From IMG/VR virus record IMGVR_UViG_3300032286_000510, positions 1 to 64,000 of that record: 64,000 nucleotides of DNA. One strand, given 5' to 3'. The notes beneath the pieces are model-generated. The model did not search any database, had not been told where the DNA came from, and worked only from the letters and a program-made list of their open reading frames with translations. Shown piece by piece: positions 1 through 64,000 of the stretch (the stretch's first letter is position 1; the number at the start of each line of letters is the position of its first letter). This stretch comes from a virus. Made by a program: the position numbers and the translations under genes.

Positions 1-173
1 AAGCATCTCTTCGGAATGCTCTTGCGTTTGCGGCACGAACTGAAAAACCAATGGTGACTTCTGGAATTGCTGATGTGATTAGTCGCATTAACACTTTGAT
101 TGGAACTCATCAAATGTTGGATAGTTTTGAGAGTATGATGGATGGCAAATCAGGATTCGGTAAATTCTTTTAA
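1..173 (+). CDS. 3' part of conserved cyanophage hypothetical protein (partial)
   Basis: Open frame ...ASLRNALAFAARTEKPMVTSGIADVISRI...GKFF* ending TAA 171-173. Confidence 0.65.
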   Translation, partial: ASLRNALAFAARTEKPMVTSGIADVISRINTLIGTHQMLDSFESMMDGKSGFGKFF

Positions 174-186
174 TAGGAGAAAACTT

Positions 187-618
187 ATGACTGACAAATA
201 TCTAAGTCACGAAGAAATGTTGGAGATTGCGGAACAACGAGAAAAAGAAAACGAAGAAGCAACCAAACCTAAAAGTCTTGGAACATCATTAGAACAGTGG
301 TGGGATTCTGAAGCACACAAACAACTACAAGAAACATCAGAAGCAACAGTTCAAAGAGCATTAGAAAAGTATTCTATGCTTTCCGAAGATGATAAGTATG
401 ACATGGTTCAAGCAATCTGTCATATTATGTGTGAGGCAGAAAAGAAAGGTGTCAGTCATCGTGGTCTAATGGATGAACTGGGTGTCTATCCTGCTGGTTT
501 CTGGATTTTAGAACTGATGGATGTTCATAATTCATTATGGTCCGAATTCAGAAAACGTAAGAATGATGCCGAGTTAGACCGAGAGATTAAGGTGCTTCAA
601 GACTTTGGGGAAACCTGA
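187..618 (+). CDS. hypothetical protein
   Basis: ORF 142..618; AGGAG SD at ~175-179 favours ATG 187. Confidence 0.7.
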   Translation: MTDKYLSHEEMLEIAEQREKENEEATKPKSLGTSLEQWWDSEAHKQLQETSEATVQRALEKYSMLSEDDKYDMVQAICHIMCEAEKKGVSHRGLMDELGVYPAGFWILELMDVHNSLWSEFRKRKNDAELDREIKVLQDFGET

Positions 619-690
619 AGATATTCTTAAGGAATTGTCATATTCCTAGATAGTGTGTTAGAATGCTGACATACACATATGGAGAACTTT

Positions 691-849
691 ATGGAACTAA
701 CAACTGAAGAATGGAACGAACTCGTAGCACTCAAAAACGCAATTAACTACAATCCAGCATCAGTTCATCCCAAAAAAATGGAACTATTTACAGAACTTCT
801 TGTAAGGTCTTGGGAAGGAAAGGGGGATGATAGAACCTTTGATAAATAA
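691..849 (+). CDS. small hypothetical cyanophage protein
   Basis: GGAG SD, MELTTEEWNELVALKNAINYNPASVHP...FDK*; below ORF-track cutoff. Confidence 0.65.
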   Translation: MELTTEEWNELVALKNAINYNPASVHPKKMELFTELLVRSWEGKGDDRTFDK

Positions 850-871
850 TCAAAGGTATTTTTGTATCTAA

Positions 872-1576
872 ATGATTTCGGAAGCAAGTAGAAGAGAGAA
901 GATTGCTAATGCTGTCCTTGGTGCAACATTTGCATTAAGTGCAGCACAATCCCCCAAAGACTTTGTAAGAACAGGAAATATTGAAAGTCCTGGAACTGCT
1001 CTAATGCAAACTTGGGGAAGAAGAAGAGGAGAAGCAGAAAGAAATCTAAATAGTGCTAGAGTTTCGGACCCAGCAAGAAATAAAAAAATGAAAACATTTA
1101 GAGAGTTTTTAGAAGAAACATATCTTTCTGAAATGAGAAAGGAAGATAAAGTTGCAGGAAAGCAGAAAACTCCACTTTATAATGTTAAAACAAATAAAAA
1201 ATTAGAAAAAACACCAGAAGGTAAGTGGGAAACGAAGACCACCACTTACAAGAGACCAAGTGCAGAAGCAACTTTTGGAAGGTCAATGCCTCTTCACGCA
1301 CACGGAAAGCGTAATGGAGTATCAGGAATCAATCGTGGTGTGAAGCAAGCAGATCAAAAGAAACCATATGTGCCAACACCTGACGCAAAGCAAAGAGCAC
1401 ATCATAAAACTTTCTTTAGATATCATCACGGTGAAGTAGCAGATACTAAAAGAAAAGAAGCACAAAAAACTGGATTTACACAAGCATCAAAAGAATGGAG
1501 TTCGTCCAAACCAAAGACTAAACCAAGTGCGGCAGAACGTATGTCGGCAGCAGCAGATAAACTTGGACTGAAATGA
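872..1576 (+). CDS. basic late protein with internal capsid-targeting-like peptide (MKTFREFLEE)
   Basis: ATAAATA upstream; internal motif resembles T4 IP CTS MKTYQEFIAE. Confidence 0.7.
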   Translation: MISEASRREKIANAVLGATFALSAAQSPKDFVRTGNIESPGTALMQTWGRRRGEAERNLNSARVSDPARNKKMKTFREFLEETYLSEMRKEDKVAGKQKTPLYNVKTNKKLEKTPEGKWETKTTTYKRPSAEATFGRSMPLHAHGKRNGVSGINRGVKQADQKKPYVPTPDAKQRAHHKTFFRYHHGEVADTKRKEAQKTGFTQASKEWSSSKPKTKPSAAERMSAAADKLGLK

Positions 1577-2172
1577 AAACATTTAAAGAGTTTTTAGAAG
1601 AATCATATTTAATTGAAGCAAGACAACCAACATTTTCAAGTAGAGCGGAACTTGAAAAGCACCATAAAGGAATTCCATCAGGAATGGTTGCTAATAATGC
1701 TGGAAGTTCTGAAAATCCAAAATGGAGACTTGTGTCGGCAGCAAATAGAAAGGGACAAACACAAAGAAGAAAAGAACGTCTTGGGGCAGTTACTGGTGAA
1801 TTATCAAATAAACAAAAACGACAAACAGGAACAAAAAGCAGACTTGCATCAAAAAGAAAAAAAGAACTTCATCACATTACCCCAACAGAAGAATCTGATA
1901 AAATAAGACGTTCTATGTCACCTAGTGAGTGGGAGCAAAGAAAAAAAGATGATGCCAAAAAAGGCATATACCACGGGAATCATCCAAGAAATTTAGCACT
2001 TGCAAATCCATCTCACGAACCAACAAATAGTCCAGGACTTCATCATTCTGATTATCACGCATTTGAGAGAAGAAATAGAAGAAAACTTGATAGTGTATCA
2101 AACGCAATAAGCACAAAGGATGCTTATCGTATTCTAAATAATAAAAGGAAAAGAGAACAGAAGAGTAGATGA
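1573..2172 (+). CDS. putative internal head protein with HNH-like domain
   Basis: N-term MKTFKEFLEE; ELHHITP...GNHPRNLAL...HSDYH resembles an HNH motif. Confidence 0.65.
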   Translation: MKTFKEFLEESYLIEARQPTFSSRAELEKHHKGIPSGMVANNAGSSENPKWRLVSAANRKGQTQRRKERLGAVTGELSNKQKRQTGTKSRLASKRKKELHHITPTEESDKIRRSMSPSEWEQRKKDDAKKGIYHGNHPRNLALANPSHEPTNSPGLHHSDYHAFERRNRRKLDSVSNAISTKDAYRILNNKRKREQKSR

Positions 2173-2558
2173 AAACCTTTCAGCAATTCATCGCAGAAGC
2201 AAAAGAGAAATCTCACGATGAAGTAATGAAAAAAATGAGCACAAATTGGAACCGGAATAATCCTGGTTCCAATTTTAATGTTGAATATAGACCATCAGAA
2301 GACTCAAATAAAAATCACATATATCTTGGATTGATTGACGTAAAGCACGGAAAAAGAAGAGCAGGCAAAGGAACTAGATTTGTTCGTGGAATTACAAGAT
2401 ACGCAGATAAACATAAGTTGCCAGTTAGTGTAAAACCAGTCCCAGAAAAAGGATATGAAGATAAATTAAAATCTTTTTATTCCAAACACGGATTTGAGGA
2501 CAATAAAACCAAAGAGATTGCCCCACATCCAATGATTCGTAATCCCAAAAATAAATAA
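2169..2558 (+). CDS. putative internal head protein with GNAT acetyltransferase domain
   Basis: N-term MKTFQQFIAE; V..GKRRAGKGT (motif A) and LKSFYSKHGF (motif B). Confidence 0.75.
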   Translation: MKTFQQFIAEAKEKSHDEVMKKMSTNWNRNNPGSNFNVEYRPSEDSNKNHIYLGLIDVKHGKRRAGKGTRFVRGITRYADKHKLPVSVKPVPEKGYEDKLKSFYSKHGFEDNKTKEIAPHPMIRNPKNK

Positions 2559-2568
2559 AAGTAAAACG

Positions 2569-3027
2569 ATGAAAACTTATCAAGAGTTCGTAGCAGAAGC
2601 AAAGAAGTGCTGGCCTGGGTATAAGAAAAAAGGCACCAAAAAACTATTTGGAAAGACTTATAATAATTGTGTAAAAGCAGAAGGATATGTTCCTCTTCGC
2701 ACATCAGATGAACATTATGATGATGAAGGTTTCCCAACAACAACTAGAAGTTGGTCTAAAAAAATGACAAATGCTAGACTTTCTGTTGGAAAACAAAAAA
2801 TGAGGTCAAGATATGATATTGGTGACCCAATTGGAAATTTAAGCAAAGGAGTTTCTGCTAAAAAAAGACTTGATGCTATGAAAAAAGTTGATGATGAACC
2901 AGAAAGTAAAAGAGCAAAGAGAAGTCAAGCAAAAGCAGCAGCAAATAAACAACTTGGAACAAATAGAAGAAGTCTTCAAACATCTTTGGATAGAGAACAT
3001 CTTACCAGAAGTTTGAAATCTAGTTGA
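2569..3027 (+). CDS. putative internal head protein
   Basis: N-term MKTYQEFVAE (9/10 to T4 CTS); CWPGYKKKGTK...YNNCV motif. Confidence 0.7.
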   Translation: MKTYQEFVAEAKKCWPGYKKKGTKKLFGKTYNNCVKAEGYVPLRTSDEHYDDEGFPTTTRSWSKKMTNARLSVGKQKMRSRYDIGDPIGNLSKGVSAKKRLDAMKKVDDEPESKRAKRSQAKAAANKQLGTNRRSLQTSLDREHLTRSLKSS

Positions 3028-3102
3028 GGGACACCTAATAGACTGGCATAAGACCCCACCCAGGGGTCTTTTTTATAAATACATAAAAAAGTATTTGTAA
3101 AG

Positions 3103-3507
3103 ATGAAGACTTATCAGCAGTTTATGATTGAGGCACAAGAAAGTATCTGTGAGGGTAAAGTGCCTTGGAATGACCCAAAGAACCCACTTCAATCTGGATA
3201 TACTCCAAAAGAAAAATCTGAAGCAAAAAGAAGACAACTTGGTGTAGATGACCCAAACACATCTTCTTTTGAAAAAGGTGGTCCAGGTGAAAAAGAATAT
3301 GCAAGACATGGAAATCTTGCTGCAACACAAGAAAAAATGAAGAAAAGGTCTAATCAACCAAAAGGAAAACCTCATCAATTTCGTAAAAATCCTTTTTGGA
3401 AAATGGACTTGGGGCAAGTAAAAAGAAAGATATTTGGAACGGAGGTTCCAAAAAATAAAAGAAGTTCATATGAAGGAAAAAATATGCCTTCTTTTACTAA
3501 AGATTAA
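3103..3507 (+). CDS. putative internal head protein
   Basis: Late promoter TATAAATA at 3074; N-term MKTYQQFMIE. Confidence 0.7.
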   Translation: MKTYQQFMIEAQESICEGKVPWNDPKNPLQSGYTPKEKSEAKRRQLGVDDPNTSSFEKGGPGEKEYARHGNLAATQEKMKKRSNQPKGKPHQFRKNPFWKMDLGQVKRKIFGTEVPKNKRSSYEGKNMPSFTKD

Positions 3508-3579
3508 AGCCACTTCCCAAACCGGCACAAGACCCCACCCAGGGGTCTTTTTTATAAATAACTAAAAAGTAGTTGTAAG

Positions 3580-4173
3580 ATGAACTCACAAGACCTTCAC
3601 AATCTTCAAGAAGCATATTTGGATGTTTATGAACTTGATGAAGCAAAGACACCTCTTCCTGTTGGAAAGATGGACGCAAAAGCAAAAGAATTGAAATCAA
3701 AATTTTTAAAATCAAAACCTGGAAGTCCCGAAGCAGGAAAACTTATTTCAAGAATAAGTCAAATAACAGCAACAAGAGATAGTAAAGTGGTTTCTGATAG
3801 TTATGACCTTTACGACATCATTCTTTCTCATCTTCTTGATGAAGGTTATGCTGACACTCAAGAACAAGCAGAAGTCATTATGGTGAATATGAGTGAAGAG
3901 TGGAGAGAAAGTATTTGTGAAGCAATGGTTGATTCTGGTCTAAAAGGTCAAGAAAAGAAAAAAATTAGAAATGAAAGAAACTTTGGAACAAATACATTAT
4001 CCAAATCCAAATCCACCAAAGAAAGACATAAAAAGCATAGAGAAATACGAGGTATGAAAAAAATAAAAGGTGATAAAACTGGAGAAAAAGAATCTTCAAT
4101 TTTATCGCAAAGTTCTAGGGTTCATAAGTCATATAATAATGGATATAATAGAGATGGTAGTTATATGGGTTGA
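3580..4173 (+). CDS. late protein, DLYDIILSHLLDEGY repeat-domain family
   Basis: TATAAATA upstream; shares modules with 5045 and 20776. Confidence 0.75.
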   Translation: MNSQDLHNLQEAYLDVYELDEAKTPLPVGKMDAKAKELKSKFLKSKPGSPEAGKLISRISQITATRDSKVVSDSYDLYDIILSHLLDEGYADTQEQAEVIMVNMSEEWRESICEAMVDSGLKGQEKKKIRNERNFGTNTLSKSKSTKERHKKHREIRGMKKIKGDKTGEKESSILSQSSRVHKSYNNGYNRDGSYMG

Positions 4174-4259
4174 AGACCACTTCCCAAACCGGCACAAGAC
4201 CCTTGCCGGACCCCAGACCCCGTGCTATGATTACTAGGTAATCAAATGAATGGGGCACG

Positions 4260-4490
4260 ATGGAAGTTCTTGAGATTAGCACCTCTGGTGCGATTGCTAA
4301 ACTTTCTTTCAATACTGAAACCAGTGAAGTTGGTGTGGCATATACTTACAAACCTGATAAGTTCTATCTTTTCAAGTGTGATAGTATTGATGGTTTCAAA
4401 GACAAACTTTACACTGCTTTTGATAATGGAGAAAGTGTTGGTAAGATGATTTCTCAAATGAAGAAAGATGGTGTCCTCGTGACTGTCTAG
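4260..4490 (+). CDS. KTSC-like small protein
   Basis: Early promoter TGCTATGAT upstream; SGAI...F...V.Y....Y...S.GK pattern. Confidence 0.5.
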   Translation: MEVLEISTSGAIAKLSFNTETSEVGVAYTYKPDKFYLFKCDSIDGFKDKLYTAFDNGESVGKMISQMKKDGVLVTV

Positions 4491-4505
4491 TTTTTTATTT
4501 TTTCT

Positions 4506-4578
4506 GCTCCTTTAGCTCTCTGGCGAAAGCACCGAACTCATAATTCGGCTAAGGTCGGTTCGATCCCGACAAGGAGCA
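4506..4578 (+). tRNA. tRNA-Met(CAT)
   Basis: GCTCCTT/AAGGAGC acceptor, ccgaa-CTCATAA-ttcgg, GGTTCGATCC. Confidence 0.9.
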
Positions 4579-4617
4579 CTTGGCAATCATAACTTTCTGT
4601 GGTATGATTGTCTCATC

Positions 4618-4691
4618 GGGAGGGTAGTCCAACGGCAGGAGACACCAAACTTAAAATTTGTCCAGTGCGGGTTCGAATCCCGCTCCTCCTA
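4618..4691 (+). tRNA. tRNA-Leu(TAA), short variable arm
   Basis: Cloverleaf, loop CTTAAAA, GGTTCGAATCC. Confidence 0.88.
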
Positions 4692-4723
4692 TCAAAATAA
4701 ATATAAGATATTGAAACACAACA

Positions 4724-5008
4724 ATGTCTTATAAGTTTAAAATCACTCACGCATACTGTTGGTACGATCAATGCAGTATGATTGTGAAAATGTACTTTAT
4801 TCAGGACATTCCATTTACCTTTGATGAACTTCCTGAAGAAGCAATATATGATAAAGAACTGATTGAAATTGCGAATAAGTATTACCACTATGAACCAGAA
4901 GATTTGTATAAAAATTCATTCTATCTTATAGATGAGGAGGCACATCCTTGTCTTTTTGATTTGGAATTGGAAAACCCAGAAGATATGCCTTTATTTAATG
5001 AATACTGA
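4724..5008 (+). CDS. conserved cyanophage hypothetical protein
   Basis: 94 aa ORF, IVKMYFIQDIPFTFDE motif. Confidence 0.75.
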   Translation: MSYKFKITHAYCWYDQCSMIVKMYFIQDIPFTFDELPEEAIYDKELIEIANKYYHYEPEDLYKNSFYLIDEEAHPCLFDLELENPEDMPLFNEY

Positions 5009-5044
5009 AATTATAAATAAATATATTAAAACCATAATAAAGTT

Positions 5045-5659
5045 ATGAATTACAAGGATCTACAGAATATTGCGCTTCTTTCTCAAGAAATTCTTACCGA
5101 ATCAGCAACTCAAAAGCACGATGCTTTGGATCGTTGGCCTTATACTTCTCCTTATCTTCAAGAATCAACTGAAGTTTCTGAAGAAAGAGCACCTGGAGTA
5201 AAGCCTTATCAACCCAGGGAACGTAATCCTCTTCCTAAAGAGAAACCACTCTCGGGTGAAAAAGGAGATGCAAGTGGTTATGGTGCTGATAAGAAGTTCA
5301 CTCAAGATACTGATAGAAAGTCATTCAAGCCTGGTGTAGATGTTCCAGCAGTAAAGAAATTTGGTAGAATTTCAAGATCTATTCCTCATGGTATTGGTGA
5401 CCACGCAAACAAAACTCAATCAAGAGTTTCTACAATCGTTAGAAAAGATCCTGGAGCACCAACTTCACAAAAACTTCCCCCAGAAGATAAGAAGAAACTA
5501 AGTCGTGAAATCATCAGAAAACCAAAGAATGAAGAGTATGATCTCTATGATGTAATTCTTTCTCACCTTCTTGATGAAGGTTATGCTGAAACTGTTGAAA
5601 ATGCAGAAGCAATTATGGTGAATATGAGTGAAGAGTGGAGAGATTCCATTCTCGGTTGA
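5045..5659 (+). CDS. late protein, DLYDVILSHLLDEGY repeat-domain family
   Basis: TATAAATA at ~5012; C-terminal shared module. Confidence 0.75.
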   Translation: MNYKDLQNIALLSQEILTESATQKHDALDRWPYTSPYLQESTEVSEERAPGVKPYQPRERNPLPKEKPLSGEKGDASGYGADKKFTQDTDRKSFKPGVDVPAVKKFGRISRSIPHGIGDHANKTQSRVSTIVRKDPGAPTSQKLPPEDKKKLSREIIRKPKNEEYDLYDVILSHLLDEGYAETVENAEAIMVNMSEEWRDSILG

Positions 5660-5714
5660 TTACTTGACGAAACTCTAAAAAACTGTTATATATAATATAC
5701 ACAACATTCAAACA

Positions 5715-5813
5715 ATGACTAACCTCCATTCACAACCTAAGAGTGATTATCCGATGAACCGCTGGTTTATTGGAGAAACCCTCTTGGTTGCGAATATGAT
5801 AAGTCAAAGTTAA
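5715..5813 (+). CDS. 32-aa leader-like peptide
   Basis: Behind TTGACG...TATAAT promoter; MTNLHSQPKSDYPMNRWFIGETLLVANMISQS*; terminator follows. Confidence 0.4.
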   Translation: MTNLHSQPKSDYPMNRWFIGETLLVANMISQS

Positions 5814-5837
5814 AAGACAAATCATAAAAAGCAATTA

Positions 5838-5872
5838 AGAGGGAGAATCCAAAAGATTCCCCCTCTTTTTTT
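5838..5872 (+). terminator. intrinsic terminator
   Basis: AAGAGGGAGAATC-caaaa-GATTCCCCCTCTT followed by T run. Confidence 0.75.
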
Positions 5873-6043
5873 ATGCCTTGTGCCAGTTGAGCAACTGGTC
5901 GTATGATTTGCCACTAGGGTCCAAACTCTGGTATATTGATTGGGTGGTGAGGGAAGCAGTCCTCAAACCTCCTGTGTGCCACTCACGAGACTGGCACAAC
6001 CCACTTGACCCAGACCGGGTTTGGTGGTATTCTAAGGGAGTGG

Positions 6044-6082
6044 TGAGGGAAGCAGTCCTCAAAGAAACTTGAAAACTGAATA
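6044..6082 (+). promoter_or_regulatory. boxB-like hairpin plus rrn-type boxA ahead of tRNA operon
   Basis: TGAGG-gaagcagt-CCTCA then AACTTGAAAACTGAATA, like cyanobacterial rrn boxA. Confidence 0.5.
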
Positions 6083-6097
6083 TTCACCATATTATAT

Positions 6098-6178
6098 GGG
6101 TCAGTTCCCCTAGCGGCGACGGGACCGGGCTTTTAACCCGTGATACAAACACCGTGGGTTCGAGTCCCACCTGACCCA
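6098..6178 (+). tRNA. tRNA-Lys(TTT), enlarged variable loop
   Basis: GGGTCAG/CTGACCC, loop CTTTTAA, GGTTCGAGTCC. Confidence 0.85.
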
Positions 6179-6202
6179 TTGACCGAGAATGTCATTAAAC
6201 TA

Positions 6203-6253
6203 TAGATGATTCAGCAAAAAAACTTTTTTTTGGTAAAAAAACAACATCATCTA
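6203..6253 (+). ncRNA. CAGCAA hairpin RNA (Thr-GGT-like loop)
   Basis: TAGATGAT/ATCATCTA stem, TCAGCAA, TTTTT-TTGGTAA-AAAAA. Confidence 0.6.
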
Positions 6254-6258
6254 GTCTT

Positions 6259-6349
6259 GGGAGAGTGCCTACTGTCGGCAATATGTGTAGGAGCAGTCTG
6301 TAAAACTGTCACTTAGGAACCATCGGGGGTTCGATTCCCTTCTCTCCCA
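6259..6349 (+). tRNA. tRNA-Tyr(GTA), enlarged D loop
   Basis: GGGAGAG/CTCTCCC, gcagt-CTGTAAA-actgt. Confidence 0.85.
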
Positions 6350-6352
6350 TTT

Positions 6353-6429
6353 GCCGTGGTTCAAAACTTTAGATAAGTCCAGTGGGGCACTTATCAAAGA
6401 GTTTTGGTTTAGATTCACGACCACACGGC
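6353..6429 (+). ncRNA. unassigned structured RNA between tRNAs
   Basis: GCCGT...ACGGC closing stem with long inner hairpin CAAAACTTT-AGATAAGT/ACTTATC-AAAGAGTTTTG. Confidence 0.45.
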
Positions 6430-6435
6430 ATATTT

Positions 6436-6508
6436 GGCTCTATAGTGAAGTGGTTTATCACGCCTACCTGTCTAGTAGGAATCACGAGTTCGAATCTCGT
6501 TAGGGTCG
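6436..6508 (+). tRNA. tRNA-Asp(GTC)
   Basis: cctac-CTGTCTA-gtagg; cloverleaf. Confidence 0.9.
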
Positions 6509-6556
6509 TTGCTGATTTGCGCTGGAGCTGATAATCCAGAATGCCGTCAGCATCAA

Positions 6557-6631
6557 GTTCCTGTCGTCTAATGGTTAGGACGATGCCCTTTCAAGGCATA
6601 AACGAGGGTTCAAATCCCTTCAGGAATACCA
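6557..6631 (+). tRNA. tRNA-Glu(TTC)
   Basis: atgcc-CTTTCAA-ggcat; encoded CCA. Confidence 0.92.
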
Positions 6632-6632
6632 A

Positions 6633-6706
6633 CGGAATGTAGCTCAGTTTGGTAGAGCATTCGCTTTGGGAGCGAGAGGTCGCAGGTTCGAATCCTGTCA
6701 TTCCGA
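6633..6706 (+). tRNA. tRNA-Pro(TGG)
   Basis: CGGAATG/CATTCCG; loop TTTGGGA. Confidence 0.93.
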
Positions 6707-6730
6707 TCGGAGATTTATCTCCAAACTTAT

Positions 6731-6804
6731 GGGAACATAGCTCCAATTGGTAGAGCACTTGTTTGAAGAACAAGGTGTTATCGGTTCAAATCCGATTGTT
6801 CCCA
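6731..6804 (+). tRNA. tRNA-Phe(GAA)
   Basis: cttgt-TTGAAGA-acaag. Confidence 0.92.
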
Positions 6805-6923
6805 CTTTGCTTACCTATTTTATAATAGGTTTTTATGGTAAGCATAAGCAAACCTATTTGAAAAAATGAAAAGTATGGAGTCCGTAGATTTCAAATCTAC
6901 ATTTACACCTGCTTTTCATATAA

Positions 6924-6996
6924 TGGAATGTAGCTCAGTTGGTAGAGCACACGGCTGATAACCGTGCGGTCACGAGTTCAAGTCTCGTCGTTCCAA
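6924..6996 (+). tRNA. tRNA-Ile(GAT)
   Basis: cacgg-CTGATAA-ccgtg. Confidence 0.93.
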
Positions 6997-7048
6997 TTGT
7001 TGTCTTCGGGCAACATAAAACCCTTATGGGTTGCTTCAAGACAACATT

Positions 7049-7139
7049 GGAAGTGTGGCAGAGTCCGGTTTATTGCAGAATCCTGCTAAGATTCCGTGTC
7101 AAGTAATTGGCACCACTGGTTCAAATCCAGTCACTTCCG
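7049..7139 (+). tRNA. tRNA-Ser(GCT)
   Basis: gaatc-CTGCTAA-gattc, long variable arm. Confidence 0.92.
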
Positions 7140-7140
7140 T

Positions 7141-7232
7141 TGAGAGAGCACCTTGGTCGGTGAGCACGACGGTGTTAGAGGCGGTTCGATTCCGTCCTTT
7201 GGCAATGGTGGTTCGATTCCACCTTCTCTCAA
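7141..7232 (+). ncRNA. tRNA-like RNA with two T-arms and no anticodon arm
   Basis: TGAGAGA/TCTCTCA closing stem; GGCGG-TTCGATT-CCGTC and GGTGG-TTCGATT-CCACC. Confidence 0.6.
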
Positions 7233-7236
7233 ATCT

Positions 7237-7324
7237 GGAGAATTGTCCGAGAGGATTATGGTGCAAACTTGGAAAGTTTGTGTGGATAAAACCACCAGAG
7301 GTTCGAATCCTCTATTCTCCGCCA
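7237..7324 (+). tRNA. tRNA-Ser(GGA)
   Basis: caaac-TTGGAAA-gtttg, long variable arm, CCA. Confidence 0.92.
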
Positions 7325-7396
7325 GGCAGTATAGTTCAGTGATAGAACAGAAGATTCATACCCTTCTCGTCGGTGGTTTGATTCCACCTACTGTCT
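7325..7396 (+). tRNA. tRNA-CAT (Met or Ile2)
   Basis: GGCAGTA/TACTGTC; loop TTCATAC; T loop TTTGATT. Confidence 0.8.
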
Positions 7397-7397
7397 T

Positions 7398-7474
7398 GTG
7401 TAGGTAGCATAAATGAAGAATGCACCAACTTGTGACGTTGGATTATGCCAGATTATACCTGGTCCTACACCCCA
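7398..7474 (+). tRNA. tRNA-His(GTG), degenerate T loop
   Basis: ccaac-TTGTGAC-gttgg; C73 then CCA; T loop ATTATAC. Confidence 0.8.
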
Positions 7475-7475
7475 A

Positions 7476-8216
7476 TTACAAATTCTTATAATCAATTTCC
7501 AATTTTTTACATCGTTTTCTTACGGCGTTATCACTAACACCTAAGATTTCTCCAACTTTAGTCATTGGATATTGTTTTATGAGAATTATGAGTTCTTCTT
7601 TTGATATCTCAAATTTTCTAGATTTGACTCCATTTCTTTCGGAAGAACATTTTCTACATCTATCGTTTTGTTTTTTGATTCTACAGTTACAATCTAGACA
7701 TTTGTTTATTAGTGGTAAATTTCTTCCTGAAAAAGTATGAGTTTGTGAATGGCAATTTGGGCATAGTAATCTTAGATTTTTTATCCGATTATCATTCCTA
7801 ATCCCATTTATATGGTCTAATTGTAATGAAATTGGTTTATTGTTCCAAACATCATATATGGAACATTCTGAACACTTATTTTCTAAAATATTTTCAGAAA
7901 CTAATCGTTTCTTTAAATGCCCTCTAGAATAACTTGAATTTTCTGTTAATATTGATGATAGATCTTTTTTATTATCTTTTGAAAATTTTCCTATACATAT
8001 AGATTTTCTATATTCATTGGAGTTTTTTTCAAATTTGGATAAATCATATCCTTCTTCTTTTATTCTAGACATAAATGTATTTCTCATTCCAGAATACGGA
8101 TTTAAGTTAAACTTTTCTAGAATTTCAGTATATGAATTCAATGAGTCTAATGCATTCTGAATTTCTTCTTTGGTTAGTTTCCAAATTTTACTTCTTTTTT
8201 CTCTTGCGGTTTTCAT
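7476..8216 (-). CDS. HNH homing endonuclease with C-terminal HTH
   Basis: CSEC...LQLDHINGIRNDNRIKNLRLLCPNCH; GVSDNAVRKR. Confidence 0.9.
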   Translation of the reverse strand: MKTAREKRSKIWKLTKEEIQNALDSLNSYTEILEKFNLNPYSGMRNTFMSRIKEEGYDLSKFEKNSNEYRKSICIGKFSKDNKKDLSSILTENSSYSRGHLKKRLVSENILENKCSECSIYDVWNNKPISLQLDHINGIRNDNRIKNLRLLCPNCHSQTHTFSGRNLPLINKCLDCNCRIKKQNDRCRKCSSERNGVKSRKFEISKEELIILIKQYPMTKVGEILGVSDNAVRKRCKKLEIDYKNL

Positions 8217-8279
8217 TATTGAACCCCTAAACTTGTTTATCCATTACATATCTATTTATCAAATAAAAAATACACCTTT

Positions 8280-8351
8280 GCCCTTATAGTTCAGTGATAG
8301 AACGCATTCTTGGTAAGAATGAGGTCGTGAGTTTGATTCTCACTGAGGGCT
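8280..8351 (+). tRNA. tRNA-Thr(GGT)
   Basis: cattc-TTGGTAA-gaatg. Confidence 0.9.
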
Positions 8352-8427
8352 TTGTCGGAAGTAATTACTCCGACAACGTGAAGCAGTTGGTCGCTCCAAC
8401 ACTATGTTGAATAGGTTTCACGTTAAT

Positions 8428-8498
8428 GTGTCTGTCGCCAAGTGGTAAGGCAAGAGTCTGCAAAACTTTTATCGTCAGTTCGATTCTGACCAGACACT
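8428..8498 (+). tRNA. tRNA-Cys(GCA)
   Basis: agagt-CTGCAAA-acttt; U73. Confidence 0.9.
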
Positions 8499-8532
8499 TT
8501 TAATCCCGTTGATTTCCACGGGATTAACTTAA

Positions 8533-8606
8533 TCCCAAGTAGACAAATTGGTAAAGTCACCTCGCTTTGAACGAGTTGTTTGGAGGTTCGAGCCCTTCCT
8601 TGGGAG
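8533..8606 (+). tRNA. tRNA-Gln(TTG)
   Basis: TCCCAAG/CTTGGGA; loop CTTTGAA. Confidence 0.88.
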
Positions 8607-8610
8607 CCTT

Positions 8611-8684
8611 GTTCGTGTAGCCCAATTGGAAGAGGCAATAGACTAAGGATCTATTCGTTGGAGGTTCGAGTCCTCTCACGAACA
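8611..8684 (+). tRNA. tRNA-Leu(AAG), short variable arm
   Basis: ataga-CTAAGGA-tctat. Confidence 0.88.
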
Positions 8685-8707
8685 TTGGATTTTATATCCA
8701 AACATAT

Positions 8708-8781
8708 GCAGGATTGGTCTAATGGTAAGACAAGAGATTCCAAACCTTTTAATGTGGGTTCGATTCCTACATCCTGTGCCA
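8708..8781 (+). tRNA. tRNA-Trp(CCA)
   Basis: loop TTCCAAA; G73 then CCA. Confidence 0.9.
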
Positions 8782-8782
8782 T

Positions 8783-8856
8783 ACCTTCTTAGCTCAACTG
8801 GATAGAGCAAATTCCTACGAAGAATGAGGTTGCAAGTTCAAATCTTGCAGAAGGTG
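8783..8856 (+). tRNA. tRNA-Arg(ACG)
   Basis: loop CTACGAA; D loop with A20. Confidence 0.9.
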
Positions 8857-8893
8857 TTGACTATCTCTTATAGATAGTCTATACTTGATGAAT

Positions 8894-8975
8894 GGAAGAG
8901 ATCCGAATGGTGAGGGCGCTGATTTGAAATCAGTTGGGTGTAAAAGCTTTGCAGGTTCGACCCCTGTCTCTTCCG
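8894..8975 (+). tRNA. tRNA-Ser(TGA)
   Basis: gctga-TTTGAAA-tcagt; own TTGACT-17-TATACT promoter. Confidence 0.85.
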
Positions 8976-9006
8976 TTGTGCCACTCATAAGACTGGCACA
9001 CAACAC

Positions 9007-9035
9007 TTGACATAATACTCATTATGTCTTATACT
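9007..9035 (+). promoter_or_regulatory. sigma70-type promoter
   Basis: TTGACA-17 nt-TATACT. Confidence 0.8.
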
Positions 9036-9041
9036 TCTTTG

Positions 9042-9130
9042 GTGTGAAGGAAGTGTGCTGAGAGTGATGCCAAAAGTAAGGCACCCCGACAAGGGATACA
9101 GTAGAAGGATGCGAAACCTTCCACTCTCAC
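9042..9130 (+). ncRNA. unassigned multi-branched structured RNA
   Basis: TGAGAGTG/CACTCTCA stem enclosing three hairpins; starts at predicted TSS. Confidence 0.55.
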
Positions 9131-9135
9131 AAAAT

Positions 9136-9210
9136 GCGAAATTAATTCAGCGGTAGAATGTCTGCCTTCCAAGCAGAACGTCAGGAGTTCGAATCTCCTA
9201 TTTCGCTCCA
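9136..9210 (+). tRNA. tRNA-Gly(TCC)
   Basis: tctgc-CTTCCAA-gcaga; CCA. Confidence 0.93.
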
Positions 9211-9283
9211 GGGAGATTAACTCAGCGGTTAGAGTGTCTGATTTACATTCAGAAAGTCCACAGTTCGAATCTGTGATTTCCCA
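9211..9283 (+). tRNA. tRNA-Val(TAC)
   Basis: tctga-TTTACAT-tcaga. Confidence 0.9.
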
Positions 9284-9333
9284 TTAGTAATCATATGATT
9301 ACTATAAATATCTTCAATACTTACATTGTTTTT

Positions 9334-9492
9334 ATGCAAATTAATCTTTGGTATAATAAAACAATGGAAGAATGGAGATGGACCTTAGTTGATTCTAAAT
9401 TGAATATGGAATCTGGTGGTCAATCAGATTTGAGACTTGCTATGAATGATGTAGCAAACACAGTCAAATACTTAATTAGTAAAGAAGACTGA
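9334..9492 (+). CDS. conserved cyanophage hypothetical protein
   Basis: TATAAATA at 9303; MQINLWYNKTMEEWRWTL... Confidence 0.7.
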   Translation: MQINLWYNKTMEEWRWTLVDSKLNMESGGQSDLRLAMNDVANTVKYLISKED

Positions 9493-9500
9493 TTTTATAA

Positions 9501-9574
9501 TCCCCAGTAGCTCAATTGGTAGATGCGTTCGACTGTTAATCGAAATGTTGTAGGTTCAAGCCCTACCTGGGGAG
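9501..9574 (+). tRNA. tRNA-Asn(GTT)
   Basis: ttcga-CTGTTAA-tcgaa. Confidence 0.92.
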
Positions 9575-9620
9575 TTCTAACCTTTAAACTATTATAAATA
9601 ATAATGTGTTGGAGGTTAGT

Positions 9621-10157
9621 ATGTCTGGTAAAAGAGTTGTCGAGTTTCGTCAACGAAGAAAAAAATGGGCAGTAGAAGCATTTGGTGGTAAATGTGGAAT
9701 TTGCGGATATAATAAATGTGTTGAGGGTTTAGACTTTCATCATATTGACCCATCACAAAAAGACTTTTCACCATCAGCATCTACAGCAGGCAGACAAGTA
9801 TTTGTCGAAGAACTTAAAAAGTGTGTCTGTATTTGTTCTAATTGTCATAGAGAAGTTCACGCAGGAATTGCAAATATTCCTAATGAAATTCTTAAATTTG
9901 ATGAAAGTTTTGCTACTAAACCTTTTCCAGAAAAACCAAAACATCCTTGTAAAGAATGTGGAAAACTGACTAACATCAATCAGAAATTTTGTTCTGTAAA
10001 ATGTTCTACTAAAAGCAGAGAGGTTGCTGATTGGCCTAGTAATGAAGAATTAAAAATTCTTGTTGCTAAAAATGGATATTCTGCTACTGGAAGAATGTTT
10101 GGTGTTAGTGATAATGCAGTAAGAAAAAGATTGAACAAATCTTGCCGGGGGAGTTGA
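9621..10157 (+). CDS. HNH homing endonuclease with C-terminal HTH
   Basis: CGICGY...LDFHHIDP...CSNCHREVH; GVSDNAVRKR; GGAGG SD; late promoter. Confidence 0.9.
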   Translation: MSGKRVVEFRQRRKKWAVEAFGGKCGICGYNKCVEGLDFHHIDPSQKDFSPSASTAGRQVFVEELKKCVCICSNCHREVHAGIANIPNEILKFDESFATKPFPEKPKHPCKECGKLTNINQKFCSVKCSTKSREVADWPSNEELKILVAKNGYSATGRMFGVSDNAVRKRLNKSCRGS

Positions 10158-10177
10158 AGTCTTAAGACTTCAAATAA

Positions 10178-10251
10178 CGCAGACGAGTGTAAAGGTTGCA
10201 CGATAGGTTCATACCCTATAGGACGGAGTTCAATTCTTCGGTCTGCCACCA
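10178..10251 (+). tRNA. initiator-like tRNA-Met(CAT)
   Basis: C1:C72 mismatch, atagg-TTCATAC-cctat, CCA. Confidence 0.85.
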
Positions 10252-10256
10252 AATAA

Positions 10257-10327
10257 GGGGGATTAGTTAAACGGTATAACGGGTGCTTTGCAAGCACTTA
10301 TTAACAGTTCGATTCTGTTATTCTCCA
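10257..10327 (+). tRNA. tRNA-Ala(TGC)
   Basis: G3:U70; ggtgc-TTTGCAA-gcact. Confidence 0.92.
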
Positions 10328-10329
10328 TT

Positions 10330-10550
10330 GTCCAAGAGGATGAGAAGTCTGATGTTTCGGACAGAGTTTCAATTACTCTCATCTCCATTACTTGGGGGTG
10401 CCAGGTTTCGACGGAGCATAAAGGTCTTATCTGTTGACGGGACAAGTCCATAAACGCAAACAACATTGTTGCTTTCTCTCGTCAAACCGCATTGGTTTGA
10501 ACTAAACGAGTGAGGGGGTTATAAGTTTCCTTCTTACCCAAAACTTACAA
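10330..10550 (+). ncRNA. ssrA: circularly permuted (two-piece) tmRNA
   Basis: T arm+CATCTCCA (10380-87) precedes GGGGGTG (10394) with G3:U70; tag ORF 10456-10500 ANNIVAFSRQTALV*; outer ends approximate. Confidence 0.88.
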
Positions 10551-10701
10551 GAGGGTGTAATGCCCTCTATTTTTGTGTCTATTTGAACTCGTGCAAAAAA
10601 TGCACAGGTTCATCTTGTGACGGTCTTTGAAGTGGCACAGGGAACTACCAAAACCTCATAGAAGGTGCTATGATTACGGAGTAATCAAAAAAACCAACTA
10701 A

Positions 10702-11232
10702 ATGTTCTATTCCATTTTTGAAGATGGATCTCTCCGAGATTATATCAATCAAAATGTACAAGATCCTTGGATTGGTACACCTTTTGAAGGTTATGTGTTT
10801 ATGTCACCAAAACAAAAAGGTACTTTTGGTGAACGTTTTGTTTCCAAGTATTTTTTGTTGAAAGGAAGTAAAGTAGAAAAACCAAAAAATACTGGACACG
10901 ATAGGATAATTGATAATAAATTGTTAGAGATCAAATTTTCTCTTGCTACCCGTGATAAAAAGGGTGGAATAAATGAGGATCAGTTTATTATAAATCATGT
11001 CTCAAAAGATAAAGATTGGGAACGTCTTGTTTTCTTTGGTATCAATCCATCTGAAGATGACTGTCGTTTCTTTTGGTTCTGCAAAGAAGATTTTATTCAA
11101 CACCTTGAGAGTGATGAATGTGTGTTTGCTTCTCAACAAGGTGGCAAATCAATTGGGAATGATGATTACATCTGTACAAAGATCGATAAATTAAAGAGTA
11201 TGCCGTTCGTAAAGTCTATAGATCAATGGTAA
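10702..11232 (+). CDS. putative PD-(D/E)xK restriction endonuclease
   Basis: KGTFGE...GHD...LEIK motif; overlaps MTase start. Confidence 0.65.
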   Translation: MFYSIFEDGSLRDYINQNVQDPWIGTPFEGYVFMSPKQKGTFGERFVSKYFLLKGSKVEKPKNTGHDRIIDNKLLEIKFSLATRDKKGGINEDQFIINHVSKDKDWERLVFFGINPSEDDCRFFWFCKEDFIQHLESDECVFASQQGGKSIGNDDYICTKIDKLKSMPFVKSIDQW

Positions 11233-11990
11233 ATCTACATTTGGGTGATTGTTTAGATATTCTACCAACACTTGCAGATAATTCTGTGGATGTGGTGTTG
11301 GTGGATTTGCCTTATGGAACTACTGCTTGCAAATGGGATAGTATTATTCCATTGAATAAACTATGGGAACAGTATAATCGTATCTGTAAAAAAGATGGTG
11401 CGATGGTATTTACTGCTGCACAACCATTTACGACTATACTCGCAGCATCTAATCTTGAGAACTTTCGTTATGAATGGATTTGGGAAAAACCTCAAGGAAC
11501 TAACCCTATGAATGCCAAAGTAATGCCTCTCAAGTCACACGAAAACATTCTGATCTTCTATAGAAAGAAACCAGTCTATAATCCACAGATGTGGTATTCA
11601 ACTCCTTACAGTGGGTTTTCATCAGATACCAGCAAGATTGGCGAGGTTTATGGTAGTGCAAAGAGCAAGCATCGTGATAATCCAGAGGGATCAAGATACC
11701 CGAAGACAGTATTACGATTCAAGCAAGAAAAGGGTCTGCATCCTACACAAAAACCTGTAGAAATGATGGAATATTTAATTCGGACATATTCTAATGAGGG
11801 TGAAGTTGTTTTAGATAATTGTATGGGATCTGGAACTACTGGTGTTGCCTGTGTGAATACAAATAGAAATTTTATTGGAATTGAAATGGAAGAAAATTAT
11901 TATAAAATTGCAGAGCAACGAATTTCAGGCACTGTGCCACCTGAACAACTGGCACAACAACCTTCCAATGCCCTAGCAGACCTGCTATGA
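11226..11990 (+). CDS. N6/N4 DNA methyltransferase (beta class)
   Basis: DLPY, HPTQKP, VLDNCMGSGTT. Confidence 0.92.
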   Translation: MVNLHLGDCLDILPTLADNSVDVVLVDLPYGTTACKWDSIIPLNKLWEQYNRICKKDGAMVFTAAQPFTTILAASNLENFRYEWIWEKPQGTNPMNAKVMPLKSHENILIFYRKKPVYNPQMWYSTPYSGFSSDTSKIGEVYGSAKSKHRDNPEGSRYPKTVLRFKQEKGLHPTQKPVEMMEYLIRTYSNEGEVVLDNCMGSGTTGVACVNTNRNFIGIEMEENYYKIAEQRISGTVPPEQLAQQPSNALADLL

Positions 11991-12018
11991 TTACTAGGTA
12001 ATCAATCAACATTAAAAG

Positions 12019-12672
12019 ATGTCAACCTTCGTCATTAGCGAACCCGCAGAAAATCACGCAATTAAAGTTCTAAAAGAAATGGGACTTAATGCAGTTCCAA
12101 ATAATAATAAAATTAAGACTGATCCTGATATTTTGATTGAAGATCTTAATTTGTATGCCGACGAACAGACAAAATTTTTATTCAAAGGCAAGATTGCTTT
12201 TGATGCAATTGCCAGTGCAAGTTCAATGGTTTCTGTTAAAGATGATGAATTCGTTGGTGATAGTGTAAATAAAATTTGCAAATTCTTTTTGAACAATAGT
12301 TCTATGACATTGGAAGAGTTTGTAAATCCTTCAAAAAATGCATTATTTAAAGTTTCCAAAATGGGCAAAATGATGGACTATCGTTTTAGTTACGTTGTTC
12401 ATCACTTGACACCAAAACACTCGAATCCAGGAACTCGTGGAAAAAACTGGACATTTAATGAAGGTGACAAAGCAATCGTTATTGATTATAATGTGATGAG
12501 AAACTTTTTTAATGAGAATAATAATTGGAAAAAATATTTCAATTTTAATCGCAAAGCAAAAGTTGGTGCCGGTCTTGGAGATAAGTGGTTGTCTGCTTAT
12601 TTTTCTATGGATCTGAATGAAATTCCACAAGAAGCAATTGTTTTTGAATATACCTATGATAAAATTAATTAA
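12019..12672 (+). CDS. hypothetical protein, possible PD-(D/E)xK nuclease
   Basis: E...PD...DEQTK pattern; coupled to downstream MTase. Confidence 0.5.
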   Translation: MSTFVISEPAENHAIKVLKEMGLNAVPNNNKIKTDPDILIEDLNLYADEQTKFLFKGKIAFDAIASASSMVSVKDDEFVGDSVNKICKFFLNNSSMTLEEFVNPSKNALFKVSKMGKMMDYRFSYVVHHLTPKHSNPGTRGKNWTFNEGDKAIVIDYNVMRNFFNENNNWKKYFNFNRKAKVGAGLGDKWLSAYFSMDLNEIPQEAIVFEYTYDKIN

Positions 12673-13363
12673 TAGAGATTGTATTGAACAAATGAAGACA
12701 ATGGATAACAATTCCATTGTCTTGACTCTTACTGATATACCTTATGATGTTGTCAATAGAGAAGGTGGCATAAGAAACTTAGATAAAGGGAACGCAGATG
12801 TGTTGACGTTTGATCTTGATAATTTTTGTGAAGAAATTATCAGGATCACAAAAGGTAGCATCTATGTATTTTGTTCAACTGAACAAGTAAGTTTCATTAG
12901 AAAGAAGTTCGTAAATGCTGGTCTTTCTACAAGATTGTGTATTTGGGAAAAAACAAATCCATCACCAATGCACGGAGACAAGTTTTGGTTGTCAAGTATT
13001 GAGTGTTGTGTGTTTGCAAGAAAATCAAAAGCAACCTTCAATGAACACTGTTCTTCTGCTGTTTGGAGAGAATCAGTAGAAAGAAAAATAACACATCATC
13101 CTACACCAAAACCAATTAAACTTCTGTCTAGAATCATTAAAGCATCATCAAATCCTGGTGATTTGGTATTTGATCCTTGTCTGGGGTCGGGATCAACTGC
13201 AATGGCATGTAAACTTACAAATAGAAATTTCATTGGTTGCGATATTGATGAAAATTACGTTAGATTGGCAACTGATTGGATTGAAAATATGGATGTATCT
13301 ATAAATCCCTGGAAGGTGTTTGATTTAACAGAAGTTAGGGGTTTGGATCATTTTTTACTTTAG
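12656..13363 (+). CDS. N6/N4 DNA methyltransferase (beta class)
   Basis: MIKLINRDC start, DIPY, HPTPKP, FDPCLGSGST. Confidence 0.9.
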   Translation: MIKLINRDCIEQMKTMDNNSIVLTLTDIPYDVVNREGGIRNLDKGNADVLTFDLDNFCEEIIRITKGSIYVFCSTEQVSFIRKKFVNAGLSTRLCIWEKTNPSPMHGDKFWLSSIECCVFARKSKATFNEHCSSAVWRESVERKITHHPTPKPIKLLSRIIKASSNPGDLVFDPCLGSGSTAMACKLTNRNFIGCDIDENYVRLATDWIENMDVSINPWKVFDLTEVRGLDHFLL

Positions 13364-13444
13364 TGTCACCTGACAAACTGGCACATAACACTTCCAATCC
13401 CCTAGCAGACCTGCTATAATTACAGAGTAAATCAAAGAAATCAA

Positions 13445-13765
13445 ATGCGTCCTCTTCTTGCTATTCTTGGAACTGTGGTTGGTGTTGCTGCCCTTGGATG
13501 GGGTGTCACATACCACGAACTTGTCTTTCAATCATTCTTCAATCCAAAGTTTGAAGATGTCCGTCGTAATACTTTTGAGCGCAGCAAATCATTCCGAACT
13601 GGTGCTGTTCAAGAGTTGGAAAATATGAGGTTTGAGTATATCAAGGCAGCACCAGAACATAAACTTGCCTTGAAAGATATTATCATTCATAGGGCAACAG
13701 AAGTGCCAGAAGACGCACTACCACAAGACCTTTATAATTTCATTCAAGGTCTAAAATCTAATTGA
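13445..13765 (+). CDS. membrane-anchored hypothetical protein
   Basis: N-terminal TM helix; VRRNTFERSKSF. Confidence 0.75.
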   Translation: MRPLLAILGTVVGVAALGWGVTYHELVFQSFFNPKFEDVRRNTFERSKSFRTGAVQELENMRFEYIKAAPEHKLALKDIIIHRATEVPEDALPQDLYNFIQGLKSN

Positions 13766-13867
13766 TAAATAGAAGTGCCTTAACTGACTGCAATCTGTAA
13801 GGTAGGAGGAGAGAAATCTTCTCCTTTTTAATATAAATACTAATGCAGTCAGTTTAAGAGCAGAGTT
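13765..13867 (+). promoter_or_regulatory. late promoter/antisense sRNA/terminator/late promoter module
   Basis: ATAAATA, CTTAACTGACTGCA, hairpin+T, TATAAATA, TGCAGTCAGTTTAAG. Confidence 0.65.
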
Positions 13868-14596
13868 ATGCAACCACGTATCTACACGTATAAGATTACG
13901 TTTATTGATACCCCATACTATTACTATGGAGTTCATAAGGAAAAAAGATTTAATGAGTATTATATGGGTTCCCCAAAAACCCACAAATGGTGTTGGGAAC
14001 TTTATGAACCAGAGAAACAGATATTAGAGTTCTTTGAGTTTAATGATGAAGGTTGGTTGGAAGCAAATTTAGTTGAGTATAGTTTAATAAAACCATTTTA
14101 CCAAACAGATAAATGGTGCTTGAATGAAAGTTGTGGAGGTAAGATTTCATTGGAAGCATTAAGTAAATCTGGATTAAAAAATAGGAAAAATAGAACTGGT
14201 ATTTTTTCACAAACTCCAGAGCAATGGAGTGCTAATGGGAAAAAATCTGCAAAATTACATAAAGAAAATGGCACTGCACTATTTGGATTGACTAAAGAAC
14301 AAAGACAGGAAACCGGAAGGAAAATGGGATTAAAAAATAAAGAAAACGGTACTGGTATATTTGCTCAAACCCCAGAAGAAAGAAGTGAACTTGGTAGGAG
14401 AAATGGATTAAAAACGAAAGAAAATGGTACTGGTATATTTTCATTAACTGCTGAACAGAAAAGTGAACTTGGAAAAAAATCAGCATCTCAAAAATGGATA
14501 TGTCTTGAAACTGGGCACATATCTAATGCTGGGGGATTATGTTGCTATCAAAAGAAAAGGGGAATAGACACTTCAAAAAGAAAAAGAATATCATAA
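13868..14596 (+). CDS. GIY-YIG-like (Seg-type) homing endonuclease with internal repeats
   Basis: YTYKIT...YYYGVH...YMGS; repeated ENGTGIF.....E.R units. Confidence 0.8.
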   Translation: MQPRIYTYKITFIDTPYYYYGVHKEKRFNEYYMGSPKTHKWCWELYEPEKQILEFFEFNDEGWLEANLVEYSLIKPFYQTDKWCLNESCGGKISLEALSKSGLKNRKNRTGIFSQTPEQWSANGKKSAKLHKENGTALFGLTKEQRQETGRKMGLKNKENGTGIFAQTPEERSELGRRNGLKTKENGTGIFSLTAEQKSELGKKSASQKWICLETGHISNAGGLCCYQKKRGIDTSKRKRIS

Positions 14597-14686
14597 GGAC
14601 ACTTGATGAACTGGCACGGAGGCACTCCACAGGGGCACCAGATGCCTTATAATACTCTCATACACACACCACGGAGATTTTTTATT

Positions 14687-15175
14687 ATGGGTCTTGATAT
14701 GTATCTCTATGCTCAAAAGGACATTTCTTTTTTTGAATGGAGTAAAGACGAAAAAAATGAAGATTTCAATAAACTTGTTGAACTTACTGAAATTGATGAA
14801 CTCATTGATAAAGAAAGTGGATATATTCCAGCATATGCTAAGGTAAAAGTTGGTTATTGGAGAAAGGCAAATGCTATTCATAAGTATTTTGTAGATAAAT
14901 GTGCTGATGGTAAAGATGATTGTGGAGAGGTTGTTGTATATTGGGAACAACTTAAAGAACTAATGGACATTTGCGAGAAACTTAGTTTGTCTAAGGATGT
15001 TGAACAAGCAAAGGTACTTCTTCCCCCTCAAAGTGGTTTTTTCTTTGGAAGTACTGATATTGATGAATGGTATTTTTCTGATATTGAATATACCTACAAT
15101 CTTCTGAAAAAGATTCTTGAAAAAATTCCAAAAGAAGATTGTAAGTATGATTTCAGTTATAGGGCATCCTGGTAG
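14687..15175 (+). CDS. conserved phage protein (MGLDMYL / YWRKANAIH family)
   Basis: Characteristic motifs; GGAG SD; early promoter cassette. Confidence 0.8.
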   Translation: MGLDMYLYAQKDISFFEWSKDEKNEDFNKLVELTEIDELIDKESGYIPAYAKVKVGYWRKANAIHKYFVDKCADGKDDCGEVVVYWEQLKELMDICEKLSLSKDVEQAKVLLPPQSGFFFGSTDIDEWYFSDIEYTYNLLKKILEKIPKEDCKYDFSYRASW

Positions 15176-15251
15176 GACACCTGACGAACTGGCACAATAG
15201 ATTCCCACAGGGGCACCAGATGCCTTATAATACTCTCATACACACAGAGGA

Positions 15252-15611
15252 ATGATGACTGCTCTTTATTTTGAATCCGAAGACGGAACTCAATTTGATA
15301 CTGCCATTTTTGATGGTTATCCTGTTGGAGACCGAATGCTCGAAGGTGTTCGTTTTATTGTGAAGATTGAGGATGGAAAACTTCACCCAACTATTCACAC
15401 TGATGATGCCCAATACTTTTCTACTCTGAATGAAAAGTATTGGTTGAATAAAGTGACGGACTATGTTCAAGACTATGATGTTTTTAGTCATCCTCAAACA
15501 GGAGAAGATGTTTATCTTGTGACTGATGAAGAATCTGAACCTGTTGTAGGTGTTGTTGGTAAAGCATACACTTGGGGAGAAGTTCTTCAAAAAGCATATA
15601 CTTTTGAATAA
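15252..15611 (+). CDS. acidic hypothetical protein
   Basis: GAGGA SD after promoter cassette. Confidence 0.75.
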   Translation: MMTALYFESEDGTQFDTAIFDGYPVGDRMLEGVRFIVKIEDGKLHPTIHTDDAQYFSTLNEKYWLNKVTDYVQDYDVFSHPQTGEDVYLVTDEESEPVVGVVGKAYTWGEVLQKAYTFE

Positions 15612-15713
15612 CTCATCACTATTTTGAATGAAAAGGACACTTGACGAACTGGCACAAGACCCTTCCCACTTCTCCTCAATCCCCGCTATAATTACTAGGT
15701 AATCAACAAAATT

Positions 15714-16208
15714 ATGAAACCCTTTATTGCTATTGCTTCCGTTGCCGTTCTTGGTATTTCTCTTGTTGGGTGTGATTATACTCCCAGTTCTGATGAAACA
15801 CAACGAGAACAACAGGAACGAATTCTACAAGAAGGTACGGCACAAACTGGTATGCCTGCCATCAAGAACTTCCGTGAACGCAAACTTTTGAAGCAAATCA
15901 TTGAGATGCGTGACCAAGATGGTCTTGTGACTTATACTTATACTGTTCCCGAAACTACTGGTCGTCCAGTGTTCCTGTGTAACTCTATTGGTTATGGTTT
16001 GCCTGCTGCGACACAATATACAAGTCCTGAGAAGGTTGATTATGGTACTAATGGAAATGTATCTATTCCTCAGGCAGACCCAAATGGTTTGTTCTCTCCC
16101 AGTAGTGCCGAAGGTACTTGGGTGATGTGTACTGACCCCAGTGGTAGTGGAAAGACCCGACCTGTGTATGTTGAACCTCGTGTAATTGTATCTCCCTTCA
16201 AACTCTGA
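15714..16208 (+). CDS. lipoprotein, conserved phage family
   Basis: Lipobox LVGC; QADPNGLFSPSSAEGTWVMC. Confidence 0.8.
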   Translation: MKPFIAIASVAVLGISLVGCDYTPSSDETQREQQERILQEGTAQTGMPAIKNFRERKLLKQIIEMRDQDGLVTYTYTVPETTGRPVFLCNSIGYGLPAATQYTSPEKVDYGTNGNVSIPQADPNGLFSPSSAEGTWVMCTDPSGSGKTRPVYVEPRVIVSPFKL

Positions 16209-16210
16209 TT

Positions 16211-16423
16211 ATGGCACTTTCAAATAAAACAATTCAATCACTTGCTGAGGTTCTCGCACCCGAAGTGATTGATTATATTCACGAAGATGAACGTTATGCT
16301 GAGTTTATGATGGAGATTCTTCCTGACGCAATTCAAGATAAACTTGGTACAATTAGTGAAGAACTAATGAATGACCTACCATTCTGTATAATGGATCGTA
16401 TTTGTTTTCATAAGGTATCATAG
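16211..16423 (+). CDS. hypothetical protein
   Basis: 70 aa, operon-coupled. Confidence 0.7.
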   Translation: MALSNKTIQSLAEVLAPEVIDYIHEDERYAEFMMEILPDAIQDKLGTISEELMNDLPFCIMDRICFHKVS

Positions 16424-16425
16424 TG

Positions 16426-16767
16426 ATGAATCCTCAAATCAAAGAAAAATGGGTTGATGCCCTTCGGTCTGGTGGTTACCAACAAACTCAACGTCGTCTT
16501 CACGACGAAAATGGGTTCTGTTGCCTAGGAGTTCTTTGTGATCTTTATGGGAAAGAGAACAATGTAGAATGGGAACCTTCAACTCATTATAAAAATGCTT
16601 ATGTGTTCCAAGATATGGCGATAATTCTTCCTCGATCTGTGATGGAATGGGTAGGTGTTGAAGAGGTTAATCCATATGTTAATGGTGGACCGTTTACTCT
16701 TGCAGAACTTAATGATAAGGGATCTACCTTCAATGAAATCGCAGATGTAATTGAAAACCACTTTTAG
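16426..16767 (+). CDS. conserved phage protein (WVDALRSG/CCLGVLCD), paralog 1
   Basis: Tandem paralog of 16776. Confidence 0.8.
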   Translation: MNPQIKEKWVDALRSGGYQQTQRRLHDENGFCCLGVLCDLYGKENNVEWEPSTHYKNAYVFQDMAIILPRSVMEWVGVEEVNPYVNGGPFTLAELNDKGSTFNEIADVIENHF

Positions 16768-16775
16768 AAATCCTT

Positions 16776-17120
16776 ATGAATCCTCAAATCAAACAAAAAT
16801 GGGTTAGTGCCCTTCGGTCTGGTGATTACCAACAAACTCAACAAGTTCTTCACAACAAAAATGGGTTCTGTTGTCTAGGTGTTCTTTGTGATCTTTATAT
16901 AAAAGAGAATCAGTTAGAATGGGAACCTAATCACTTGAATAATGGTAATTATTATAATTTTCAGGATGAAAATGTATATCTTCCCCATTCTGTGGTAGAA
17001 TGGTCTGGTATTGGAGATGATGATCCAACTATTAATGACGGAGAATCAACTCTTGTGGAACTTAATGATGGTGGAAGCACCTTTATTGAAATAGCAGATG
17101 TAATTGAAAAACAGTTGTAG
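16776..17120 (+). CDS. conserved phage protein (WVSALRSG/CCLGVLCD), paralog 2
   Basis: Tandem paralog of 16426. Confidence 0.8.
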   Translation: MNPQIKQKWVSALRSGDYQQTQQVLHNKNGFCCLGVLCDLYIKENQLEWEPNHLNNGNYYNFQDENVYLPHSVVEWSGIGDDDPTINDGESTLVELNDGGSTFIEIADVIEKQL

Positions 17121-17136
17121 AACTGGCACAAGGCAC

Positions 17137-17165
17137 TTGACATCCCACCAAAACTCTGGTATGAT
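17137..17165 (+). promoter_or_regulatory. sigma70-type promoter
   Basis: TTGACA-17-TATGAT with extended -10 TG. Confidence 0.75.
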
Positions 17166-17182
17166 ACATAGGTAATCAACAA

Positions 17183-17301
17183 AAGATCAGTCAGCAACAC
17201 AAGACACTTTTCATGTAAGAAAACTCGTAAAAACTGATCTTGTAATAAAGTTAATTCAGCAACACAACTTGAACTTCTAAACTCAAACAAAACATTAACT
17301 T
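17183..17301 (+). ncRNA. two CAGCAA hairpins in the 5' leader of the TROVE-like gene
   Basis: AAGATCAGT/ACTGATCTT and AAGTTAAT/ATTAACTT stems, each followed by TCAGCAACACAA. Confidence 0.6.
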
Positions 17302-17311
17302 GGAGAAAATT

Positions 17312-18781
17312 ATGACTTTCCTGACCGCACTTGAAACTGAACTGAACACCACTGAAACTCTCAATGGTGCCAAAGCATACAAATCCACTCTCAACAAATG
17401 TGTAGATCTTTTTGGTAAAATTGGTGCTTGCCGTAATGACATTCCACAAGCAAAAAAACTATTTGCTTACGCATTCAAAGAAGATCCAGAGACTGCTACT
17501 CGTATCCTATTTTGGGTAAGAGACATTAGGGGTGGTGGACAAGGAGAACGTGAAATCTTCCGTAATCTCTTCAAAGACCTTGTGAATGGAAATAGTGAAA
17601 TTGCCACTAAACTTGTGGAACTCATTCCTGTTTATGGTCGTTGGGATGACCTTCTGATTCTTGAAGGCACTTCCGTCTGGGATAATGTCGTGAATGTTAT
17701 CGTCAATCAACTTCGCAAAGATGATGTTGCTCTGACCGCAGGGGAGAATGTTTCTCTGCTTGGTAAGTGGATGCCTTCTATCAATGCTTCTAGTGCTGAT
17801 AGCAAACGTCTTGGTCGTGTGTTCGCAAAACGTCTTGAACTGAACGAACGTCAGTATCGTAAGTTCCTGACTGCTCTTCGTTCTCAAATTAAAATTGTGG
17901 AACAGAAGATGTGTTCCAAAGAATGGTCTGAGATTGACTACGAACATCTTCCTTCTCGTGCTGGATTTATGTATCGTAAGGCATTCGCAAAGCAGGATGC
18001 TACTCGTTACGCAGAATATCTGAGTGCCGTGGAGAAAGGTGATAAGAAAATCAATGCCGGAACCATCTATCCTTATGAGATTGTAGAAAAATATCTCTAT
18101 AAAGGTGGCAGTCAAGATAAGACTATTGACCTGATGTGGGAGGCACTGCCTAACTATATGGAAGGTCAAGAACTCAATGGTCTTGTGGTTGCCGATGTTT
18201 CTGGTAGTATGATGGGAACTCCAATGGCAGTTTCTATCTCTCTTGCGATGTATATTGCCGAACGCAATACTGGTATTTGGAAAAATAAGTTCATCACTTT
18301 CACCGAATGTCCTGAACTTCAATCCATCGTCGGTAATACTATCGGTGATCGTATTCGCAATCTTGCCAATTCTTCTTGGGGATACAATACTGACCTCAAA
18401 GCAGTATTTGAAAGTGTTCTGAATGCCGGAATCAAGAATAATGTTCCTGACGCAGAAATGCCTAAGAAACTTATCATTGTTTCTGATATGCAGTTTGACC
18501 AAGCATGTGCTTCTAACAAACGCACCAACTTTGAGCAAATTCAGAAGATGTATCGTAAAGCAGGATATGAGATGCCTGAACTGGTTTTCTGGAATGTGAA
18601 TGCGATTGGGGGCAATGTTCCTATGACCATTCACGATACTGGTACTTGTCTGGTGTCTGGTTGTTCTCCTTCCATCCTGAAAAGTGTTCTGAGTGGTAAA
18701 ACTATCACTCCTGTGGATGTAATGAAGGATGCGGTGTATGCCGAACGTTATGATAAAATTGGGGAAGTGTTCGGTTCCTAA
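17312..18781 (+). CDS. Ro60/TROVE-like protein with C-terminal vWA domain (DUF2828 family)
   Basis: TLNGAKAYKSTLNKCVDLF, RDIRGGGQGER, YGRWDDL, GKWMP, MIDAS DVSGSM, SDMQFD, VFWNV; GGAG SD favours ATG 17312. Confidence 0.88.
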   Translation: MTFLTALETELNTTETLNGAKAYKSTLNKCVDLFGKIGACRNDIPQAKKLFAYAFKEDPETATRILFWVRDIRGGGQGEREIFRNLFKDLVNGNSEIATKLVELIPVYGRWDDLLILEGTSVWDNVVNVIVNQLRKDDVALTAGENVSLLGKWMPSINASSADSKRLGRVFAKRLELNERQYRKFLTALRSQIKIVEQKMCSKEWSEIDYEHLPSRAGFMYRKAFAKQDATRYAEYLSAVEKGDKKINAGTIYPYEIVEKYLYKGGSQDKTIDLMWEALPNYMEGQELNGLVVADVSGSMMGTPMAVSISLAMYIAERNTGIWKNKFITFTECPELQSIVGNTIGDRIRNLANSSWGYNTDLKAVFESVLNAGIKNNVPDAEMPKKLIIVSDMQFDQACASNKRTNFEQIQKMYRKAGYEMPELVFWNVNAIGGNVPMTIHDTGTCLVSGCSPSILKSVLSGKTITPVDVMKDAVYAERYDKIGEVFGS

Positions 18782-18797
18782 ACTGGCACAAGGGGGG

Positions 18798-18827
18798 TTG
18801 ACAGAAACCCCCAACCTATGATATAAT
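18798..18827 (+). promoter_or_regulatory. sigma70-type promoter for ncRNA array
   Basis: TTGACA-18-TATAAT with extended -10 TG; second TTGAAA-17-TATAAT at 18956-18984. Confidence 0.7.
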
Positions 18828-18835
18828 ACATACAA

Positions 18836-19036
18836 TAGATGGTTCAGCAATTTACCCATTTTATAGGAAAAACAACCATCTAGCAAACAAAGGTCTCTCA
18901 GCATTTCAATTTTCTCCTAACTCAAATCTGGGATTTGAAAAACCTCAGTGAGACCTTGAAAAAACTTTCAATCCGTGATATAATTTTATAGATGATTCAG
19001 CAATTAACTGCTTGGTTATGCAAACAAAATCATCTA
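18836..19036 (+). ncRNA. array of three CAGCA(A) hairpin RNAs
   Basis: 18836-18882, 18890-18957 and 18989-19036: 8-9 bp stems each followed by TCAGCA. Confidence 0.65.
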
Positions 19037-19042
19037 GTTCAA

Positions 19043-19155
19043 AGGAAGGTAGCTCAGCTGGATAGAGCAACGTAAAATATATCTTGTCAAGATATTCACA
19101 GCAATTAAACCGCATTGTAAGCCGTTTGTCGCAGGTTCAAGTCCTGCCCTTCCTA
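19043..19155 (+). ncRNA. tRNA-like RNA with 39-nt CAGCAA insertion in the anticodon stem (loop ATTGTAA)
   Basis: AGGAAGG/CCTTCCT acceptor, canonical D and T arms, ACG-[insert]-GC-ATTGTAA-GCCGT. Confidence 0.75.
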
Positions 19156-19246
19156 TATCAAAACCAGTTCTCAAACTGGCACACTGAGACCCCCGCAAAG
19201 GGGTCTTTTGCTGTATAATACAAACACATTCAAGGAGGAACCTCAC

Positions 19247-19642
19247 ATTTCTACTCGTTCTCGCATTGGTCTTCAACTTTCTGATGGTTCTGTTCTATCA
19301 GTATATCACCATTGGAATGGATATCCTGAATGGTTGGGACGTATTTTGAATACTCACTACAACGCAAAATCTCTTGCCGAAGAACTGATTGATGGTGGTG
19401 ATATGAGCATCTGTTGGACTGATGAACGATGGGATGATAGTGGTGTGGAAGGTGTTTATGGTCCCAATTATTATGCCCTCCGTGGTGATGATTGTCCTCC
19501 TCGTCTTGATGCTAATTTGATTGAGTATCTCGGTGATAATGAGGAATATGCTTACCTCTTTACTAATGGTGAATGGGTATGCTATGAACTTGGTGAAACC
19601 CCTGAAATTGTTGAAATTCCAAATGGAGCATTGATGGTATGA
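19247..19642 (+). CDS. conserved phage protein (STRSRIG/YHHWxGYP family) with ATT at the expected start
   Basis: AGGAGG at 19233-38, then ATT TCT ACT CGT. Confidence 0.6.
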   Translation: MSTRSRIGLQLSDGSVLSVYHHWNGYPEWLGRILNTHYNAKSLAEELIDGGDMSICWTDERWDDSGVEGVYGPNYYALRGDDCPPRLDANLIEYLGDNEEYAYLFTNGEWVCYELGETPEIVEIPNGALMV

Positions 19643-19842
19643 TTAAAGAAAAACGTAAGATTATTTCAGTTGAACCCATTACTTCAATCGCACAAACTAG
19701 ATTTAAAGAAGAAATGGATTTACTGACTTCCTGTTATGTGGAAGATGAAAATGAAACACAAGTATTTCTTTGTTCTGTGAATAAGAAATACAAGTTCATT
19801 ATGAATAAAAACGAAGACAAGAACTGGAGAATCGTAAAGTGA
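19639..19842 (+). CDS. hypothetical protein
   Basis: ATGA-coupled ORF. Confidence 0.65.
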   Translation: MIKEKRKIISVEPITSIAQTRFKEEMDLLTSCYVEDENETQVFLCSVNKKYKFIMNKNEDKNWRIVK

Positions 19843-19922
19843 TGTGCCAGTTGTAGAGGTGGCACACTAAACGAGCACAGACCCCAAAATGCCCTATAAT
19901 AAGGAGACACAAGCAGAGGAAA

Positions 19923-20222
19923 ATGTCTAGCATTGATATTCACGCAACCATCACAAAACCAATTGATGAATTAGAGAATGACATTTTCTTCTCTTTGGAT
20001 AAAGAACAACTAAAAGATTTCATTTGTTCTTTGGAAGAGAAAGTTGGTTCTGTTGATTTCACACTACAACTTACCAAAAGACTTGTAGGTGGATTGATTG
20101 ATTTCTACAAATGTTATATCGCAGATACGGATTGTGATAAAGGACTTACTTATCATAATGAGTATGTATGGCAATATAAAAAATTAGATGCTATTCTAAA
20201 CATTCTTAATGACATCCGATGA
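19923..20222 (+). CDS. hypothetical protein
   Basis: GAGGA SD after promoter cassette. Confidence 0.7.
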   Translation: MSSIDIHATITKPIDELENDIFFSLDKEQLKDFICSLEEKVGSVDFTLQLTKRLVGGLIDFYKCYIADTDCDKGLTYHNEYVWQYKKLDAILNILNDIR

Positions 20223-20482
20223 CCACTTCAAATCTTTCTAAAATCAAGACAAAACTTCGCACCGAAGGTCGTGTATCTGGTAACTTTGGCAAAAACAAAG
20301 TAAAGGCAGGAAGTCCTATTACAGGAATTGGTGTTACAAACGCAAAGGTAGTCAATATCACAACTACTAATGATTATCTAACCAAAATGTATTATGTGTT
20401 AGATAATGCGACTGATTCTAAAATGAAACAGTTTGCTTATAATGAAATCAAAAAAATTCTTGTTCAACGAGGTGAATGGTAA
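20219..20482 (+). CDS. hypothetical protein
   Basis: ATGA-coupled ORF. Confidence 0.7.
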   Translation: MTTSNLSKIKTKLRTEGRVSGNFGKNKVKAGSPITGIGVTNAKVVNITTTNDYLTKMYYVLDNATDSKMKQFAYNEIKKILVQRGEW

Positions 20483-20748
20483 TGGAACTTTCTACACAAA
20501 AACTGGAACGGATTTACAAAGAGTTGAAGGAGATTGTGAAGTTTGAAAACTCACTTCATATGATGGATATGACCCTCAATCAAACTGATGTGAATACTCT
20601 TGAAGAAGTGATTTCTATGATTGAAGACATCGTGAATTATGACCCAACACCTTATTATCTTTATGATAATTCTGGTGGGGAACCTCTTATGACTGCGAAT
20701 GAAAGACTTTCTGCTGCTTGGCAAGAACACCTAAATCTTCATTCTTGA
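20476..20748 (+). CDS. hypothetical protein
   Basis: GAGG SD; overlaps upstream stop. Confidence 0.7.
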   Translation: MVMELSTQKLERIYKELKEIVKFENSLHMMDMTLNQTDVNTLEEVISMIEDIVNYDPTPYYLYDNSGGEPLMTANERLSAAWQEHLNLHS

Positions 20749-20775
20749 TAAATACATAAAAAAGTATTTGTAAAG

Positions 20776-21420
20776 ATGAACTCACAAGACCTTCACAATC
20801 TTCAAGAAGCTTATATGGATGTTTATGGGGAAGAAACAAATTCAATGCGTCTTCCTGGAGAAACACGCAGACAATATAAAAAACATCAAGAAAGAAATCA
20901 ACAATTACTAGATGATAAGGACAGTAGAAAAAAAGACAGAGCAAGAAATAAAAATCCATTATTTATTGGTAAAGATGGTAAAATAACTAAAACTCAAAGA
21001 GAAGAAACAGACCTTTACGACATCATTCTTTCACACTTACTTGATGAAGGTTATGCTGAAACACAAGAACAAGCAGAAGTCATTATGGTGAATATGAGTG
21101 AAGATTGGAGGGAAAGTATTGTGGATGTTTATGGACTTGATGAAGAAATAACTCCAGAAAAAAGAGAACGATTTAAAAAAATTCTTTCGGTTAGACAATC
21201 AAATCAAGAAACTTACTTTGGTAAAAAAAGACCAAGAAAAAGAGCAACCCCACCACAACCAGGAGCAGACTATTATAGACAAGGAATGACGCCAGATGAT
21301 CGTTATAATAGAAGAGATCTTGCGAGAGAAGAAAATCCAGAAATACCAGAAGGTGAAGGCACAATAACCAAAAATCCAAAGAAACTTCGTAAACAAAAAG
21401 CAATGGGTGAGCACGGATGA
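20776..21420 (+). CDS. late protein, DLYDIILSHLLDEGY repeat-domain family
   Basis: N-terminus MNSQDLHNLQEAY shared with 3580; late promoter. Confidence 0.75.
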   Translation: MNSQDLHNLQEAYMDVYGEETNSMRLPGETRRQYKKHQERNQQLLDDKDSRKKDRARNKNPLFIGKDGKITKTQREETDLYDIILSHLLDEGYAETQEQAEVIMVNMSEDWRESIVDVYGLDEEITPEKRERFKKILSVRQSNQETYFGKKRPRKRATPPQPGADYYRQGMTPDDRYNRRDLAREENPEIPEGEGTITKNPKKLRKQKAMGEHG

Positions 21421-21521
21421 GACCACTTCCCAAACTGGCACACTAAACCGGCACAGACCCCAAAACGTGGTATATTAAGGGAGTGGTCAAAGCAGACCAC
21501 TCTTTTTTATTTCTAACTAAA

Positions 21522-21776
21522 ATGGAACAAACTTTTGGATTTCCTCCTGTTGATGGTTTTTACAACTCCCTGAGGAAACTTGATTATGTAAAACTTGGTG
21601 AAGATTTTATCTTCATTCTTGCTACAATTTGTGCGGTTGTGGTTGGTGTTGTATCTTATGCCTACACCGCATTTCAGTTGTATTGGAATGATAATGGTGA
21701 AAGTATTGTAAATAGTATTACGACAAACACTAATCGTGTTGTTGATTTTTTCTTTTACAATTCAACCGACCAGTGA
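21522..21776 (+). CDS. small membrane protein
   Basis: One TM segment; after promoter cassette. Confidence 0.65.
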   Translation: MEQTFGFPPVDGFYNSLRKLDYVKLGEDFIFILATICAVVVGVVSYAYTAFQLYWNDNGESIVNSITTNTNRVVDFFFYNSTDQ

Positions 21777-21863
21777 TTGCCTTGGGACAGTTCAGCAACC
21801 GTCCCTTCACACTTGATTCCGCACTCAAAAGGTGCTATACTAACAGAGTTCACAAACAAGCAA

Positions 21864-21989
21864 ATGCCTCAAACACTAGATTTCACCGGAAACTGGATTA
21901 CATTCCTAGGTTTTATCGGTATAGCATCAACTGCTCTCATCGTCTTCACTTCTTTTCGTCGTTTTCATAATTCTCCTCTACGCAAATGA
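21864..21989 (+). CDS. small membrane peptide
   Basis: MPQTLDFTGNWITFLGFIGIA...; after TGCTATACT. Confidence 0.55.
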   Translation: MPQTLDFTGNWITFLGFIGIASTALIVFTSFRRFHNSPLRK

Positions 21990-22204
21990 TTTACGACAAA
22001 AGTCTTTCTGAATACGAAAAAGACCTGAAAGAATCAAAAAAGAAGTATGAAAAACTTCTCAAACAAATGAAGAAAGCAAGGTCGGAGCATCAGTATTACA
22101 ATCTTTATGATGAAGCAGAACTTCTTTATGAAGATATTGCCGACCTTCAACTACGAATTGCTGACCTCCGTAAGCAAAAGAAACTACAATCCAACTTGTT
22201 CTAA
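21986..22204 (+). CDS. coiled-coil hypothetical protein
   Basis: ATGA-coupled ORF. Confidence 0.65.
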   Translation: MIYDKSLSEYEKDLKESKKKYEKLLKQMKKARSEHQYYNLYDEAELLYEDIADLQLRIADLRKQKKLQSNLF

Positions 22205-22891
22205 TAAAACAAATCCTTTATGTTGTTTTCTTTTTCCATTTAGGGTATTCATAATGTTAGAACGATAAAGCATCTTATCTTTACAGAAAGCATTTAAATT
22301 ATTAGTTTCGTAAATTTTAGATTCTTCAATTGAATATATTTTGTAATTGTATTTCAATTGTGAATCACTTTTTTTTCTTCTAGTTTCTTCTGATGGATTT
22401 TTATTTCTCTCACTTATTTTCTTTCTAGTTTCATCACTTATATTTTTCTTCGCTTCACTCATTTTTCTTTTGGTTTCTTCTGAAAGAGTTTTGCCTTTAT
22501 TTGCTTCACTTATTTTTTTTCTGGTTTCTTTTGATGGATTTTTATTTGATTCACTAATTTTTTTTCTCGTTTCTTCTGAACGAGTTCTTTCTCTCTGCTT
22601 TCTTTTCCATTCATCACTCATTATAGCACCAGAAGAACCTTCACCACCATTAGTTCTATTAAGAAGAATACCTGTTCCTAAATCTTTTCTACCAAACACA
22701 GCAATCATATAGACCTCGTGCCTAAATGCTTCTTCTTCGGTTAAGTTCTGTTTTAGAATAAGTATTCTAGATTTATCTTTTGGTGGTTTGATGCCTTTAT
22801 ATCTTCTTCTATATGCCCTATTACCTTTTCCTTTGCCTATGTAATAGGGTGTCTTATCTTCACGCAAGAATGCGTAAGTGTAGTATTCCAT
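22184..22891 (-). CDS. GIY-YIG homing endonuclease with NUMOD3 repeats
   Basis: YYTYAFLRED..PYYIGKG; NRTNGGEG; repeated SEETRKKISE. Confidence 0.88.
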   Translation of the reverse strand: MEYYTYAFLREDKTPYYIGKGKGNRAYRRRYKGIKPPKDKSRILILKQNLTEEEAFRHEVYMIAVFGRKDLGTGILLNRTNGGEGSSGAIMSDEWKRKQRERTRSEETRKKISESNKNPSKETRKKISEANKGKTLSEETKRKMSEAKKNISDETRKKISERNKNPSEETRRKKSDSQLKYNYKIYSIEESKIYETNNLNAFCKDKMLYRSNIMNTLNGKRKQHKGFVLLEQVGL

Positions 22892-22987
22892 CTGCTTTAC
22901 TTGTGGTTATATCTATTTATACAAGAAAGAGGTCAAAAATGACCCCTCTCTCTGCTTAAATAACCACAAGTAAGCAGTATTATTTAT
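22892..22987 (-). promoter_or_regulatory. late promoter/antisense sRNA/terminator/late promoter module
   Basis: Minus strand: ATAAATA, CTGCTTACTTGTGGTTA, hairpin, TATAAATA, TAACCACAAGTAAAGCAG-ATG. Confidence 0.65.
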
Positions 22988-22994
22988 TCCTATT

Positions 22995-23249
22995 ATGACT
23001 GACCTTTACCAAGAAATTTTGGAGTTTGATAAAATGAACCTTGATCTTGACCAACTGATTGAAGATTATGCTACTGACATCGTAGAAGGAATGGACCTTG
23101 ATACTTTGGTTCAATTTGCCTATGATGTGATTGTAGAGGGTCTAGAAGATATGAGTGTTAATGAGATTCTGGAACAAGTTGAAGAAAATGCTCCGCATCT
23201 TCTGGAAGAATTGGACGTGATTGTTCCAGATGTTGAACCGGCACAGTAA
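22995..23249 (+). CDS. highly acidic hypothetical protein
   Basis: Paralog of 32400 (Y...I...MD.D....AYD). Confidence 0.7.
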   Translation: MTDLYQEILEFDKMNLDLDQLIEDYATDIVEGMDLDTLVQFAYDVIVEGLEDMSVNEILEQVEENAPHLLEELDVIVPDVEPAQ

Positions 23250-23574
23250 AACAGCACAGACCCTCAAACCTGCTATAATTACTTCATAATCAATCAAAAA
23301 CCTACGATGATTCGTGATTCTTCTGATCTTTATCAAACTTCTTATGAACGTTTGAGAGACACTTGCCATGGTCTAATGAAACACTACAACCTTATGTTGT
23401 GTTGGCCTTCTAATAATGAAGTTGATAACTTATTTTTTCAAGAGAAGTTTAATCAACACAAGTTCTACGAAGTTTGATTAGTCCTTGTGCCACTTCTTCT
23501 GGTGGCACACTGACCCTTGCCAAGATCCCCCCAAACGTGTTATGATGACTACATCAACAGTTAGAGGTGACACG

Positions 23575-23712
23575 ATGATTGAAACTTCTCTTATTCTTCA
23601 CGATGATCTTGAGACTTTTGCTCAATATCTTGGTGTAGATTATGAAGACTACTACGAACTTTATCTTGGCATCGTTCAAGATGAAGAAGATGAAAGTCTA
23701 ATTACTGTTTGA
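23575..23712 (+). CDS. small acidic protein
   Basis: GAGG SD after promoter cassette. Confidence 0.6.
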   Translation: MIETSLILHDDLETFAQYLGVDYEDYYELYLGIVQDEEDESLITV

Positions 23713-23773
23713 TGATTATAGTCCTGGGATGACTTAAAAAGCACCAAAACCCTTCACTTTACTTTCTTACATA

Positions 23774-24007
23774 ATGACTGCTCCTGCTTCTTTGATTGCT
23801 CTTGCTGCCGAACTCGTGAATACGAATCCTGCTGCTTCTCAACTGATTGTGAATCTTGGTAATGCTGAAACTGGTGATGAAGTGCTTGAAGCACTGAACA
23901 CCTATGATGAATCCATTCTTGATTCTCTGGAACCTGTTGATGAAGATGAAGATGAAGATGAGACTGATGAAGTTGAAGTTGATGAAACTGAACTCGTTGC
24001 TGTCTGA
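23774..24007 (+). CDS. acidic hypothetical protein
   Basis: 77 aa, D/E-rich tail; terminator follows. Confidence 0.7.
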   Translation: MTAPASLIALAAELVNTNPAASQLIVNLGNAETGDEVLEALNTYDESILDSLEPVDEDEDEDETDEVEVDETELVAV

Positions 24008-24045
24008 TAAGTAATATCAGGGAGAGAGAAATCTCTTCCTTTCTT

Positions 24046-24119
24046 GTCTCAGTAGCTCAGATGGATAGAGCATCTCACTTCTAATGAGTAGGTCGGGGGT
24101 TCAAGTCCCTCCTGAGACG
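24046..24119 (+). tRNA. tRNA-Arg(TCT)
   Basis: GTCTCAG/CTGAGAC; loop CTTCTAA. Confidence 0.92.
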
Positions 24120-24142
24120 TTATACAAACACCCTTCAAGACA

Positions 24143-24913
24143 ATGAAACTCAAACTATTAAGTGACCTTCACCTTGAGCACTATTGTGCTGGACAATACT
24201 TTGACCCAGGAGAAGGTGATGTTTTAGTTCTTGCTGGTGATATTCTTTGTGCCAAGCACTTGAAGAAGAATGGTTATCTTGCCGAAGTGTATGAAAAGTT
24301 CCTGACTGATTGTAGCAAGAACTATCAAAAGGTTCTCTATGTGAAAGGAAATCACGAGGCATATGGATATAATTACGAAGGAACACACAAAACCATTCAG
24401 GAGCATCTTCCTGATAACTTTCAGTTGATGGAGAATGATACAGTTACGATTGATAACTGGAACTTTATTGGTTTCACATTCTGGACTGATTTTCGTAATG
24501 AGAATCCATTAGAAATGATGTATGCTCAACAGTATATGAATGATTACAAAGTCATTCGCATTACTTCCAATTTCCGTAAGTTGAATACAAATGATACTCT
24601 TGGTTTTCATAAGAAGAGCAAGGAGTATCTTCTCAATCAACTTCAAGAATTGAATGAGAATGTATTCGTCATTAGTCATATGGCACCGAGTTATCAATCG
24701 GTTGCTCCTCAATTCAAGAACACGGAAAATGGTGCCTTTGTAAGTGATTTGGATGATTTGATTTTAAGTTATCCTCAAATCAAATACTGGTGTCATGGTC
24801 ATGTCCATTCGTATTTTAACTATAATATTGGGGGATGTAAAATTCTATGTAATCCTGGTGGTTATCCTGGTCAGGACACAGGATTTAATCCAAATTTGAT
24901 TTTGGGCATCTAG
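24143..24913 (+). CDS. calcineurin-like metallophosphoesterase
   Basis: SDLHLE, LAGDI, GNHE, HMAP, HGHVH. Confidence 0.9.
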   Translation: MKLKLLSDLHLEHYCAGQYFDPGEGDVLVLAGDILCAKHLKKNGYLAEVYEKFLTDCSKNYQKVLYVKGNHEAYGYNYEGTHKTIQEHLPDNFQLMENDTVTIDNWNFIGFTFWTDFRNENPLEMMYAQQYMNDYKVIRITSNFRKLNTNDTLGFHKKSKEYLLNQLQELNENVFVISHMAPSYQSVAPQFKNTENGAFVSDLDDLILSYPQIKYWCHGHVHSYFNYNIGGCKILCNPGGYPGQDTGFNPNLILGI

Positions 24914-24962
24914 ATATAATGGGAATACTTATTCTCAATTACAAACATTACTAAAAAGGTCG

Positions 24963-25439
24963 ATGGATTACTTAAAGATTGAACCAAATCAAACAATACT
25001 TGTTCTTAATGCTTCTTATGAACCTCTAAATTTCATAAATTGGAGGAGAGCAGTTGTGTTGCTTATTAAGAACAAGGCACAGGCACTCGGCAAAAGAGTT
25101 ATCCGTTTGGTTAATTACATTAAGATACCATACAAAAAACTAATGCAAAATAAACCATCACGAACAATGATTTATAAACGTGATGGTCACAAATGCCAGT
25201 ATTGTGGTTCTACAAGAAATCTCACAATAGATCACATCTTTCCAACTTCTAAAGGTGGTGGTAATACTTGGGAAAACCTAGTAGTTGCTTGTATGCCTTG
25301 TAATACAAGGAAAGGTGATAAACTATTGGAAGAAACCAATTTAATTCTTGATACTATTCCAAAGAAACCATTTAACAAAATGTTGTTTTCTTTGGATAGA
25401 ACAGATGTTGATGAATGGAAAAAGTATTCTTATAACTGA
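24963..25439 (+). CDS. HNH endonuclease (McrA-like)
   Basis: LVLNASYEP; RDGHKCQYCG...TIDHIFP...NLVVACMPCN. Confidence 0.9.
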   Translation: MDYLKIEPNQTILVLNASYEPLNFINWRRAVVLLIKNKAQALGKRVIRLVNYIKIPYKKLMQNKPSRTMIYKRDGHKCQYCGSTRNLTIDHIFPTSKGGGNTWENLVVACMPCNTRKGDKLLEETNLILDTIPKKPFNKMLFSLDRTDVDEWKKYSYN

Positions 25440-25458
25440 TAATTGAGAATTGTAATGA

Positions 25459-25563
25459 CTAAATACTAATGCCTTAGTTGGGTCGTATCTTCTCAGGTGA
25501 AAAGGGGCATTTCTGCCCCTTTTCTTGTATAAATACTAATACGACCCAATATAAAGAGCAGAA
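25459..25563 (+). promoter_or_regulatory. late promoter/antisense sRNA/terminator/late promoter module
   Basis: CTAAATA, TTGGGTCGTAT, AAAAGGGGCA/TGCCCCTTTT, TATAAATA, ATACGACCCAA. Confidence 0.65.
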
Positions 25564-26238
25564 ATGAATTATTACACTTACGCATATTTGCGTGAAGATA
25601 GAACACCTTATTACATAGGAAAAGGTAATGGTAATAGGGCATATAGAAGAAGACATAAAGGCATCAAACCACCAAAAGATAAATCAAGAATAATATTCCT
25701 AAAACAGAACTTAACAGAAGAAGAGGCATTTAGACACGAAATCTATATGATTGCTGTGTTTGGTAGAAAGGATTTAGGAACTGGTATTCTTCACAACAGA
25801 ACCGATGGTGGAGAGGGTGTTTCTGGTCTTATTCATAATGAAGAAAGCAAAAGAAAAATGAGTAAAGCAAAGAAAGGTAAATCTCGGTCGGAAAAAACTA
25901 AAAGAAAAATAAGGGAAGCAGGTAAAGGCAGAACTCATTCAGACGAAAGTAAAAGAATAATAAGTGAAACAATGAAGGGCAGAAATCATTCAGAAGAAAC
26001 TAAAAGAAAAATGAGTGAATCTAAACTAGGAAAACCTCGTAGCGAAGAAACTAAAAGAAAACTGAGTGAAGCAAATGTTGGTAAATCTCTTTCGGAAGAA
26101 ACAAGAAAAAAATTAAGTGACCTTAATCGGGGTGAGAATAACGCACAATATGGTAAAAAATGGTGGAATAATAGAAAAGAGACTAAATTGTGTGTTAAGT
26201 GCCCTGGTGATGGTTGGGTTCTTGGAAGAATAAAATAA
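25564..26238 (+). CDS. GIY-YIG homing endonuclease with NUMOD3 repeats
   Basis: Paralog of 22184; [11 protein letters not shown] repeats. Confidence 0.88.
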
Positions 26239-26330
26239 TAAAGTATAGTGATGTGCCAGTTGTAGCACTGGCACACTCAATCAGCACTGGTCCTAAAACC
26301 TGCTATAATAAGAGGACACAAGCAAAGGAA

Positions 26331-26456
26331 ATGTCTACTCCAAATTGGCAACACAATTCAGGAAAACAAAAGAATACCAAAGGCACTTGTAAGGGCAAAC
26401 TCAAATCCCGCAAACAATCACTTCAAGCACTCAAATCCAAACTGAATTTCAAATGA
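26331..26456 (+). CDS. small basic protein
   Basis: MSTPNWQHNSGK...; AAGGA SD after promoter cassette. Confidence 0.6.
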   Translation: MSTPNWQHNSGKQKNTKGTCKGKLKSRKQSLQALKSKLNFK

Positions 26457-26848
26457 CTGAATCCACCAACGAAGTTCTTCATTACACTCAAGTTCTTTGC
26501 GAAGTTCTTCGTGAGAACTATAGGCAATATGGTATTGATTCTCACCGTCACTATATCACAAAAGGTGAGAATGTAGAGTATCACCAAAAACAAATTGATA
26601 GACTTTGTGAAGGTGAAGACCTTGCCGAATATATCATTGATAAAGGTCGCAAATACTATAAGATTGTGATGAAGAATCACGGACAAAAACACGCACACTT
26701 GTTTGTTGATATGAATACTGGGGATTGTTACAAGCCAGCATCTTGGAAAGCACCTGCCAAAGGTATTCGTTATAATCTTCTTGATGTTACATCCCGTGAG
26801 GAAATGTATAGGAGAGCAGACTGGGCAGGGTCGTACACTTACAAATAA
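26453..26848 (+). CDS. conserved phage protein (KPASWKAPAK family)
   Basis: KYYKIV...FVDMNTGDCYKPASWKAPAKGIRY. Confidence 0.8.
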   Translation: MTESTNEVLHYTQVLCEVLRENYRQYGIDSHRHYITKGENVEYHQKQIDRLCEGEDLAEYIIDKGRKYYKIVMKNHGQKHAHLFVDMNTGDCYKPASWKAPAKGIRYNLLDVTSREEMYRRADWAGSYTYK

Positions 26849-26900
26849 TCAAGACCCAATCATTCTGGTATAAATAGAAATAGTTAGTATCCAATCAACT

Positions 26901-27401
26901 ATGAAACTTATACCAGAATATGAGGCATATAGTGTCACCGAAGACGGTGTAATTTATTCACACAAAAAACCAGGAGGAAAAGGAAAAGGCAAAATTGTTG
27001 ATTATTCTTATAAAAGGCAACTAAAACCGCAAACCAACCACAAAGGATACTTAAATGTTATTTTGGAACAAGGTAGTTCTAATGCTAGAACTATGTCTAT
27101 TCACAGAGCAGTAGCATTAGCATACATTCCAAATCCAAATAATTATGACACCATAAATCATATTGACGAAAACAAAACAAACAATCACGTATCAAATCTT
27201 GAATGGATGAGTAATGCTGACAACGTAGCATATTCACAAGCAAAAACAAGACTAATACAAACACCAGAGGGTGATAAAATAGAAATTACTAATTTATCAA
27301 AATGGTGTCGTGAAGTTTTAGGACTAAAATCATCAGGGAATATGTTAAGGAGTTTGAGAAATCCTAATATGCCCTGTATGGGATATAAATTACTTAAATA
27401 A
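26901..27401 (+). CDS. HNH homing endonuclease (NUMOD4-like)
   Basis: IHRAVA..YIPNP....INHIDENKTNNHVSNLEW; late promoter. Confidence 0.9.
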   Translation: MKLIPEYEAYSVTEDGVIYSHKKPGGKGKGKIVDYSYKRQLKPQTNHKGYLNVILEQGSSNARTMSIHRAVALAYIPNPNNYDTINHIDENKTNNHVSNLEWMSNADNVAYSQAKTRLIQTPEGDKIEITNLSKWCREVLGLKSSGNMLRSLRNPNMPCMGYKLLK

Positions 27402-27417
27402 CCTTCTCATATAACTG

Positions 27418-27609
27418 ATGTCAAACATTTCTTTCACCAAAGGTCTTGAAGTTTATTATGATGGAATGTATGGCATAGTTGATTTCATCTGCGAACAATA
27501 CATCACAGTTTGTGTAAGAGTGATGGACCACAAATCTAGAAATGTTTGTATATTAGTTTATCCAGACAGATTTAATTTAGTAAAACTAGCAAAAGAATCT
27601 GAAAAATGA
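27418..27609 (+). CDS. hypothetical protein
   Basis: 63 aa ORF. Confidence 0.65.
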   Translation: MSNISFTKGLEVYYDGMYGIVDFICEQYITVCVRVMDHKSRNVCILVYPDRFNLVKLAKESEK

Positions 27610-27691
27610 ATCCTCATACAATCTCACTCATAATGAGTCAATTATGGGTTCTTTTAATTCTTGTTATTGCTGTTTCTAATTTTCTAAATTG

Positions 27692-28030
27692 ATGAAAAAA
27701 CTTCTATTACTTCTGTTGCTCATTCCTGCTCCTGTATTCGCAGCACCATTCAAGTATCAAACTCCTTGTATTTTAGAATCACAGAATGTTCTAACAGAAG
27801 ATATTTGTACGGTAGTTGAAGTTCGTGAGAAAGGTGGAGCACTTAAATCACGCAACATCTATTCAAACAAGTTCTCATTGACAATCAAATCTTATTTCAG
27901 CAAGGAAAAAGGATTTATGACTTGGGATTCATTTAACAAAATAGAATATCCTTGGCAATATAAGATTGACCCACTCAAAGGAAGTCTGGTGATGCCTGGA
28001 GTGTATCTCAAAGAAGTTTCTTGGGATTAA
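27692..28030 (+). CDS. secreted hypothetical protein
   Basis: Signal peptide MKKLLLLLLLIPAPVFA. Confidence 0.7.
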   Translation: MKKLLLLLLLIPAPVFAAPFKYQTPCILESQNVLTEDICTVVEVREKGGALKSRNIYSNKFSLTIKSYFSKEKGFMTWDSFNKIEYPWQYKIDPLKGSLVMPGVYLKEVSWD

Positions 28031-28031
28031 A

Positions 28032-28658
28032 TTAAGAATAAAATAAAAAATACTTAACGTATTTTTCAGCAAACTCTTTATCAAAATAAGATTTCAAAAT
28101 ACCAAAAGCAGGATCATTTGTGGACATATAATCATCAAATTTTTGATGGTGTTCTACGAATGATTCTTTTTTTGTGGCAGAATTCATTAAACACTTTTTG
28201 TATTGATGTAAGTAGCACTTTACCATAATTTGATATTCATTATAAAAACATTCACTGCTCTTTTTTATCCACAACTTTTTTGAGAAATACTTATTAAAAT
28301 CATAAAACTTAGATGCGTTTGTTTTTGTGTTTGGAAACATTTCAAGATAAGACAAATAATCTTTATTATCACTAATTGGATGAAAATCTATTGCCCCAAA
28401 GTATTTTTTACTTCCAATCTGTAAATACTCTGTTCCAAATATAGGAGTTTCATAATGATGATTTGGATATATGACTAAGGACTCTGCTTGAAACTTTTGT
28501 TCAACATTTAATTCACACACTCTTATACGTTTACAATAATCAGACTTAAAAAGATATGATTTTAACTTAACTGAATTATTATTAGATGTCCTTTCTACCC
28601 AAATTGGAACTTCGGTTGAAGATAAATCTAAAAACTCTTTGAGTATATCTTTTAACAT
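28032..28658 (-). CDS. ferredoxin-dependent bilin reductase (PebA/PebS-like)
   Basis: RIRVCEL...VIYP....PIFG.EY...AIDFHP...FS...DPAFGILKSYF..EF...FLF. Confidence 0.8.
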   Translation of the reverse strand: MLKDILKEFLDLSSTEVPIWVERTSNNNSVKLKSYLFKSDYCKRIRVCELNVEQKFQAESLVIYPNHHYETPIFGTEYLQIGSKKYFGAIDFHPISDNKDYLSYLEMFPNTKTNASKFYDFNKYFSKKLWIKKSSECFYNEYQIMVKCYLHQYKKCLMNSATKKESFVEHHQKFDDYMSTNDPAFGILKSYFDKEFAEKYVKYFLFYS

Positions 28659-28805
28659 TCAATCTATCAATATTTTTAACTTAACCTATTTAATACTAAT
28701 ACTGCTTGTGCCAGTTGTAGCACTGGCACACTAAACGGGCACAGACCCCAATCTGTGGTATTCTAAGAGGGTGGTTGAGAGACCACCCTTTCGTTCAACA
28801 AACAA

Positions 28806-29039
28806 ATGATTCTTGACGTTTTTCATTATACTACTTCCCGTTGGGATTGGCAGTCTGGTGATGTAAACCAAATGTGGATTCAAGAGATTGAAGAAGCACC
28901 TGATGTTTATAGGTACGTTGCTGTTGCTTACAATCCTCGCAAGGATTCAAGTATGGTGATGTCTAATCCTCGTGGGTATTTTGATACTCTACAATGGGTT
29001 CAAAAGTTCTGTGGTTCCTTCTCCCTTCTTCCTAACTGA
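28806..29039 (+). CDS. hypothetical protein
   Basis: After promoter cassette. Confidence 0.7.
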   Translation: MILDVFHYTTSRWDWQSGDVNQMWIQEIEEAPDVYRYVAVAYNPRKDSSMVMSNPRGYFDTLQWVQKFCGSFSLLPN

Positions 29040-29261
29040 TTATGATTTACGACATTACTATTGAGTTTAGGGATGGAACTGTTGATAAGTTTCAACGCAA
29101 AAGTAATATCAAACCTATCAATAGTATAAAACTCAACGATAAAATTGCTAATGAAATCTTTCCACGAGAGTGGAAAGAAATCTCTTCCAAACCTGTTTAT
29201 TGATTATGACTTTCACTTTTCCTCGTGTCTCTGCTGGTCTCTACGAAGTTCAAAAGAATTC

Positions 29262-29361
29262 ATAAATAATGATGCTTATGTGTGGTTACTAAGCAAAAGA
29301 TTAGAGGCAGAAATGCCTCTTTTCTTGTATAAATAGATATAACCACACATAAAGTAGAACT
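29262..29361 (+). promoter_or_regulatory. late promoter/antisense sRNA/terminator/late promoter module
   Basis: ATAAATA, TTATGTGTGGTTA, AGAGGCA/TGCCTCT, TATAAATA, TAACCACACATAA. Confidence 0.65.
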
Positions 29362-30150
29362 ATGGAAACTCCAAAGGAGTATTACTATACCTATTATTCT
29401 TATGAAGAATGGGGTAGAGGATATATTGGCAGTAGAGGTTGCTATTGCTTACCAGAAGAAGACATAAGATATTTTGGTTCATTCAGGGATAAAACATTCA
29501 AACCAACTCAAAAAATAATACTCAAAGATGATTATGCTACAAGAGAAGACGCATATGTTGATGAGATTATTTTACACGACTTTTATGATGTAGGTAATAA
29601 TCCTCATTTTGCCAATAGAGCAAAGGCAACTTCTGCAAAGTTTTGTTTATCCAAAGAACAATCAAAAGAAATTGGATTGAAAAGTAAAGAACTTGGTATT
29701 GGTTTATTTTCACTAACAAAAGAACAAAGAATAGAAAATGGCAGAAAAGGTGGTCCAATAGGTGGAAAGATTGTGGGGGCAGAAAATAAAAGACTTGGAC
29801 GTGGGATATTTGGACTATCTCCACAACAAAAAAGTGAAATTGCCAAAAAAGCAAATAAACTGTCAAGTAAAAATACAAAAAAAGGAAGGAAACCAAAACC
29901 ACCTCTTCTTGAACCAGAAGAACTAAAAAATTGTAAAATTAAAAACGGAAAAAAATCTGGTATGAAACACAAAGAAAACAAAACAGGTGTTTGTGGAATA
30001 TCACCGGAAGAACATTCAAAAAGAGCATCTATCACAAATAGTCAAAAGTGGAGATGTCTTGAAACCGGACACATTAGTAATGCCGGAGGATTGTCTAAAT
30101 ATCAAAAATCAAAAGGGATAGATACTTCATTGAGAGAAAGATTGGAATAA
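29362..30150 (+). CDS. GIY-YIG-like (Seg-type) homing endonuclease
   Basis: YYTYYSYEEWGRGYIGSR...YFGS; C-terminus shared with 13868 (QKW.CLETGHISNAGGL). Confidence 0.82.
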   Translation: METPKEYYYTYYSYEEWGRGYIGSRGCYCLPEEDIRYFGSFRDKTFKPTQKIILKDDYATREDAYVDEIILHDFYDVGNNPHFANRAKATSAKFCLSKEQSKEIGLKSKELGIGLFSLTKEQRIENGRKGGPIGGKIVGAENKRLGRGIFGLSPQQKSEIAKKANKLSSKNTKKGRKPKPPLLEPEELKNCKIKNGKKSGMKHKENKTGVCGISPEEHSKRASITNSQKWRCLETGHISNAGGLSKYQKSKGIDTSLRERLE

Positions 30151-30252
30151 ACTTGAATAAATGATGCCCTGTGCCAATTTTTGAACCGTCCCCAACACCC
30201 CCAAACCCACACCATTCCGTGCTATGATTACGGAGTAATCGGCACAAGATTT

Positions 30253-30591
30253 ATGACTTCCTTTGAGTTTGTTAGACAAAAAGCAGGAGAATACAAAATC
30301 ACCAAAAACGGACAATTTGTTGGAAGTATAAAAAAAGCAAATGCTTCCAAATGGATTGTAACTGATGTTGTTGATACTCCTCAACAAGTTACAAAGACTC
30401 TCAAAGATGCCAAAGATGCCTGTATCAATCTCATCATCTTTGATGTAGTTGACAACACCTCTGAACCTGTGTATAATGACTCTGTTAGGGTTGATAGTCA
30501 TATTAACTCTATTGAACTTCAAAGGCAAATGCTGGAGAATATGTGTAATCTTCAAGTCAAAGTTCCTACACTTGAACCCATTGCTTTTTGA
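30253..30591 (+). CDS. hypothetical protein
   Basis: After TGCTATGAT promoter. Confidence 0.7.
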   Translation: MTSFEFVRQKAGEYKITKNGQFVGSIKKANASKWIVTDVVDTPQQVTKTLKDAKDACINLIIFDVVDNTSEPVYNDSVRVDSHINSIELQRQMLENMCNLQVKVPTLEPIAF

Positions 30592-30614
30592 TGTATAAAT
30601 AAAATACATTTCTT

Positions 30615-30685
30615 GCCCTATAAGCATTGTGGTGATGCAGCAGTTTTGTAAACTGCAGAGAACAGTTCAATTCTGTTATGGGGCT
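30615..30685 (+). tRNA. tRNA-Thr(TGT)
   Basis: GCCCTAT/ATGGGGC; gcagt-TTTGTAA-actgc; late promoter upstream. Confidence 0.85.
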
Positions 30686-30781
30686 CTTAATCTTATAGTG
30701 ATGTGCCAGTTGTAGGACTGGATGATAACACCCTGAATAGCACCTAAAACGTGCTATAATAACTTTGTAATGATTCAACCT

Positions 30782-32014
30782 ATGAAACTCTATCCCTACC
30801 AGCAAACTGCCTTAAATGCCATTCAGCAGCACAATAAAGGTGTCGTTGTGATTCCTACTGGTGGTGGCAAAACAGTAGTGATGATGGAAGATGTAAAAGG
30901 CAAACTGCTTGCATCTACCTTACCGCTCACAGTTGTGATTGTGTGCCCTCGTATTATGCTTGCAACACAACTTTGTAGTGAGTTTGAAGAGTATCTCAAA
31001 GAGTTTTCAATTTCTATCTCTCACGTTCATAGTGGTGAAACTCATTATCATTCTACGACTTCACCCGGAAATCTAAAAGCACAAAGTGCGATTGTAAAAG
31101 CACTCAATCATCATCACTTTATCTTTACGACTTACAACTCACTACAACGTGTGAATGAGTCAGGAATCACTTTGGACGTGGTGTATTTTGATGAAGCACA
31201 TCATTGTGTGAAACAATCTAACTTCGTTGGTGTTGCACAAACATCTGCAAGTTCTAATGCTGCGTATTTCTTCACTGCAACTCCACGAGTGAATAATACA
31301 CCACAATCTATGAATAATACTGATGTGTATGGTCAAAAGATTGTATCTATTCCTGCACAAGAACTGATTGATGTTGGTAGTATTATTCCCCCACAAGTTG
31401 AAGTGTTTGAGCATAGTCATACACGTACAAAGTTCAATGCTGCGTATGTTGATTCAGAGAACGTGATTGATATTCTTTCTTCGTTTGATGAGACTGGAAC
31501 ACATAAAGTTCTTGTTGCTGCACCATCTACCAAAGTAATCTGGGAAATGGTATCACAATCTGATGCTCTTCATCGTTTGAATGAAATGGGTTATGAAGTT
31601 CTGCATATCACCAGCAAGCACGGTGCTTATATCGGCAAGAAGAAAGTATCCCGTGAAGTATTCTTTGATACACTCACTGATTATGGCAACGACCCAGACA
31701 AAAAGTTTGTGTTGATGCACTATTCAATTCTTTCAGAAGGAATGAATGTATCAGGTCTCACTCATTGTATTGTTCTTCGTAATCTTCCAATGATTGAGAT
31801 GTGCCAAACTATTGGTCGTGTAGTTCGTATGCACCGTGATGACCGAAAAGCAATCATAGATGGTAAGATTGCAGCAGGACAGTTTCAATTCTATAAGAAA
31901 CCATATGGTAAGATGATTGTGCCAGTCAATCAGGGTTTGGGTAAGAACATTCTACGTCAACTTCAAAATGTTGTTGATGCTGTGTTTGTAAAAGGAGAGT
32001 TCACTGCTACATAA
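30782..32014 (+). CDS. SF2 DEAH helicase (ResIII-like)
   Basis: PTGGGKT, FDEAHH, FTATP, QTIGRVVR. Confidence 0.9.
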   Translation: MKLYPYQQTALNAIQQHNKGVVVIPTGGGKTVVMMEDVKGKLLASTLPLTVVIVCPRIMLATQLCSEFEEYLKEFSISISHVHSGETHYHSTTSPGNLKAQSAIVKALNHHHFIFTTYNSLQRVNESGITLDVVYFDEAHHCVKQSNFVGVAQTSASSNAAYFFTATPRVNNTPQSMNNTDVYGQKIVSIPAQELIDVGSIIPPQVEVFEHSHTRTKFNAAYVDSENVIDILSSFDETGTHKVLVAAPSTKVIWEMVSQSDALHRLNEMGYEVLHITSKHGAYIGKKKVSREVFFDTLTDYGNDPDKKFVLMHYSILSEGMNVSGLTHCIVLRNLPMIEMCQTIGRVVRMHRDDRKAIIDGKIAAGQFQFYKKPYGKMIVPVNQGLGKNILRQLQNVVDAVFVKGEFTAT

Positions 32015-32036
32015 TATATGTCCCGCACATAAACTA

Positions 32037-32201
32037 ATGGTATTTCAAAAAAAGTTCAGTAATTCAGGGGAAACCAAACATATGAGAGTTCCTGTTGTTT
32101 ATGCTGATTTGATTGATGAACTTATGGTTATATTTGATAAGAAGTTTGAGATAAACAAAGGCAGACACATTCTACGAATCTTTATAGATCGTTTCTTGTG
32201 A
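32037..32201 (+). CDS. possible ribbon-helix-helix DNA-binding peptide
   Basis: SGETKHMRVPVVYADLI. Confidence 0.45.
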   Translation: MVFQKKFSNSGETKHMRVPVVYADLIDELMVIFDKKFEINKGRHILRIFIDRFL

Positions 32202-32399
32202 GTCTAGCATAGTCATTGTGCCTATGAATGAATTTCTTGCAGTAGTTCCGTGATGGGGAGACCTGTTGCAAAAAATTCATCCAACATCAGTCTTACTGAG
32301 TCCAATGATACTCTGTGCCGGTTGTAGGGGTGGCACATAACACTCCCAAACGACCCTAGGACCTGCTATAATAAGAGGACACAAGCACAGAAAACTCAA

Positions 32400-32612
32400 A
32401 TGAACTTCAAAGACCGTGATTCCGTCATTGATTCTTATGCTCAATACATTCTGGATAGTCTAGATATGGACGCAGTATTGAACATTGCTTATGATACTCT
32501 TGTGGGAAATCTCACCGACTATACTAATGAACAACTGGCAACAGAAATTGTTGAAAGTTATGGTGAAGAATGGTTTGAAGACCATAATGTAGAAATGGAT
32601 GAGGCAGTATAG
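32400..32612 (+). CDS. acidic hypothetical protein
   Basis: Paralog of 22995; single-gene promoter cassette. Confidence 0.7.
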   Translation: MNFKDRDSVIDSYAQYILDSLDMDAVLNIAYDTLVGNLTDYTNEQLATEIVESYGEEWFEDHNVEMDEAV

Positions 32613-32698
32613 TGCTGTGCCACTTGTAGCACTGGCACACTACACTCCCAAACGACCCTAGGACCTGCTATAATAAGAAGACAAACAAACAAAGACCA

Positions 32699-35108
32699 AT
32701 GACTTCTACAATCACCAAAACTCTAACCTTCATTGAGGAAACTGATTTGCTTGCGATGGCATATAGTTCTGTTGCTTATATGAAACTCTATGCTGAACAA
32801 TCTACCGATAACAAAGATTATTGGATGATGCGAGCAGAACAGTTTGAACGAGTTGCGAATAAATTGAATACTGAAATGCGTCAAAATATGGAGGCAAACT
32901 GATGATTGTTGCTGATGGTTTTGATTACCCCAAAGAACCCATCGGCGGTGGTAATCCTTATTACTGTTGCTCTTATTGTAAGAGAAGTGACCCACAAATC
33001 AATGGATATATTGGAAACCACCACGAGTGGTGTGAGTATCGTATTCAAAAAGAATCGGAGGCAAACTGATGATTTCTAACGGACTTCGTAATCAACTTCA
33101 AGAACTTACTCAATCTGCTAATCTCACACCTGATGTTGTGAGTGTTGTTCGCAATCTTATGGAGAGTTCTTATAGTGAAGGGTATAGTGATGGTCTTGAA
33201 GAAGGAAGATATCAAGAAAGTTATGCGAATTCTATGAGTTATCTTGGAGATTAAAAATGACTGATTTGGAAAAAGTTTTATTGCTGGAAGAAATCTTGAC
33301 CGAAAAGCAAATGTCTTCCTTGCGGGATATGTTGTCCCATTACAAAGAGTTTCAGGAAGAACTTTACAACTATCCTGAACCTGATACTTTATTTACGAAA
33401 ACTCAACGAGAACTCTTCACCATTTTTGACATCGTATGAACCGAACACTACAACAACTGAAAGAATCAGTAGAAAAACTGATTGAACAACAAGGAGCAAA
33501 CGCATCTTGTGCTGCTTTCATCTTCACAAAGGATGATGTATATGTGGAGAATGATGATTGTGAGCAGGTCTATTGTAGTGAGGAAATCACTAACAAAGTC
33601 CTCAATGATTTGGATGAAACTGATTATATTTTAGGAAAAGCATTCGATTGTATTGATGATTACATCCAGGAGCACACAAAATGACTCAAATCTCTTTCAC
33701 ATCTGGTGAGTTGTATGACATTATCTCTGCTCTTCAACTTGTAGAAGAATATGATGATGGATACCACCAAGGTGCTGCTTATTATCAAAATATGATTCAA
33801 CAATTTGAACTCATTCATTCTAAATTGCTAGAACGACCGGGGGAAGATAGAGTATCGTACCTGATATTAGCAGATTGACCCTGTGTGCCACTTGTAGCAC
33901 TGGCACACTAAACGAGCACAGACCCCAAAATCTGCTATAATAAGAGGACACAAGCAAAGGAAACTGATGGATAATCAATTCAAACCACAGATTACTTTGT
34001 GGACCCGCAAAGAACCAAATCTTAAATGTTTGCTTCTTCGTATTCTTACTCCGATTGCTGGACTGATTGATTCTCTCATTTCTATTTTTACTCTCACTCT
34101 TGTTGTGAGTAATTTTGAAATGGAAGTAGTCACTCTTCACGCATACGAATACTTTCAGTCCAAAATCAAACAAAAATAAATGAACTACCTTTGCTTGGTT
34201 GATGGTCTTGTTGTGTTTGCTAGCACCAGTTCAAGTTCTTTTGCTCACTATCAACTGATGTATGCCACAGAACACCAAGATGCTGATGTTCAGTATCTCA
34301 CACTGACTGATGAAGAGTATGATGCTATGTTTCCTGTGGAGAATGAAGAATGAAAGTGAAAGATAAATTACTGATTGTCTGTATTGCTATTGCTATGTTT
34401 CCAGGTTTTGTATCTGGTATTCATTATCTCAAAAGAGACATCACTTTTCTTTATTGTTCTATGATTGTTTGTATGGAGGAAAAAGAATGACTGTTGCTGA
34501 ATGGATTGAGAAACTCAAAGAGTTTCCACAAGACAAAGAAGTAAAAATCACTGATGGGTTTAAGTCTCACTTTTACGAAGGTGATTTTGACTTCCAACTC
34601 TTTGAGGATCTAGATGGTTTTACCTTTGTTGATATTGGTATTGGTGAATTTCAGGTAGAAGAATGAAACTTACTAATTGTAATATGAATCAAGTAGAGTG
34701 GAATCAATTGTATTCCAAACTCTATGATGCTTATTCTTACTCTGCGAATCGTGATGAACAGATTCGCAAGAATCTTGGAGAGATGTTAGAATATATGATT
34801 GAATACAAACAACAATTTTACACACGTCCTTCTTAATTCAAATGGAACTCTCACAAATCCTCACACTATCCACGGCACACCTTCATCCTTTGGAAGGAGC
34901 AAAGATTGATAAGGTTGCTTATATCTCCAGTGATACACTTTCTTTGATAAATGCTTCACCAGAAATATATGATTATTATATCAAAGAAAGTGTGCCTTGT
35001 TTAGTAGAATTACTGAAATTGGTTAAGGAACAATATAATGATGTTGCTTATGTATTGTTTGACCCCGATGCTGGTGTAGTAGATTATATTAAATCATACG
35101 ATTGGTGA
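32699..35108 (+). other. run of small early ORFans (32699, 33069, 33257, 33436, 33681, 33967, 34487, 34842 and shorter)
   Basis: Tightly packed, co-oriented 50-90 aa ORFs behind promoter cassettes. Confidence 0.65.
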
Positions 35109-35211
35109 TTAGTGATTGACCCTATGTGCCAGTTGTAGCACTGGCACACTAAATGAGCACAGGTCGTAGGACCTGCTATAATAAGAGGACACAAGCAAAG
35201 GAACGGACTTG

Positions 35212-35385
35212 ATGACGACCGCACAAAAGTTGGAAAAAGCATTTCTTTTGAATGTTTTTGCTTTGGTGAATGAAGTTCAAGGTAAGCACAAACTTCCTTC
35301 GCAGTTTCATTCTAAGCAACGTTCTTCTTGGGTGAAGCAAAATCATAATCCCAAGCAAAAGAAAGATGCTCTTTCTCGTGTTTGA
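35212..35385 (+). CDS. small hypothetical protein
   Basis: MTTAQKLEKAF...; first ORF after promoter cassette. Confidence 0.55.
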   Translation: MTTAQKLEKAFLLNVFALVNEVQGKHKLPSQFHSKQRSSWVKQNHNPKQKKDALSRV

Positions 35386-35413
35386 ACTCAACTAACTCAT
35401 TTCTTCTTCTATT

Positions 35414-35617
35414 ATGTCTTCTTCTTCCTCTTCTTCCTCCGGTGGAATTGGTTTCACTGGTGCTCTGACTGTATTGTTTATTGGTCTAAAACTCACTCAC
35501 GTTATTTCTTGGCCTTGGTTGTGGGTATTGTCTCCCATTTGGATTGGTTTGCTAATTGGTTTGACTGTTATTGGTGTTCTTCTCATCATTCTTATTATTG
35601 CTGGTCTCTTCAAATGA
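35414..35617 (+). CDS. small membrane protein (GGIGF...LKL...W.W.WVLSPIWI family)
   Basis: Common phage TM family motif. Confidence 0.8.
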   Translation: MSSSSSSSSGGIGFTGALTVLFIGLKLTHVISWPWLWVLSPIWIGLLIGLTVIGVLLIILIIAGLFK

Positions 35618-35880
35618 ACTTCTCTGATTTACAATTTCAACCCCATCCTATTGGTAATGGTGTTCAGGCAAAACACTTCTTTGATAATGGTTATGGTGTA
35701 AGTGTTGTAAAGTTTAATGGTTCTTATGGTTATAAACAAGGATTGTATGAGAGTGCCGTTCTCAAAGGAACAGAAGAAGATTTTCAAATCTGCTATGATA
35801 CTGTAATTGCTGATGATGTTCTAGGTTATCAATCCGAAGAAGAAGTTGAAGTTCTATTGTATGAAGTGGAGAATCTCTGA
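35614..35880 (+). CDS. conserved phage protein (FDNGYGVSVV family)
   Basis: ATGA-coupled; characteristic motif. Confidence 0.75.
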   Translation: MNFSDLQFQPHPIGNGVQAKHFFDNGYGVSVVKFNGSYGYKQGLYESAVLKGTEEDFQICYDTVIADDVLGYQSEEEVEVLLYEVENL

Positions 35881-36125
35881 ATGAATCCTTTTCTTGATGA
35901 AGTTCAAATTGAAGAAGACACACTCAATCAAATCTTTGAAGATTTGGAGTATGTTATTCATTGGGAATCAATTTATGAAACTAATGAAGAAGATTGGCAA
36001 GGTGTAGAATCTAGTGCCAGTCTTATGTGTCTCGCATGGTCAATGTGCCAGATGTAGCACTGGCACATAACACTCCCAAACCACCTCAATCCGTGCTATG
36101 ATTACGGAGTAATCAAAACAAAGCA

Positions 36126-36545
36126 ATGTCTAACACTCTCACGATGAACTACAAAGAACTTTATTCTCAGGAAACTGTTGATAAAATTGAAGAACTGATT
36201 GCTGATTCTTATGCTCTGGATGATATTGTAGATTTCATTGCTGAAACTTCGGAAGAATCTTTCCGCAGTTATTATCAAACCTATGTTGAAACTGGTGAAG
36301 AGTATTCTTATGAAGCAGTAGATGCTTTCATTGAAGAGTTTGGTCTTCATTCTTTGGTTGGTGATAACTTTCAAGATGCTTATCTGGGTCAATATGATTC
36401 CAAAGCAGATTATGCCGAGCAATATGTAAGTGAATGTTATTCTGTGGAAGTTCCTAGTTTTGTGGAAGTTGATTGGGAAGCAACATTTGATAATATGGAT
36501 GTTGTAATGAGTGATACTGGTTATGTGTTTGACAATCAATTCTGA
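36126..36545 (+). CDS. ArdA-like acidic antirestriction (DNA mimic) protein
   Basis: FQDAYLGQYDSKADYAEQ...VDWEA...GYVF; very acidic. Confidence 0.6.
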   Translation: MSNTLTMNYKELYSQETVDKIEELIADSYALDDIVDFIAETSEESFRSYYQTYVETGEEYSYEAVDAFIEEFGLHSLVGDNFQDAYLGQYDSKADYAEQYVSECYSVEVPSFVEVDWEATFDNMDVVMSDTGYVFDNQF

Positions 36546-36551
36546 ATCATT

Positions 36552-37294
36552 ATGAAACTTCAATCGCAAGACAATCCGTTGGTGGTTGATTTTTATCCCA
36601 CCAAAACCTTGACTGGTAATGTATCCAAAGAGTGGTTTCTCAAAACTATCACATTTCAAGGAAAGACATTATCTAAGATGATGCTCAACCGAATTGAAAT
36701 GAATCTTGAAGTTCAAACTTATTTGAACAATGATTCAATTCCTTTTGAAGTTGTAGATTTCAATACACTTCCTCAATTTGTGGAAGACCATTTTGCTGAA
36801 CCATTTTCTGCCTGAATTATTATGGAAGTCTATGCTGTGATTGGTGGTTCTTATTTTGGTGGGGAAGATTTTGATACATTGGAACTCTTTGATTGTAAAT
36901 CAACTTCGGAAGCATATGCCCATAAACTGGTAGAAGAAGATGGGTGTGATTATTTTAGAATGGACATCAGAGAAGTTAATATGGAATCGGCAATCAAACT
37001 ATAGTCGGTGTGCCACTTGTAGGGGTGGCACACTATATCCCCAAACCCCCTCAATCCGTGCTATGATTACGGAGTAATCAAGACAAAACGATGAAGTTTC
37101 AAGTTACTCAAATTGAGTTTGATTTTGAGATGGAGGATGATGAGTATCCTTCAGTTGATTATCAACAAGCACTCAGATATGACACAATCGGTCAAATCTG
37201 GGATGCTGATGATGCTGATGATTTAGTGGAAGAAATTACTTGTGCCACTGGTTGGTGTATCAAGTCTATTGATTATCGCATCATTCTTTCCTAG
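36552..37294 (+). other. small early ORFans (36552, 36822, 37091)
   Basis: Co-oriented ORFs behind promoter cassettes. Confidence 0.65.
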
Positions 37295-37321
37295 TCTTAC
37301 ACACAACTAACAAACAAACAA

Positions 37322-37624
37322 ATGTCTTATTCTGAAAAGTACCAGCAACTGGAAAATCAAATTCAAGAACTTCAAGCAGAAGTTGAAAGATTGAAGCAAG
37401 AAGAAACAAATAACAAACTTCCTCGTAATTTTGCGATTGATGTTGTCAAAAAAATCCTTGATGATGGTGATACTAATTACCTTGATGATGCCTTTGATTG
37501 GGTTGATACGAAACAAGGATATACTTATTGGAATGACATCTTTGACATTGAACCACTTCGTAAGAAAGATATCATTCAACTTCAAAAATGGGTGATTATC
37601 TATCTGGAACAAAATCAAAAGTAA
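37322..37624 (+). CDS. coiled-coil/FDW..T.QG..YW family, paralog 1
   Basis: Shares N- and C-terminal modules with 38181 and 38501. Confidence 0.75.
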   Translation: MSYSEKYQQLENQIQELQAEVERLKQEETNNKLPRNFAIDVVKKILDDGDTNYLDDAFDWVDTKQGYTYWNDIFDIEPLRKKDIIQLQKWVIIYLEQNQK

Positions 37625-37667
37625 ATCATAATTCTTAATCATTCAAACACACATTACAAACAACTTT

Positions 37668-37868
37668 ATGAACTCTGACAAGCAACGCAATTCTCAAATT
37701 GAAGTTTCGGTTGATTATATGAACGATCAAGTTTTTCATCTTATCAATGACAATCAAGCAGAGAATGCGAAAGCAATTCTAATGGAATGGGAAGAATTGA
37801 TGACACACGAAGATGGTGATGATTCAGTTACGGTTATTTGGATGAAGAATCTAGCAGGGTCTTACTGA
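37668..37868 (+). CDS. hypothetical protein
   Basis: 66 aa ORF. Confidence 0.6.
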   Translation: MNSDKQRNSQIEVSVDYMNDQVFHLINDNQAENAKAILMEWEELMTHEDGDDSVTVIWMKNLAGSY

Positions 37869-38180
37869 GTCCAATGATGCGATGTGCCAGTAATCCTTCT
37901 GGCACATAACACTCCCAAACGACCCTAGGACCTGCTATGATAAGAGGACACAAGCAAAGGAAACCAAAGTGAAGTTCAGTAAGGCACAATCTGTGATTAT
38001 TGAAGAGATCGGAAATACAAATTGTGTTCTAAATCATTCACAACGGATGCGAGCAATTCAACCTATGCTTGATTCCAACATCATCAAACGCACAGTGATT
38101 TATGGTCCTGAGGGTTGGGGCATTGGTTATCACTGGGAATTAGTTTAGTTCATTTCTCAACCAACTCAACAACCAACAAA

Positions 38181-38504
38181 ATGAAAAAGTACGAACAACT
38201 CGAATCTCAGATTCAAGAACTTCAAGCAAAAGTTGAAAGACTGAAACAAGAAGAAGCAAGCAATAAACTTCCTGATTACTTTGATGTTTGTCTTGTCAAA
38301 AAAGTAATTGCTGGTGATAATAGTAGCCTTCATGGTGCCTTTGATTGGGATGTTACTCCACAAGGTTATGATTATTGGGGGCGCATCTATTATAAGTATC
38401 AACCACTAACTGACAAGGACATCATTCAACTTCAAAAATGGGTGATTATCTGTCTGGAACTAATTAAAAGTACAACTTACTACACTCAACAACCAACAAA
38501 ATGA
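38181..38504 (+). CDS. coiled-coil/FDW..T.QG..YW family, paralog 2
   Basis: MKKYEQLESQIQELQ start. Confidence 0.75.
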   Translation: MKKYEQLESQIQELQAKVERLKQEEASNKLPDYFDVCLVKKVIAGDNSSLHGAFDWDVTPQGYDYWGRIYYKYQPLTDKDIIQLQKWVIICLELIKSTTYYTQQPTK

Positions 38505-38968
38505 AAAAGTACCAGCAACTCGAATCTCAAATTGAAGAACTTCAGAAAGAAGTTGAACGTCTCAAACAAGAAGAAACAGAACAAATTGATCTTTCAACTT
38601 GTATTGCCGGACAATTAGTTCAACTTCGCAATGGTCAGTTTGAGTATTACGAATATAAAGATGAGGCAGGTTTTTATATTGTTGGTGGTGAGCCTTTTAA
38701 TCAGGATGGAAGTTATTTTGTTAAATATACTGAACCCCAGTATGATGTAGTGAAAGTCTTTCCTGCCGAGATTCCAGTTCCTGATTCATTTAATGTTTCT
38801 CGTGCCAAGAAAGTTCTAAAAGGAGATGTTTATTGTCTTGGAGGTTCATTTGGTTTTGATGATACTCCGCAAGGAGATAAGTATTGGAGAGATATTTTCA
38901 CTGGTAAAACTCATCTTTCTCTTGGTGATATGATCTTCATTCAGAAGTGGATTATTCAATCACCCTGA
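38501..38968 (+). CDS. coiled-coil/FDW..T.QG..YW family, paralog 3 with inserted domain
   Basis: MKKYQQLESQIEELQ start. Confidence 0.75.
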   Translation: MKKYQQLESQIEELQKEVERLKQEETEQIDLSTCIAGQLVQLRNGQFEYYEYKDEAGFYIVGGEPFNQDGSYFVKYTEPQYDVVKVFPAEIPVPDSFNVSRAKKVLKGDVYCLGGSFGFDDTPQGDKYWRDIFTGKTHLSLGDMIFIQKWIIQSP

Positions 38969-39071
38969 ACGGTTAGCATACATAAGGGATGCTGATGTCT
39001 CTAACAACCGTAGACCCCTTGACAACCACCTCAAAAGGTGCTATGATAAGGGGACAGACAAACAAAAGAAA

Positions 39072-40023
39072 ATGAGTGAGTTTCAAAAAATCATTCAAGA
39101 AGCAAACTTTCAATCAAAGTCAAAGAACCAATTTATTCAAGAACTTTTGAAAGATAAAGTGTTCTGTTCATTGATGATTGAATCTTGTTTGATTGGATTT
39201 GTAGAGGGTGTGGTAGAAGCTATATTTCCTGATAAAAATAACTAATCTCTCACTCTCACCCATTCATTCAAAACACAATGACAACTCGTTTCACCTACGA
39301 CATCAAAACTCAACAACTTGTTTATGCTCTTGTTGATAAAGATGGTGTTTGTAAGTATCTGACTACTTCCATCACTGATGCTATCAAACTCACTCAAAAG
39401 AACTGAAATGAAAAACTTTGATCTCTTTCAATTTCTTGTAGTTGTTGGAGTTGTTGTTATTTTTCTAGCAGCTCCTATTGTTGGTGCGGGTAGGGTAATC
39501 GTAACACAACAAGCAATCAATCAAGAATGTAAGACTAATTATTCTTTCATTCAAGTTGCTCTTGCTGGAAATAATCTTTCACGCATTTGCCAAATCAAAA
39601 ATCAAACCATCACCATCAAATAACTAAAATGATTTTACTTCACAAAGAAGATCAAGGTGCTATTTACACTCTTGATGAGTTCAATGAGTTATTAGTTGCT
39701 CCTATTTACACTGATGGTTCAATCAATCTGAATGAGTTTGATGTTGTAGATATTGACCAATGTGATGATGAATATGAACTGCTAGATATTCAAAATGAAC
39801 TAATTTCTATGTCCTCTGTATCTCTTGTTACAAAATGATTGATATGCGGGTCACTTCTAACTATGGTTACATTCATACCAAGTTATTTTATCTTGGATGG
39901 AGTCATTGTCAATCAAAAGATGAAGAACAATTTGGTTTTTCTATTGGTAATTTGTATGTTGGAGTATATAATCATCAATGGTTTGGTGGATTTCTTGATG
40001 AAAATGGTGTATTGAAAGAATGA
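39072..40023 (+). other. last small early ORFans (39408, 39629, 39835 and shorter)
   Basis: Behind TTGACA...TGCTATGAT promoter at ~39019. Confidence 0.6.
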
Positions 40024-40080
40024 AATAAATGTATTAAAAAACATTATGTGTTGATTTGTTAATGATTTGTTAATTGTATC

Positions 40081-40184
40081 TTTATGTGTTAATGAGTTCT
40101 TCTATCTGTTAATGCTTGATTGAACCTTCTACTTTATGTGTTAATGAGTTCTTTTATCTGTTAATGCTTGATTGAACCTTCTAC
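40081..40184. repeat. tandem ~52-bp AT-rich duplication
   Basis: TTTATGTGTTAATGAGTTCTTYTATCTGTTAATGCTTGATTGAACCTTCTAC x2. Confidence 0.85.
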
Positions 40185-40337
40185 TTTTTATGGGTCTAAG
40201 CCCGCTAATTATAACACAAACCACCTCAAATGTCAAGTATTTCCAGACACTTGCACAACTGGCACAAGGCATCAACATAATATTCTGTCTTGTGCTATAC
40301 TATAAGGGAACGATTCTCTATAGGGGGAACTGATAGG

Positions 40338-40500
40338 TTTTCCACAGGTTATACACAATAGTTTTCCACAGGCAATTAACAAATCCCAGTGATTGCAGTG
40401 GTTTATGATTTTTACCCTGTGGAAAACTTTTATACTTTTTCCACAGGTTATCATAAAGTTGTGGAAAACTATTATACTTTTTTCACAACCCTGTGGAAAA
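40338..40500. promoter_or_regulatory. cluster of eight DnaA-box-like 9-mers (putative origin or DnaA sink)
   Basis: TTTTCCACA 40338, 40362, 40437; TGTGGAAAA 40418, 40460, 40492; TTATACACA 40349; TTTTTCACA 40479. Confidence 0.7.
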
Positions 40501-40586
40501 CTATCATAAGAACATCTAATTCGTGCTATCAGATACTTCGTGTAATCCTATACTATCAGTTATTCTTATAGATCTTCGTCTTTTGC

Positions 40587-40948
40587 ATACCTAGGGATAT
40601 GTTTCGTGTATTAGAATCAAGCAGTACTAAATGGTTCTTAATAAGCACCACTGTTTGATACTTAACACACTGACAAAATATACTAGATTGCATTTCGTTT
40701 ATTCTATTATACTTTGCAACTTCGTCAATATTTTATAGTATTAGGCAGTGCTTCGTGTTATAGTATAGCTTACTCATTCGTTTATGCAGGGAGGATAATG
40801 TTCTTAAATATAATATACCTGGGGGTATGTTTCGTGTATTAGAATCAAATTGCACTAAATGGACAGTTATATCGTCGCCTTCGTTATAGCGTACCTGGGG
40901 GTATGTTTCGTGTATTAGAATAAAAATGTCCTAAATGGACAGTTATAT
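40587..40948. repeat. three ~50-bp direct repeats
   Basis: TACCTRGGGRTATGTTTCGTGTATTAGAAT...CTAAATGG at ~40588, 40816, 40892. Confidence 0.8.
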
Positions 40949-41208
40949 TTTGGGGGTTTGTGTTAATTATACGCCCCGTTGCCCGCCCTTAAGGCGTAAA
41001 AGGCGTCCTAACCCCAAAAGCTAATTTAAAGGGTCCCTGTAACCTACAAAACTTTGAAAACGCTCGAACATATACACGTTAATTAAAAAAAATTTCCAGG
41101 ATTCAAAATTCCCACACAGGTTTACACAAGGAACAAAAAATTTTCCCAGAAAAAAACACTCACAAAAGGACAAAAAATACTATATAAAAAGAAACACACA
41201 TTTCAAAT

Positions 41209-41361
41209 ATGAAACTGGAATTTGACGATTACGAAAAAGATCTATTACTGGAAACAATTCAGCATAGATTATACACAGATAAAATATTAGTGATTAATAA
41301 TACTCTTAGAGAAGAAATTGAAGATCTTCTCAGAAAAGTAGAAGAAGATGAATACTTATAA
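41209..41361 (+). CDS. small hypothetical protein
   Basis: MKLEFDDYEKDLLLETI... Confidence 0.55.
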   Translation: MKLEFDDYEKDLLLETIQHRLYTDKILVINNTLREEIEDLLRKVEEDEYL

Positions 41362-41518
41362 TATTTCAGTCAAAGGCACGAATATTATAAGTCAATTACC
41401 TCAGAGTGATTTGCAGGAAAATCTGAAACTTATCAGGGGACTTGTATGGACTTCTGGGGGCAATGATGATGATATCAAGATCACACTAAATAAAGCAGAA
41501 CCACCTTGCAATAAATGA
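41348..41518 (+). CDS. small hypothetical protein
   Basis: MNTYNISVKG... Confidence 0.55.
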   Translation: MNTYNISVKGTNIISQLPQSDLQENLKLIRGLVWTSGGNDDDIKITLNKAEPPCNK

Positions 41519-41566
41519 GTTGTGGTGGTAGAATAATAAAGGTACTATTTTTAAAATTTTATACTT

Positions 41567-42322
41567 ATGGCAAAAGGTTTTACGGTAAAGGCAGCAGCAC
41601 CCAAATCTTCAAATAACAATGAAGATGATTTTGATTTAGCATCAGCAAAACAAGCAATACAAGGAAAATCAATTGTATTTTGTCTTCCTGGACGAGGAGT
41701 ATCATATACTTTTCTAAAAAACTTCGTTCAATTGTGTTTTGATCTAGTTCAATCTGGAGCAAGTATTCAGATTTCACAAGATTACAGTTCAATGGTGAAT
41801 TTTGCTCGTTGTAAAGTTCTTGGGGCAAATGTTCTCAGAGGACCAAAGCAAGTTCCTTGGGATGGTCGTTTAAAGTATGATTATCAGTTATGGATTGATA
41901 GTGATATTGTATTTGATACTGAAAAGTTTTATCGTCTTGTTTCAATGAATAAGGACATTGCAGCGGGATGGTATTGTACTGAGGACGGAATGACCACCTC
42001 AGTTGCTCATTGGTTAGACGAAGATGATTTCAGAGGCAATGGTGGAGTGATGAATCACGAAACCTTAGAAACGATGGGCAAACGTCGCAAGATGTTTACA
42101 GTTGATTACACAGGTTTTGGATGGGTACTCATCAAGAATGGAGTCTTTGAGAATCTTGAATATCCCTGGTTTGCACCGAAGATGCAAGTCTTCGAATCTG
42201 GTGAGGTTCAGGACATGTGTGGTGAGGATGTCTCATTCTGTCTAGATGCAAAAGAAGCAGGATTTGAGATTTGGTGTGATCCAAAGATTCGTGTTGGACA
42301 TGAAAAGACTAGAATCATTTGA
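41567..42322 (+). CDS. conserved cyanophage GT-A fold glycosyltransferase-like protein
   Basis: LWIDSDIVF DxD motif; GFGWVLIK; GEDVSFC; VGHEK. Confidence 0.85.
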   Translation: MAKGFTVKAAAPKSSNNNEDDFDLASAKQAIQGKSIVFCLPGRGVSYTFLKNFVQLCFDLVQSGASIQISQDYSSMVNFARCKVLGANVLRGPKQVPWDGRLKYDYQLWIDSDIVFDTEKFYRLVSMNKDIAAGWYCTEDGMTTSVAHWLDEDDFRGNGGVMNHETLETMGKRRKMFTVDYTGFGWVLIKNGVFENLEYPWFAPKMQVFESGEVQDMCGEDVSFCLDAKEAGFEIWCDPKIRVGHEKTRII

Positions 42323-42498
42323 GGTACTTCTCTCAGGCGCTTCTTGACTTTTTCAACTGAATAATGATAAAATGCCTTTGTGGGAGGTTTTAAGTCTTAC
42401 AAAGGCATTTTCAATGTTCTCAGAAGGTATTAAAGATTATAAGTCTTCTGAAAAAACCGTACAAAAACCGTTTTATAAACAAATTGGGAGAAAATTAA

Positions 42499-42633
42499 AT
42501 GGCTGTTTCAAAAAAAGAGATGAAGATTGGGAGTAATCCAAAGAATACTCGTCAAGGTGAAGGGAAAAATACCAAATACGCAAAATCAAGTCGTAATGGT
42601 GCTCGAAAAAAGTATAGAGGTCAAGGTCGTTGA
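42499..42633 (+). CDS. conserved small basic T4-like phage protein
   Basis: PKNTRQG.GK...KKYRGQGR; GGAG SD. Confidence 0.75.
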   Translation: MAVSKKEMKIGSNPKNTRQGEGKNTKYAKSSRNGARKKYRGQGR

Positions 42634-42851
42634 TTCAATTGAATCCACAAATCCCGGTTATTACCCCAAAAGGTAATGGCTGGGCTTTCTTTTTGATAGA
42701 TCGTTCTCAAGAACATGACCTTGAATGGATAGTTTTTCTAGATGATGGTGGTTTTTGTTGGACTTTTCGAAATTCAGATATTCGAATTCAGAAAAATTTA
42801 ACATTTAATAGAGATTCTATTCTACAATTTAACGAAAAGATTGAAAAATAA
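42630..42851 (+). CDS. hypothetical protein
   Basis: TTG start overlapping upstream stop; QLNPQIPVITPKG. Confidence 0.65.
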   Translation: MIQLNPQIPVITPKGNGWAFFLIDRSQEHDLEWIVFLDDGGFCWTFRNSDIRIQKNLTFNRDSILQFNEKIEK

Positions 42852-42917
42852 AATAATATAGATAAAATATGGGATAGAAACCCCAAAAAAAGTTCTGATT
42901 TTCAATCAGGAGCCAAA

Positions 42918-43157
42918 ATGTCAAACCAAAAAGTCGATAGAGACCAAGAATACATGAGAAAAATGTGGGGGACCACAAAATTGATTACAGATTATCAAAT
43001 AGATCCAACAAAAAGGGTCATTCAAGAATTTATGTATGACGTTGCGCCAAAGCACGACCTAAAAAAACAGACTGATCTTCACGAAAAAATTCGTAATGAC
43101 GAAGATTATGATGATTGGTCTTATGGAACTGAACCTGCTTACGGAAAAAGTTGGTAA
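42918..43157 (+). CDS. conserved cyanophage hypothetical protein
   Basis: MWGTTKLITDY...HEKIRNDEDYDDW. Confidence 0.75.
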   Translation: MSNQKVDRDQEYMRKMWGTTKLITDYQIDPTKRVIQEFMYDVAPKHDLKKQTDLHEKIRNDEDYDDWSYGTEPAYGKSW

Positions 43158-43193
43158 AAAGTATTATAGATATATAAAAGTGCAAAAATTTGA

Positions 43194-43595
43194 ATGGCAG
43201 TAACAATTTCTCGCAGTTTTAAAGATATTAGTTTGTCTTTTGCGAGACATCCAGTTACAAATGATGTAACCATTCTCAAAAATGAGGATGCAATCAAAAG
43301 ATCTGTCATAAATTTGGTCAGAACTCGCATTAATGAAAGATTTTTTAATAGTTTGTTGGGTTCTTCTGTGGATAATTCATTATTTGAACTCCAATCTTCT
43401 GGTGTATCTTCATTTTTACAAGAAGAAATCACATCACTTCTCGAAAACTTTGAACCTAGAATTAGATTAAGAAGTGTTGTGATTGATACTCCAGAAGATT
43501 CTAATGATTTAAATATTCGTATTTCTTATGATATTGTTGGTTTACCATTTCCAACTCAAAATATAGAATTCATCTTACAACCAACTAGAGTATAA
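43194..43595 (+). CDS. gp25: baseplate wedge subunit gp25
   Basis: FKDISLSF..HPVT...AIKRSV...ER.F...FEPRI. Confidence 0.92.
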   Translation: MAVTISRSFKDISLSFARHPVTNDVTILKNEDAIKRSVINLVRTRINERFFNSLLGSSVDNSLFELQSSGVSSFLQEEITSLLENFEPRIRLRSVVIDTPEDSNDLNIRISYDIVGLPFPTQNIEFILQPTRV

Positions 43596-45481
43596 TGGCA
43601 TTCAATCAGTTTACCAACTTAGATTTTGGCGATCTACGAACTCAGATTAAAGATTATCTGAGAACAAATTCTAATTTTACTGATTTTGATTTTGAAGGAT
43701 CCAACTTTTCGGTCCTGATTGATATTCTTGCTTATAATAGTTACATTACATCATACAATACCAATATGGCTATCAATGAGTCATTCATTGATAGCTCCAC
43801 ATTAAGAGAAAATGTAGTTTCTTTAGCAAGAAATATTGGTTATGTGCCAAGATCTGTTAAATCCGCAAAAGCAAAGATTAGTTTTAGTGTAGATGTTAGT
43901 AATATTAATACAAGATTAGTAAAATTGAATGCTGGCGTAGTTGCTTTGGGGTCAGTTCAAGGCGGAAATTATATTTTTTCAATTCCTGAAGATATTTCAG
44001 TAACACCAAATCAAAATGGAATCGCAATATTTGATAATGTCGAGATTTATGAAGGAACATTTTTAAATAAGACCTTTAATGTAGATAATTCGCAAACAAA
44101 TGCAAAATATATCTTACCAAATGCAAATATTGACACCTCAACAATTAGAGTTTCTGTTACTGGCACCACAACAGAGAAATATGAACTCTATACAAATATT
44201 TTTGCAGTAGAACCAAACTCAAAAATCTTTTTAATTCAAGAAATTGATGATGAAAAGTATCAAATTTTGTTTGGTGATAATATTTTTGGAAAAAATCCAG
44301 ACAATGGCAGTAAAATTACTGTATCATACATTATAACAAATGGAATTGATGGTAATGGTGGTGCAAATTTCACATTTTCTGGCAATTTATCTTATATTGA
44401 GAATGGAATTACTAAACCAGTCACTTCCGGCATATCTCTCCTAACAACTCTACAATCGTCTGAAAACGGTGATAGCATAGAATCTATAGATACTATCAAA
44501 TATCTTGCCCCAAGGGTCTACGCATCGCAATATAGGGCAGTTACGTCTAATGATTATACAAGTTTAATTCCATTTTTATATTCAAATGTTGACTCGGTAA
44601 GCGCATATGGTGGAGAAGAACTTGATCCTCCACAATATGGCAAAGTTTACATTACAATTAAACCAAAAAATGGTGAAACTCTTTCCGATATTACGAAAAA
44701 TTCAATCAAAAATGATTTAAAGAAGTATACAGTAGCAGGTATTAAACAAGAATTTATTGATTTGAAGTATTTGTATGTCGAATATGATTCCACGGTATCA
44801 TATGATCCAAGTTTTATATCAAATAAAGAAAATCTCCATACAAGAATTCAATCAGCAATCAATTCGTATTCAAAATCTTCTGATATTAATTCCTTCGGTG
44901 GAAGGATTAAATATAGTAAGATGATTTCATTGATTGATAATGTGGATAAGGGAATAACTTCAAATATTACTCTCTTAAAAATGAGAAGAAACCTTTCTCC
45001 TGCATATAATGCACTTGCTAACTATGAATTATGTTTTGTAAATAAATTTCACGCAGATGTTTATGGATTTAATATCCGTTCGACACCATTCAAAATAAGT
45101 GGAGTGGATAACGATATATATTTGACCGATCTTCCGGATGATTCAACAGGAAAAACAGGAAAAATTAAATTTTTTACTTTAATAAACGGATCTCCAAATT
45201 TTATCAATAATAATGCTGGAACAGTAAACTACGAAAAAGGAGAAATTATACTATATCCCGTAACTATTACATCTACAACATCTTCTGTTGGAATTGAGAT
45301 TGAAGTTGTTCCGGATTCTAATGACATTATTGCAAAAGAAAATCTTTACATTATCCTAGATACTACAAGTAATAGTTTACTAAATCTTATAGAAGATCCC
45401 ATATCTTCCGGATCTAATAAATCTGGAAATTCTTACGTTCCACCTTCTAGTTTTACAAGCAATAAAAAGTATACGAGATAA
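43595..45481 (+). CDS. gp6: baseplate wedge subunit gp6
   Basis: FTDFDFEGSN...RENVVSLAR; QYRAVT..DY; GGEE..PPQYGKV. Confidence 0.95.
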   Translation: MAFNQFTNLDFGDLRTQIKDYLRTNSNFTDFDFEGSNFSVLIDILAYNSYITSYNTNMAINESFIDSSTLRENVVSLARNIGYVPRSVKSAKAKISFSVDVSNINTRLVKLNAGVVALGSVQGGNYIFSIPEDISVTPNQNGIAIFDNVEIYEGTFLNKTFNVDNSQTNAKYILPNANIDTSTIRVSVTGTTTEKYELYTNIFAVEPNSKIFLIQEIDDEKYQILFGDNIFGKNPDNGSKITVSYIITNGIDGNGGANFTFSGNLSYIENGITKPVTSGISLLTTLQSSENGDSIESIDTIKYLAPRVYASQYRAVTSNDYTSLIPFLYSNVDSVSAYGGEELDPPQYGKVYITIKPKNGETLSDITKNSIKNDLKKYTVAGIKQEFIDLKYLYVEYDSTVSYDPSFISNKENLHTRIQSAINSYSKSSDINSFGGRIKYSKMISLIDNVDKGITSNITLLKMRRNLSPAYNALANYELCFVNKFHADVYGFNIRSTPFKISGVDNDIYLTDLPDDSTGKTGKIKFFTLINGSPNFINNNAGTVNYEKGEIILYPVTITSTTSSVGIEIEVVPDSNDIIAKENLYIILDTTSNSLLNLIEDPISSGSNKSGNSYVPPSSFTSNKKYTR

Positions 45482-45483
45482 AG

Positions 45484-48400
45484 ATGTCAGAAAACAAAGT
45501 TAAAATTTCAAATATTGTTGAGAATCAAATTCCAGAGTTCCTCAATGAAGAAAATCCTTTATTTAAAGAATTTTTAAATCAGTATTATATTTCTCAAGAA
45601 TTTGATTATTCTATTGTAAATTTAGCAGAAAATATTTTTTCATATAAACATATTGATACTTATAGAAATGTTGGACTATCTACAATTTCTATAAAGTTAA
45701 CATCTAATGTATTGGCATTTGAGGATACAATTGATGTGACCACAACTATTGGATTTCCTCCAAAATATGGTCTATTGAAGGTTAATGATGAAATTATAAC
45801 TTATACTGGAATTACAACAAATTCCTTTACTGGTTGTATTCGTGGATTTAGTGGGATTAGTCAAATCGAAACTGAAGGTAATCCAGAATTTTTAACTTTT
45901 AGTTCAACCGAAGCACAAGAGCACTCATCTGGATCTTTAGTTAGTAATTTAAGTTTCATATTTGTTCAAGAATTTTTCAAAAAATACAAATATCAATTTT
46001 TACCTGGATTCGAAAATAGAACTTTTATTTCTGGAGTATCTATTGAAAATATTTTAACTAGAGCAAAAGATTTTTATAGATCAAAAGGAACTGATAGTGC
46101 TATTAAAATTTTATTTAAAATTTTGTTTGGAAAAAATGTCCAAATCATAAAACCATTTGACAATACAATATCTACATCGGAAGCAGAGTGGATAAGTGTT
46201 GATGAAATGATAGTAGAATCTTTGGATGGAAATCCATCAAACCTCAAAGAAACTACCATATATCAAAATTCTTTTAATTTTCCTACTGCCAGTGGAACAA
46301 TATCAAATGTAGAAGATATTTATTTGGCAAATAAAAAATATTATAAAATTAGTTTTCCAAAATTTACTATTAATGGAAATTTTTTAATTAGCAATAAAAC
46401 CAAAGTAATTGGAAATACACCATCTTCTGATGTTGTTACTGTAGATTCCACTATTGGATTTAAAGATTCTGGTAATTTTTATTATTTGGATAAAGAAAGT
46501 AATGTTTACAACCAAATTGAATATACCTCAAAATCCCATAATCAATTTTTTGGTTGTATTGGACTTACAACTTCATTAACTGAAAATACACCTATTATAG
46601 ATAATAATTTTGTTTATGGTTATGAAAATAATGACATAAACTTAATATGCAAAATGAGAGTTGTTGGTACAATTTCAAATCTTTCTACTGGAGTTGAGAA
46701 TACAAAATATTTTCTTCCTGGTGATAAAATTAAATTAAAATATATTGGCGAGAAAACTTCATTAGATGATAAAAAGTTTTCTACTTGGTTTTATAATAAT
46801 ATTTCATACGTAGAAACTCAATCTGTAGATGCAGCAACAAAAACAATAATAACAAAATCTCCACATTTTTTGCACAAAGGAGATAATGTAGATATTATAA
46901 ACAAATTAACAAATTCAACAACAGTAAGTTCTTCTGAAGTTTCTAGTGTATTAAATTCTACTCAATTTCAAATTACAACAGGATCTTTAGATAATAATAC
47001 AGAATATTATGTTAAGAAAAATTTAAATTTTGTTTCCAGTAATTTAAATTTAAATAGTCTTCTTGCAGATATTCAAAATTCATTTATTGATAAAGACGAA
47101 AATACTTATATTGCATTTTCTGGTTACCCATCATATAGTGCATTAGAAACAACTAACAGATCAAAAACATTTACATCAAACTCTGCGTCTTCAGGTGTAA
47201 TTAATATTAGTTCTCACGGATTCATTACTGGAGATAAAATTTACCTAGAAGCATCTTCAGATATAACTGGTGTATCATCTGGTTATTATTATGCAAATAA
47301 ACTAAATGAAAATTCTATCCAATTGTCTTTAAGTAGATTAAACATATATTCAAATGATTTTTTGATTTTCAACGGATCTGGAGATACCACAAATACAATC
47401 ACACCAGCAGATCTTTATGGAAGTAATTTAATAAATCAAGATAACTTCAAAAGAATTTTAAAAATTCCACAAAAAAATACAAATAATTTGTCATTGAATG
47501 GTCCAATTGGAGTTTTTTTGAATGGTGTAGAATTATATTCTCCAATTTCAAATGATTCTGTATTTTATGGTCAACTACAAAAAATTAATATTTTGGATAG
47601 TGGATTAAATTATGATGTTATAAATCCCGCAACTATTTCAATTGTAGATTCATCTGGAACTGGAGCAGAAGCATATCCGCATTTATCTGGAAATATAGAA
47701 GAAATAATTTTAGAAAATCCTGGATTTAATTATATTGATTTGCCTACAGTAAAAATATCAGGAGGCAATGGATCTGGTTGTGTTGCTGAGGCAAAAATGA
47801 CCTCACATCAGCACTTTGTGTCTTTCTCTGATTTAAAAGTTAATTTAATTTCAAATTCAATTAATTTAGATGATGATCACAAATTTTTTGATGGAGAAGA
47901 AGTAATTTATACTTCTTCTGGTCTTCCAATTGGAATTGGAAGTACGAATGTTGGATTTTCAACATCTTGTTTGACAAATAATGCATTTTATTATATTTCA
48001 AAAATTGATGGGACATCATTTTCTATTGCAGTATCAAAAGAAAATGCATTAGCAAAAACAAATCTTATAGATTTTACATCTTTTGGAAATCAAACACATA
48101 CTTTTAAGTCTTCAAAATTTAAAAATATTATTGATAGAATTTCAATTCAAAATCCAGGAAGTACATATTCAAATAAAAAAGTAGTAGTTGATTCTATTGC
48201 ATATCCACCATTAGAAAAAAAAGATATAATTAAAACTTTTGTTGGCATAAACACCTATGATAATTATATTTTTGCAATAAATCATAATTATAAAAATGGT
48301 GACATACTAACATATTCTGTTGATGGTACTACAATATCTGGATTGTCAACTTCAAATTATTATAAAGTTACAATAATAGATGAAAATAAATTCAAATTAA

Positions 48401-51400
48401 GTTATGCTGGAACTGCTTCAAGTATAAGCACTATAGATTATGATAATAAAATTTATGCAAATTTAACTAATATTGGAGTAGGTACACATACATTTAATTA
48501 TCCACCAATAACTGTAAGTATTTTTGGAAATACTGGTATTTCATCAACAACAATTCCATCATATTATACTGCAACTGCACATGCAGTTGTAAGTGGTAAA
48601 GTTGAAAATGTATTTTTAAAAAAAGGTGGTGTTGGTTATGGTGTTACGAATATTATAAACTTAATAAGAAGACCAGAAGTAATTCTTCAAACTGGAAAAA
48701 ATGCTTCAATTAGAGCAATTGTAAATGATAGTGGAGAAATTTCGGATGTTTATATTATAGACAAAGGGTCTGAATATACAACTCCACCAATTTTAGAGGT
48801 AATTGGTTCAGGAAAGTATGCAAAATTGAACGCAAATATTTTCAATGGTCAAATAACATCAATTAATATTATAAGTAGCGGAAAGGGGTATTCTAAAAAT
48901 AATACTACTATAAAAGTATCTCCTCGTGGATCTGGTGCATTTTTTAATGCCGAAATTCAAAAATGGTCAATAAATGCAGTAGAAAAATATAAAAATATTT
49001 TAGAAACAGAACAATATAAAGGAACTTTACAAATTCCATCTGAAGCAAAATTCAAAGAAAATAAAATAGGTTCATATTATGCAACAAAGGAAATTCGTAA
49101 AATTTTAAATGATAATTTAGACCAAAATACTTTTGAAGAATTAGATGAACTCAATTCACATTCTCCAATTATAGGTTGGGCATATGATGGCAATCCAATT
49201 TATGGTCCATATGGAAATGCAAAAGCTATTGCAGACTCTTCTGGAACTGGTGGATTAAAAAGAATAACATCTAGTTATAATAAATTATCCTCAATTATAG
49301 ATACAAATTTAAGACCACCATATCCAAGTGGATATTTTATTGAAGATTACAATTTTGACAATAGTGGAGATCTTGATGAATATAATGGAAGATTTATTGT
49401 CAATTCAGATTTTCCAAATGGAACTTATGCATATTTTTCAACTTTAGATATAGATAAAAAACCATCATTCCCATATACAACTTTTAAACATCATAATGCA
49501 ACTGATTTATTCAATTATGATGTATTAAAAACTCAATCAGATTTATATTTAAATACTGGAGAGTATAAAAGGAATATTACACCACAAGGAATATCGGAGA
49601 AATATAAAAAATATCCTTTCTTTAATGATAATTTTAATTCTAATGTAAATTTAGAAGTAATTCTCACAAAAAAATCTAAAATTTCAGAAATTATCGTTAA
49701 AGATGGTGGTTCTTCTTATAAAGTCGGAGATGATGTGATATTTTTAAATGATCCAAATATTAATTCAAGTGTAAAGGAAGTTTTGGGGAAAAATATTGTA
49801 TCAATTGCATCTTCGGAAATTATAAATGAAAATCTTGTTTTTTCATTTTTAGATAAAAAAGTTACTGCATTAAGTACAGCTCCTCATAATTTTGTAGATG
49901 GGGACATTGTTGAAATTTCTGGAATTTCAACATCATTATATAAATCTATAGAAGGTCTAAAAACTATTGAGGTTTCATCAATAGTTGCATCACTGTCTGT
50001 TTCTATTGGAAACACAAGCACCACTGGAATTACTACATTTATTTCAATTTCAGATCCAACTTCAAATGGCAATTTTACACCAAACAATATTATACAGATC
50101 GAATCCGAACAATTATTAATTTTGAATCTTGATAATTATAACAATAGGTATAGAGTTCAAAGAGCATATAATAATACAGTTGGATCAGCACATACGGCAA
50201 CAAGTATAGTTCGTTTATTGCCAAAATCATTTACATTTGATAATAATCTACCAATACCAACAAATAACGAAACAAATTATTCATATTATTTTAATCCAAA
50301 CAATTCTATCGGAATTGGCAGTAGTTATACCAATATTATTGTAGAGACTTCTGGAAGTAATAATATTGTAAAATCTGTCCCACCAAAAGCAATATATCTT
50401 CCAAATCATAAATTTAATACTGGAGATTTATTGTCATATACTTCCATAGGTTCAACAATAGTTGCATCAAAAGATAGTTCGCTAACACCAACATTTAAAC
50501 TAAATGATTTTCAAAATTTATATTGTGTTAAAATTAGCGATGAATATATTGGGATTTCCACAGAAAAAGTTGGTTTTACAACTTCTTCTGTTTATTTTGT
50601 TTCATATACAGGAACAAATCATAATTTTGAATCCATCAAAAATCAAATAACAGGGAATTCCAAAAAAGTAAATGTCACAGTAACTGTTGATGAATCAATT
50701 GATTTGAAGGTAGATGATAATATAAATTTAAATATATTACCAAAATTAAATCAATCTTTTAATTTTAAATTCAATAGCGTTATAAAAAAATTAGTTGTCA
50801 ATCCAGTTTCATTTGCATCGACAGCAGTTGGTGTTGGAACTGCAAATTCCACAATAACAATTAATAACCATAACTATAAAACTGGAGATGTGGTAGTATA
50901 CACTGCAGCAAATCCAATTACACCTCTTGTAAATAATGAAATTTATTATGTCATAAAGACATCAAATTCTTCCATTAAGCTAGCATCAAATTCATATAAT
51001 GCTTCTAAATTAGATTATGAATATATTGGAATTTCTTCGTATGGATCGGGAACTCACGATTTATCGCTAATCAACCCAAAGTTAACTTTTTATAAAGGAA
51101 ATAATGTTTCTATAGCAGTATCAGATACTAGTTTGTCTGGATATGATATTAAATTTTATTATGACAATCAGTTTAAATCAGAATACAATTCAACTTTAAT
51201 AAGAAAATATGGAACAATTGGAGATTCAAACCCTTCATCAAGAATAAATGTTTATATTGGTGATTCGATTGAAAATCAATTTTTTTATAGAATTGAAGGA
51301 AAAGATATAAATTTTACCGATACTTATCCATCATCAACAAATACTGATGTTAAAAATTATTCATTAATAGAAATAAAACAATCGATATATAATGGATCTC

Positions 51401-54400
51401 ATATTATTTCTGGAGTTGGAACAACTTCATTTGATTTTACTTTAGTTGGAACAGCAGAGACAACATCATATGTCTCATCTGGTTTTTCAACTGCGTATTA
51501 CTCTACAGATTCTAAAAATACAAAAGGAAAAATATTTTCAATAAAAACAATTAATTTTGGATCAAATTTACAAAAAATACCTCAAATATCTTCTATACAA
51601 TCAGATGAAGGAACTAATGGAGTTCTTTCAATTGAATCTAATGATATTGGAACCGTAAAAGATATTAGAGTTATAAATCAAGGTCTTGAATTTTCAAACA
51701 ATAAAACATTAACTCCAAAAGCAGATACATATACTATTTTAAAATTAAAAAATGTATATAAATTAAAAACAATTGGAATTACCACTGGTGGCAAAAATTA
51801 TACTACTGCGCCAAATGTAATTGCCGTTGGAAACTCATCAATTTTAACAAGAACTTCAATACAAGGAAGTTCTGTAGAAAAAATAGAAATTATTTCAAAT
51901 GACAGTGGATTGACAAATGACATTAGAATTTTACCAACCAACAATTCAAATGGAGTTGGTATTATTAATGCATCATCAAGTTTTAAACTTAATACTTTGT
52001 ATCTGAAAGCACCTCTTTTGGGATTTACAGAATTTCCATTTAATATTGGCGATAAAATTTTTGTGGAAAACATATCAATAACTGATTCGTCCGATGGTTA
52101 TAATTCAAGCGATTATGATTACAAATATTTTACAGTCACTGGAATTAATACAATTTCTGGTTCGGAATATGTTAGATATTCAATTTCTGGTCTTGGCAAT
52201 ACTGGTGGATTATTTGATTCAACAAAAACTTTTGGTAGAGTTATAAAAGTAAATGATTTGGCTTCATTTGACGTAGAATTTGAAAAAATTAATTTTTTAG
52301 AAGGAGAAAAGATAACTCAATTGAGCGACAATACAACTGCATATGTCTCCGAAAATGGTTGGGACCCAGAAGCACAAACTTTGAAGGTTATCAATATTGA
52401 TGGAAAATTCAACGAAGACAGTCAAATAAAAGGATCTGTAGGAAATTACAAATCAAGTATTGATTCTATATATTCATTTGATTTTGATTTAAATGTCAAT
52501 TCAACTACTAAAAAAAATAAAAATTGGAACACAGACAAAGGAAAATTAAATTTTGATAGTCAAAGAATTCAAGATAGTGATTATTATCAAAGATTTTCAT
52601 ATTCTATAAAAGGAGAAGTTGAATATGATGCTTGGAAAGAATCAGTCAACAGTTTAACTCATACATCTGGTTTTAAAAACTTTTCTAATTTAGAAATACT
52701 AAACGGTGTTGGAAAAACATCTTCTATAAAATCAACTGATTCACAAATTGATTTGAATGTTGAAATATTAAGTTCGGCTTCAGTAAATGATAGATTGTAC
52801 TATGATTTTGCTTCCGAAGATACTAATAACCAATCACTATCAAAAATAATTAAATTTGATTCTAAAATTATTACAGACTATAACGAATCAAGAACTAATA
52901 AAGTTTTAGAAATTGATGATATTAGTTCACAATTTACAGGAATAACAACTACTCTTGGTGGTCAAATTGTTGGTCTGACTTCATTTAGATTGTATAATAA
53001 TACAAATACACTATTATACAAAAATTTTAATTCTTCTGCAATAACAACATCTTTATCACTAATAACAATTACCGATCACGAATTTAATACTGGAGAGATA
53101 TTGCAATATTCTCCAAATGGAGGAACACCAATTGGAATTATAACAACAACAGTAGTTGGTGTTGGAACGACAACCATATTACCATCTAATGTGTATGCTA
53201 TTAAAATATCTAAAGATACGATTAAACTGGCAATAGGATCGTCTGAAGCATCTTCTGGAGTAGCAATAACATTTACTTCTTCTGGCATTGGAACACAACA
53301 TAGTCTTTCTGTTGAATCAGAATTGGCTACAAGTAGATGTTTTATTACTGTTGATAACATAATTCAAAGTCCACTATCAAGAAAAGACATATTAGTAGGA
53401 TTATCCACTCAAGTTGGATTGACCACAACAACAATTTATTTAAATGATATTTCAAAAATTCAAGGAAAATCATTAATAAAAATAGAAAATGAAATTGTTA
53501 AAGTTAATTTGGTTGGTGTTGGATCAACTAATTCTCTCAATGTCATTAGAAGTTATATGGGATCTGTTGCATCCGCACATACTGTTGGTGCAGCAGTTAC
53601 CGTATTATCTGGTGATTATAGAATAAAAAAAGGTACAATTTATTTTTCAGATGCTCCTTATGGTCCAACGGGAATTGGTTCATTAACATCAAAATCAACT
53701 TTTGCCGGAAGAGTATTTTATCGTTTAAATTATGATACAAATCACATTATTGATGATATTTCAGAATCATTTAACAGTATTCAAAATAAATTTGATTTAA
53801 AAACAAATGGAACAACTTTGTCTGGAATACAAACCAGTTTTGGAGTTGTTTTAGTTAATAATATTTTTCAAAGACCATTTTACGGTGACGTTGGATCTAT
53901 CTTGGAATCGGATTATCAAATTGTGGGTACTGGACAAACAATTAGTTTTACTGGATCAAATTATAAAAATTTACCAAGAGGTGGTGTAATTAATGAGTTT
54001 GACGTAATAAATGGAAGTGGATATCAAACACCATACAGAGCGTCTGCATATGTTACTGTTTCTGTTGGTGGAACAATTCAATCAATAGGATTATCAACTG
54101 GAGGATCTGGTTATATTGCCGCACCTAGAGTTTCTATTGCAGATACACTTGGAATTGGAGTATCAATTGTTTCGTCAATAACAAATGGAATTGTAACTTC
54201 ATTTACGATAGTAAATCCAGGAAGTGGATATACAACTTCCAGTCCACCTATAGTTACTATAGATGAACCATATCCATACAAAAATCTATTATTGACTGGT
54301 GGCAATGGAACTGGAGCAAAAATGAATGTAGTAGTTGGCACTGGGGGAAGTATAATTTCATTTGACTTACAGGATCGTGGATATGGATACAATATCGGTG

Positions 54401-55722
54401 ATGTGTTGACTCTTTCTGGAATACCATTCAGAACTGGAATTGGAACTACTGCATTTAAAATTACAGTAAAGAATAGATATCAAAGCAAATTCTCTGGTTG
54501 GACTTTTGGTCAATTATTAGAACTTGACGATTTTAGTAATTTATTTAATGGATCCAGAAAGTCATTTTTATTAACAAGAACTATAGTCACTAAAGAATAC
54601 TATAGCATAAATGCACAAAAAGATTCTGGAATTATTTTGAAAAATAATTTACTTATTTTCTTAAATGATGTATTACAAAAACCAGAAATAGATTATACTT
54701 TCAATGGTGGAACTAGAATTACATTCCAAGAAGCACCAAAATATGGAAGTAAATTAAAAATTTATTTTTATGTTGGATCTTCGGAAGATTATGTGATTAT
54801 TGATGTGGATCAATCAGTAAAACCAGGAGATAGATTGAGATTGCAAGAACAAAATAACGTCCCATCTCAAGATGAAAGAATCATTTATGAATTAATTGCT
54901 TCGGATAGCGTCGAAACACAAACTTATGGTGGTATTGGAATAGTAACAGATTCCACATTCTTGAGACCAATAGTTTGGACAAAACAATCTTCAGATCTTA
55001 TTATTGATGGAATCAAAATATCAAAACAAAGAGATTATCTCGAACCGCAAATATATCCAAGTACAAATATCATTGCTTCAGTTGCATCAACTGATTCAAA
55101 AATTTATGTCAAAAATACATATCCATTGTTTAATAACTTGGATGACCTATCGCAAACTTTAAATGATATTATAATTGTTGGTTTGGGAACTACTGCAGTG
55201 ACCGAAAAAATAAAAAAAGTCACATATTCTGGAGATTATGGGATTGTTGTTGGAATTGCGACAAGTGCTACTGGAATAAGCACATCATCACCTATGATTA
55301 TTTTTGACATAAATCCAAATCCAAATATTTCCGGAAATGTAATTAGACCAGGAATTTCAACAGGTGATTATTTTGTTATTGAAAATACAATAATTGGTTC
55401 CGGTGTAACTTCCATAAAGAATAATTTATCTTCGGTTGTTTCTGTTGGAAATAGTTTTATTGATAATGTTTATTATGCAAGTAATATTGTTTCGGTTGGA
55501 TCAAGCACTCTTCGTGTATATTCAAATGTAACATCTATTTCTGGAGTAAACACATCTACATTACCTAATCTTAATTTTTACGGAACTTATACTTGGGGAT
55601 CAATCAATATATCTAGAAATCCAAATTCTAAATCATTTCAATTTTATAATCAAAATGGTATTGCTGGAATCGAAACGTCAGCACACGTTTCTAGATTATT
55701 GCAATTGAGATTAACTTATTAA
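45484..55722 (+). CDS. gp7: baseplate wedge initiator gp7-like (3412 aa)
   Basis: Between gp6 and gp8; QIPEF...FYRSKGT; HSPIIGWAYDGNPIYGPYG; G.GY repeats. Confidence 0.88.
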   Translation: MSENKVKISNIVENQIPEFLNEENPLFKEFLNQYYISQEFDYSIVNLAENIFSYKHIDTYRNVGLSTISIKLTSNVLAFEDTIDVTTTIGFPPKYGLLKVNDEIITYTGITTNSFTGCIRGFSGISQIETEGNPEFLTFSSTEAQEHSSGSLVSNLSFIFVQEFFKKYKYQFLPGFENRTFISGVSIENILTRAKDFYRSKGTDSAIKILFKILFGKNVQIIKPFDNTISTSEAEWISVDEMIVESLDGNPSNLKETTIYQNSFNFPTASGTISNVEDIYLANKKYYKISFPKFTINGNFLISNKTKVIGNTPSSDVVTVDSTIGFKDSGNFYYLDKESNVYNQIEYTSKSHNQFFGCIGLTTSLTENTPIIDNNFVYGYENNDINLICKMRVVGTISNLSTGVENTKYFLPGDKIKLKYIGEKTSLDDKKFSTWFYNNISYVETQSVDAATKTIITKSPHFLHKGDNVDIINKLTNSTTVSSSEVSSVLNSTQFQITTGSLDNNTEYYVKKNLNFVSSNLNLNSLLADIQNSFIDKDENTYIAFSGYPSYSALETTNRSKTFTSNSASSGVINISSHGFITGDKIYLEASSDITGVSSGYYYANKLNENSIQLSLSRLNIYSNDFLIFNGSGDTTNTITPADLYGSNLINQDNFKRILKIPQKNTNNLSLNGPIGVFLNGVELYSPISNDSVFYGQLQKINILDSGLNYDVINPATISIVDSSGTGAEAYPHLSGNIEEIILENPGFNYIDLPTVKISGGNGSGCVAEAKMTSHQHFVSFSDLKVNLISNSINLDDDHKFFDGEEVIYTSSGLPIGIGSTNVGFSTSCLTNNAFYYISKIDGTSFSIAVSKENALAKTNLIDFTSFGNQTHTFKSSKFKNIIDRISIQNPGSTYSNKKVVVDSIAYPPLEKKDIIKTFVGINTYDNYIFAINHNYKNGDILTYSVDGTTISGLSTSNYYKVTIIDENKFKLSYAGTASSISTIDYDNKIYANLTNIGVGTHTFNYPPITVSIFGNTGISSTTIPSYYTATAHAVVSGKVENVFLKKGGVGYGVTNIINLIRRPEVILQTGKNASIRAIVNDSGEISDVYIIDKGSEYTTPPILEVIGSGKYAKLNANIFNGQITSINIISSGKGYSKNNTTIKVSPRGSGAFFNAEIQKWSINAVEKYKNILETEQYKGTLQIPSEAKFKENKIGSYYATKEIRKILNDNLDQNTFEELDELNSHSPIIGWAYDGNPIYGPYGNAKAIADSSGTGGLKRITSSYNKLSSIIDTNLRPPYPSGYFIEDYNFDNSGDLDEYNGRFIVNSDFPNGTYAYFSTLDIDKKPSFPYTTFKHHNATDLFNYDVLKTQSDLYLNTGEYKRNITPQGISEKYKKYPFFNDNFNSNVNLEVILTKKSKISEIIVKDGGSSYKVGDDVIFLNDPNINSSVKEVLGKNIVSIASSEIINENLVFSFLDKKVTALSTAPHNFVDGDIVEISGISTSLYKSIEGLKTIEVSSIVASLSVSIGNTSTTGITTFISISDPTSNGNFTPNNIIQIESEQLLILNLDNYNNRYRVQRAYNNTVGSAHTATSIVRLLPKSFTFDNNLPIPTNNETNYSYYFNPNNSIGIGSSYTNIIVETSGSNNIVKSVPPKAIYLPNHKFNTGDLLSYTSIGSTIVASKDSSLTPTFKLNDFQNLYCVKISDEYIGISTEKVGFTTSSVYFVSYTGTNHNFESIKNQITGNSKKVNVTVTVDESIDLKVDDNINLNILPKLNQSFNFKFNSVIKKLVVNPVSFASTAVGVGTANSTITINNHNYKTGDVVVYTAANPITPLVNNEIYYVIKTSNSSIKLASNSYNASKLDYEYIGISSYGSGTHDLSLINPKLTFYKGNNVSIAVSDTSLSGYDIKFYYDNQFKSEYNSTLIRKYGTIGDSNPSSRINVYIGDSIENQFFYRIEGKDINFTDTYPSSTNTDVKNYSLIEIKQSIYNGSHIISGVGTTSFDFTLVGTAETTSYVSSGFSTAYYSTDSKNTKGKIFSIKTINFGSNLQKIPQISSIQSDEGTNGVLSIESNDIGTVKDIRVINQGLEFSNNKTLTPKADTYTILKLKNVYKLKTIGITTGGKNYTTAPNVIAVGNSSILTRTSIQGSSVEKIEIISNDSGLTNDIRILPTNNSNGVGIINASSSFKLNTLYLKAPLLGFTEFPFNIGDKIFVENISITDSSDGYNSSDYDYKYFTVTGINTISGSEYVRYSISGLGNTGGLFDSTKTFGRVIKVNDLASFDVEFEKINFLEGEKITQLSDNTTAYVSENGWDPEAQTLKVINIDGKFNEDSQIKGSVGNYKSSIDSIYSFDFDLNVNSTTKKNKNWNTDKGKLNFDSQRIQDSDYYQRFSYSIKGEVEYDAWKESVNSLTHTSGFKNFSNLEILNGVGKTSSIKSTDSQIDLNVEILSSASVNDRLYYDFASEDTNNQSLSKIIKFDSKIITDYNESRTNKVLEIDDISSQFTGITTTLGGQIVGLTSFRLYNNTNTLLYKNFNSSAITTSLSLITITDHEFNTGEILQYSPNGGTPIGIITTTVVGVGTTTILPSNVYAIKISKDTIKLAIGSSEASSGVAITFTSSGIGTQHSLSVESELATSRCFITVDNIIQSPLSRKDILVGLSTQVGLTTTTIYLNDISKIQGKSLIKIENEIVKVNLVGVGSTNSLNVIRSYMGSVASAHTVGAAVTVLSGDYRIKKGTIYFSDAPYGPTGIGSLTSKSTFAGRVFYRLNYDTNHIIDDISESFNSIQNKFDLKTNGTTLSGIQTSFGVVLVNNIFQRPFYGDVGSILESDYQIVGTGQTISFTGSNYKNLPRGGVINEFDVINGSGYQTPYRASAYVTVSVGGTIQSIGLSTGGSGYIAAPRVSIADTLGIGVSIVSSITNGIVTSFTIVNPGSGYTTSSPPIVTIDEPYPYKNLLLTGGNGTGAKMNVVVGTGGSIISFDLQDRGYGYNIGDVLTLSGIPFRTGIGTTAFKITVKNRYQSKFSGWTFGQLLELDDFSNLFNGSRKSFLLTRTIVTKEYYSINAQKDSGIILKNNLLIFLNDVLQKPEIDYTFNGGTRITFQEAPKYGSKLKIYFYVGSSEDYVIIDVDQSVKPGDRLRLQEQNNVPSQDERIIYELIASDSVETQTYGGIGIVTDSTFLRPIVWTKQSSDLIIDGIKISKQRDYLEPQIYPSTNIIASVASTDSKIYVKNTYPLFNNLDDLSQTLNDIIIVGLGTTAVTEKIKKVTYSGDYGIVVGIATSATGISTSSPMIIFDINPNPNISGNVIRPGISTGDYFVIENTIIGSGVTSIKNNLSSVVSVGNSFIDNVYYASNIVSVGSSTLRVYSNVTSISGVNTSTLPNLNFYGTYTWGSINISRNPNSKSFQFYNQNGIAGIETSAHVSRLLQLRLTY

Positions 55723-55751
55723 TTAAAGTATAAATAGTCAAAAAGAACAAA

Positions 55752-57314
55752 ATGCCCGCTATAATTACTGATCAATTTAGAATATTAAATACAGAAACTT
55801 TTGTTAAAAGTTTTACTGGAATTGGTACTACGACAAATTACTATTATAGTTTTTTGGCTCATCCAAATCCCACAAACACAACTATTGAAAATTATGGTAC
55901 TTCTAATTGGCAAGCACAGCCACCAGAACCAAAAGATTCATTTAGGGATGGGAATTCATACTTTGATAGTATGTTATTTTTGAAAAGGATAACATCCAAT
56001 GATGTTGCTAGAATTATTCCTAGATTGAATTGGGAATCTGGTGTAAGTTATGATATGTATAGAAATAATTATAGTATTGACAATCCTGCTCCACAAACTG
56101 ACGCAAAAACTTTATACGAATCTAGGTTTTATGTAATAAATTCCGAGTATAAAGTATATATTTGTTTAAATAATGGATCAAATCCAGAATATCCAAAAGG
56201 ACAAAAATCATTATATGAACCAAATTTCGTAGATACAAATCCGCAAATAGCAGGGGATGATGGATACTTATGGAAATATCTTTACACAATTTCTCCATCA
56301 GACATCTTGAAATTTACAACTGAAACTTATATTCCTGTTCCAAAAACTTGGGGTGATCCGACAACAGAATCTATCAAAAATTCTGCAGTTAATGGAAAAA
56401 TACAGACTGTAATTATAAAAAATAGAGGATTGGGGTATACACTTTCCGGTGGTGGTGGTTCAACTGGAACTATTACTGACATTCCAATATTAGGAGATGG
56501 AACTGGAGGAACAGTATCAATAACAATCAATGGTGGAGAAATTGATACAATACAAGTTACAAATGGTGGTTCTAATTACACTAAAGGATTCATAAACTTT
56601 GGTAGTGGTTTTGGGGGAATTCCAGAGATTACAGGAGGTTCTGGGGGTTCTTTGGAGGTGATTATTCCCCCAATTGGTGGTCATGGATTTGATATTTACA
56701 AAGAACTTGGATCATATAGAGTTATGATCTATTCAAAATATGATTCTGACCCAGATTATGTTATTGGAAATAATTTTTCAAGAATTGGAATAGTCAAAAA
56801 TCCAGTTGTTTATGGCAGTCAAGTAGATCCAATAAATACTTCCACAGCAACAAATCTTGGTGCATTGAAATTAAAACCAGTGGGATCTGGCAATACGTCG
56901 GATACAACATATCCAATAAATGCATTAATAACACAATCTGTTGGGGTTGGATCCACTGCGGTTGGATATGTTGCTTCTTGGAATGGAAATACTGGCATTT
57001 TAAAATACTATCAACCAGTTGGACTATCAACTTTGTCTACATATGGTTATAAGTTAAATTCATTTGTTGGTTCTGAAACAACAATAAATTGCTCCAATGT
57101 CACTGGGTCTCCGTTAATTGTGGATACATCATTCTTTGGTGACAATATTCAAGTTGGCGGAAAAATAATTCAACTTGGACAAACTTTTATTGGTGGAATT
57201 TCAAATCCAGATATAAAAAAATATTATGGTGAAATCATTTATATTGACAACAGAGCTCCAATAACGAGATCTGCTTCACAAAAAGAAGAATTAAAAATTG
57301 TAGTAGAATTCTAA
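55752..57314 (+). CDS. gp8: baseplate wedge subunit gp8
   Basis: MPAIITDQFRI; YKVYICLNN; DGYLWKYLY; YIDNRAPITR..SQKEELKIVVEF. Confidence 0.92.
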   Translation: MPAIITDQFRILNTETFVKSFTGIGTTTNYYYSFLAHPNPTNTTIENYGTSNWQAQPPEPKDSFRDGNSYFDSMLFLKRITSNDVARIIPRLNWESGVSYDMYRNNYSIDNPAPQTDAKTLYESRFYVINSEYKVYICLNNGSNPEYPKGQKSLYEPNFVDTNPQIAGDDGYLWKYLYTISPSDILKFTTETYIPVPKTWGDPTTESIKNSAVNGKIQTVIIKNRGLGYTLSGGGGSTGTITDIPILGDGTGGTVSITINGGEIDTIQVTNGGSNYTKGFINFGSGFGGIPEITGGSGGSLEVIIPPIGGHGFDIYKELGSYRVMIYSKYDSDPDYVIGNNFSRIGIVKNPVVYGSQVDPINTSTATNLGALKLKPVGSGNTSDTTYPINALITQSVGVGSTAVGYVASWNGNTGILKYYQPVGLSTLSTYGYKLNSFVGSETTINCSNVTGSPLIVDTSFFGDNIQVGGKIIQLGQTFIGGISNPDIKKYYGEIIYIDNRAPITRSASQKEELKIVVEF

Positions 57315-57318
57315 AGAA

Positions 57319-60300
57319 ATGGCACAAAACACTAATTTAAATGTCTCTCCATATTTTGATGATTTTGATGAGAATAAAAACTACAAGAAAGTTTTATTCA
57401 AACCTGGATTTCCAATTCAATCTAGAGAATTAAACACTCTACAATCAATTCTTCAAAATCAAACTGAAAAATTTGGTAAATATTTTTTCAAGGAGGGATC
57501 AGTTGTTATTCCAGGAGCAACTTTTTATGATGATAGATATTTTGCCGTTAGAATAGATCCATATTTTTTGAATATACCTGTAAAGGAATATACAAATATA
57601 CTAGCATCCGAAGAGATTGAAATAAAAGGAGAAACTTCTGGTGTAACTGCAACTGTTATTAATAAAATTACAGATACGGAATCTACAGATGGATTCGATA
57701 CTCTTTATGTAAAATACAAATCTGCTGGAATAGATCCAAATATAAAAACTTTTATTGATGGCGAAAATTTAATCACACTTTCAGATATTGATTATTCTTT
57801 AACTAAAATTTCAGCAAATAGTTCATTTGCAAAATGTATAATTTCAAATTCAACTAAAATTGGATCTTGTGCTTCAATTAATGAAGGCGTTTATTTTATA
57901 AGAGGATATTTTGTAAAAGTACAAAAAGAAACAATAATTTTAGATCAATATAGTAATTCTCCCAGTTATAGAATTGGGTTATTAATCAATGAAGAAATTA
58001 TTTCAGCATCAAGTGAAAATCCAGATCTTTTTGACAATGCTCAAGGATTTCCAAACGAATCAGCACCAGGAGCTGATAGATTTAAAATTAGTGTAAGTTT
58101 ACATAAAAAAGAATTAACTGATTTAAATGATCAAAATTTTATAGAATTGATTCGTGTAGATCAAGGAATATTACAAAAATTTGTCAATAAAACAGAATTA
58201 AATATTTTTAAAGAAGAATTAGCAAGGAGAACATTTGAAGAGTCTGGGGATTATTATATTTCCCCATTTGCTATTGATGTAAGAGAATCTTTGAATGATA
58301 GAATTTCAAATAGAGGTGTATATTATGAAAATCAATTAACGCAGAATGGAAATACTCCATCTGATGATATTTTTGTTTTACAAGTTTCTCCAGGAAAAGC
58401 ATACATTAGAGGATACGATATTGATAAATTATCTACATCATCTATAGATTCAGTAAAACCAAGAACTACAAAATCAAAACAGAATGTAAGTCTGCCAATA
58501 AAAATTGGTAACTTGGTGAGAACAAATAATGTTTATGGTTCTCCAAAAATTGGATTTTCTACAACATATACAGTAAGTTTATTGAATCAGCGATTGAATG
58601 GAAATCGCACAATCGGATCTGCAACAACCATTGGTATTGCTAGAGTTTATGACTTCAACCAAAGATCTGTTTCTGGAGTTTCAACTACTCAATACGATTT
58701 AAGACTTTTTGATATTCAAACATATACTTCAGTCACAATAGGATTTGGAATCACTGCATCGGCAGACTCACACATTAAAGGTCAATATAGTGGTGCAACA
58801 GGATTTCTAAAAAATTCAATTTCAAATGGAACATCTCTAACCATATATGACACCAAAGGAAATTTCACAATTAATGAACCAATTATAGTTAATGGGATTA
58901 ACGCAGGTAGAAATTTAACATCAGTAATAGATTATAACTTTACCGATGTCAAATCAGTGTATGGAATAGTTGGAGTATCAACTTTTGCTTCTGATTTTGT
59001 TTTGGATCAAAAAGCAAAAGTTTTTACAGAGACAAGTCAATTTACAATTACTTCAGGAACAACAGGAGTCAGTACAGTAACAAGCCCAAGTGTTTCTGAT
59101 TTTAGATCAATAGTAAAAGTTGGAGATATTGTACAATATTCTAGACCAGGATTCAGTACAATTACATACAATAGAGTATCAAATGTTTCCGCAACCAATC
59201 TAACAGTTGTTGGTTTGTCTACAGTTATTGGAGTTTGTGAAGGTGGTCTTGTTGGGTCCGATTTAACTGTTGTTGATTTTGATGTTGTGATTCCATCATT
59301 GGAGAATGCATCAAATCCTGGATATACAATTGATGTGCAAAATAGATATGTTTCTTCAATTAATTTATTAGATTCTACATATATTGCAAGAAAGCAAATT
59401 TCAAAAAACATTACAGGATCTACATATACTTTCTATCTGAGTGATCTTGGAGATAATAATATCTATTTTGAACCATTTAAAGAAGATAATTATATCTTAA
59501 CTTGGGAGACAGGACAAAAAGAAGTTTTAACTAACGCACAAGTATCTTTTAGTGGAAATTTAAGAGAATTAACTATTTCTGGTCTTTCTAGAACTGGAAA
59601 TGCAACTTTATCTTGTACAGTGAAAAGAACATCACTTTCTTCTAAAGAAAAAACATTAGTTAGATGTAATGAATTAATAGTCAATAGATCAAAATATAGT
59701 GGATCTGGAATTGGTTCAACTACTTTTAATGATGGACTTACATATAGTTCAGTATATGGAACTAGAGTACAAGATAGTGAAATTTCATTAAATTATCCAG
59801 ACATCTATAGAATTTTAGGTGTTTTTGAATCTAATGATAGCAACAATCCAACTTTACCATCATTAACAGTTTCGTCACAATCTGATAGTTTTGCAAATAA
59901 TGTAAAAACTGGAGAACAACTTATTGGAAATTCTTCTGGAGCACTTGCTCGGGTTGTATATGTTGATGGATCAAATCAAATAAGATTTGTATATGAAAAT
60001 GAAAAAACTTTTGAAATTGGAGAAACAATAACATTTAAAACTTCTTCAATTATTGCAACTATTAGTATTTTGATAGTTGGAGATAGAAATATTGTCAGAA
60101 ATTATGAATTTGATGATGGGTATAGATTAGAATATGCAGATTATGGAAGAATTATAAGAGCATCTGGAAATTCAGAACCAACTAAAAAATTAAGTATTAT
60201 TTTTGATTATTATCAGAATAATGAATCATCAGGAACAGTTGAGTCTGTAAATAGTTACAATTCATTAAATTATTCTAAAGAAATACCCTCAGTATTGGGT

Positions 60301-63300
60301 GTGCGAGCATCTGACTACATTGATTTAAGACCAAAAGTTTCACCATACTCTACATCCAGTACATTATCACCATTTTCGTTCTCAAGTAGAAATTTTTCAG
60401 GATCTTCTTCCGAAAGTATTGTTTCCAATGAAACAATTGTAGTTGATTATTCATATTATCTTGGAAGATTGGATAGATTGTATCTAACTAAAGATGGATT
60501 GTTTGAAATAAAAAAAGGAGAACCATCCGAAAATCCAAAACTTCCTGTTCCAAATAATGAAGGATTTGAAGTTGCAACAATTTCAATGAATCCTTATGTA
60601 ATCAATGCTACTAATGATTGTTCAATAAAAACTATACCTCATAAGAGGTATACTATGAATGATATTGGAAATCTTGAAACCAGAATTAAAACATTAGAAG
60701 ATTATACAACTCTTTCTTTACTTGAAACTGATACAAAAAATCTTTCAATTAAAGATCCAAATACTGGACTTGATAAATTTAAATCAGGATTTTTTGTAGA
60801 TACTTTCAGAAATCACGAATCTCACAATTTGACTGGTGATTCTAAATTTGATATTGATGTGGAAAATGGAGAATGCAGACCAAGATCAACAGAAAGGAAT
60901 GTTTCTTTAATTTTTGAAACAAAATCATCTTTGGCAAATCCAACAAATTCAGACTATCGTTGGATTGAAGATTTTGAATCTGACAATATTACAAGAAATG
61001 GTGTAGGATTAACTTTAAAATACACTGAAGTTCCATTTATTGTCCAAAGTCTTGCAAGTAGAACAGAAAATATAAATCCTTTCCACATAGCATTATATGC
61101 TGGAGCAATTGAACTCACTCCAATATCCGATTTCTGGATTGAAGAAGTTATGCTAGAAACTCCAGATGTAATAAAAATTGATTCTACTTTTGGCGCTGTT
61201 GCGGAATTACTTGGAGTAGAAAATAGAGAAAATGGTGGAATGTCGGCAAGTTATTGGAATTCCCACGAAACAACTTGGACTGGAAGAGAATTAATTAGAG
61301 AAGAATTGGTCGCTAGTGATTTAGTTTCATCAAAATCATCTGCTGATGAGCAATACAGAAACCAAATACCAAGAAGAAGAAGTGTAACTACTACTACTAA
61401 TGTGTTTTCTAATGATTATCTACAAACAATCAAACAAACAGGAATAGACAAAACTTTTGGTCTACAATTGACTGCTGGTGAAAAAAATATAAGTCTCGGA
61501 AATAGAGTTGTTGGGGTTGATGTTTTATATAATTGCCGCTCTAGAAACATCGAAGTAGTTGGAAACAAATTAAAACCAAATACAAGATATTATGTTTTCT
61601 TTGAAAATACAGATGTGACAGAATATTGCACCCCAAAACTTTTGCCAATCACAATGACAAGAGGATCATTTAAAACTTCTGATATTGTAAGAACTTCGGC
61701 GGCAACACAATCAGTTGGAAATCCTAAAATTAAATTTAGAGTTGCACAACTCAATCACAAATTTGGTGATTTTAAAACACCAACTGTAACTTATAGTACA
61801 GATCCATATACATTATCTCCTTTGGGATCATCATATTCAAGCACCAGTACGCTTATAAACCTTGATACTGGTGATTTAGCACTTCTAGTTGATCCATCAC
61901 GTTTTGGGTGGGTTAGAAAAGGTTCTGTGATAGCAAATGAATCTGGAACTGCTGAAGCTGTTGTTAATGAATTGAGTTTAAAGAGTGACGAAAAAGGAAC
62001 TCTTATTTTCTCGTTATTTATTCCGGATCCAAAAATTGCAAGTAATCCTAAATTTACAACTGGAAAAAATACAATTAGAATTACAACAAGTCCAACAAAT
62101 GCAAATAATTTAGATCTAGGAGAAAGTTCTGCACAAACAACTTATTTTGCTACTGGTTATGCACAAAATACCCAAGAGCAAACACTTTCAATCAAAACTC
62201 CAGAAATTGAAAGAAAACAAATTGGTTCTGATCAACCAATCACACAAATAACACAAAATCTTGATGAAAATAGAATTGAAACCAGAACAAATGTTTCTGA
62301 TACTGGTTGGTATGATCCTCTTGCTCAATCTTTCTTAATTGAAAGAGACAAATATCAAGATGGAGTATTTGTTACTGGTGGAGAAGTTTACTTTAAAACA
62401 AAAGATGAAGTTTCTCCGGTGACAATCCAAATTAGAACCATGAAAGATGGTTCTCCAACTGGAGTAATCGTCCCCTTTGCAGAAACACAAGTTGACCCAA
62501 AAGACATTCCACTCTCCACAGATGGAAGTGCTGCAACTACATTTAAGTTTTCAACGCCAGTATATTTACAATCTGGATATGAATACGCACTTGTTTTGGT
62601 ATCTCCCACTAGTAAATACTTAACATTCACGTCTAGGGTTGGTGAAGAGGATTATATTCTCGGATCAATAAGCAATAAGCAACCATATATGGGTTCATTG
62701 TTTAAATCGCAAAATGGATCAACTTGGGATCCAAGTCAATTTGAAGATTTGAAGTTTAAACTTTTCAAGGCAAAGTTTGTAACAAATACTCCATCTAGTT
62801 TTATATTTTATAATTCGGACCTTCCAAAAGGTAAGATTTTAAAAGAAAATCCAGCAACTTCATATTCGAAGAGACAATATGTTTCTATTGCAAACACAAC
62901 TATTGCATTTGTCCAAGGAAATAGTTTAACTCAAACAACATCTTATGGTAATATTTTTGATTATGGTGGTCCAGTTGGATTAGGAACAACTTCTCTTTTT
63001 GTATCTTCTACTGGAATTGGATTGACTGATGGTACTTTTGCTGGAATTGGATTTAGTGCAATAACTGGTTATGGAAGTTCTTGCGTTGCAACAGTTACTG
63101 TTTCTAGTGGTTCTGTAACTAATTTAAATGTAACAAGTGGAGGAAACGGATATAAAGTTGGTGATTTGATTTTGGCAAATCAATTAGGAAATACCGGAAC
63201 TGGAGTGAGAGCGACAGTTGGAATTGTCACCAATACAAATTTGTTAATTGTTGATGATGTGAATGGATCATTTAATACATCAAATTCTTTGACATATTAT

Positions 63301-64000
63301 AATTCATCTGGTTCATCGTCTGGAATTGCTGCCCCAACTTCTGTCAATAATGATCCAATTAGAGATGGATATACATTGTTTTTTGATCACAGAAATCACG
63401 GAATGCATTCAAGTTCAAATAAACTAGAAGTAATTAATTTTAATAGTGATATATCTCCAACAATTCTTTCTTCATCTATTTCAGATACATCAACAACAAT
63501 AACTGTAAGTAATGCTGGAATACTAACTTCATTTGAAGGTTCTGCTATAGGTGTTGCCAATACTGGTTATTTGTTGATTGATAATGAAATAATTTCTTAT
63601 AATTCTATTACTGGCAATAACATTACAATTGCGGCAAGAGCAATTGACAATAGTTTGAAGTCATCTCACGCAGCAAACTCATTAGTGTACACTTATCAAT
63701 TTAATTCTGTTTCATTGAGAAAAATCAATAACACACACAATATTGATTCAAGAGAAAAAACATTTAATAGTTATTATTTAAAATTAGCAGATACATCAAA
63801 ATCATTCAAAACCACTAAATCTGGTGGCGGAAAAAATCTTGAAGTTTCCCAAAACATTCCATTTGAAGTTATTTCCCCAAGAGTGAACTCAATTACACCT
63901 TCTGGAACAAATATTACATCAAGAATTAAAACAATTTCAGGAACTAGTATTAGTGGAAATGAATCCTCATTCGTAGATCAGGGATATGAAAATGTTTCTT
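57319..64000 (+). CDS. large virion structural protein (VrlC/DUF4815-like), 3' partial
   Basis: MAQNTNLNVSPYFDDFD...VLFKPGFPIQSRELTTLQSILQNQ; APGADRFKI; DPLAQSF; runs off the window. Confidence 0.88.
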   Translation, partial: MAQNTNLNVSPYFDDFDENKNYKKVLFKPGFPIQSRELNTLQSILQNQTEKFGKYFFKEGSVVIPGATFYDDRYFAVRIDPYFLNIPVKEYTNILASEEIEIKGETSGVTATVINKITDTESTDGFDTLYVKYKSAGIDPNIKTFIDGENLITLSDIDYSLTKISANSSFAKCIISNSTKIGSCASINEGVYFIRGYFVKVQKETIILDQYSNSPSYRIGLLINEEIISASSENPDLFDNAQGFPNESAPGADRFKISVSLHKKELTDLNDQNFIELIRVDQGILQKFVNKTELNIFKEELARRTFEESGDYYISPFAIDVRESLNDRISNRGVYYENQLTQNGNTPSDDIFVLQVSPGKAYIRGYDIDKLSTSSIDSVKPRTTKSKQNVSLPIKIGNLVRTNNVYGSPKIGFSTTYTVSLLNQRLNGNRTIGSATTIGIARVYDFNQRSVSGVSTTQYDLRLFDIQTYTSVTIGFGITASADSHIKGQYSGATGFLKNSISNGTSLTIYDTKGNFTINEPIIVNGINAGRNLTSVIDYNFTDVKSVYGIVGVSTFASDFVLDQKAKVFTETSQFTITSGTTGVSTVTSPSVSDFRSIVKVGDIVQYSRPGFSTITYNRVSNVSATNLTVVGLSTVIGVCEGGLVGSDLTVVDFDVVIPSLENASNPGYTIDVQNRYVSSINLLDSTYIARKQISKNITGSTYTFYLSDLGDNNIYFEPFKEDNYILTWETGQKEVLTNAQVSFSGNLRELTISGLSRTGNATLSCTVKRTSLSSKEKTLVRCNELIVNRSKYSGSGIGSTTFNDGLTYSSVYGTRVQDSEISLNYPDIYRILGVFESNDSNNPTLPSLTVSSQSDSFANNVKTGEQLIGNSSGALARVVYVDGSNQIRFVYENEKTFEIGETITFKTSSIIATISILIVGDRNIVRNYEFDDGYRLEYADYGRIIRASGNSEPTKKLSIIFDYYQNNESSGTVESVNSYNSLNYSKEIPSVLGVRASDYIDLRPKVSPYSTSSTLSPFSFSSRNFSGSSSESIVSNETIVVDYSYYLGRLDRLYLTKDGLFEIKKGEPSENPKLPVPNNEGFEVATISMNPYVINATNDCSIKTIPHKRYTMNDIGNLETRIKTLEDYTTLSLLETDTKNLSIKDPNTGLDKFKSGFFVDTFRNHESHNLTGDSKFDIDVENGECRPRSTERNVSLIFETKSSLANPTNSDYRWIEDFESDNITRNGVGLTLKYTEVPFIVQSLASRTENINPFHIALYAGAIELTPISDFWIEEVMLETPDVIKIDSTFGAVAELLGVENRENGGMSASYWNSHETTWTGRELIREELVASDLVSSKSSADEQYRNQIPRRRSVTTTTNVFSNDYLQTIKQTGIDKTFGLQLTAGEKNISLGNRVVGVDVLYNCRSRNIEVVGNKLKPNTRYYVFFENTDVTEYCTPKLLPITMTRGSFKTSDIVRTSAATQSVGNPKIKFRVAQLNHKFGDFKTPTVTYSTDPYTLSPLGSSYSSTSTLINLDTGDLALLVDPSRFGWVRKGSVIANESGTAEAVVNELSLKSDEKGTLIFSLFIPDPKIASNPKFTTGKNTIRITTSPTNANNLDLGESSAQTTYFATGYAQNTQEQTLSIKTPEIERKQIGSDQPITQITQNLDENRIETRTNVSDTGWYDPLAQSFLIERDKYQDGVFVTGGEVYFKTKDEVSPVTIQIRTMKDGSPTGVIVPFAETQVDPKDIPLSTDGSAATTFKFSTPVYLQSGYEYALVLVSPTSKYLTFTSRVGEEDYILGSISNKQPYMGSLFKSQNGSTWDPSQFEDLKFKLFKAKFVTNTPSSFIFYNSDLPKGKILKENPATSYSKRQYVSIANTTIAFVQGNSLTQTTSYGNIFDYGGPVGLGTTSLFVSSTGIGLTDGTFAGIGFSAITGYGSSCVATVTVSSGSVTNLNVTSGGNGYKVGDLILANQLGNTGTGVRATVGIVTNTNLLIVDDVNGSFNTSNSLTYYNSSGSSSGIAAPTSVNNDPIRDGYTLFFDHRNHGMHSSSNKLEVINFNSDISPTILSSSISDTSTTITVSNAGILTSFEGSAIGVANTGYLLIDNEIISYNSITGNNITIAARAIDNSLKSSHAANSLVYTYQFNSVSLRKINNTHNIDSREKTFNSYYLKLADTSKSFKTTKSGGGKNLEVSQNIPFEVISPRVNSITPSGTNITSRIKTISGTSISGNESSFVDQGYENVS

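What the first reader, a model, noticed from the sequence alone, without database searches (positions are those of the whole stretch)
19043..19155. tRNA-like RNA with a CAGCAA module inserted inside the anticodon stem
Seen: acceptor, D and T arms are intact, but 39 nt (a hairpin plus ACAGCAATTAAACC) interrupt the 5' anticodon strand: ACG|insert|GC-ATTGTAA-GCCGT. The body looks Arg-like (D loop AGCTGGATA, ACGGC/GCCGT stem) while the loop reads TGT, and the acceptor lacks the Thr G1-C72/C2-G71 pairs. A normal Thr(TGT) gene exists at 30615. CAGCAA lies a similar distance ahead of the loop as in the neighbouring hairpins, and the insert is far too short for a group I intron. Inference: a Y-RNA-like (YrlA-analogous) partner of the TROVE protein, or the ancestral form of the mini-hairpins.
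Basis: partly seen in the sequence, partly recalled or inferred. Interest (0 to 1): 0.8.

Follow-up and report, generated by a model that had tools for sequence, protein, structure and literature searches.

The report
tRNA-shaped partner RNA of Ro60-like protein
This cyanophage "tRNA with a 39-base insert" is a conserved, folded tRNA look-alike whose insert is probably not an intron but a docking handle (a short hairpin plus ACAGCAA). The same handle sits on small RNAs encoded beside a Ro60-like ring protein in many unrelated phages, which suggests a Y-RNA-type particle I could not find described.

Summary
Window 19043-19155 is a complete tRNA cloverleaf (Rfam tRNA, 46.5 bits). A 39-nt insert (19073-19111) splits the 5' strand of the anticodon stem between positions 29 and 30.

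It is not a pseudogene. About 35 distinct relatives lie beside the same DUF2828+vWA gene in cyanophage contigs. All six helices covary, including the insert's hairpin (97.8% of cells paired; 25 of 28 pairs show compensatory changes).

The gene product is predicted to fold like the Ro60 ring. The insert (A-rich tract, 7-bp hairpin, ACAGCAA) is a circular permutation of the handle on the neighbouring mini-hairpins. Helix+ACAGCAA RNAs also flank DUF2828 genes in Listeria, Staphylococcus, Campylobacter, Sinorhizobium, E. coli, Mycobacterium, Bacillus and Citrobacter phages.

Among eight near-identical orthologs the handle never varies, while the anticodon-like triplet changes (TGT, TGG, GGA, GGT). 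This argues against a decoding tRNA and against an intron.

Best reading (about 0.68): a Y-RNA-like tRNA mimic bound by the phage Ro60-like protein. Binding and expression are not shown. It does not match Rfam YrlA.

This scan has noted the same system before on other DNA (at least 62 genomes). I found no paper describing it.

The parts
17137..17165 (+). sigma-70-type promoter-like site ahead of the two 5'-UTR hairpins and the DUF2828 gene
   Evidence: TTGACA-17-TATGAT, 11 of 12 matches, TG before the -10 hexamer. This is a consensus match only.
17183..17241 (+). mini-hairpin RNA: terminal stem AAGATCAGT/ACTGATCTT, with CAGCAA directly after the 5' strand. It lies in the 5' UTR of the gene.
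   Evidence: A hairpin occupies the same position in every cyanophage locus examined.
17248..17301 (+). second 5'-UTR mini-hairpin (AAGTTAATT-CAGCAA...ATTAACTT). It abuts the ribosome-binding site.
   Evidence: The position is conserved in relatives.
17312..18781 (+). gene for a DUF2828 + DUF7788 (vWA) protein, predicted to fold as a Ro60-like ring
   Evidence: Pfam PF11443 (3.9e-37) and PF25043 (3.2e-50). The AlphaFold model has pLDDT 81. Foldseek full-length matches: 9KOP/9L5Y phage phiLo Ro60 (2e-8), 1YVR Ro (4e-6), 2NVO Rsr. The MIDAS residues D295, S297, S299, T360 and D392 are invariant in 18 homologs.
18798..18827 (+). promoter-like site ahead of hairpins A and B
   Evidence: TTGACA-18-TATAAT, 12 of 12 matches, TG extended.
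18837..18881 (+). mini-hairpin A (AGATGGTT-CAGCAAT...AACCATCT)
18890..18957 (+). hairpin B (AAGGTCTCT-CAGCAT...GAGACCTT)
   Evidence: It is present in metatranscriptome contigs of close relatives.
18956..18984 (+). promoter-like site ahead of hairpin C and the tRNA-like RNA
   Evidence: TTGAAA-17-TATAAT, 11 of 12 matches, TG extended. The expected start, about 18991, coincides with the 5' end of hairpin C (inference).
18990..19035 (+). mini-hairpin C (AGATGATT-CAGCAAT...AATCATCT). It would be the 5' leader of the tRNA-like RNA and be released by an RNase P cut at 19042/19043 (inference).
19043..19155 (+). the finding itself: a non-permuted tRNA cloverleaf with the handle grafted into the anticodon stem
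   Evidence: Rfam tRNA 46.5 bits. Own model R1 scores it 129 bits. Covariation is seen in all six helices.
19073..19111 (+). the 39-nt insert, here called the handle: A-rich tract 19073-19078; hairpin 19079-19085 paired with 19089-19095 (loop GTC); ACAGCAA 19098-19104; linker TTAAACC 19105-19111
   Evidence: In the handle hairpin, 6 of 7 pairs show changes on both sides. None of 36 handle columns varies among 8 orthologs, against 23 of 78 elsewhere, p = 5e-5. It is a circular permutation of the mini-hairpin layout.
19112..19122 (+). anticodon-like stem-loop GC-ATTGTAA-GC (triplet TGT)
   Evidence: The triplet differs among near-identical orthologs: TGT, TGG, GGA, GGT. T33 is kept in 20 of 21 and a purine at 37 in 21 of 21 distinct relatives that have a 7-nt loop.
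19186..19210 (+). GC-rich hairpin (GAGACCCC...GGGGTCT) followed by TTTTG: terminator-like by eye, closing the RNA unit
   Evidence: Read directly from the sequence. The consensus scan did not call it.
6203..6253 (+). a further mini-hairpin with the same handle (TAGATGATT-CAGCAA...ATCATCTA), inside the tRNA cluster
   Evidence: The same hairpin type lies in tRNA clusters of relatives (L056, L122).

Best explanation
The element is a non-coding tRNA mimic of the Y-RNA kind, not a decoding tRNA and not an intron-bearing gene.

**Proposed pathway**
1. It is transcribed from its own promoter together with mini-hairpin C (inferred).
2. It folds into a full tRNA L-shape. Host RNase P, RNase Z and the CCA-adding enzyme can therefore trim and stabilise it and release the upstream hairpin (inferred from the intact acceptor, D and T arms and tertiary-pair nucleotides).
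3. The 39-nt insert is kept in the mature RNA (inferred). It is a docking handle: a short helix flanked on one side by an A-rich tract and on the other by single-stranded ACAGCAA.
4. The neighbouring DUF2828+vWA protein, a predicted Ro60-like ring, binds this handle. It does so as Ro60/Rsr binds the conserved motif and stem of Y RNAs, and as phage phiLo Ro60 binds CGAA hairpins encoded beside its gene (inferred by analogy).

The mini-hairpins carry the same handle with their ends at the far end of the helix. In this RNA the helix is closed by a loop and the chain ends sit in the acceptor stem, so it is a circular permutation of the YrlA-like design.

The tRNA body and its anticodon-like loop are the 'cargo'. 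This part is free to vary and probably engages a host factor that recognises tRNAs. That last step is speculative.
For: **Shown: the RNA is under selection for its fold.**
- 22 distinct relatives give 97.8% paired cells.
- 25 of 28 pairs have compensatory changes; 0 of 500 shuffles reach this.
- Acceptor and T stems differ completely between paralogs yet always pair.

**Shown: it travels with the gene.**
- One to four such RNAs lie on the gene's strand beside DUF2828 homologs of 94% down to 38% identity.
- In two complete relatives (244.9 kb and 258.4 kb) handle-bearing long tRNA-likes occur only beside that gene.
- Searching from the RNA side, 4 of 6 loci with a true hairpin of this type hold the gene inside the locus, and a fifth holds it elsewhere on the same contig. 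None of 69 chance-match loci holds it.

**Shown: the protein is Ro60-like in predicted fold.**

**Shown: the handle is general.**
- Helix+ACAGCAA RNAs lie on the gene strand beside DUF2828 genes in Listeria, Staphylococcus, Campylobacter, Sinorhizobium, E. coli, Mycobacterium and Bacillus phages. Several carry a permuted tRNA domain.
- Citrobacter phage Ci1 has two non-permuted tRNA-likes with the handle.

**Shown: the handle is the constrained part.**
- 0 of 36 handle columns vary among 8 orthologs, against 23 of 78 elsewhere (p = 5e-5).
- 4 of 5 anticodon-loop positions 34-38 vary, against 19 of 109 elsewhere (p = 0.006). Triplets seen are TGT, TGG, GGA and GGT.

**Shown: other supporting points.**
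- Some family members have no anticodon stem-loop at all but keep the handle.
- An A-rich tract precedes the partner strand in both layouts.
- A canonical tRNA-Thr(TGT) already exists at 30615.

**Precedent in the literature.**
- YrlA tRNA-like Y RNAs are encoded beside Ro60 (PMC4201824).
- Phage phiLo Ro60 binds two hairpin RNAs encoded beside its gene (PMC12135203).
Against: - No direct evidence of binding.
- No read or contig from an RNA library was laid on 19043-19155 itself.
- The RNA does not match Rfam YrlA, and the handle motif differs from the GNCGAA/CGAA motif of proven Ro60 partners.
- The anticodon-like loop keeps U33, a purine at 37 and 7 nt in most relatives. That would also be expected of a real tRNA.
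- In some phages the gene sits near an RtcB ligase (Listeria phage). This keeps a cut-and-rejoin scenario alive.
Confidence: 0.68

Rival explanations
1. It is an intron-bearing tRNA gene. The 39-nt module is cut out by an unknown endonuclease, perhaps guided by the handle and the Ro-like protein. The halves are then joined by a host or phage ligase, giving a working tRNA-Thr(UGU).
For: - Removing the insert restores a perfect 5-bp anticodon stem (ACGGC/GCCGT) and a canonical 7-nt loop with U33 and A37.
- U33 and R37 are kept in nearly all relatives that have a 7-nt loop.
- An RtcB 'tRNA-splicing ligase' lies 1.3 kb from the DUF2828 gene in a Listeria phage.
Against: - Near-identical orthologs switch the triplet among Thr, Pro and Ser anticodons with no change of body or discriminator. 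A decoding tRNA could not tolerate this.
- Some family members have no anticodon loop yet keep the handle.
- The same handle sits on mini-hairpins that have no exons.
- The insert is the most conserved part of the gene. This is unusual for an intron this small, which has no catalytic core.
- No RtcB was found in two complete relatives.
- There is no group I intron or ribozyme match in Rfam.
- By inspection the junctions form no bulge-helix-bulge.
- The insert position shifts by about one base pair between subfamilies.
- A normal Thr(TGT) gene is already present.
Confidence: 0.08
2. It is a processing and stability scaffold only. The tRNA body serves as punctuation so that RNase P and RNase Z cut the array and free the neighbouring mini-hairpins. 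Those hairpins are the real partners of the protein, and the tRNA-like RNA has no role of its own.
For: - Mini-hairpins and tRNA-likes, or real tRNAs, alternate with spacers of about 5-15 nt in cyanophage arrays and in E. coli phage 3HA14.
- Hairpin C ends 7 nt before the tRNA-like 5' end.
Against: - Punctuation does not need a handle inside the tRNA. Yet the handle is invariant there and its hairpin covaries.
- Ordinary tRNAs do the punctuation job in other phages.
Confidence: 0.1
3. It is a free-standing decoy for host anticodon-directed enzymes such as defence nucleases. It would act without the Ro-like protein, and the insert would only protect or mark the RNA.
For: The anticodon-like triplets vary among close relatives while the loop shape is kept. 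Phage tRNAs that counter tRNA-cleaving defences are known (my own knowledge, not checked here).
Against: This does not explain the strict co-location with the DUF2828 gene. It also does not explain why the same handle appears on RNAs without any anticodon-like loop.
Confidence: 0.08
4. It is a dead tRNA gene, disrupted by insertion of a small mobile hairpin element.
For: GenBank annotates the B3 ortholog as 'tRNA-Pseudo' and the B23 ortholog as 'tRNA-Undet'. ARAGORN does not call the window copy.
Against: - There are compensatory changes in every helix, including across the insert.
- The insert sits at the same site in about 35 distinct copies across deep divergence.
- There are no target-site duplications or terminal inverted repeats beyond the hairpin itself.
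- The handle is invariant.
Confidence: 0.02

Closest known systems
YrlA-type bacterial and mycobacteriophage Y RNAs bound by Ro60/Rsr (Rfam RF02553; Chen et al. 2014, PMC4201824)
   Same: - A small RNA encoded on the same strand within a few hundred bases of a ring-shaped Ro60-type (HEAT ring + vWA) gene.
- It contains a domain that mimics the tRNA acceptor, D and T arms.
- A short conserved single-stranded motif sits next to a stem.
- There are several paralogous RNAs per locus.
   Different: - The protein is DUF2828, not Pfam TROVE. A sequence profile finds no solved Ro60; only the predicted fold matches.
- The motif is ACAGCAA, not GNCGAA(N)G.
- The tRNA is not permuted: the chain ends are in the acceptor stem and the handle is closed by a loop.
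- An anticodon-like stem-loop is retained.
- There is no Rfam YrlA match.
Thermus phage phiLo Ro60 with Yrl1/Yrl2 hairpin RNAs (Hu et al. 2025, PMC12135203; PDB 9KOP, 9L5Y)
   Same: - A phage-encoded Ro60-like ring. It is the best structural match to the model of the window protein.
- It binds small hairpin RNAs encoded next to its gene. These have a terminal stem and a short motif in the adjoining single strand, like mini-hairpins A and C here.
   Different: - The motif is CGAA, not ACAGCAA.
- No tRNA-shaped partner is reported there.
- Identity to the window protein is only 16-17%.
- Binding is shown there and not here.
Canonical tRNA and intron-bearing tRNA genes (group I introns in cyanobacterial tRNA-Leu/fMet; archaeal bulge-helix-bulge introns)
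   Same: It has a full cloverleaf with tertiary-pair nucleotides and scores above the Rfam tRNA threshold. An intervening sequence interrupts the anticodon arm.
   Different: - The insert is 39 nt, sits inside the stem (29/30), has no ribozyme core and forms no bulge-helix-bulge.
- It is more conserved than the flanking 'exons'.
- The anticodon is not conserved among orthologs.

Membership tests
tRNA (Rfam RF00005) | Cloverleaf with acceptor, D, anticodon and T arms, scoring above the gathering threshold | tested here: met
   46.5 bits against a gathering score of 29. The model has to skip 50 nt in the anticodon arm. ARAGORN with default settings does not call it.
tRNA (functional, decoding) | An uninterrupted 5-bp anticodon stem, and an anticodon conserved among orthologs and consistent with the identity elements | tested here: not met
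   The stem is interrupted by 39 nt between positions 29 and 30. Eight orthologs 87-97% identical to the window copy outside positions 34-38 carry TGT, TGG, GGA or GGT on the same body.
YrlA (Rfam RF02553) | A match to the covariance model | tested here: not met
   There is no YrlA hit at E <= 10 in 18600-19400. Among distant phage loci only the Sinorhizobium phage RNA reaches 35 bits, against a gathering score of 69.
YrlA (Rfam RF02553) | GNCGAA(N0-1)G motif near the 5' end (PMC4201824) | tested here: not met
   The motif is absent from 19043-19155. The conserved motif here is ACAGCAA.
YrlA (Rfam RF02553) | A permuted tRNA-like domain: T arm, closed 'acceptor' stem-loop, D arm, with the RNA ends in the protein-binding stem | tested here: not met
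   This RNA has the normal tRNA order with an open acceptor stem. Permuted versions carrying the same handle exist in other phages (L040 3480-3599, L042 4416-4535, L043 1062-1178, L164 35-145).
YrlA / Y RNA in the broad sense | Encoded within about 4 kb of a Ro60-type gene, on the same strand | tested here: met
   It starts 262 nt after the stop codon of the DUF2828 gene, on the same strand. The arrangement is conserved in relatives.
Y RNA in the broad sense | Physically bound by the Ro60-type protein | not testable with these tools
   This needs immunoprecipitation or a gel-shift assay. No tool here predicts protein-RNA binding.
Ro60/TROVE protein family (for the neighbouring gene) | HEAT-repeat ring plus a vWA domain with a MIDAS site | tested here: met
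   In predicted fold only: Foldseek gives full-length matches to 9KOP, 9L5Y, 1YVR and 2NVO. The MIDAS residues are invariant. By sequence the family is DUF2828 + DUF7788, with no Pfam TROVE hit and no PDB sequence hit.
Helix + ACAGCAA handle RNAs of DUF2828 loci (class recognised in this scan; no published name found) | A short covarying helix flanked by an A-rich tract and by (N)C(N)GCA(A/T), on the gene's strand beside a DUF2828 gene | tested here: met
   In the helix at 19079-19095, 6 of 7 pairs covary. ACAGCAA lies at 19098-19104 and the A-rich tract at 19073-19078. The same layout occurs in 8 of 10 sampled distant phages.
Group I or other self-splicing intron / small ribozyme | A catalytic core recognisable by a covariance model | tested here: not met
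   There is no intron or ribozyme family at E <= 10. The insert is only 39 nt.
Archaeal-type tRNA intron | A bulge-helix-bulge at both junctions | tested here: not met
   By inspection of 19070-19114, the junctions ACG|TAA and ACC|GCA do not lie in two 3-nt bulges separated by a 4-bp helix. No dedicated tool was run.

The most novel reading that the evidence does not exclude
The handle-tagged tRNA mimics are exchangeable baits. Each presents a different, fast-changing anticodon-like loop on a tRNA body. The Ro60-like ring docks on the invariant handle and uses the bait to capture, block or hand over anticodon-specific host factors, for example tRNA-cleaving anti-phage nucleases or tRNA-modifying enzymes. 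That would make this an RNA-programmed counter-defence particle, not a general RNA-quality-control one.
Probability: 0.15. Interest if true: 0.9.

Novelty: new variant of a known kind. Interest (0 to 1): 0.66.

Why it matters
Ro60 and its Y RNAs are a classic but poorly understood RNA-protein particle, important in autoimmunity and in bacterial stress responses.

This locus, read together with its relatives, points to a second large branch of that system in phages. DUF2828 proteins occur in at least 705 cultured-phage records. This branch has its own RNA handle (helix + ACAGCAA) and unusual freedom in what the handle is attached to: bare hairpins, permuted tRNA domains, or, as here, a whole tRNA with the handle grafted into its anticodon stem.

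This has three consequences:
- It explains a recurring annotation puzzle, the 110-120-nt 'pseudo' or 'undetermined' tRNAs in cyanophage and T4-like genomes.
- It gives a sequence rule for finding the partner RNAs.
- It provides cultured systems, Synechococcus phages B3 and B23 and Citrobacter phage Ci1, in which to ask what a viral Ro particle does with a tRNA look-alike.

The changing anticodon-like triplet on an otherwise frozen RNA is a concrete, testable hint at the target.

Tried and rejected
**RNA-seq.** Four metatranscriptome runs were laid on 18300-19500. They hold contigs of close relatives that cover the gene end, hairpins A and B, and the start of a relative's first tRNA-like. No contig lay on 19043-19155 and no joints were seen. 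One contig runs upstream through the promoter, so DNA carry-over or read-through cannot be excluded. I draw no conclusion on expression or splicing.

**Sequence searches of the protein against solved structures.** These gave nothing, whether with the single sequence or with an 18-member profile. Only the fold search linked it to Ro60.

**Exact 15-mer scan of viral contigs for AGATGRTTCAGCAAT.** Of the 79 new loci checked, only 6 held a true hairpin of this type and the rest were chance hits. These were separated by a hairpin test.

**RtcB ligase.** None was found in two complete relatives. Other ligases and endonucleases were not searched.

**Literature.**
- A search for DUF2828 returned only unrelated plant and tardigrade papers.
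- No paper combined ACAGCAA with 'phage' or 'tRNA-like'.
- The Burroughs & Aravind 2016 RNA-repair paper could not be fetched.

**Alternative local pairing AAAC/GTTT in the minimum-free-energy fold of the window RNA.** Rejected, because it is not conserved in relatives, whereas the tRNA-type outer stem covaries.

**A 121-nt model hit 7 kb from the gene in relative G001.** It turned out to be a different thing: a tRNA with an insert in the anticodon loop and no handle.

Full report
**1. What is in the sequence**

Window 19043-19155 (+) reads as a complete tRNA cloverleaf:
- acceptor AGGAAGG/CCTTCCT
- U8, A9
- D arm GCTC-AGCTGGATA-GAGC
- G15-C48 Levitt pair
- T arm GCAGG-TTCAAGT-CCTGC
- discriminator A

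The anticodon stem would be ACGGC/GCCGT. Its 5' strand is split after ACG by 39 nt (19073-19111): TAAAAT, then the hairpin ATATCTT-GTC-AAGATAT, then TCA-CAGCAA-TTAAACC. After the insert come GC, the 7-nt loop ATTGTAA and GCCGT.

Rfam's tRNA model scores the stretch at 46.5 bits (gathering score 29) with a 50-nt insertion in the anticodon arm. No other Rfam family matches at E <= 10. ARAGORN does not call it, but it does call a normal tRNA-Thr(TGT) at 30615.

**2. Surroundings**

The window is part of a 78.9-kb viral contig, about 40% complete. It is a T4-like cyanophage with about 24 tRNA genes and a cyanobacterial two-piece tmRNA.

The RNA starts 262 nt downstream of a 489-aa gene (17312-18781) that carries Pfam DUF2828 and DUF7788, a vWA domain.

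Three strong sigma-70-type promoter-like sites lie at 17137, 18798 and 18956. Each is followed within about 7-18 nt by a 45-70-nt hairpin. In each hairpin an 8-9-bp terminal stem is directly followed by CAGCA(A/T):
- two hairpins in the gene's 5' UTR (17183-17241 and 17248-17301)
- three after the gene (18837-18881, 18890-18957 and 18990-19035)
- one in the tRNA cluster (6203-6253)

These are documented. The tRNA-like RNA follows hairpin C by 7 nt. After it comes a GC-rich hairpin with a T run, read by eye.

**3. The protein**

Sequence searches against solved structures find nothing.

An AlphaFold model built on 18 homologs (pLDDT 81) aligns over its full length to Ro60 rings:
- Thermus phage phiLo Ro60 (9KOP, 9L5Y; E = 2e-8)
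- Xenopus Ro (1YVR)
- human Ro60 complexes
- Deinococcus Rsr (2NVO)

The vWA MIDAS residues are invariant. By sequence it is a separate family.

That family is common in phages. There are 705 records, including mycobacteriophage genes annotated 'Ro-like RNA binding protein', Felix-O1-like phages, and Listeria, Staphylococcus, Campylobacter, Vibrio and Bacillus phages.

**4. The RNA is conserved and folded**

The ortholog in Synechococcus phages B3 and B23 is annotated 'tRNA-Pseudo' and 'tRNA-Undet'. It lies after the homologous gene, which is 68% identical.

A covariance model of six copies (R1) found about 35 distinct 110-123-nt relatives in viral contigs.
- There are one to four per locus.
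- All lie on the gene's strand and beside DUF2828 homologs of 94% down to 38% identity.

On 22 distinct sequences, 97.8% of cells pair and 25 of 28 pairs carry changes on both sides. No shuffle out of 500 and no slid register comes close. The insert hairpin alone has 6 of 7 covarying pairs. The three outer anticodon-stem pairs that span the insert all covary.

This excludes a decaying pseudogene.

**5. The insert is the same module as on the mini-hairpins**

The layouts are:
- Mini-hairpins: strand a, (N)CAGCAA, variable interior, A-rich tract, strand b.
- The tRNA insert: A-rich tract, strand b, loop, strand a, (N)CAGCAA.

In some relatives the strand-a-plus-motif string is letter for letter that of the mini-hairpins, AAGATGATTCAGCA (L020 5369-5488).

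The A-rich tract before strand b is present in:
- 57 of 97 hairpin candidates, against 12% of background 6-mers
- 21 of 34 tRNA-type copies; the others have it a few bases further upstream

The insert is thus a circular permutation of the hairpin handle. It is closed by a loop where the hairpins have their ends, and open towards the 'cargo', which here is the whole tRNA.

**6. The handle is general**

On the gene's strand, beside DUF2828 genes of unrelated phages, I found helix+ACAGCAA RNAs in:
- Listeria LMTA-57 (3)
- Staphylococcus S-CoN_Ph13 (3)
- Campylobacter F207 (2)
- Sinorhizobium phiM19 (2)
- E. coli vB_EcoM_3HA14 (4, between real tRNAs)
- Mycobacterium LilDestine (3)
- Bacillus FADO (4)

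In four of these phages one RNA encloses a permuted tRNA domain (T arm, closed acceptor, D arm), which is the YrlA design.

Citrobacter phage Ci1 has two non-permuted tRNA-likes with a hairpin+(A/T)CAGCA insert in the anticodon arm, one of them annotated 'tRNA-Pseudo'.

Vibrio nt-1 has the motif in the 5' UTR only. Aeromonas phiAS5 showed nothing convincing.

Rfam's YrlA model does not capture these RNAs. The best score is 35 bits against a gathering score of 69, on the phiM19 RNA.

**7. tRNA or mimic?**

A metagenome scan added orthologs. Eight distinct orthologs share the window's acceptor stem and are 87-97% identical to the window copy outside loop positions 34-38. They carry ATTGTAA, ATTGGAA, ATTGGGG or ATGGAAA; a ninth, truncated at its 3' end, carries ATGGTAA. 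So the triplets are TGT, TGG, GGA and GGT on one body with one discriminator.
- Positions 34-38 vary at 4 of 5 sites, against 19 of 109 elsewhere (p = 0.006).
- The 36 handle columns never vary, against 23 of 78 elsewhere (p = 5e-5).

Paralogs and more distant relatives carry TCT, TCG, GTT, TTT and AGG. A sister type in near-identical phages reads GCA, GTA or CCA. Among 21 distinct copies with a 7-nt loop, 20 keep T33 and all keep a purine at 37. Other members have no anticodon stem-loop at all but keep the handle.

A decoding tRNA cannot change amino-acid specificity this freely on a fixed body. An intron is not normally the most conserved part of its gene. A bulky branch at pairs 29-41/30-40 should also clash with the ribosome's decoding sites; this is an inference from general knowledge of tRNA-ribosome contacts. 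No RtcB is encoded in two complete relatives.

I therefore read the insert as a retained handle and the RNA as a tRNA mimic.

**8. Mechanism proposed**

*Shown:*
- a conserved fold
- strict linkage to the gene
- a shared and invariant handle
- the Ro60-like predicted fold of the protein

*Inferred:*
- The protein binds the handle, as Ro60 and Rsr bind the motif and stem of Y RNAs (PMC4201824) and as phage phiLo Ro60 binds CGAA hairpins encoded beside its gene (PMC12135203).
- Host RNase P, RNase Z and the CCA enzyme mature the tRNA body and thereby also free hairpin C.

*Speculative:*
- The tRNA body and its variable anticodon-like loop recruit or distract a host factor that reads tRNAs.

**9. 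What remains open**

Expression is not shown for this copy. Metatranscriptome contigs of relatives cover neighbouring array elements but not 19043-19155, and DNA carry-over cannot be excluded. Binding is untested.

**10. Relation to earlier work**

Published:
- Ro60/Y RNA, YrlA and 22 phages with TROVE-annotated Ro60 (PMC4201824).
- phiLo Ro60 with its Yrl RNAs (PMC12135203).
- A one-line mention that some jumbo phages carry a ROT/TROVE protein whose cellular counterparts work with a tRNA-like partner (PMC7824862).

I found no description of the DUF2828 branch, the ACAGCAA handle, or handle-bearing non-permuted tRNAs.

Within this scan the same system has been noted before on other DNA: 65 notes in at least 62 genomes. 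One of them is a tRNA-Ile-like RNA with the module at 28/29. I reached the same reading independently before seeing those notes.

- the cyanophage family
- the permutation relationship between the two handle layouts
- the contrast between an invariant handle and a drifting anticodon-like triplet

**Verdict**

This is a real, conserved RNA and a new architectural variant of the Ro60/Y-RNA theme. The intron and pseudogene readings are unlikely.

Noticed in passing
window 6259-6348 (+): An odd tRNA-like gene between tRNA-Lys and tRNA-Asp. It has a long acceptor, a 5-bp D stem with a 14-nt loop, the anticodon loop CTGTAAA (GTA, Tyr) and a long variable region. ARAGORN and Rfam tRNA do not call it. 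Rfam tRNA-Sec gives 30.9 bits, below its gathering score of 47.
   Followed up: partly
window, 40 sites, e.g. 17121, 18781, 19174, 26252/26266, 28707/28721: The 10-mer AACTGGCACA (up to 1 mismatch) occurs 40 times against 3.6 expected. It often forms inverted pairs and sits just upstream of promoter-like sites or after genes. It is probably a phage-wide regulatory or terminator palindrome.
   Followed up: partly
L194 (G001:C1:62104-62224, minus strand): A complete 258-kb relative has a 121-nt tRNA (loop begins CTTACGG, Val-TAC-like) with an insert of about 45 nt inside the anticodon loop. The insert lacks the ACAGCAA handle, so this is a different kind of interrupted tRNA.
   Followed up: partly
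L165 3346-3460 and 3467-3580 (Citrobacter phage Ci1, OR515478.1): Two 114-115-nt non-permuted tRNA-likes with a hairpin+(A/T)CAGCA insert lie about 500 nt downstream of a DUF2828 gene in a T4-like enterobacterial phage. The first has an encoded CCA end and its own promoter-like site. This is a cultured system for experiments.
   Followed up: partly
L160 4293-4461 (Listeria phage LMTA-57): An annotated 'tRNA-splicing ligase' (RtcB) lies 1.3 kb downstream of the DUF2828 gene, echoing the bacterial rsr-yrlBA-rtcBA operon.
   Followed up: no
window 8894-8975 and 10178-10248 (+): Rfam tRNA matches (35.2 and 44.5 bits) that ARAGORN does not report. Conversely, ARAGORN's tRNA-Ala at 10257-10327 overlaps the start of its tmRNA call and has no Rfam tRNA match.
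   Followed up: no
L013 4996-5048, L016 4922-4975, L015 4598-4681, L011 4986-5064, L025 2810-2902: Some cyanophage mini-hairpins enclose a lone T-arm (e.g. TTGGTTCGATTCCAA). These are intermediate forms between bare hairpins and full tRNA mimics.
   Followed up: partly
window 17183-17301: Two handle hairpins lie in the 5' UTR of the DUF2828 gene in every cyanophage locus, and a single one lies upstream of more distant homologs (L025, L038). The second ends at the ribosome-binding site, which would allow the protein to regulate its own translation.
   Followed up: no
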